Assembly (NCBI GenBank): GCA_003229095.1
Contig: QIHS01000091.1
Span: 1-25,847 of the forward strand
Source of the DNA: Woeseia sp.
Lineage (GTDB): Bacteria; Pseudomonadota; Gammaproteobacteria; Steroidobacterales; Woeseiaceae
DNA: 25,847 nucleotides
Reading direction: 5' to 3'
Below are positions 1 through 25,847 of the stretch, piece after piece. Positions within the stretch are counted from its first letter, which is position 1; every line of letters begins with the position of its first letter. The position numbers and the translations under genes were made by a program. The notes under the pieces are model-generated. The model saw only the letters and a list, made by a program, of their open reading frames with translations, made no database searches and had not been told where the DNA came from.

Positions 1-339
1 AAAACAGAGGTCGAGCTTGCTCGTGCGGACGGTCTCGTTCGCGGGCGTGTTCAGTTCGCAGGCAGCAATTCGTTTGAATATGTGTTTGAGAGTTCGCCGG
101 CAACCGTGAGGGCGGAGGCCCACGTGTCGAACAACGTCATGACGATTCGCGTGCCAGAGGCGGAAGTAAATCGCTGGGCGGACTCGGAGCAAATATCAAT
201 TGCCGCGGAACAGGTTCTCGATAATGGTGATCTGTTATCTATCCTGGTGGAAAAAGACTTCACCTGTCTTGCGCCACGCGAAGGCGAAGACGAGTCAGAC
301 ATGTTTCCGAATCCTGACTCGGGCAAGCAGAACTGCTGA
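1..339 (+). CDS. Conserved hypothetical protein, 5'-truncated (DUF7009-like by recall)
   Basis: Frame 1 is open from base 1 (KTEVELARADGLVRGRVQF...), so the ORF-track start at 82 is internal. The C-terminal EKDFxCLxPRxGEDESDMFPNP resembles a conserved small bacterial family. The family name is from memory and not searched. Confidence 0.7.
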   Translation, partial: KTEVELARADGLVRGRVQFAGSNSFEYVFESSPATVRAEAHVSNNVMTIRVPEAEVNRWADSEQISIAAEQVLDNGDLLSILVEKDFTCLAPREGEDESDMFPNPDSGKQNC

Positions 340-349
340 GGAAGAATTT

Positions 350-1045
350 ATGCCCGCCGGACGATATGCGAGTTTCACACCTGAGTCAGTGGTGTTTCTC
401 ACTGAACTTAAGAACAACAACAACCGTGACTGGTTCAACGAAAATAAGAAGCGCTACGAAGAACAGGTGCTCGATGTTGCGCTACGCTTTATCCATTCAA
501 TGCAGGAACCGCTGGCCGACATAGCGCCGCATTTTACGGCAATTCCGAAACGCATGGGCGGATCGCTGATGCGCGTTTACCGGGATACGCGATTTTCCAA
601 AAACAAGACGCCGTATAAGACCAATATTGGCATTCAGTTTCGCCATGAACAGGCGCGAGATGTACACGCCCCTGGGTACTACGTGCACATTGATCCCGAG
701 CAGATTTTTCTGGGAGCCGGTATGTGGCGACCGGCGCCGGATGCTCTCAAAGGCATCCGGGAAAGGATCAGTGACAAACCGGTGGAATGGGAGCGGGTGA
801 GGGACGATAAGGGTTTCAAACGCCATTTTAAACTGGGCGGCGAGGTCCTGACGCGGCCGCCGCGAGGCTATGCCAAAGATCACCCGCAGATTGACGACAT
901 CAAACGCAAGGATTTCATTGCAATCCAAAACCTGTCCCTGGAGGACGCCCTGAAGCCCAGGTTTCAGCAGAAAGTTGAGACAGCGTTTCGCGCGGCGAAT
1001 CCTTATATGGCGTTTCTGTGTAAGGCTGTCAATGTTCCGTTTTGA
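350..1045 (+). CDS. DUF2461 / TIGR02453 family protein
   Basis: Motifs FLTELKNNNNRDWFNENKKRYE, RVYRDTRFSKNKTPYKT, GYYVHI, LTRPPRGY. ATG at 350 follows a GAGGAAG SD overlapping the upstream stop. The ORF-track start at 200 is an over-extension. Confidence 0.9.
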   Translation: MPAGRYASFTPESVVFLTELKNNNNRDWFNENKKRYEEQVLDVALRFIHSMQEPLADIAPHFTAIPKRMGGSLMRVYRDTRFSKNKTPYKTNIGIQFRHEQARDVHAPGYYVHIDPEQIFLGAGMWRPAPDALKGIRERISDKPVEWERVRDDKGFKRHFKLGGEVLTRPPRGYAKDHPQIDDIKRKDFIAIQNLSLEDALKPRFQQKVETAFRAANPYMAFLCKAVNVPF

Positions 1046-1104
1046 CGCGCTGCCAAGCTCGAATTGGCGGCCAAAAATCCGGCTATATTCCTGACAGTGG
1101 TCGG

Positions 1105-1113
1105 TGCTAGAAT
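1105..1113 (+). promoter_or_regulatory. Possible extended -10 promoter element (TGC-TAGAAT) for the amino acid dehydrogenase
   Basis: TGcTAGAAT lies about 60 nt upstream of ATG 1175. There is no good -35 at 17 bp spacing. Confidence 0.35.
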
Positions 1114-1174
1114 CCGCGCGCCACGGCCAAAAGAGCCGCAAATGAAACGATTTTAGATCGACCTGAGGGACTCC

Positions 1175-2239
1175 ATGGCTGTTTTCGACGATTCTGCATT
1201 CGACGCGCACGAACGCGTGGTTTTTTGCCATGACGCGAGCACGGGCCTGAAGGCCATAATCGCGATCCACTCGACAGTGCTCGGCCCGGCAGCCGGTGGC
1301 ACCCGACTCTGGTCATACGCCAGCGATGAAGAGGCGCTGCACGATGTATTGCGCCTCGCTCAGGGTATGAGTTACAAAAATGCGATGGCTGGCCTGAAGT
1401 TTGGTGGCGGCAAAGCAGTCATTATTAACACGCCGGATTTCGCAGGATCAGACTCGCTTTATGAGCGGTATGGCGAGTTCGTGGATCAGCTCGGTGGCAG
1501 TTATGTCACCGCGGAAGATGTTGGCATGAGCGTTGAAATCATGGAGATCATCGCGCGCCGCACAAAGTACGTTGCGGGATTATCGAAAAAGGAAAGTGGG
1601 GCAGGCGGCGATCCATCACCGAAAACCTCTTTTGGTATTTTCAAAGGTATCGAGGCGGCGGTGCAATTCAAGCTTGGCCACGAGAATCTGGGTGGGCTGT
1701 CCGTCGCGGTCCAGGGTGTTGGTAAAGTCGGTTACCATCTCTGTCGGTTTCTTCACGAGGCCGGCGCGAGTCTTGTTGTTGCGGACATGGACGCAGGCTG
1801 TATCGAACGTGTGGTGCAGGAATTTGGCGCAACCAGTGTGGCGCTTGAAGACATTCTGTCGCAGGATGTGGATGTGGTTGCACCCTGTGCGCTTGGCGCA
1901 GTTTTCAATGAGCGTTCAATTTCCTCATTGCAGGCAAGCGTCATTGCGGGCGGTGCCAACAATCAGCTTGAGACAGCAGCAGACGGGCAGCGTCTGCACG
2001 ATGCCGGAATCTTGTTTGCGCCGGACTACGTCATCAATGGCGGCGGAATCATCAATGTGGCCAGCGAATATTATCGCGACCTGGACGATGACGAAGTCTG
2101 GGAACGCGTCGCGGCGATTGGCCCGCGCCTGACCGGCATTTTCGAAGAAGCAAAGTCCAGCGACGTCCCGACCAACGAAGTCGCCGACAGACAAGCGAAA
2201 AAAATTATCTCTGACGCGACCTCAGGTACTGACACCTGA
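1175..2239 (+). CDS. ldh: Leu/Phe/Val dehydrogenase (Glu/Leu/Phe/Val dehydrogenase family)
   Basis: Motifs GPAAGGTR, MSYKNA, GGGKAV, TAEDVG, GDPSPKT, Rossmann QGVGKVG, GGANNQL, APDYVINGGG. GAGGGA SD. Exact substrate cannot be determined from sequence. Confidence 0.92.
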   Translation: MAVFDDSAFDAHERVVFCHDASTGLKAIIAIHSTVLGPAAGGTRLWSYASDEEALHDVLRLAQGMSYKNAMAGLKFGGGKAVIINTPDFAGSDSLYERYGEFVDQLGGSYVTAEDVGMSVEIMEIIARRTKYVAGLSKKESGAGGDPSPKTSFGIFKGIEAAVQFKLGHENLGGLSVAVQGVGKVGYHLCRFLHEAGASLVVADMDAGCIERVVQEFGATSVALEDILSQDVDVVAPCALGAVFNERSISSLQASVIAGGANNQLETAADGQRLHDAGILFAPDYVINGGGIINVASEYYRDLDDDEVWERVAAIGPRLTGIFEEAKSSDVPTNEVADRQAKKIISDATSGTDT

Positions 2240-2275
2240 AAACGGGCTCTGACCCGGTTATTTTTGGGGTTAGAG
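2238..2275. terminator. Hairpin / short repeat element at a convergent gene junction (possible bidirectional terminator)
   Basis: CTCTGACCC (2247-2255) pairs with GGGTTAGAG (2267-2275) with one G-U pair. It is preceded by an A tract and has a T tract in the loop. It sits between the ldh and sulfatase stop codons. Confidence 0.5.
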
Positions 2276-3880
2276 GTCTCTGGGAACCACTATGCCGAGA
2301 TTCCTGCGTTCGACTCGCCACAGGTCGATCAATTCTGCTCGTTTATCGGGGTCTTCCAACGACAGGTCGTTGGCCTCACCGGGGTCGGCGACGATGTTAT
2401 ACAACTCGAAATTGTTTTCGTCGAATGGTCCTTCGGTGGTAACGATTTTCCAGCGACCCTGCCGGAGGTAACTTCGTCCGCGATGTGACAGAACAGTTAC
2501 ATACTCATCGTCGTGAACCGTGTCTGACTGGCCGCCGAGAAAATCGAGCATGCTCTCGCCAATCATGGGTTGCACAGATCCGTCACTCGGGTACACCGCG
2601 CCGGCAACTTCCAGAAAGGTCGGTGCCAGGTCCATGACCGTCAGGTAGCCAGTGTCGATTGTGCCATCCGCCGTGACGCCTTTACCAGCAACGATCATCG
2701 GTGCAACAATGCCGCCCTCGTGTGTATAACCCTTGTGCTTCTGGAACGGTGCGGAACCGGCTTCCGCCCACTGCGGGCCGTAAGATACGAATGTGTCAGC
2801 CGTGCCCATCAGATCGTAGCTGCTGTTGTCGAAAGTTGCCTGCAGGTATTCAGCAAACTGATCGTATCCGACGCCATTGTAGAAGTCTTCAGCAGCGGCA
2901 CCGTTGTCGCCCATGAATACGATGAGTGTGTTGTCGTAGAGATCGTTTTCTTTAAGGTAGTCGATCAGGCGACCGATATGGTCGTCCAGGTTATCGACCA
3001 TTGCCGCGTACAGTTCCATTTTTCTCGATTCACGCTTTTGCTCCTCCGCATTCAGTTCATCCCATGGCGTAATCTTTTCGTTGCGCGGTGGAAGCTCGGA
3101 CGACAACGGGATAATGCCGGCCTCTTTCAGAGATTCGAAACGGCGCTCACGGAGAGCATCGTATCCGTCGTCGTATCGCCCCGAATACAAATACAGGTAT
3201 TCGTCCGGAACCTGCAATGGCCAGTGTGGGGAAGTATATGCGGCAAACGCAAAAAATGGTTTACCGTTGTCTCTGTCCCGCTCGATGAACTGAATGAGTT
3301 TATCGGTGTAAAAATCGGTTGAGTAACGACCTGTCGGATAGTCAACCAAAGTTGATCCGCCCTCAAAAAATCCGCGGTCGTCGAAATGGGTGCCGGCACC
3401 GTCTAGCAGGTTGTAAGCGCGGCTGAATCCGGCGGCATGCGGACTGGTTTCGAGTTCGAGGCCCAGATGCCATTTGCCGACCGTATAGGTGTCATAGCCG
3501 GCATCCAGCAATAATCGTGGAAAAGGAACGATTCGATCAGACAGACTGTTTTCATAGCCATCCAGCGGTACGCCAGCAACACCCTCAACGCCCTGAGATG
3601 CCATACCCGCGACATGGTTGTTGTTGCCACTTAGCAGCATCGCGCGTGTCGGCGCACACACTGGAGCAGTATGAAATTGAGTAAACAGCACGCCTTGTGC
3701 AGCCAGCGCATCGATGTTGGGTGTGTCGATGTCACTGCCGTAAACGCCGAGGTCTGCATATCCGAGGTCGTCGGCAACGATCAGGAGAATATTTGGTCGT
3801 TCTGTCGCAGCGGCCGATATGTTACAAATGCCCAGTATGCTTGTGGCGGTCGCCAACAATACACTTGATCGTAAATTCAT
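2270..3880 (-). CDS. Secreted arylsulfatase (AtsA-like, Cys-type S1 sulfatase)
   Basis: Sec-like signal peptide. Motifs NILLIVADDLG, CAPTR (CxPxR signature), GKWHLG, PHWPLQ, GDNG, HKGYTHEGG, YNIVADPGE. GGAG SD about 10 nt upstream. Confidence 0.92.
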   Translation of the reverse strand: MNLRSSVLLATATSILGICNISAAATERPNILLIVADDLGYADLGVYGSDIDTPNIDALAAQGVLFTQFHTAPVCAPTRAMLLSGNNNHVAGMASQGVEGVAGVPLDGYENSLSDRIVPFPRLLLDAGYDTYTVGKWHLGLELETSPHAAGFSRAYNLLDGAGTHFDDRGFFEGGSTLVDYPTGRYSTDFYTDKLIQFIERDRDNGKPFFAFAAYTSPHWPLQVPDEYLYLYSGRYDDGYDALRERRFESLKEAGIIPLSSELPPRNEKITPWDELNAEEQKRESRKMELYAAMVDNLDDHIGRLIDYLKENDLYDNTLIVFMGDNGAAAEDFYNGVGYDQFAEYLQATFDNSSYDLMGTADTFVSYGPQWAEAGSAPFQKHKGYTHEGGIVAPMIVAGKGVTADGTIDTGYLTVMDLAPTFLEVAGAVYPSDGSVQPMIGESMLDFLGGQSDTVHDDEYVTVLSHRGRSYLRQGRWKIVTTEGPFDENNFELYNIVADPGEANDLSLEDPDKRAELIDLWRVERRNLGIVVPRDL

Positions 3881-4086
3881 GGCGTTACTGCTCCAGTGGA
3901 ATCAGGTGAGCACCTTACAGCTTGTCTACGATCGCCAGCAACTACGAACACCGATCACTGTCCCGATAAAGTCCACCAAACATCCTCAAATTGGTCATAA
4001 TTGGTCGCGGTAGTATGAACCTCGTCCGGTCGCAAAGACGAGCCGGCACTTTCCAAATGGTATCAACAAAAACGAAGGCGTTGCAC

Positions 4087-6024
4087 GTGGCAGAAAACCC
4101 CATTCTCTGGTCTCCCGGCAAGGATCGCGCCGAAAAAAGCGCGATGTATCGGTTCATGAAGGCGCAGGGCTGCGACGATTTTGAGAGTTTGCATCAATGG
4201 TCGCTCACGAACACGCCGGATTTCTGGCAGGCACTTTGTGATTTTGCCGGCGTAGATTTCGCCAAAGAAGCGTCGTCCGTTGTTGATCAACCCGGCGACA
4301 TAACGACAGCGCGCTGGTTCGAAGGCGCACGATTAAGCTTTCCTGCGCATATTCTTCGGCATAGCGGCGCTCGCGCTGCAATTGTGTTTCGCGGTGAGAG
4401 CGGTGTGCGACGGGAAGTCAGTTTCGATGATTTGAACCTGCAGGTCGCGGCTGTTGCAGCCGGGCTCAAAGCAGCTGGCGTAAAAAAGGGCGATCGGGTG
4501 GCGGCTTTCCTGCCCAACTGTCCCGAAGCAATCATCGCGATGCTGGGCGCCACCAGCATCGGCGCAATCTGGTCATCCTGTTCGCCGGATTTTGGCATCA
4601 ACGGTGTGGTTGATCGGTTCGGTCAAATCAAACCGAAAGTTCTGTTCTGCGCGGACGGCTATTTCTACAACGGCAAACGAATCGAATCCCTGAGCGCGGT
4701 TGGCGGGGTGCTGGATAAAATCAGCAGTATCGAACACGCCGTCGTCGTGCCTTTTACGGGAGAAGCGGTCTCTCTCGATGATGTTCGTGCCGGCGTGCAT
4801 TGGCAGGACTTTGCTCAGTCGGGGCATACACTTGAATGTGTGCCTGTTGAATTCAATCACCCGCTCTACATCATGTATTCCTCGGGCACGACGGGCGCAC
4901 CCAAATGCATTGTGCATGGCACCGGCGGCACGCTGGTGCAGCACATGAAAGAACACCTGTTGCATTGCGATATCGGTCCTGATGATCGAGTGTTCTATTT
5001 CACGACCTGTGGCTGGATGATGTGGAACTGGCTCGTCAGTGCGCTGACTGTTGGCGCGACGATTGTGCTGTACGACGGCTCGCCTTTTTACGAAGAAGGT
5101 CGGGCACTCTGGCGCATGGCACAGGAGGAAAAGCTGACCGTTTTTGGCACCAGCGCAAAGTTTATTGCGGCGCTGGAAAAAAACGGCGTGCGGCCAGGCG
5201 ATGAATTTGACCTGTCCTCGATCAAGACTATTTTTTCAACCGGGTCGGTACTCGCGCCGGAGAGCTTTGACTACGTTTACGAAGCCATCGCGGCGGATGT
5301 GCAGCTGGCATCGATTTCGGGTGGCACGGATATCATCAGTTGTTTTGCCGGAGGCAACCCGCTGCTGCCTGTTCGTCGTGGCGAACTACAGTGCCTCGCG
5401 CTTGCCATGCAGGTGGAGGTGTTCAACGACGATGGCGAAGCGGTCATTGGCGAGAATGGTGAGTTGGTGTGTAGCAATGCATTTCCGTCGATGCCGGTTT
5501 GCTTCTGGAACGATCCTGGCAACAAGCAATATCACGCCGCTTATTTTGAACGATTTCCCGGCGTCTGGGCGCAGGGGGACTACGCGCAAGTTACCGTTAA
5601 CGGCGGCATGGTGATCTACGGTCGCTCGGATGCCGTGCTCAACCCGGGCGGAGTCAGGATTGGCACGGCGGAAATTTACCGCCAGGTCGAGAGGCTGGAT
5701 GAGGTGCTGGAGAGTATTGCTATTGGTCAGGACTGGGAAGATGACGTGCGTGTCATTCTGTTCGTCATCATGCGCGATGATTCGCCGCTTGATGACGAGG
5801 TCAGGGCAAAGATTTGCCGGGTGATTCGTGAAAACACCACGCCACGGCATGTGCCGTCGAAGATTGTTGCTGTGCCCGAGATTCCGCGCACGATCAGCGG
5901 AAAAATTGTGGAGCTTGCGGTGCGAAACGTTGTGCACGGAAGACCGGTTAACAATGTAGATGCCCTGGCCAACCCCGGGGCGCTGGCGCATTTCAAAAAT
6001 ATAGCTGAACTGGAGGCCGAATGA
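4087..6024 (+). CDS. Acetoacetate--CoA ligase (acetoacetyl-CoA synthetase)
   Basis: Motifs GAIWSSCSPDFG, YSSGTTGAPKCIVH, FTTCGWMMWNW, SISGGTDI, GRSDAVLNPGGVRIGTAEIY, PRTISGK. GTG 4087 chosen because GAAGG lies 8 nt upstream. ATG 4057 is an alternative start. Confidence 0.92.
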   Translation: MAENPILWSPGKDRAEKSAMYRFMKAQGCDDFESLHQWSLTNTPDFWQALCDFAGVDFAKEASSVVDQPGDITTARWFEGARLSFPAHILRHSGARAAIVFRGESGVRREVSFDDLNLQVAAVAAGLKAAGVKKGDRVAAFLPNCPEAIIAMLGATSIGAIWSSCSPDFGINGVVDRFGQIKPKVLFCADGYFYNGKRIESLSAVGGVLDKISSIEHAVVVPFTGEAVSLDDVRAGVHWQDFAQSGHTLECVPVEFNHPLYIMYSSGTTGAPKCIVHGTGGTLVQHMKEHLLHCDIGPDDRVFYFTTCGWMMWNWLVSALTVGATIVLYDGSPFYEEGRALWRMAQEEKLTVFGTSAKFIAALEKNGVRPGDEFDLSSIKTIFSTGSVLAPESFDYVYEAIAADVQLASISGGTDIISCFAGGNPLLPVRRGELQCLALAMQVEVFNDDGEAVIGENGELVCSNAFPSMPVCFWNDPGNKQYHAAYFERFPGVWAQGDYAQVTVNGGMVIYGRSDAVLNPGGVRIGTAEIYRQVERLDEVLESIAIGQDWEDDVRVILFVIMRDDSPLDDEVRAKICRVIRENTTPRHVPSKIVAVPEIPRTISGKIVELAVRNVVHGRPVNNVDALANPGALAHFKNIAELEAE

Positions 6025-6530
6025 CGAATACAAATCAGATTGGGGAGATGGTTTGCGAAGGAAAAGTGCTCCCGGAATGGATTGATATCAACAATCACAT
6101 GAACGTCGCCTACTACGTGCTTGCGTTCGATTACGGCGTCGATGCGCTATGGGAGCGTTTCGGCATCAATGATGAATACATGTCGACATGCCGTGGTTCG
6201 ACGTTCGCTGTGGAATGCCACCTGACCTATCAGCAAGAGTTGCTCGAGGGCGATCAATATTTCGTAACAGCGCAAATCCTGGCGTTTGATGAAAAACGAA
6301 TACATCAGTTTCTGCGCCTCTATCATGCTGAAAAGCACTACCTGGCCGCCACAGCTGAATGGATGAACCTGCATATCAATCTGGATTCGCGGCGCGTGTG
6401 CCCGTGGCCGGAGTCGATTCGATCGCGAATCGGAGAATTTGCGCATGCCCAGGAAAATTCGGAATCGCCCGCCGAGGTGGGGCGGAAGATGGCCATCAAA
6501 AAACCGCTTTACAGTTTGCAGCAAGATTAA
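6021..6530 (+). CDS. Hotdog-fold acyl-CoA thioesterase (4HBT-like; resembles the CdhB/betainyl-CoA thioesterase group)
   Basis: Motif VLPEWIDINNHMNVAYYVLAFD and ECHLTYQQEL. ATGA overlap with the ligase stop codon. Confidence 0.8.
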   Translation: MTNTNQIGEMVCEGKVLPEWIDINNHMNVAYYVLAFDYGVDALWERFGINDEYMSTCRGSTFAVECHLTYQQELLEGDQYFVTAQILAFDEKRIHQFLRLYHAEKHYLAATAEWMNLHINLDSRRVCPWPESIRSRIGEFAHAQENSESPAEVGRKMAIKKPLYSLQQD

Positions 6531-6536
6531 GACGCG

Positions 6537-8018
6537 ATGAGTGATGACAAAACACTGCTGATGGCGATTGACCAGGGCACGAGCAGCAGCCGTGCCGTGA
6601 TCTTCAATCGCGACGCAGGTGTCATCGCGACTGCGCAGTTGGAGTTTCCGCAGGAATATCCGCAACCCGGCTGGGTAGAGCACGATCCCGAGGCAATCTG
6701 GGAATCGGTCGTGACTGTCACGCGGCAGGCACTGGATAATGCCGGCAATCCGTCAATAACAGCGATTGGCATTACGAACCAAAGAGAGACAACGCTGGTC
6801 TGGGACCGGCAAAGCGGCAAATGTATTCATCACGCCATTGTCTGGCAGGATCGTCGCACGGCTGCTTATTGTCAGGAATTGAAAGCGGCGGGCGAAGAAG
6901 AAGCGGCAATTGCAAAAACCGGCTTGCGCCTGGACCCGTATTTCTCGGCGAGCAAAATCCGCTGGATTCTCAAGCATGTGGACGGTGCCCGTGAGCTTGC
7001 GGTCGCTGGCCGTCTCGCGTTTGGCACAGTCGATTGTTTCCTGCTGTGGCGGCTGACCGGCGGACAGGTGCATGCAACAGATGCGAGTAACGCCTCTCGT
7101 ACGTTGCTGTTCAATATTCATACGCAGAAATGGGATGAGCAATTGCTCGACTTGTTCGGTGTACCTGCATCCATGCTGCCGAAGGTATTGGACTGCGCGG
7201 CGGATTTCGGTACTACGACCAAGGCCGCGATCGGCGCTGCGATTCCGATTTGCGGTATGGCCGGCGATCAGCAGGCGGCGTTGGTCGGGCAGGCTGCGTT
7301 TATGCCCGGAATGACCAAGAGCACCTATGGCACAGGGTGTTTTGTGATTGCGAATACGGGGCATGAAGCGCTCACATCCAAAAACAACCTGCTAACGACG
7401 GTTGCGTACAGACTGAACGGCGAAGTGACCTACGGCCTGGAGGGCAGCATCTTCGCCGCTGGATCCGCCATTCAATGGCTTCGTGACCAACTTAAGCTGA
7501 TCGAAACTGCGGGAGAGACAGAATCAATTGCACAGGCGACCGGCATCGTCGACCACGTGCATGTTGTGCCGGCATTTGCAGGGCTTGGCGCACCCTATTG
7601 GGATCCTGATGCTCGCGCGGCCATACTCGGTTTATCGCGTGACAGCGGTATCGGCGAGATCGTGACCGCCACATTACAGGCCGTTGCGTATCAGACTCGA
7701 GACCTGATCGATGCCATGTCGGAAGACGGTGTCAGCCCAAGCGTCATTCGAGTCGATGGCGGTATGGTAACGAATGACTGGTTTTTGTCGTTTCTGTCCG
7801 GGATGCTCGGACTGCCGGTCGAGCGCCCGCAGAATGTCGAATCGACAGCGCTTGGCGCAGCCTTCCTCGCCGGATTGCAAAGTGGTGTTTATGCATCGAC
7901 AGATGAAATCGCCTCGTTATGGGCGAGAGACGAAATTTTCGATTCCACACTCGACAAGAAGCTGCGACAGGATCTTTATGCCGGTTGGCGAAATGCGGTG
8001 CAAAGAATACGCAGCTAG
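6537..8018 (+). CDS. glpK: Glycerol kinase
   Basis: Motifs [62 protein letters not shown]. Confidence 0.93.
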
Positions 8019-8022
8019 CGAC

Positions 8023-8045
8023 GAAAACGGGCTCTCACCCCATTT
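8023..8045. repeat. Second copy of short intergenic element GAAAACGGGCTCT(G/C)ACCC
   Basis: 17 of 18 nt are identical to 2238-2255. It also lies at a convergent junction (glpK / hisIE). Confidence 0.6.
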
Positions 8046-8655
8046 ACTGATGTCGTTCTGCCAAACGGTGTGCGACATCGGACATGCTCAGGCCCTGATG
8101 CTTTAGCAGAACCAGTACGTGGAACATCAGATCAGCGACTTCGTCGATAATTTCTTCGCGGTTTTCCGACATTGCGGCGAGTGCGACTTCGACACCTTCC
8201 TCGCCGACTTTTTGTGCGATTTTCTTTGTGCCTTCGCGCATCAGTCTTGCGGTGTAACTGCCGGTCGGCTGATCCGATTGCCGCTCGCCAATAATGGACT
8301 CGAGCTGGCCGATAAAGCCGAATCCTTGTTGTTCCTCTTCCTGGTCGAAACAGCTGTATTTCCCGAGATGACAGGTCGGTCCGCTCGGCGTCGCTGTCAC
8401 CAGCAGTGAGTCATTGTCACAATCGATTTCCAAACTGTGTAGTTTTAACCTGTTGCCGGATGTTTCACCTTTCGTCCACAGGCACTGTCGTGATCGACTG
8501 AAGAAAGTGACCCAGTCACTTTCTTGGGTTGCAGCAAGCGCGTCGGCGTTCATGTAACCAAGCATCAGGACACGCCCGGTAACGGCATGTTGGACGATGG
8601 CGGGCACAAGACCATCGCCTTTCGCCCAGTCAATGTCTTGCTGAAGTCGTTTCAC
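8044..8655 (-). CDS. hisIE: Bifunctional phosphoribosyl-AMP cyclohydrolase / phosphoribosyl-ATP pyrophosphatase
   Basis: Motifs [52 protein letters not shown] overlap with the hisF stop. Confidence 0.96.
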
Positions 8656-9419
8656 AAGCGGACCTCGATGTTGGCGGATTGCAGGAATTGCTTTAGTTCC
8701 GGAATGGCGATTTCGCCGCTATGAAAAACGCTGGCGGCGAGTGCCGCCGAGACGTTTGTTGTCGTAAAGACATCTACGAAGTCCTGTAGTTTACCGGCAC
8801 CACCGGACGCGACCAGCGGCACCGTGCACTGCGCTTGCACAGTGAGAAGCTGGTCTGTGTCGTAACCGTCCCGTACACCGTCGGAATTCATGCAATTGAG
8901 CACGATTTCGCCAGCGCCACGTTCCTGCACTTCTTTAATCCAGGCGCAGGTGCTTCGCCTCGTGTTTACAGTCTTTTTTTCATCGCCCGTATACTGGCAG
9001 ACCTGCCACGCTTCGCCATTGCGCAGGCTGTCGATACCGAGCACAACACACTGCGATCCGAATCGTCGCGCAAGTTCTGAAATCAACGACGGATTTTCCA
9101 GTGCTGGCGAATTGATGGAAATCTTGTCTGCGCCCAGACGCAATATATCCTCAGCGGTGTCGACAGTTCGAATACCGCCAGCGACACAAAACGGGATATC
9201 GAGCAGAGCTGCGACTTCGGTGATCCAGCGGCGATCCACTGTACGATCATCCGGGCTTGCGGATATGTCGTAGAACACAAGTTCGTCTGCGCCAGCCGCA
9301 CAATATCTTGCGGCTAGCTCAAGTACGTCACCGACTACCCGGTGATTGCGAAACTGTACGCCTTTGACGACGCTGCCGTCACGTACATCCAGGCAGGGAA
9401 TTATGCGGCGGGCAGGAAT
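8652..9419 (-). CDS. hisF: Imidazole glycerol phosphate synthase cyclase subunit, with apparent non-canonical ATT start
   Basis: The frame reads (I)[22 protein letters not shown]...[10 protein letters not shown]...VAGGIR...DKISINS...ASGGAG...LAASVFH. The ORF-track start at 9278 loses the N-terminal PCLD motif. AGGAGGT lies 6 nt upstream of ATT at 9419, giving 255 aa. Confidence 0.93.
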
Positions 9420-10141
9420 GTCGATACCTCCTGTTTGGTGATTCTCCCGTCGAGCAGGGCACGTCCGCTGATCGCGGCCTGTACGTCAATATTGCGTAGC
9501 GCATGCAGGTCGTCGATATTCCGAACGCCACCCGATGCCTGCAGGTAAAGTTGCGGATAACGTTCACGCAGTTCGGCGTACAAAGCGAGATTCGGTCCAC
9601 TCAACGCGCCGTCACGACTGATGTCAGTGCACAGCACATATTTTAAATCCGAATCTGCATATTCATCGATGCATTGCCACAGCGTCTTGTCTTCAGTTCG
9701 AGTCCAGCCATGGGTTGCGAGGAATGGCACGCCGTCGGCGTCGATATTCACATCCAGCGCCAGCACAATTTTCTCAGATCCGTACGTATTCAGCCATTTG
9801 CGCACTTGATTCGGTTCATTGATCGCGAGGCTGCCAACAACGACACGGTCGAGACCGGTTTCAAGCCAGGATTGAATCTGGGTTTGCGTGCGTATACCGC
9901 CGCCAAGTTGCACTGCAAATTTACTCGATGCAACGATTTCACGAACAATTGACAGGTTGAGTTGCTGACCGGTTCGGGCACCATCGAGGTCGACAATGTG
10001 CAAGTTCCTGAAGCCGATCGATTCGTAGGTCCGCGCAAGCGATGCTGGTTCATTGCCGTAATCCGTTTGCCGGTTAAAATCGCCCTGTAACAGTCGTACG
10101 CACCGTCCCTGCCGGAGGTCGATAGCGGGAATAATGTTCAT
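9401..10141 (-). CDS. hisA: ProFAR isomerase
   Basis: Motifs [54 protein letters not shown]. Confidence 0.96.
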
Positions 10142-10743
10142 GATGCAAGCTTAACGAAATTGCCAAGAAGTTTTGCGCCGGCCGCTGCTGATCGCTCCGG
10201 ATGAAATTGTGTGGCATAGAAATTGTCCTGTGCAAGGACAGCGGTAAACGGTTCAGTGTGGTTGGCCGTTCCGATAGTGTAGCTGCCGGATGGCAATGCG
10301 AAACTGTGAACAAAGTAGAAATAACTGCCGTCATCAATGCCTTCAAACAGGGCGTGCGGCGCGGTTTGGCGAACGCGGCACCAACCGGTATTCGGTACAG
10401 GTAATCGTGGCTCGGCACGCATTCTTTTCGCAACGGCCGGGATGATGCCGAGGCAGTCGGCCTGATTTTCTTCCGATGATTCGGCGAGCAGTTGCATGCC
10501 CAGGCAAATTCCGAGTACTGGTTGGCGAAGTTTTGTGATGACTGGCGTCAAACCGTTGTCAGCAAGCTTATTCATGGTGTCCGCTGCGGCGCCGACACCT
10601 GGCAGGATAATGTGACTTGCATTTTCAATTGTGCGCGCATTGCGAGTCAGGACATTGTCGATTCTCAGGCGATCGAGCGCGTTGGTGAGTGAGGCAATAT
10701 TGGCGCCACCACAATCGATTATTGCAACAGATGATTTTGGCAT
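10138..10743 (-). CDS. hisH: Imidazole glycerol phosphate synthase glutaminase subunit
   Basis: Motifs ILPGVG, LGICLGMQLL, YFVHSF, QFHPE (Cys-His-Glu triad). Confidence 0.96.
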   Translation of the reverse strand: MPKSSVAIIDCGGANIASLTNALDRLRIDNVLTRNARTIENASHIILPGVGAAADTMNKLADNGLTPVITKLRQPVLGICLGMQLLAESSEENQADCLGIIPAVAKRMRAEPRLPVPNTGWCRVRQTAPHALFEGIDDGSYFYFVHSFALPSGSYTIGTANHTEPFTAVLAQDNFYATQFHPERSAAAGAKLLGNFVKLAS

Positions 10744-10744
10744 G

Positions 10745-11815
10745 TTAGTTCAAAACTCCCTTGGTTGAGGGAAGCTCGTCACTCTCTCGATGAATGGCTT
10801 GCCTAAGCGTTCGGCCGAGTGCTTTGAAGCACGCTTCAACCATGTGATGTGTGTTGCTGCCAGTGACACGGACATGCAGGGTGGCCGCCAGCGAATCAAC
10901 AAAGGACTGAAAAAAATGCGGCACAAGTTCTGTCGGCATCTGTCCGACACGTTCGCATGGAAATACACCATCGAATACAAGATATGGTCGCCCCGATAGG
11001 TCCAGCGTGACCCGAGCGTCGCTTTCGTCCATCGGCAATTGAAACCCGAACCGTGCAATGCCGCGTTTGTCGCCAAGTGCATCTCGAAGCGCAGCGCCCA
11101 AAGTCAGAGCGACGTCTTCGACCGTGTGATGTTCATCTACCTGCAAGTCGCCTGAACAACGGACATCGAGGCTGAAACCACCGTGTTTGGCAATCTGTTC
11201 GAGCATGTGATCGTAAAAACCAATGCCGGTGTCGATCTTCAGCGGTGTTGCCGCATCCAGATTCACGCGCACCTCGACATTCGTTTCTCGCGTATTTCTG
11301 CTCGCCTGACCAGTTCGATTGCCAGGCGTCAACGCGATTCGAATGTCGTCCCATGAGAGCGCGGATTCCCCGCTTCCAATTAGCATACCTGTGATGCCGA
11401 GTTTCTCCGCCAGCAGCAAATCTGTATCACGGTCGCCGATGACGGCACTGGCCGATGTATCGAGCTCATTGTTGACGAGATAACGGGTAAGAAGACCGGT
11501 TCTCGGCTTGCGACAATCGCAATTGTCAGCCGGCAGATGCGGGCAAATGAAGACCTCGTCGAATTCAATGCCTTGTGATTGAAACAGGGCCAATACATGC
11601 GCCTGGCAATCGTCAAAATCGGACTGTGGAAATGAATCTGTGCCCAGTCCGTCCTGATTGCTCACCATGACCAGGCGATAGTTCATGTCTCGCAGGTTTT
11701 GCAAAGCAGCAATGACGCCCGGCATTAACCGGACCTTATGTATCTCGTCGACTTGCTTATCGGCAGGTTCCTCAATAAGCGTCCCGTCGCGATCGATGAA
11801 TAAAACCTTGATCAT
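10745..11815 (-). CDS. hisB: Bifunctional histidinol-phosphatase / imidazoleglycerol-phosphate dehydratase
   Basis: HAD motif FIDRDGTL, SNQDG, CPH..CDCRKP, then TGIGFYDHML, DEHHTVED, NTHHMVEACFKA. ATG 11815 lies just after the hisC TAG; the ORF-track start at 11839 is too long. Confidence 0.96.
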   Translation of the reverse strand: MIKVLFIDRDGTLIEEPADKQVDEIHKVRLMPGVIAALQNLRDMNYRLVMVSNQDGLGTDSFPQSDFDDCQAHVLALFQSQGIEFDEVFICPHLPADNCDCRKPRTGLLTRYLVNNELDTSASAVIGDRDTDLLLAEKLGITGMLIGSGESALSWDDIRIALTPGNRTGQASRNTRETNVEVRVNLDAATPLKIDTGIGFYDHMLEQIAKHGGFSLDVRCSGDLQVDEHHTVEDVALTLGAALRDALGDKRGIARFGFQLPMDESDARVTLDLSGRPYLVFDGVFPCERVGQMPTELVPHFFQSFVDSLAATLHVRVTGSNTHHMVEACFKALGRTLRQAIHRESDELPSTKGVLN

Positions 11816-11816
11816 G

Positions 11817-12875
11817 CTAGTCGAGGCTCCGTATGGCACTGATCAGGCGATCATTGTCGGCTTTGAGAGAGACGGTAATTCTGGCGCAGTTTTGCATTGA
11901 TATGTCATCACCATAGATTCGAATCGCAATGCCTGCGTTACCGAGGCAGACGCTGACGGTGTCGATACAGCGAAAGCGAACCAACAGGAAATTGGCCTGG
12001 CTGGGCCAAACGCAACTCACCGCATCGCAGGCAATGAGTTCGAGCCGCAGGCGTTCGCGTTCGTTAATGGTCGTACGGACAGCCCGCGTCGAAAGCGCAA
12101 GCTGCTCGTCAGACAGTGCCAATTCGGCGCTGTCGATGACCAGGGAGGAGAGTGCATACGGCGCCAGTATACCGTCGAGAAGCGGGATCAGTTCTGCAGA
12201 CGCGATGACCGCTCCGCAACGAGCGCCGGCAAGGGCTCGTGCTTTGGACAGCGTGCGCAGGATAACCAGGTTGTCATACCTGGAAATGAGCGAGGCCATC
12301 GATTCAGAATCGGAAAATTCAATATATGCCTCATCGAGAACGACGATGGAGCGGTTGGCACGTGCCTGAAGAATTTCCAGGATCGATTTTCCTGGTACGA
12401 CATTGCCGAGGGGATTGTTGGGCGAGCATAAGAAGATCAACTTGGTATTGTCTTCACAGGCAGCAAGCAGAGTATCTGTGTCGATTGCAAAACGGGTTTC
12501 CTCGCGCAGCGGAACTTCTATGATCCGCGCGCCTTGAATGGAAGCGTAGAGCCGATACATATCGAATACCGGTGGGGTCAGAAGAACGCTGTCGCGACCG
12601 GCGCAACAGAACGTCCGAATCATCAGGTCGATGCCTTCGCTGCTGCCACGCGTCACCAGGATATTATTGGCCTCGACACCGTAGTGGTCGGCCATGCGCT
12701 TCACCAGCGACGAAGGTCGACGTGCCGGATATCGATTGAGCCCTTGTGCGGTGTCTGTGCCGGTCGCCAAAGGTGATTCATTCGCATTGAGCTTGATAGC
12801 GAATTCGCACGCGCTTGCGCTTTGATAGGGACGCAAGAAGCGAACTTCCGGTCTGGCCAGGGCCGCAATCGTCAT
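11817..12875 (-). CDS. hisC: Histidinol-phosphate aminotransferase
   Basis: Motifs LNANESP, GSSEGID, CSPNNPLG, DEAYIEF, LRTLSKARALAGARCG (PLP lysine). Confidence 0.96.
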   Translation of the reverse strand: MTIAALARPEVRFLRPYQSASACEFAIKLNANESPLATGTDTAQGLNRYPARRPSSLVKRMADHYGVEANNILVTRGSSEGIDLMIRTFCCAGRDSVLLTPPVFDMYRLYASIQGARIIEVPLREETRFAIDTDTLLAACEDNTKLIFLCSPNNPLGNVVPGKSILEILQARANRSIVVLDEAYIEFSDSESMASLISRYDNLVILRTLSKARALAGARCGAVIASAELIPLLDGILAPYALSSLVIDSAELALSDEQLALSTRAVRTTINERERLRLELIACDAVSCVWPSQANFLLVRFRCIDTVSVCLGNAGIAIRIYGDDISMQNCARITVSLKADNDRLISAIRSLD

Positions 12876-14194
12876 CGGGCTGACCTCTGCTCATCCAGGC
12901 TTGCGATTCTCAACTGAACGGCCCGTGCATGTGCATCGAGGCCTTCCAGGCCGGCGAGTTCCACCACCGTCGGCGCTAAAGAAACCAAACCCTCTTCTGT
13001 CAGCTCCTGAATAGTTAGCCAGCGCATGAACTGCTCAACGCCAAGGCCACTGTAACTCCTCGCGTGCCCATAGGTCGGCAAGACATGATTCGTGCCGCTG
13101 CAATAGTCGCCAACAGATTCCGGCGTCCACCTGCCAAGAAACACAGATCCGGCATTGCGAACCTGGTCAAGAACATCGCGCGGATTCGCGATTTGCAAGA
13201 TCAGGTGTTCGGGTGCGTAACGGCTACTGATAAGCAACGCGGTTTCGATGTCATCTGCGAGGATCACTCTGCTGCCGGACAAGGCCACGCGAGCAATGTC
13301 TTTTCGTGTAAGACAGGGCAATTGACGGTCTACTTCAACGATGGTTTCGTCGGCAATGCGCCGACTGGTCGTAATCAGCATAACCTGCGAGTCTTCGCCG
13401 TGTTCCGCTTGAGATAACAGGTCTGCGGCGACAAAAACCGGATTGGCAGAGTCATCTGCGACGATCAGCACTTCGGATGGTCCGGCCGGCATGTCGATCG
13501 ATGCGCCATTCGGGTCGCCCGCCACAATGCTTTTCGCTGCAGTGACCCACGCGTTGCCGGGGCCAAATACTCTGACGACTTTAGGTACGGTGGGCGTGCC
13601 ATAGGCCATCGCAGCAATGGCTTGCGCACCGCCGATCTTGAATACATCTGTGACACCGCCGCGCTTCGCGGCAACCAGCGTTGCAGCGTCAACCCGGCCG
13701 TCCGCGCCCGCTGGCGTGCACAAAATTCGCACGGGGCACTTGGCTATTGCTGCGGGTACGCTGAGCATGATTGCAGCGGACGGGAGTGGCGCCGTGCCCG
13801 CCGGCACGTACAAGCCGACCGAATCGAGAGCCTGCCGTCGACGTTCGCAGCGCACACCGGGCACTATCGATATATCGATTTCCGTCGGTATCTGCGATTC
13901 GTGAAACCGCCTGACGTTGCTTATTGCGGCATTTATCGCATTGCTGGCTGCAGGCTCTAAAGCGGATTCTGCCTCTGCGAATTCCTGCTCAGAGGCTTTG
14001 AGGGAATCGAGATTGCAGTTTTCGAATTGGCGTGCGAAATCGAAAAGTGCGGCATCACCTTTCTCTCGAACAGTCGAAATAATTTGTGTTGCCTGCATTT
14101 GTATGGATCGATCGTTCAGGAGCGCCGGGCGATCAAGCAGGGAAGCCTGCTCGCCAGCGGATATCGTAGACCAAATGTTGATTCTTGCAAACAT
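12872..14194 (-). CDS. hisD: Histidinol dehydrogenase
   Basis: Motifs GLYVPAG, GGAQAIAAMAYG, GPGNAWV, DMPAGPSE, DLLSQAEH, APEHL, GDYCSGTNHVLPT. ATG 14194 lies just after the hisG stop. Confidence 0.96.
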   Translation of the reverse strand: MFARINIWSTISAGEQASLLDRPALLNDRSIQMQATQIISTVREKGDAALFDFARQFENCNLDSLKASEQEFAEAESALEPAASNAINAAISNVRRFHESQIPTEIDISIVPGVRCERRRQALDSVGLYVPAGTAPLPSAAIMLSVPAAIAKCPVRILCTPAGADGRVDAATLVAAKRGGVTDVFKIGGAQAIAAMAYGTPTVPKVVRVFGPGNAWVTAAKSIVAGDPNGASIDMPAGPSEVLIVADDSANPVFVAADLLSQAEHGEDSQVMLITTSRRIADETIVEVDRQLPCLTRKDIARVALSGSRVILADDIETALLISSRYAPEHLILQIANPRDVLDQVRNAGSVFLGRWTPESVGDYCSGTNHVLPTYGHARSYSGLGVEQFMRWLTIQELTEEGLVSLAPTVVELAGLEGLDAHARAVQLRIASLDEQRSAR

Positions 14195-14198
14195 GCTG

Positions 14199-15101
14199 TC
14201 AAGCGAGCATTTTTTCGACAGGCAGCACGAGGAGTGAACTGGCACCGGCACTCTTCAGGTTCTCAAGCGTTTCCCAAAACACGTTTTCACGGCATACGAC
14301 GTGCACCGCGACCTTGTCGCCGTCGCCCTCCAGCGGAATGATCGTGGGTGATTCAGCACCCGGCAGAATCGCGACGATCCTGTCGAGCGCGGATCTGGGC
14401 GCGTGCAGCATGACGTATTTGCTCTCGCGGACCTGTAGTACGCCGTCCAACCTTTGCAAAAGTCGATTGATCCACGTTCGTTTTTCCGCGCAGAGTGATG
14501 CACGAGTTTGGATAACGACCACTTCGCTTTTAAGGATGGTTTGCACTTCCCGTAATTGATTCGCTGCCAGTGTCGACCCGGTCGAAACGAGATCACAGAC
14601 AAAATCGGCGCGCCCCAGACGTGGAGCAATTTCAACTGCTCCGGACAAGTAAACGATTTCGGCATCAATCTCCTGCCGTTTCAAGAAATCGCCCAGCGTT
14701 GCGACATAGCTGGTCGCGATTCTGGCGTTGCGCAGGCTCTCAAGGCCGGAATAGCCGGATTCTTCAGGCACTGCGATCACGAGCCTGCAATGCCCGAAAT
14801 CCAGCGCGCAAACCTGGTCGAAGAGCGCCGCTGAACCGTTCTGTTGCAATTCAAGTTGTTTTTCCTGAACGACATTAAGACCTGCAAACCCCAGATCGCA
14901 CACATCGTCGCTGACAAGTCCGGGAATGTCGTCATCTCGCACCAGGAGCAGGTCGATCGGCATATTTTCGCCGTAACAGAACAGCTGATCCTTGCTTTGG
15001 GTGAATTTCAGGCCACAGCGTGTCAGCAACTCAAGTGAGCGATCGGTCAGGCGGCCTGATTTTTGCAGCGCAATTTTGATGCGCTGCTCGGAAGTGTTCA
15101 T
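14199..15101 (-). CDS. hisG: ATP phosphoribosyltransferase, long form
   Basis: Motifs IALQKSGRL, VRDDDIP, RIATSY, GAVEIAP, DLVSTGSTL, plus the C-terminal regulatory domain (PGAESPT, SLLVLPVEK). ATG 15101 follows a GAGGA SD. Confidence 0.96.
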   Translation of the reverse strand: MNTSEQRIKIALQKSGRLTDRSLELLTRCGLKFTQSKDQLFCYGENMPIDLLLVRDDDIPGLVSDDVCDLGFAGLNVVQEKQLELQQNGSAALFDQVCALDFGHCRLVIAVPEESGYSGLESLRNARIATSYVATLGDFLKRQEIDAEIVYLSGAVEIAPRLGRADFVCDLVSTGSTLAANQLREVQTILKSEVVVIQTRASLCAEKRTWINRLLQRLDGVLQVRESKYVMLHAPRSALDRIVAILPGAESPTIIPLEGDGDKVAVHVVCRENVFWETLENLKSAGASSLLVLPVEKMLA

Positions 15102-15111
15102 TGGGAGATCC

Positions 15112-15450
15112 TCAGTGAGAAGTGCGTTTTTTGCGGGAGGCGTGGTGATCGTTGCCACGCTCAATGGCAGTTGCATAACCACCAAACCCGTCGCTTAAGA
15201 ATCGAGCAACCCGCCCAATGGTAGTGACGCTGACGCCAGTCATGTCATGAATGCGGCGATAGGGCAGATCTTGCTGCAAAAGGCCGACAACCTGCCAGCG
15301 ATCTACCAGCGCCTGTAACTCTGCCGGCGTGCACAGATCTTTGAAAAAACTGCGAATTTCGGACATATCCTTAAGTTTTTCGATGGCGCCGAATAGGGCG
15401 TCTTCATTGCGGTTTCGCTGGCGAACGGTCTCTTTTCGGTTCGGTTTCAT
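15112..15450 (-). CDS. TrpR-like YerC/YecD family repressor (putative HisR)
   Basis: Motifs FFKDLCTPAEL, DRWQV, YRRIHDMTGVSVTTIGRV (TrpR-type HTH). It is the first gene of the his operon. Confidence 0.88.
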   Translation of the reverse strand: MKPNRKETVRQRNRNEDALFGAIEKLKDMSEIRSFFKDLCTPAELQALVDRWQVVGLLQQDLPYRRIHDMTGVSVTTIGRVARFLSDGFGGYATAIERGNDHHASRKKRTSH

Positions 15451-15464
15451 AATGGTTGGTCGTT

Positions 15465-15482
15465 GTACTAATGTAACAGTAC
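15465..15482. promoter_or_regulatory. TrpR-type operator GTACT-AATGTAAC-AGTAC
   Basis: Perfect 5-bp inverted arms with an 8-bp spacer, the same geometry as the E. coli TrpR consensus GTACTAGTTAACTAGTAC. It lies 14 nt upstream of the repressor ATG. Confidence 0.75.
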
Positions 15483-15509
15483 GCTATTACATTATTACAA
15501 CTTACGCAA
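15481..15509 (-). promoter_or_regulatory. Putative sigma70 promoter of the his operon (TTGCGT-17-TAGCGT)
   Basis: On the minus strand, TTGCGT is at 15509-15504, followed by a 17-nt spacer and TAGCGT at 15486-15481. The -10 abuts and overlaps the operator. Confidence 0.55.
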
Positions 15510-15766
15510 GCACTATTTGGCTGATTACCTCAGTGAATGCGCCAGTTGACCCGAAATGGCGCACGTAAATCTTGCCGTGTCTGTAGTGACTGGCGGAAAT
15601 GGCGAAGAATTATTCGCCGGGTAACGGGGAAAAATATCGATGGTCAGATTGAAGGCGTTCCAGTAACTTCTTAGACTGATTCTGACTCGAATTATTGCGC
15701 TTGACTTCAGCCCGTCGCGCAAACAATGATTGTCTCTGACATCTTCGTTTCCGGACCTGTGTTTCC

Positions 15767-17122
15767 TTGCTTCGAGCCCGACAAAAACTCGGTAAATACC
15801 GCATCCTCGGCCGCATTGCATCCGGACCGTTGGCAGATGTCTACACCGCGGCAGACACTATTCACAAAACCCGTGTAGCACTCAAGATTCCGAAGTCCGA
15901 CGACAACATCAGCAACGATGATTTTCTTCGCGAAGTGCGCATTGCTACCAGGCTGAATCACGAGAATATTCTCCCGGTCCAGGACGCCAGTTTCATCGAT
16001 GGCAGGTTTGTCATTGCGATGGAATTGGGCACTGAGTCACTTGCTGATCGAATCGTGCACCGCATGTCGAGCGTGCACACGATGGAAATCGCAGACCAGG
16101 CCCTGGCGGCGCTTGCGCATGCGCATGAAAAGAAAATCATTCACTGCGATATCAAACCAGAAAACTTTATCCTGTTTCCTGGTAATCGCCTGAAACTTGC
16201 CGATTTTGGTTTTGCAAAAATCAGCCTGCGGACGCTAAAGGCGTCAGGCTCAGGAACGATCGATTACATCGCACCTGAACAGGCGATGGGGCGGCCGAAA
16301 TTTCAGTCCGATGTTTTTTCCCTCGGCCTGGTCCTGTATCGCCTGTTCGCTGGAAAGTTACCGGAATGGCCGTTCAAATGGCCCATGGTCGGCCATGATC
16401 GCCTGCGCAAACGGTTTCCGCCAGAGATTGCAGACATGCTCAGGAAGTCGATTCAACTGGACCCCGCCGATCGCTATCGAAATGCCATCGAAATGTATGC
16501 GGAATTTCGAAAGATTAGTCGCCGGTCTGCGCGGCAAAGCGACAAAGGGAATAATGGCAAGAAAGGCAAAGGGAAGATCGGCAAAGGGAAGATCGGTAAA
16601 GGGAAAGTCGGCAAGGGACGAAACGGCAATTCGGCTGCAAATGGTGCGGGCTGGCGCAAAATGCAGTGGCGTGAGTTTCAGCGCCAGTATCGCGGTGAGC
16701 TGGAGACGGGTCACTCGTGCAGGCGCTGCGAGGGTCCCGTGGCTGAGAGTATGCAGTGCTGTCCCTGGTGTGGCGTCGATCATCCGTCGCGGCAGGCGGA
16801 CACACGCATGCCGGCGATTTGTCCGCGCTGCGAGCGTGGTGTGAAAACGGATTGGCACTACTGCGCGTGGTGTTACGGTTCCGGCTTTGAGGTTGAGACC
16901 AAACGCCGTTACAGCGACAAACGCTATAGCCGCAAGTGTACAAATCATCGTTGCAGGCAGCCACTAATGCCGTTCATGCGCTACTGTCCGTGGTGTCATT
17001 CCAAGGTCAGGAAAGCCTGGAAGATTGCCGAAAGCAAACACAAATGCCGGTCTTGTGATTGGGGTATCGCCAGGGAATTCTGGAACTACTGCGCCTGGTG
17101 TAGTGATCCGGTCGAGCGATGA
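15767..17122 (+). CDS. Hanks-type Ser/Thr protein kinase with Lys/Gly-rich linker and four C-terminal zinc ribbons
   Basis: Motifs VALK, REVRI, HCDIKPEN, LADFG, GTIDYIAPEQ, SDVFSLG. The C-terminus has CRRC/CPWC, CPRC/CAWC, CTNHRC/CPWC, CRSC/CAWC. TTG start. No TM segment seen. Confidence 0.88.
   Translation: MLRARQKLGKYRILGRIASGPLADVYTAADTIHKTRVALKIPKSDDNISNDDFLREVRIATRLNHENILPVQDASFIDGRFVIAMELGTESLADRIVHRMSSVHTMEIADQALAALAHAHEKKIIHCDIKPENFILFPGNRLKLADFGFAKISLRTLKASGSGTIDYIAPEQAMGRPKFQSDVFSLGLVLYRLFAGKLPEWPFKWPMVGHDRLRKRFPPEIADMLRKSIQLDPADRYRNAIEMYAEFRKISRRSARQSDKGNNGKKGKGKIGKGKIGKGKVGKGRNGNSAANGAGWRKMQWREFQRQYRGELETGHSCRRCEGPVAESMQCCPWCGVDHPSRQADTRMPAICPRCERGVKTDWHYCAWCYGSGFEVETKRRYSDKRYSRKCTNHRCRQPLMPFMRYCPWCHSKVRKAWKIAESKHKCRSCDWGIAREFWNYCAWCSDPVER
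16565..16618 (+). repeat. 15-nt in-frame tandem repeat (GGCAAAGGGAAGATC, about 3.6 copies) encoding GKGKI
   Basis: Units start at 16565, 16580, 16595 and 16610 (partial). Confidence 0.85.
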
Positions 17123-17949
17123 CAAGAGACATCATATTGCTGGATGGCGCGACACAGCCTGATCAACTCGACAGGCAAATTGGCGGCGGCTCGCTAATCG
17201 CATTCACTGCGCCCGCGCCGAATAAAACGACGGACAACGAAGACAGCGTTGCCGCTATCCCGTATGGAGCAGATGCTGTTGTGTTGGCAATTGCGGACGG
17301 TGCCGGTGGCCTGCCCGCCGGTCGGCGTGCGTCGCGAACAGCGATCCGATCTTTACAAGTGTCACTTCACAACGCAATCGACGACTCCACACTCTTGCGG
17401 ACCGCGATTTTAAATGGCATCGACGCGGCTAACGAAGCAGTACTCGAAATCGGCAACGGTGCGGCAACGACGCTGACGGTCGTCGCAATCGAGGGTCATA
17501 TTGCCAGGAGTTATCAAATCGGCGATTCGGAAGCCATGTTCGTGGGCCAGCGCGGCCGGATTCGGGCGCAGACGATGGCACACTCGCCGACCGGTTTCGC
17601 GGTTGAGGCGGGTTTTCTCAATCAACGTGAGGCACTGCATCACGAAGAACGCCACCTGGTCTCGAATTTTATCGGTACCAGCGATATGCGTGTCGATATG
17701 GGTGCCGAAATGAAACTGAATCCCAGGGATACCGTACTGCTTGCAAGCGACGGCTTGATGGACAATGTGCACCTGCATGAAATTACTGAATTGGTCAGGA
17801 AGGGCACATTGGCGGCCGCTGTTTCCTCGCTTACAAACCTTGCCGCGAGGAGAATGACAGTCGAAACGCTGCACCAGCCAAGCAAGCCGGATGACCTGTC
17901 GCTGATCCTGTATCGAAAGCCTTATCGAGCGTCGCAATACGATAAGTAA
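17119..17949 (+). CDS. PP2C / PPM family Ser/Thr protein phosphatase
   Basis: Motifs NEDS, AIADGAGG, ATTLT, IGDS, QTMAHS, LLASDGL, DDLS. ATGA overlap with the kinase. Confidence 0.88.
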   Translation: MTRDIILLDGATQPDQLDRQIGGGSLIAFTAPAPNKTTDNEDSVAAIPYGADAVVLAIADGAGGLPAGRRASRTAIRSLQVSLHNAIDDSTLLRTAILNGIDAANEAVLEIGNGAATTLTVVAIEGHIARSYQIGDSEAMFVGQRGRIRAQTMAHSPTGFAVEAGFLNQREALHHEERHLVSNFIGTSDMRVDMGAEMKLNPRDTVLLASDGLMDNVHLHEITELVRKGTLAAAVSSLTNLAARRMTVETLHQPSKPDDLSLILYRKPYRASQYDK

Positions 17950-18038
17950 CAATCCCAATTAAAACAGCAATTTAGTACGGTTATGTAAATCATCCCTGCG
18001 GCACTCAACACGGGCACCGGATTGACAGTTACTGCTGG

Positions 18039-18067
18039 TTGCGACCGCGCCCCGGGGGTATTATGGT
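18039..18067 (+). promoter_or_regulatory. Candidate sigma70 promoter (TTGCGA-17-TATGGT) for the downstream lipoprotein cluster
   Basis: -35 at 18039-18044 and -10 at 18062-18067, within a 300-nt intergenic region. Confidence 0.4.
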
Positions 18068-18249
18068 CTCTGTTAGCCTGATCGTGAGCCATCAGGATTT
18101 TCGTTGGCCAAGTCCGATGGAACTTAACGATCACAATGGTTATCCAAACGGATATAGAGCGGCTGCGCCGGGAGACGCAAGTAGATTCTGCCAGATTCTG
18201 CAGGTCGCTCGACTGGGCATTCGACTACACAATTTGAGGCGGCAAGGCG

Positions 18250-19329
18250 ATGAACTCAATCAGCCAAGAGAAATTTACTCCATCTATTGCACGCAATAGT
18301 GTTCTGTTAACCGCAGCTGCATTGTTGTTAAGTGGCTGCGCCGTTAGTTTTTCGACCAACGGACCGGGTGGTGTTGGTGGTAGCGGGGGCGGCGGTATCG
18401 ATCTGCCGGGCGGCATACCCGGCGGTTCATCTGGCGGTGGTTCGCCTGGCGGTTCATCGGGAGGCGGTTTGCCTGGCGGTTCATCGGGCGGCGGTTCGCC
18501 TGGCGGTTCATCGGGCGGCGGTTCGCCTGGCGGTTCATCGGGCGGCGGTTTGCCTGGTGGTTCATCGGGTGGCGGTTTGCCTGGTGGTTCATCGGGCGGC
18601 GGTTCGCCTGGCGGTTCATCGGGTGGCGGTTCTCCTGGCGGTTCATCAGGTGGCGGTTCGCCTGGCGGGGGCTCGTCCGGTGGCGGTTCTGGTGGCGCTG
18701 GTGGAGCGGGCGGCGGTGGCGCAGGTGGCGGCGGACAGGTTCGTGGTGTTGGCGGTTCCGTGCCAGGTGCCGGCGGTGCAGGCGGTGGCCTGGGTGGCGA
18801 CGTGACGGCTGAGAACTGTGACTCGGGTGGTACTGGCGGCTGGGGCGGTGCGGATGAGGGTTGTGATGGCAGCGTAGGCCAGTATCCCGGCGAAAGTAGC
18901 GCCGAGCGAAAAGCGCGGCTTGAGAAAAGTCTTGACGAATCCGTTGACGGTTTCGACGAAGTGCTTGGCGAAGAACAACGTGAAATTTCTACTGTTGGCC
19001 GTAACACCGAAGGATTCGGCGGGTCGGGCAGCGGCGGAGCCGGTACAGGCAGAGTCGGACTGGGATCACAAGCTGGCAGTGGCGGCAGTGGCAGCGGCGG
19101 TAGCGGTGGTTCGTCAGGATCAGTTGCCGGTCCACCCGAAGAAAAAGATGCGTCGATCAGCGGCATGAGTGAAGCCGAAATTACTGAGCGTACGCCGGAG
19201 GACATCCCCGACCTTGTCAGTGAGGACATCGTGGCGAGGCAATTGCGCGAAGCGGCGCTCTCAGAAGATGATCCCGCCATCAGGGAGAAACTCTGGGAAG
19301 AATATCGAAATTACAACGACCTGAACTAG
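18250..19329 (+). CDS. Gly/Ser-rich repeat lipoprotein with charged helical C-terminal domain, function unknown
   Basis: Lipobox LSGC (Cys30), ten xPGGSSGGG units, and C-terminal EDIP..EDIVARQLREAA..EDDPAIREKLWEEY. Confidence 0.8.
   Translation: MNSISQEKFTPSIARNSVLLTAAALLLSGCAVSFSTNGPGGVGGSGGGGIDLPGGIPGGSSGGGSPGGSSGGGLPGGSSGGGSPGGSSGGGSPGGSSGGGLPGGSSGGGLPGGSSGGGSPGGSSGGGSPGGSSGGGSPGGGSSGGGSGGAGGAGGGGAGGGGQVRGVGGSVPGAGGAGGGLGGDVTAENCDSGGTGGWGGADEGCDGSVGQYPGESSAERKARLEKSLDESVDGFDEVLGEEQREISTVGRNTEGFGGSGSGGAGTGRVGLGSQAGSGGSGSGGSGGSSGSVAGPPEEKDASISGMSEAEITERTPEDIPDLVSEDIVARQLREAALSEDDPAIREKLWEEYRNYNDLN
18415..18687 (+). repeat. 27-nt coding tandem repeat, 10 units, encoding (I/S/L)PGGSSGGG
   Basis: Nine 27-nt units (18415-18657) plus one 30-nt variant. 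Consensus is about TCGCCTGGCGGTTCATCGGGCGGCGGT. Confidence 0.92.
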
Positions 19330-19381
19330 CGGCGTGTTGAAAACAGACCTACAAAGGCAGAGAACGATCGATAGTCTATTA

Positions 19382-20626
19382 ATGAGAAACAAGCTGAAAT
19401 TTATTGTTGCCTTACTGGGTTGCGCTGTGATGGCGTCAGGATGCACCGTCACCGAAGTCATCCACGCGGAAACGACTCACCTGGATGTGGCCTCTCTGCA
19501 AGTCTCAGAAAGCCTGTTGCTCGATATTGGCATTCTGAATTTCGACGCCGGCGTTCCGGAAAATAACAACGTTGAAAAAACGCGAATTTACCCGGAAGTT
19601 CGCAAAGCAGAAGCTCGTTATCTGCCTTATCACATCAAGACAACACTGCAGGGCACAGGTTTTTGGGGTGCCGTGAGAGTGATACCCACGCGCGTTGTCT
19701 CCACCGATGTGTTGGTGAGCGGCGTGATCAAACAGTCCGATGGCGAGATGGTGACGTTGCTCCTGCGTGCTGACGATGCGACAGGACGCCACTGGTTTGA
19801 AAAGTCTTACAGCATGCAAACCGGGCTGTCGTCCTATGCAGACTATCGGGACCGGACGCAGGATCCCTACCAAAAAGTATTCAACGATTTTGCCAACGAT
19901 TTGCACGCCTTTGTCCTGACAATTCCCCGGCAGGACATCTTAAGAATTCGCCAGGTGTCTGAACTCAAGTTCTTTGCGGATATGGCACCGACTGCGTTCG
20001 GCGAACATTTGACGACCAGCAACGAGGGGCTGGTGTCCGCGCAGCGATTGCCGGCGGAAAACGACCCTATGGTTGACAGACTGCGCCAGATTCGAGAGCG
20101 AGATCGGCTGGTTGTGGACACGCTCAATGAGCACTACGCAAACTTCTATTACGGCATTGCTTTGCCTTATGAAGGCTGGCGAAAACGGACTCGGGAGCAA
20201 TCTGTCGTTTACAGGCAAAGTCGCCAGTCGGCAATCCAGCGGGCGCTGATCGGTGCGGCAGTTGTGGTAGCGTCCGCTAACTACGAGCCATCAGGAAACA
20301 GCCTCTATGATGCCGATCGAATTGCGAGGTCGGTCGCCATTAGCAGAGGCTGGAATGCCGTCGTGAGTTCATTGCGCCAATATCGCAGCGCGGGCGTTCA
20401 CCGCGAAGAGATCAAAGAGCTGTCAGAGTCGTTTGTTGCCGAAGCGGCACCGATGGTTGTTCAGGTGCAGGGTGAGACCTTGCGTTTGACAGGTACAGCG
20501 GAAGCGCAATACGAAAGCTGGCGCAAGTTGCTCAAGGAAATTCACGAAACCGAAACCGGCTTCACCGAAGCGATTCAGGTCGGTGACCCAGCCAGGTCGG
20601 CTCAGCTACCACCGCCCTCCGGCTAG
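19382..20626 (+). CDS. Putative lipoprotein, function unknown
   Basis: From ATG 19382 the sequence reads MRNKLKFIVALLGCAVMASGC, a signal peptide II-like leader. It is a long ORF colinear with its neighbours. The ORF-track GTG at 19334 is an alternative start. Confidence 0.72.
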   Translation: MRNKLKFIVALLGCAVMASGCTVTEVIHAETTHLDVASLQVSESLLLDIGILNFDAGVPENNNVEKTRIYPEVRKAEARYLPYHIKTTLQGTGFWGAVRVIPTRVVSTDVLVSGVIKQSDGEMVTLLLRADDATGRHWFEKSYSMQTGLSSYADYRDRTQDPYQKVFNDFANDLHAFVLTIPRQDILRIRQVSELKFFADMAPTAFGEHLTTSNEGLVSAQRLPAENDPMVDRLRQIRERDRLVVDTLNEHYANFYYGIALPYEGWRKRTREQSVVYRQSRQSAIQRALIGAAVVVASANYEPSGNSLYDADRIARSVAISRGWNAVVSSLRQYRSAGVHREEIKELSESFVAEAAPMVVQVQGETLRLTGTAEAQYESWRKLLKEIHETETGFTEAIQVGDPARSAQLPPPSG

Positions 20627-20628
20627 CG

Positions 20629-23025
20629 TTGGCATCGACCGAAAAACGGATGCAGATGCTCAATGAAGGTATACGCCTCGCGGGCCGATATACCCTGATT
20701 CGGCGCCTGGGAACGGGCGGAATGGCGGAAGTCTGGCTTGCAGACGATCGTCATAGTGGCACTCGTGTTGCGCTTAAGTTTGCCGCCGGCAATGACGACG
20801 AGGATGGCAAGCAAAACACCTTGTTAAACAGAGAATGGCGCATCGGCAGTCGCCTGATGCACGCGAATATTGTGCGCGTTTTTGAATTCCACGACGACCC
20901 GGATGGTGCTTACTATAGTCTGCAGCATGTTGGTGCGACTGACCTGGGCGTTCTTGCAGGCGCAGATCCGGCTGAGGCATTACGACCAGTCGCTATGATT
21001 GCCGACGCGCTGCGTTATGCCCATGGCAAAGGCATCGTGCATCGGGATATCAAGGCATCCAATATCCTGCTGGACAGTCGTGGACACCCCTACATTGTGG
21101 ACTTCGGCGTCGCATGCGCACCGGGCATCGATGCGATAACTGGCGGTGGTTCTGCAGCTGCCAGCAGCCCGCAGCAACAGGCTGGAACGCCTGCGGACAC
21201 CTCGGACGACATCTATGCCCTGGGTGTTCTCATTCACGAACTGCTGACTGGCATGCCACCCGGTGTTGCGATGCCTGACAACATTTCGCTGCCCATTGAA
21301 ATCAAGGAATTAGTCGCGGACATGCTGGCAGAAAATGCTGGCGACAGGCCCAATGCAGAAGCAGTTGCTCAACGCCTGCAGGCGGCCGGAATTTCGCCGG
21401 GTCCGGCGCCCGTGCGTTACATTGCCGGCGTTGGTGAGGTCGATGAGGTTATTGAATCGAAGCAGGCTGCGCCAGCTGTGTCGCAAAGAATTGCGGCGTC
21501 CTCAACACGCACTGCTGCGCCGATCGATGCCAGTGGTATTTCTCCGCAGATGTTGTATGGCGGTCTTGCAACCGCATTGGTTTTGCTCCTCGTGGTCATT
21601 TTTGTATTGCCTCGAATGCCCGAAAACACAGCCGCGTCGGTTGTCGATATCGTTGAACAGCCGGCAACCTCGTCGGTCGTCAAACCCGGACCTGAGTCAG
21701 ATGACGAAAATCAGTCCGCGGAGCTGCCGCCAGGGGCACCGGCCGGCGATCCGGCTTCTTTCAACGAGAATATCGGTGATCGCGCCGTCAACGAATCGGC
21801 CCGAATCAAGGCGGCGACAGACAGCGCGCTCGGGGATTTATTATCACAGTTACAACGATTGCGTTTCCGCGCCATCGATCGCTGGGGAGGCCAGGATTAC
21901 CTTGACGCCGTCGATCTGTATGCGGCTGGCGATCAGGCCTATGTGGGTCGCAACTATCCGCTTGCCGGCGACCGCTATCGAGAGGCGATTGACCGCCTTG
22001 AGCCATTCTTCGATCGGATCGATGAAGTATTCAGGGAAACCCTGGCGGCGGCAAAAGATGCCTTCGATTCCGGCGACCACATCGAATCAATTCACCTGTT
22101 CGATCTCGCTGTCTCCATTACGCCAGGTAACCGCGAGGCTGAGAATGGGCTCGCGCGGGCGAAAAATCTTCAGGTGGTTCTCGAACTGATGGAACAGGGT
22201 ATGCAGTTCGAAGCAGATCTCGAGCATGCTGCCGCGCAACGAGCATTCGAAAAAGCGCTCGACATCGACAGCCAGTGGGAGTCCGCATCGGTCGCGCTGG
22301 CGCGCATTAATGCAGCCATCAAACAGCTGTCATTCGAGCAGCGCATGACTGAGGGTTTTGCGGCACTGTCGAGTGCAGATTTTGCCAGTGCGCGCGCCGC
22401 ATTCAATGCGGCCAAAGCGCTTGGCCCTGGCTCGCGACAACCGGCAGATGGATTGCTTCAGGTTGACCAGGAAGCCAGGCTATACGATATCCGCCGGCTT
22501 GAAAAAGAGGCGCTGGCACTCGATTCAAACGAGCAATGGGAATCTGCGGTATTCATTTATGAGGACTTATTGAAGATTGACCCTGACCTGCAATTTGCCC
22601 AACAAGGATTGGCGATGGCGCGATCGCGTTCCGCGTTGCATGCGCGTCTTGCGGGTTTGGTCGGCAGCCCGGACTTACTCAATGACCCTGTCACTATGCG
22701 CGACTCGACCTCGCTGCTTTTGAGCGTAACGCGAATGGAACCAATGGGACCGCGTCTGGAAGATCAAAAAAGTTCGCTTGCACGTCTGTTGAAGCGGGCG
22801 GCGACACCTTTATCGGTGCACCTGGTATCCGATAATCTGACCAATGTGACCATATTCAAAGTCGGACAGTTTGGCACTTTTGCCTCTCAGGAACTGAGTC
22901 TGCGTCCCGGCGTCTATATTGCTGTGGGAAACCGCTCCGGTTACCGTGATGTGCGAGTCGAATTTCGCGTGGCGCCTGAAGTCGATATGGAGCCCATTGT
23001 GATTCAGTGTGAGGAACAGATTTGA
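20629..23025 (+). CDS. Transmembrane Ser/Thr protein kinase with periplasmic TPR-like helical domain and C-terminal beta module
   Basis: Motifs LGTGGMAEVW, VALK, HANIV, HRDIKASN, DFG, DIYALG. TM segment MLYGGLATALVLLLVVIFVLP at about aa 308-328. Start is uncertain (TTG 20629, ATG 20650 or ATG 20656). Confidence 0.85.
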   Translation: MASTEKRMQMLNEGIRLAGRYTLIRRLGTGGMAEVWLADDRHSGTRVALKFAAGNDDEDGKQNTLLNREWRIGSRLMHANIVRVFEFHDDPDGAYYSLQHVGATDLGVLAGADPAEALRPVAMIADALRYAHGKGIVHRDIKASNILLDSRGHPYIVDFGVACAPGIDAITGGGSAAASSPQQQAGTPADTSDDIYALGVLIHELLTGMPPGVAMPDNISLPIEIKELVADMLAENAGDRPNAEAVAQRLQAAGISPGPAPVRYIAGVGEVDEVIESKQAAPAVSQRIAASSTRTAAPIDASGISPQMLYGGLATALVLLLVVIFVLPRMPENTAASVVDIVEQPATSSVVKPGPESDDENQSAELPPGAPAGDPASFNENIGDRAVNESARIKAATDSALGDLLSQLQRLRFRAIDRWGGQDYLDAVDLYAAGDQAYVGRNYPLAGDRYREAIDRLEPFFDRIDEVFRETLAAAKDAFDSGDHIESIHLFDLAVSITPGNREAENGLARAKNLQVVLELMEQGMQFEADLEHAAAQRAFEKALDIDSQWESASVALARINAAIKQLSFEQRMTEGFAALSSADFASARAAFNAAKALGPGSRQPADGLLQVDQEARLYDIRRLEKEALALDSNEQWESAVFIYEDLLKIDPDLQFAQQGLAMARSRSALHARLAGLVGSPDLLNDPVTMRDSTSLLLSVTRMEPMGPRLEDQKSSLARLLKRAATPLSVHLVSDNLTNVTIFKVGQFGTFASQELSLRPGVYIAVGNRSGYRDVRVEFRVAPEVDMEPIVIQCEEQI

Positions 23026-25448
23026 AATTTAGCGCAATCATTATCAGAGATAGCGGCGGTGAGCGTCGTCTGGAATCGACCCGCCTGCCATTACGTCTTG
23101 GTACCGGGGCCGATTGTGATATTCGCCTGCCGGGACCGGGAAGCGGTGCCGTTGCACTGCTCGACGATCTGGACGGCGAGCCTTTTGTACAGCCGGTCGG
23201 TGCGGCGGGCGTCCTCAAAATCAATAGTGAAATTTTAACCGCATCCAGAAAGCTGGAAGCCGGAGACGAGCTGGAGTTTTTCGGCACGCGCATCGTTGTC
23301 GGTGAGACAGAGGATGCGATGTCACTTGATGTTCGCCTGGAAGCCAGCGTTTATGTGACAAAGCCGCCAGAACTCGCGGATGCCTCTACATTGTCGGCAG
23401 AAGAGACGATTGTCGCGACTGCGTTTCGCCGCGCCACGGATGCAACGGCAGTTGACGTCGAGCCAACAGGTAGTCGGTGGCAGGCTTTCGTCGGTGTCGC
23501 GGTTACCATCCTTGTTCTGATCTCGTGGCTGCTATTCACCTCGAAGTCGATTCAATTCGACGTGCAGCCAGGTGGTGCCGATGAAGTATCGGTCACCGGC
23601 GGCTGGTTTCAATTGCCGATCGGCGAGCGAATTTTGCTGCGAGAGGGAGACTATACGGTCAACGTTGTAAAAGAAGGATATTACGACGCTGCACAAAGCC
23701 TGAATGTAGACGATGCGCCAAGCAAGACGGTCATCATCCAGATGCGAAAATTGCCCGGACAGCTTACCGTCATGACAGATCCGGCAGTCGAAGCTTTTGT
23801 TGCCGTCGACGACACGCGCCTCGGACAAGCGCCTTTTGGTCCGATTGAGCTGGAACCCGGCACGCATTCAGTCACGGTGACTGCAGATAGATTCTTGCCA
23901 TTTTCCCAGCGCTTGTCAGTTCCGGGATTGGGATTGCACCAGCAACTGAACGTGCAGTTGGTGCCGTTATGGGCGAATGTTGACATCAATTCGGAACCAC
24001 AGGGGGCTGCTGTCTACCAGGGGACAACGAAGGTCGGCGAAACGCCGCTGCGCCTCGAGTTGATGGAAGGCTCGCACCCTCTGAGTTTAATCAAGCCAGG
24101 TTTTAAGGCTTGGGACGGAAGCGTGGACACGCTTGCCAATGTAGGACAAACCCTGCCGACTATTCAGTTGGAACCTGCGAACGCTCAGCTTCGAGTAGCT
24201 TCGATTCCGCGCGGTGCCAACGTGACCGTAAACGGCCGTTATCGTGGACAATCTCCGGTGACGGTTGCCTTGTCGCCCGACGTTAACTACGAAATCGGCC
24301 TGTCGAAAGCCGGTTATGGGTCTGCAAGTCAGCGCATTCGGCTGGCCGCTGCGGCGTTCGAGGAGATCACCGTTGACCTGACCGCCCGGGTGGGCGAAGT
24401 CACCGTGGCTGTTCTTCCCGAAGATGCCACCGTGTATGTCGACGGACAGGCTCGCGGCAGTGGTACCGTCACCATGCGTCTGTCTTCAGCACCGCACCAG
24501 CTGGAAGTTAGAAAAAGCGGCTTTGCAACCTTCGTTCGCAGTGTGACACCGCGTCCGGGTTATCCGCAGATCATTCAGGTGCGGCTGCTCTCCGATGCGG
24601 AGGTGCTGGCTCGAAGCACCGCTAACTCGATCACGACATCGCAGGGCCAGGAATTGAAACGGATCGAGCCAGGCGGTTTCACGATGGGCACATCGCGGCG
24701 CGAGCAGGGCAGGCGCGCGAACGAGGTATTGCGACCGGTGATCCTGACCAAACCCTTTTTCTTGTCGACTAAAGAAGTGAGCAATCGCGAGTTTGGCCGA
24801 TTTCGTTCTGGTCACAATTCCGGTGGCGAATTGCATGTATCGCTGGCAGGCGATTTGAACCCCGTGGTCAACGTTAGCTGGGAAGACGCAATCGACTACT
24901 GCGTGTGGCTTAGCGTGCAGGAAGGGCTGACGCCGGCTTACAAGAAAGTATTCCAGAAATGGCAACCCGTGTTGCCGACACCGGACGGTTATCGATTGCC
25001 GACTGAAGCGGAGTGGGTATGGGCCATTCGCTACCAGGGACGCAATACCGCAGCGAGTTTTCCGTGGGGTGGGCGCATGCCGCCGCAGCGTGATAGCGGT
25101 AATTATGCCGGCAAGTCCGCAATAGGCCTGGTGCGTTCGATCCTGCCGGGTTGGGATGACGGCTATGCGTCTACTGCACCCGTGGGCAGTTTCGCGCCAA
25201 ATGCGCTGGGTATTTTTGATGGCGGTGGCAACGTTGCCGAATGGGTTCAGGATTATTACTCCGTCGCAACGCCGGGCCAGGCTGAGCCGGCGAACGATCC
25301 ACTGGGGCCGACCACGGGTTCCAACCGGGTCATTCGTGGCTCCAGCTGGATGCATTCAGGCATCCTGGAGCTGCGTCTGGGTTATCGCAACTTTGGCAAT
25401 AGCGGTTACGCCGATGTTGGCTTCCGTATCGCAAGAAATGTAGAGTAA
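23022..25448 (+). CDS. FHA-like / TM / 5x PEGA / FGE-sulfatase (SUMF1-fold) domain protein
   Basis: N-terminal beta domain with LPLRLG..DCDIRL and LEAGDELEFFGTRI, and a TM at about aa 155-172. Five PEGA-like repeats (e.g. INSEPQGAAVY..GETPL, SIPRGANVTVNGRYRGQSP). The FGE fold shows GGFTMG, PVVNVSWEDA, YRLPTEAEW, GNVAEW, RVIRGSSW, GFRIAR. TTGA overlap with the kinase and a GAGGA SD. Confidence 0.87.
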   Translation: MKFSAIIIRDSGGERRLESTRLPLRLGTGADCDIRLPGPGSGAVALLDDLDGEPFVQPVGAAGVLKINSEILTASRKLEAGDELEFFGTRIVVGETEDAMSLDVRLEASVYVTKPPELADASTLSAEETIVATAFRRATDATAVDVEPTGSRWQAFVGVAVTILVLISWLLFTSKSIQFDVQPGGADEVSVTGGWFQLPIGERILLREGDYTVNVVKEGYYDAAQSLNVDDAPSKTVIIQMRKLPGQLTVMTDPAVEAFVAVDDTRLGQAPFGPIELEPGTHSVTVTADRFLPFSQRLSVPGLGLHQQLNVQLVPLWANVDINSEPQGAAVYQGTTKVGETPLRLELMEGSHPLSLIKPGFKAWDGSVDTLANVGQTLPTIQLEPANAQLRVASIPRGANVTVNGRYRGQSPVTVALSPDVNYEIGLSKAGYGSASQRIRLAAAAFEEITVDLTARVGEVTVAVLPEDATVYVDGQARGSGTVTMRLSSAPHQLEVRKSGFATFVRSVTPRPGYPQIIQVRLLSDAEVLARSTANSITTSQGQELKRIEPGGFTMGTSRREQGRRANEVLRPVILTKPFFLSTKEVSNREFGRFRSGHNSGGELHVSLAGDLNPVVNVSWEDAIDYCVWLSVQEGLTPAYKKVFQKWQPVLPTPDGYRLPTEAEWVWAIRYQGRNTAASFPWGGRMPPQRDSGNYAGKSAIGLVRSILPGWDDGYASTAPVGSFAPNALGIFDGGGNVAEWVQDYYSVATPGQAEPANDPLGPTTGSNRVIRGSSWMHSGILELRLGYRNFGNSGYADVGFRIARNVE

Positions 25449-25511
25449 ATATTACGGACCTTTGTGCGTTAATGAGGTCCAACTAACAGTTGCCTGTTCA
25501 TAGAGAAGAGT

Positions 25512-25787
25512 ATGCGCGAATATTCAAGAGTTCTGTTTTTGCTGCTTTTGCTGGCAGTGCCGGCCTCGTCACAGGAAGAAGATGCGGATGCTGCTGCAGA
25601 CGATGCGGTGGATACGGTCGAAGCAACGGGGTCAACCGATGTGGCTGAGGTGCTCGAGGTTGTCGAGGAGGAAGAAATTGATGACAGTGACCTCGATATT
25701 CAAACTTATGAAGAGGATGAGGACGATTTTGTGCCAACCGAAGAAATTCCGGCCGGTGAACCGATTCCGCTGCCATCAAATATCTGA
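25512..25787 (+). CDS. Small acidic secreted protein with C-terminal FVPTEEIP..PIPLPSNI motif
   Basis: Sec-like signal MREYSRVLFLLLLLAVPASS. The mature part of about 71 aa has 28 D/E and no K/R/H. A purine-rich AGAGAAGAG precedes the ATG. Confidence 0.72.
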   Translation: MREYSRVLFLLLLLAVPASSQEEDADAAADDAVDTVEATGSTDVAEVLEVVEEEEIDDSDLDIQTYEEDEDDFVPTEEIPAGEPIPLPSNI

Positions 25788-25847
25788 AACACAGAATATC
25801 TGACAATCAAGCTGCCTGAGTGACCTCGCCCGGGCAGGCGGAGAAAA

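Follow-up and report, generated by a model that had tools for sequence, protein, structure and literature searches.

Genes at the locus

The window, the whole stretch of 25,847 nucleotides that was analysed, is a complete contig (C1) of one Woeseiaceae MAG. Five open reading frames on its + strand encode two lipoproteins (LpG and Lp2), a membrane-anchored kinase (K2), a PEGA-FGE protein (FPF, whole gene 23022–25448) and a small acidic protein (Table 1). The second frame is open from 19334, with the start of Lp2 at the ATG at 19382, the position at which its homologues begin, leaving a gap of 52 nt behind LpG. Lp2 ends 2 nt before the TTG start of K2 at 20629, K2 and FPF overlap by 4 nt at 23022–23025 (ATTTGA), and 63 nt separate FPF from the start of the acidic protein gene at 25512. 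FPF also starts with TTG, and its homologues have a methionine in the matching alignment column. The original prediction is accurate on the frames and their spacing, on the two lipoboxes, on one membrane segment each in K2 and FPF, and on the kinase, PEGA and FGE domains. Homologues of the five genes are conserved in the same order in many genomes, above what chance would give.

The soluble kinase K1 and the PP2C-type phosphatase lie just upstream of the five genes and belong to the same conserved array; both were absent from the original prediction. K1, the first gene of the Woeseiaceae array, has no hydrophobic segment. The phosphatase matches the Stp1/IreP model at 2.4e-30, under the cut-off of that model.

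Table 1. Positions of the array features in the window.
Feature	Position	Strand	Description	Basis
K1	15767..17122	+	Soluble Hanks-type Ser/Thr kinase, C-terminal zinc ribbons	Pkinase 1.1e-34, DZR 1.1e-5
PP2C	17119..17949	+	PP2C-type Ser/Thr phosphatase; 4-nt overlap with K1	PP2C_2 1.9e-14
LpG	18250..19329	+	Lipoprotein (Cys30), long Gly/Ser tether, small conserved C-terminal helical domain	translation
LpG tether repeat	18420..18697	+	27-nt tandem repeat, 9–10 copies, encoding PGGSSGGG(S/L) units	Tandem Repeats Finder
Lp2	19382..20626	+	Lipoprotein; predicted alpha/beta domain of PelC/TolB-N/CsgG/LptE type, long helical hairpin, small beta unit	
K2	20629..23025	+	Cytoplasmic Hanks kinase (aa 21–270), membrane segment (aa 306–332), periplasmic TPR-rich domain (aa ~340–798)	
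FPF, N-terminal part	23022..23336	+	Cytoplasmic FHA-fold domain (aa 1–105), canonical pThr-binding positions degenerate	
FPF, linker motif	23352..23369	+	YVTKPP (Thr113), between FHA fold and membrane segment	conservation
FPF, remainder	23478..25448	+	Membrane segment (aa 153–177), at least 4 PEGA repeats, C-terminal FGE-sulfatase-fold domain	
Acidic protein	25512..25787	+	Small secreted polyacidic protein, strongly conserved C-terminal tail	composition, alignment
Intergenic tail	25788..25847	+	Ends in GGAGAAAA at contig end; next gene (MotA/TolQ-like) lost to assembly	

Features of the gene products

In LpG, the lipobox LSGC provides Cys30, with Ala at +2. The repeat encoding its tether was found with a period of 27, 9.2 copies, 92% matches and a score of 405. 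The C-terminal domain carries the motif DD-IVARQLREAA...DP.LRE.LW.EYR.YK, which is kept in loci across the class, kinase-less loci included, and LpG is the upstream neighbour of Lp2 in most loci. A Pfam search with LpG matched no family.

No other protein marks the system as specifically as Lp2. The lipobox ASGC of this lipoprotein provides Cys37, with Thr at +2, and Pfam and NCBIfam searches gave no family for it. With Z-scores of 10.0 to 9.0 in VIA-align, where the best background typically reaches 7–8, its AlphaFold2 model (pLDDT 83) resembles a chain of the 'LPHT ring' 8z5n, PelC, DUF330, CT253, the 'curli complex' 6lqh and TolB. Foldseek matched the model to TolB (N-terminal domain, probability up to 1.00) and to LptE, and the VIA-align Z-scores against the TolB N-terminal domain were 9.0 and 7.8. 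Going by the model, the fold of Lp2 is of the PelC/TolB-N/CsgG-like lipoprotein type, which is a new assignment. Lp2 was detected in 39 of 41 relatives from the order of the window. Several outer-membrane or periplasmic lipoproteins with solved structures also have its fold.

K2 contains a single hydrophobic segment, at residues 306–332, and Pfam detects both the kinase (Pkinase, 5.9e-31) and TPR (TPR_2). The kinase motifs are intact, with GTGGMAEV at 28, VALK at 47, HRDIKASN at 138 and DFG at 158; a canonical APE motif is not present in K2. The VALK-type motif, the HRD catalytic loop and DFG are kept in 61/75 full-length homologues.

The N-terminus of FPF had been described as FHA-like, and its beta-sandwich FHA fold is confirmed by the AlphaFold2 model, in which residues 1–105 have a pLDDT of about 90. 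In Foldseek, over 50 FHA domains with solved structures match this part with a probability of 1.00, the lowest E being 4.4e-5 and the target-normalised TM-scores 0.6–0.75, and hhalign against the canonical FHA domain of a downstream protein gave 70% and an E of 4e-5; Pfam FHA was unmatched even at E<=5. The canonical phosphothreonine-binding residues, namely the Arg of the GR loop and the Ser and His of SxxH, were not found: in the alignment of FPF and its homologues, GT replaces GR and PGPG(S/G)xA(V) replaces SRRH. The FPF N-terminus is an FHA fold lacking these residues, which is also new, and one proposed reader may therefore not read phosphate. Of the suggested reading of phosphate by FPF, the fold remains and the canonical GR/SxxH residues do not. 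The downstream Hsp70-like protein (xFHA), whose canonical FHA domain is detected by Pfam at 1.5e-12, is the more likely reader of phosphothreonine.

In the YVTxPP motif, which lies in the linker from the FHA fold to the membrane segment, Thr113, Pro115 and Pro116 are nearly invariant, and Thr113 is a candidate phospho-acceptor. TxPP is found in 69/75 full-length FPF homologues vs 2/17 short kinase-less ones; as far as sequences can tell, the conserved threonine goes with the presence of the kinase, a further new observation.

The only hydrophobic segment of FPF (residues 153–177) is internal, and a lipobox was not found in this protein. PEGA is matched in four stretches (Pfam, 1.8e-46) and FGE-sulfatase at residues 547–805 (3.5e-38). 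In FGE/SUMF1 the catalytic cysteine pair follows an RGGS-type motif. The C-terminal region of the FPF domain reads RGSSWMHSGILELRLGYRN; the catalytic pair is absent, Cys627 being the sole cysteine beyond residue 32. FPF was rejected as a formylglycine-generating enzyme, having the fold and not the cysteine pair. It was also rejected as GldK/PorK: the GldK model TIGR03525 is the best NCBIfam match of the FGE domain (8.3e-27), at 94.5 bits vs a cut-off of 350, and the lipobox is lacking.

The 71 mature residues of the acidic protein include 28 Asp or Glu and no basic residue. Its tail, DDDFVPTEEIPA.EPIP.PSNI, is kept in 66 homologues, and the gene is absent from minimal 7-gene variants of the cluster.

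Probable motor genes past the contig end and conservation of the array

Because the window spans its entire contig, the lack of visible machine genes in it is due to an assembly break. That the operon continues, as had been suggested, is borne out by contig C172 of the same MAG, which begins at residue 72 of a MotA-like protein (residues 72–266 present) and proceeds with the Hsp70-like/FHA protein (455 aa), vWA1 (365 aa) and a partial vWA2; a Logan contig reaches about 600 nt beyond position 25847. These motor genes are outside the window, and their link to it consists of MAG binning and synteny in relatives. The original prediction had named neighbours of the MotA/TolQ/ExbB and vWA types, correctly as judged by the loci of relatives. 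Among the genes it proposed to look for past 25847, MotA/TolQ-like and vWA genes were found and ExbD was not; a Pfam scan of all downstream open reading frames of locus L019 showed no ExbD/TolR family, and the cluster is without a tolR/exbD/motB-type gene.

On C172, the N-terminal helix reads SFLDCMSCGFGA in vWA1 and SFLDCICCGFGA in vWA2, and both proteins carry the motif SFLD..C.GFGA with an invariant Asp. In vWA1 this is D17, invariant across 22 diverse vWA1 sequences, and the motif is also present in vWA2 homologues. Of the MIDAS residues of vWA1, D173, S175, S177 and D292 are invariant and T268 nearly so. The OmpA-family protein at the operon end has a signal peptide and a coiled coil, and no Asp helix; its gene is missing from minimal variants.

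The motor core, a TolQ-like channel with a pair of 'TPH-vWA' proteins, has been predicted in silico in 'Origin and Evolution of Bacterial Periplasmic Force Transducers', in which this pair is the second vWA family (Mol Biol Evol 2025; PMC12204202). That study describes the three-gene core alone, states its function as unknown and names Proteobacteria as its main hosts; kinase and PEGA are unmentioned, lipoproteins are mentioned for Tol-Pal only, and the single 'FHA'-prefixed word is FhaC-TolB-like, unrelated to the FHA domain (PMC12204202). What is shared is a tolQ/motA-like gene adjoining two different membrane-tethered vWA genes, on C172 and in all relatives; outside the window, this adjacency is seen on C172, in 53/53 Woeseiaceae loci and in most distant loci. 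The window holds precisely the partners that were not described: to the parts list it contributes a pair of outer-membrane lipoproteins, the TPR and PEGA/FGE proteins and a candidate acidic ligand, and in this lineage also a switch of kinase, FHA and PP2C, for which there is a concrete candidate phospho-site. A purely predicted motor thereby becomes open to testing, through defined mutants, the phospho-site and candidate ligands for the vWA heads. Literature searches found no paper describing the proteins of the window and no experiment on any component.

In Woeseiaceae, the order Lp2, K2, FPF, MotA, xFHA, vWA1, vWA2 is found in all 53 loci that extend 9.8 kb or more downstream, and K1 and PP2C are upstream on the same strand in 41/44 loci with at least 7 kb upstream. 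Elsewhere in the Gammaproteobacteria, 11/13 loci from other families are ordered Lp2, TPR protein, PEGA-FGE, MotA, vWA1, vWA2; the exceptions are L110, with MotA after vWA2, and L109, with the motor genes about 26 kb off. Three of five further loci have the same order, two of them from a family of another class. In a sample of 300 gammaproteobacterial genomes, vWA1 is present in 23/23 genomes with Lp2 and in 26 overall, counts to which G000 (the genome of the window) and an unpublished genome, G077, contribute. One genome, that of L122, lacks Lp2. About 7–8% of the gammaproteobacterial genera sampled have the system, as do nearly all genomes of the order to which Woeseia belongs, an order abundant in marine sediment. 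The original prediction of a genuine, co-occurring, envelope-spanning cluster is upheld.

Phospho-signalling, which had been taken as the defining trait, is not conserved to the same extent. Outside the order, K2 orthologues begin at the membrane segment, match only HMM positions from about 300 to 788 and therefore lack the kinase, which is missing in 19/19 loci examined; 17 of 19 FPF orthologues lack the FHA part. L102 and L121 have FHA domains with no fused or adjacent kinase, so the pairing of kinase and FHA is not strict. Most kinase-less loci outside the order still adjoin TolQ-like and vWA genes. Since the orthologues there lack the kinase and mostly the FHA domain, phospho-signalling is a lineage-specific overlay rather than the core. 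The original interpretation is, as a whole, partly supported: the cluster probably encodes a widely conserved cell-envelope machine, and its conserved core is the TolQ-like channel with two vWA proteins bearing a TolR-like Asp helix.

These counts also bear on the idea of a stand-alone envelope sensor, in which the kinase, the FHA proteins and the lipoproteins would respond to a cue in the periplasm and pass the signal to targets in the cytoplasm, the motor genes being merely co-located. The intact K2 kinase with its large periplasmic TPR domain, an FHA fold encoded in the gene translationally coupled to it and the adjoining phosphatase and second kinase would suit such a sensor. However, kinase and FHA parts are lost outside the order at loci that mostly stay beside the TolQ-like and vWA genes, all sampled Lp2 genomes have vWA1, and the FHA fold of FPF lacks phosphothreonine-binding residues, making this explanation very unlikely. 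A Zorya-type system for anti-phage defence or conflict, with a MotAB-like motor sensing envelope perturbation, is extremely improbable. The channel is indeed MotA-like and its partner unusual, models of defence-associated kinases match the kinase (generic Hanks kinase matches) and the OmpA-like protein weakly resembles ZorB (2.4e-5), but for Lp2, FPF, vWA1, vWA2 and the MotA-like protein PADLOC gave no model match, a nuclease or other effector is absent, and the presence of the cluster in 39/41 genomes of the order with stable synteny looks like core-genome behaviour.

A proposed PMF-driven envelope machine

Proton-driven 5:2 motors (Mot, Tol, Ton, GldLM and Zorya) each power a different envelope process. 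We consider it probable (about 0.7) that the five genes, together with K1 and PP2C, are the scaffold and regulatory half of an operon of about 12 genes encoding a PMF-driven, envelope-spanning machine. Which genes are present, their synteny, the folds of their domains and the conservation of motifs have been shown. From these we infer which proteins touch, which way the signal runs and what the machine does, as follows.

The motor, encoded past the contig break, would pair the TolQ/MotA-like channel with the two different vWA proteins, whose N-terminal helices bear the TolR/ExbD-type aspartate and whose coiled-coil stalks would hold the MIDAS-bearing vWA heads in the periplasm. Around it, topology and folds suggest a static frame, in which the PEGA-FGE and TPR proteins are anchored in the inner membrane and extend outward, and Lp2 and the Gly-tethered LpG are suspended from the outer membrane. 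A candidate for a ligand of the vWA heads or of the TPR domain is the secreted acidic protein, whose C-terminal tail is invariant. In the order of the window, a phospho-switch would have been added: the TPR protein appears to have acquired a cytoplasmic Hanks kinase with intact catalytic motifs, and the PEGA-FGE protein a degenerate FHA fold and the conserved YVTxPP threonine, with the soluble kinase and the phosphatase also linked to the cluster in Woeseiaceae. The kinase may phosphorylate juxtamembrane threonines, which the Hsp70-like protein in the cytoplasm may read through its canonical FHA domain, and PP2C would reset the switch; the net effect would be gating of motor assembly or activity.

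A more specific mechanism can be imagined, and we regard it as speculative and unlikely to be right: in a new trans-envelope force machine, the TolQ-like channel would turn a vWA1/vWA2 heterodimer inside a cage of PEGA/FGE and TPR proteins, the MIDAS heads cyclically catching an acidic ligand (the tail of the acidic protein or a partner on the Lp2 assembly). In Woeseiales, this cycle would be switched by threonine phosphorylation of the cytoplasmic tails of the cage, read by the Hsp70-like FHA protein.

Several parts of Tol-Pal have counterparts in the cluster: a TolQ-like channel of the 5:2 type, a TPR module in the periplasm, a peptidoglycan-binding protein of the OmpA family and a lipoprotein domain resembling TolB-N. 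Here, however, vWA heads replace the periplasmic domain of TolR. A specific version of the preferred reading would therefore be a second Tol-Pal-like system for outer-membrane tethering or constriction, stabilising or remodelling the link between outer membrane and peptidoglycan, with the channel and vWA proteins standing in for TolQRA, Lp2 for TolB, the TPR domain of K2 for CpoB and the OmpA-like protein for Pal. The TolB matches of the Lp2 N-domain given above, the channel, the TPR domain and the OmpA-family protein at the operon end fit this picture. Yet Lp2 has no beta-propeller and its fold is common to PelC, CsgG and LptE, the OmpA-like gene is dispensed with in minimal variants, a TolA-like protein is absent, and canonical TolB is encoded elsewhere, a true TolB_N-containing gene being on the separate contig C183 and elsewhere in relatives too; this version is distinctly unlikely. 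Membership in Tol-Pal itself was rejected, the operon being without TolA and the TolB propeller and Lp2 sharing only a TolB-N-like fold.

In T9SS, the 5:2 motor GldLM drives a periplasmic ring with the FGE-fold protein GldK/PorK, under outer-membrane lipoproteins. Like GldK/PorK, FPF has an FGE-sulfatase fold that lacks catalytic cysteines and would serve a structural role in the periplasm next to a PMF motor, and the cluster combines a 5:2-type motor core with PEGA Ig-like repeats and outer-membrane lipoproteins. A T9SS-like secretion or surface-motility apparatus built on these lines, for which the GldK match would speak, is nevertheless highly improbable: that match is far under its cut-off, FPF has PEGA repeats and is membrane-anchored and unlipidated, and among the Pfam-scanned loci there is no gene for an outer-membrane translocon, PorN, PorV or a SprA-like protein, nor are other T9SS genes present.

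For the phospho-switch of the proposed machine, the original prediction had drawn an analogy with T6SS (PpkA-Fha1-PppA) and PknB-FhaA-PstP, the latter known from mycobacteria. It holds for the regulatory logic only: T6SS families were not found among the open reading frames of the window or the downstream genes of relatives, divisome genes are absent too, and a T6SS PpkA/Fha1/PppA module was rejected, there being no T6SS core genes with the cluster. As in those systems, the genes of a membrane machine are accompanied by genes for FHA domains, a PP2C phosphatase and a membrane Hanks kinase whose sensor domain is extracytoplasmic. Here, in contrast, most orthologous clusters do without the kinase/FHA module, and in the window the kinase forms one protein with a structural TPR subunit and one FHA fold is degenerate.

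Gene array and its continuation past the contig end

The five co-oriented ORFs originally predicted are all present as described on the plus strand. They encode two lipoproteins (LpG and Lp2), a kinase-TM-TPR protein (K2), a protein with an FHA fold, PEGA stretches and an FGE domain (FPF) and an acidic protein. The spacings had been read correctly as 52 nt, 2 nt, a 4-nt overlap (ATTTGA) and 63 nt, and the two lipoproteins carry the lipoboxes LSGC (Ala at +2) and ASGC (Thr at +2). K2 and FPF contain a single hydrophobic segment each, at amino acids 306-332 and 153-177, respectively. Directly 5' of LpG, a soluble kinase (K1) and a phosphatase (PP2C) are encoded, and hydrophobic segments were found in neither.

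Genes of the array, with window coordinates
Feature	Position	Strand	Basis
K1, soluble Hanks kinase with zinc ribbons	15767-17122	+	profile matches
PP2C phosphatase, overlapping K1	17119-17949	+	profile matches
LpG	18250-19329	+	ORF
Lp2	19334-20626, likely start ATG 19382	+	ORF
K2	20629-23025	+	ORF
FPF	23022-25448	+	ORF
Acidic protein	25512-25787	+	ORF

A gene-free 300-nt spacer (17950-18249) separates PP2C from LpG. Neither an Rfam family nor a convincing promoter was found in it; an internal promoter located there could set K1 and PP2C apart from the structural genes. The promoter scan was no better than shuffled sequence (4 promoters versus 5.2) and the terminator scan stayed near the shuffled level (13 versus 10.9), so that these scans define no transcription units; no Rfam family was found anywhere in the window. 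The remainder of the window is housekeeping: a his operon, a sulfatase, an acyl-CoA synthetase and a sugar kinase.

The window is the entire contig C1 of a metagenome-assembled genome (565 contigs, 72% complete). Another contig of this genome, C172 (3851 nt), carries on one strand genes for a MotA/TolQ-like channel protein (MotA), truncated by the contig end so that residue 72 comes first, an Hsp70-like/FHA protein (xFHA) of 455 amino acids whose C-terminus is a canonical FHA domain (Pfam, 1.5e-12), the 365-residue vWA1 and only the start of its partner vWA2. One Logan contig reaches about 600 nt beyond the last base of the window. The gene content of C172 and this extension bear out the guess that the operon runs on, and the MotA and vWA neighbours that had been suggested from other genomes are matched by the C172 genes.

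Domains, motifs and predicted folds

Pfam searches returned nothing for LpG (its C-terminus included), Lp2 or the acidic protein, and nothing useful for the N-terminus of FPF. The tether of LpG is encoded by a 27-nt repeat present in 9-10 copies, and its C-terminal module is conserved, with the pattern DD-IVARQLREAA...LW.EYR.YK. The C-terminal tail of the acidic protein is almost invariant (DDDFVPTEEIPA.EPIP.PSNI).

In K2, Pfam recognised a kinase domain (Pkinase, 5.9e-31) and TPR repeats. The protein retains GTGGMAEV, VALK, HRDIKASN and DFG, and three of the motifs (VALK-type, HRD catalytic loop and DFG) are kept in 61 of 75 full-length homologues. Compared with the PDB using phmmer, its periplasmic part matched designed TPR proteins only.

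In FPF, Pfam identified PEGA in four stretches (1.8e-46) and, in addition, FGE-sulfatase (3.5e-38). Its N-terminus is related to the downstream canonical FHA domain (hhalign, 70%, E 4e-5), and the AlphaFold2 model of this region (pLDDT about 90) matched more than 50 solved FHA domains with a probability of 1.00. Throughout the family, the positions of the GR arginine and of the SxxH serine and histidine are occupied by GT and PGPG..A; this region has an FHA fold, but canonical phosphothreonine binding by it is improbable. The linker leading on to the membrane carries a YVTxPP motif that is nearly invariant: 69 of the 75 full-length FPF homologues have it, versus 2 of the 17 short ones; Thr113 of FPF is a candidate phospho-acceptor. 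The FGE domain contains one cysteine only, ruling out a formylglycine-generating enzyme; its best NCBIfam match is GldK/PorK, far under the cut-off. A sulfatase gene is present about 19 kb upstream (2270-3880, minus strand; Pfam Sulfatase, 7e-60), and its maturation by FPF is unlikely because FPF lacks the catalytic cysteines.

In the Lp2 model (pLDDT 83), residues 55-200 form an alpha/beta domain, which is accompanied by a long hairpin of helices and a small beta unit. Structural matches to the alpha/beta domain, with Z values of 10.0-9.0 that exceed background only moderately, are an 8z5n chain ('LPHT ring'), PelC, a DUF330 protein, CT253, 6lqh and TolB-N; Foldseek also matched TolB and LptE. 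Entry 6lqh, titled 'curli complex', is presumably CsgG; PelC and CsgG form rings. Several of the matches are solved outer-membrane or periplasmic lipoproteins. In the Protein Atlas, Lp2 matched unnamed lipoprotein clusters only.

The motif SFLD..C.GFGA, its Asp invariant, is shared by vWA1 and vWA2. Of the MIDAS residues of vWA1, D173, S175, S177 and D292 never vary, and T268 hardly does. The N-terminal 370 residues of xFHA weakly resemble Hsp70/actin-fold ATPases (PDB profile matches, E 0.012-0.7), and its Atlas clusters are named FHA/Hsp70.

Conservation of the array and of its kinase/FHA layer

Of the 41 genomes covering the genus, family and order, 39 have Lp2. Gene order was compared in the 80 nearest public loci, which all come from Woeseiaceae and are hence non-independent: the order K2, FPF, MotA, xFHA, vWA1, vWA2 is kept in all 53 loci with enough downstream DNA, and K1 and PP2C lie upstream on the same strand in 41 of the 44 with enough upstream DNA. 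PP2C adjoins LpG in the window and most Woeseiaceae loci, and in 34 of the 41 loci bearing K1 and PP2C the gap before Lp2 has room for LpG only. In the closest relatives (G007, G006 and G019; L014:16493-19783 and L022-L024), PP2C and LpG are split apart by about 3.2 kb of inserted DNA, which in G007 (L014) holds two opposite-strand genes. The array ends with a gene for a signal-peptide-bearing OmpA-family protein.

Of 300 evenly drawn gammaproteobacterial genomes, 26 have vWA1 and 23 have Lp2, each of the 23 being among the 26; the genome of the window itself, G000, and the unpublished G077 are counted in. Wherever the assembly allows, Lp2 and vWA1 share a contig and are less than 9 kb apart, with a single exception at 26 kb. 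From other families, 18 loci were compared, 13 at first and then 5 more. The order LpG, Lp2, TPR protein, PEGA-FGE protein, MotA, vWA1, vWA2 was found in 11 of the first 13, and order was kept in three of the five further loci, two of them from a family of another class. In L110, MotA is placed after vWA2, and L122 is a variant without Lp2. At L109 (G282:C6:130000-149999), the block of LpG, Lp2, TPR protein and FPF is about 26 kb from vWA1/vWA2 (G282:C6:117863-119531), and the FPF orthologue is longer, with 921 amino acids and a full N-terminal region. Genome G202 has two copies of the system, L112 and L113 on contigs C1 and C2; one is of a complex type, with acidic protein and Hsp70-like gene, the other of the minimal seven-gene type.

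This minimal form has neither the Hsp70-like/FHA gene nor the acidic gene. Outside the window's order, HMM coordinates show K2 orthologues that begin with the membrane segment and therefore lack a kinase domain; most FPF orthologues begin just before theirs and thus lack the FHA fold, L102 and L109 being the exceptions. The conserved core accordingly consists of the motor and a periplasmic and outer-membrane scaffold, and phospho-regulation is an overlay gained in the window's lineage and, to some extent, in certain other lineages. What had been proposed as an envelope-spanning phospho-signalling cluster is thus confirmed as a cluster, but its kinase/FHA layer is lineage-specific and not part of the core. 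At L016 (6129-8431; genome G032, same order), the K2 orthologue is divided into a kinase ORF of 259 amino acids and a membrane-plus-TPR ORF of 508 amino acids, which overlap by 4 nt. They are either a natural split gene or the result of a frameshift, and the locus is a snapshot of kinase-TPR fusion or fission.

Related systems and a proposed mechanism

Membrane-tethered vWA proteins forming a 'second family', with an Idiomarina seed, have been described (PMC12204202; Mol Biol Evol 2025). Their genes co-occur tightly with tolQ homologues without tolR/exbD partners, and the proteins form heterologous pairs with a conserved aspartate in the trans-pore helix. That paper gives the family's function as unknown and nowhere mentions kinase or PEGA domains. 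The motor core is the system predicted there, and the cluster belongs among the PMF-driven 5:2 envelope motors. Full-text searches turned up no account of the larger cluster, and a Ferrigenium preprint proved unrelated. The half that lies in the window, comprising scaffold and regulation, is undescribed in the literature searched.

Other identities were considered. Canonical TolB is encoded elsewhere in the window's genome and in relatives, so the cluster is not the Tol-Pal system. The vWA-MoxR conflict systems (PMC7159879) were set aside; the cluster differs from them because no MoxR is present. PADLOC recognised no defence system, and a defence reading was therefore rejected.

From the gene content, order, folds and motifs shown above, we infer a mechanism in which proton flow through a TolQ-like pentamer around a vWA1/vWA2 dimer would move the vWA heads. 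FPF and the TPR domain of K2 would project upward from the inner membrane and Lp2 and LpG hang down from the outer one, and the tail of the acidic protein could plausibly serve as ligand of the MIDAS or the TPR domain. In Woeseiales, threonines close to the membrane, T113 among them, would be phosphorylated by K2 and perhaps also by K1; xFHA, the Hsp70-like protein, may then bind them through its canonical FHA domain, and PP2C would remove the mark. Envelope tethering, export and adhesion are candidate outputs of the machine.

The window sequence was found only in DNA metagenome runs from a hydrothermal vent, with no RNA run among those listed, and the Logan contigs over it are short, strain-mixed unitigs. 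Unitigs of two runs (X1 and X2) are 95-99% identical to window positions 23000-25847, with many transition differences, mostly synonymous-looking; the vent samples apparently contain closely related strains of the window organism side by side.
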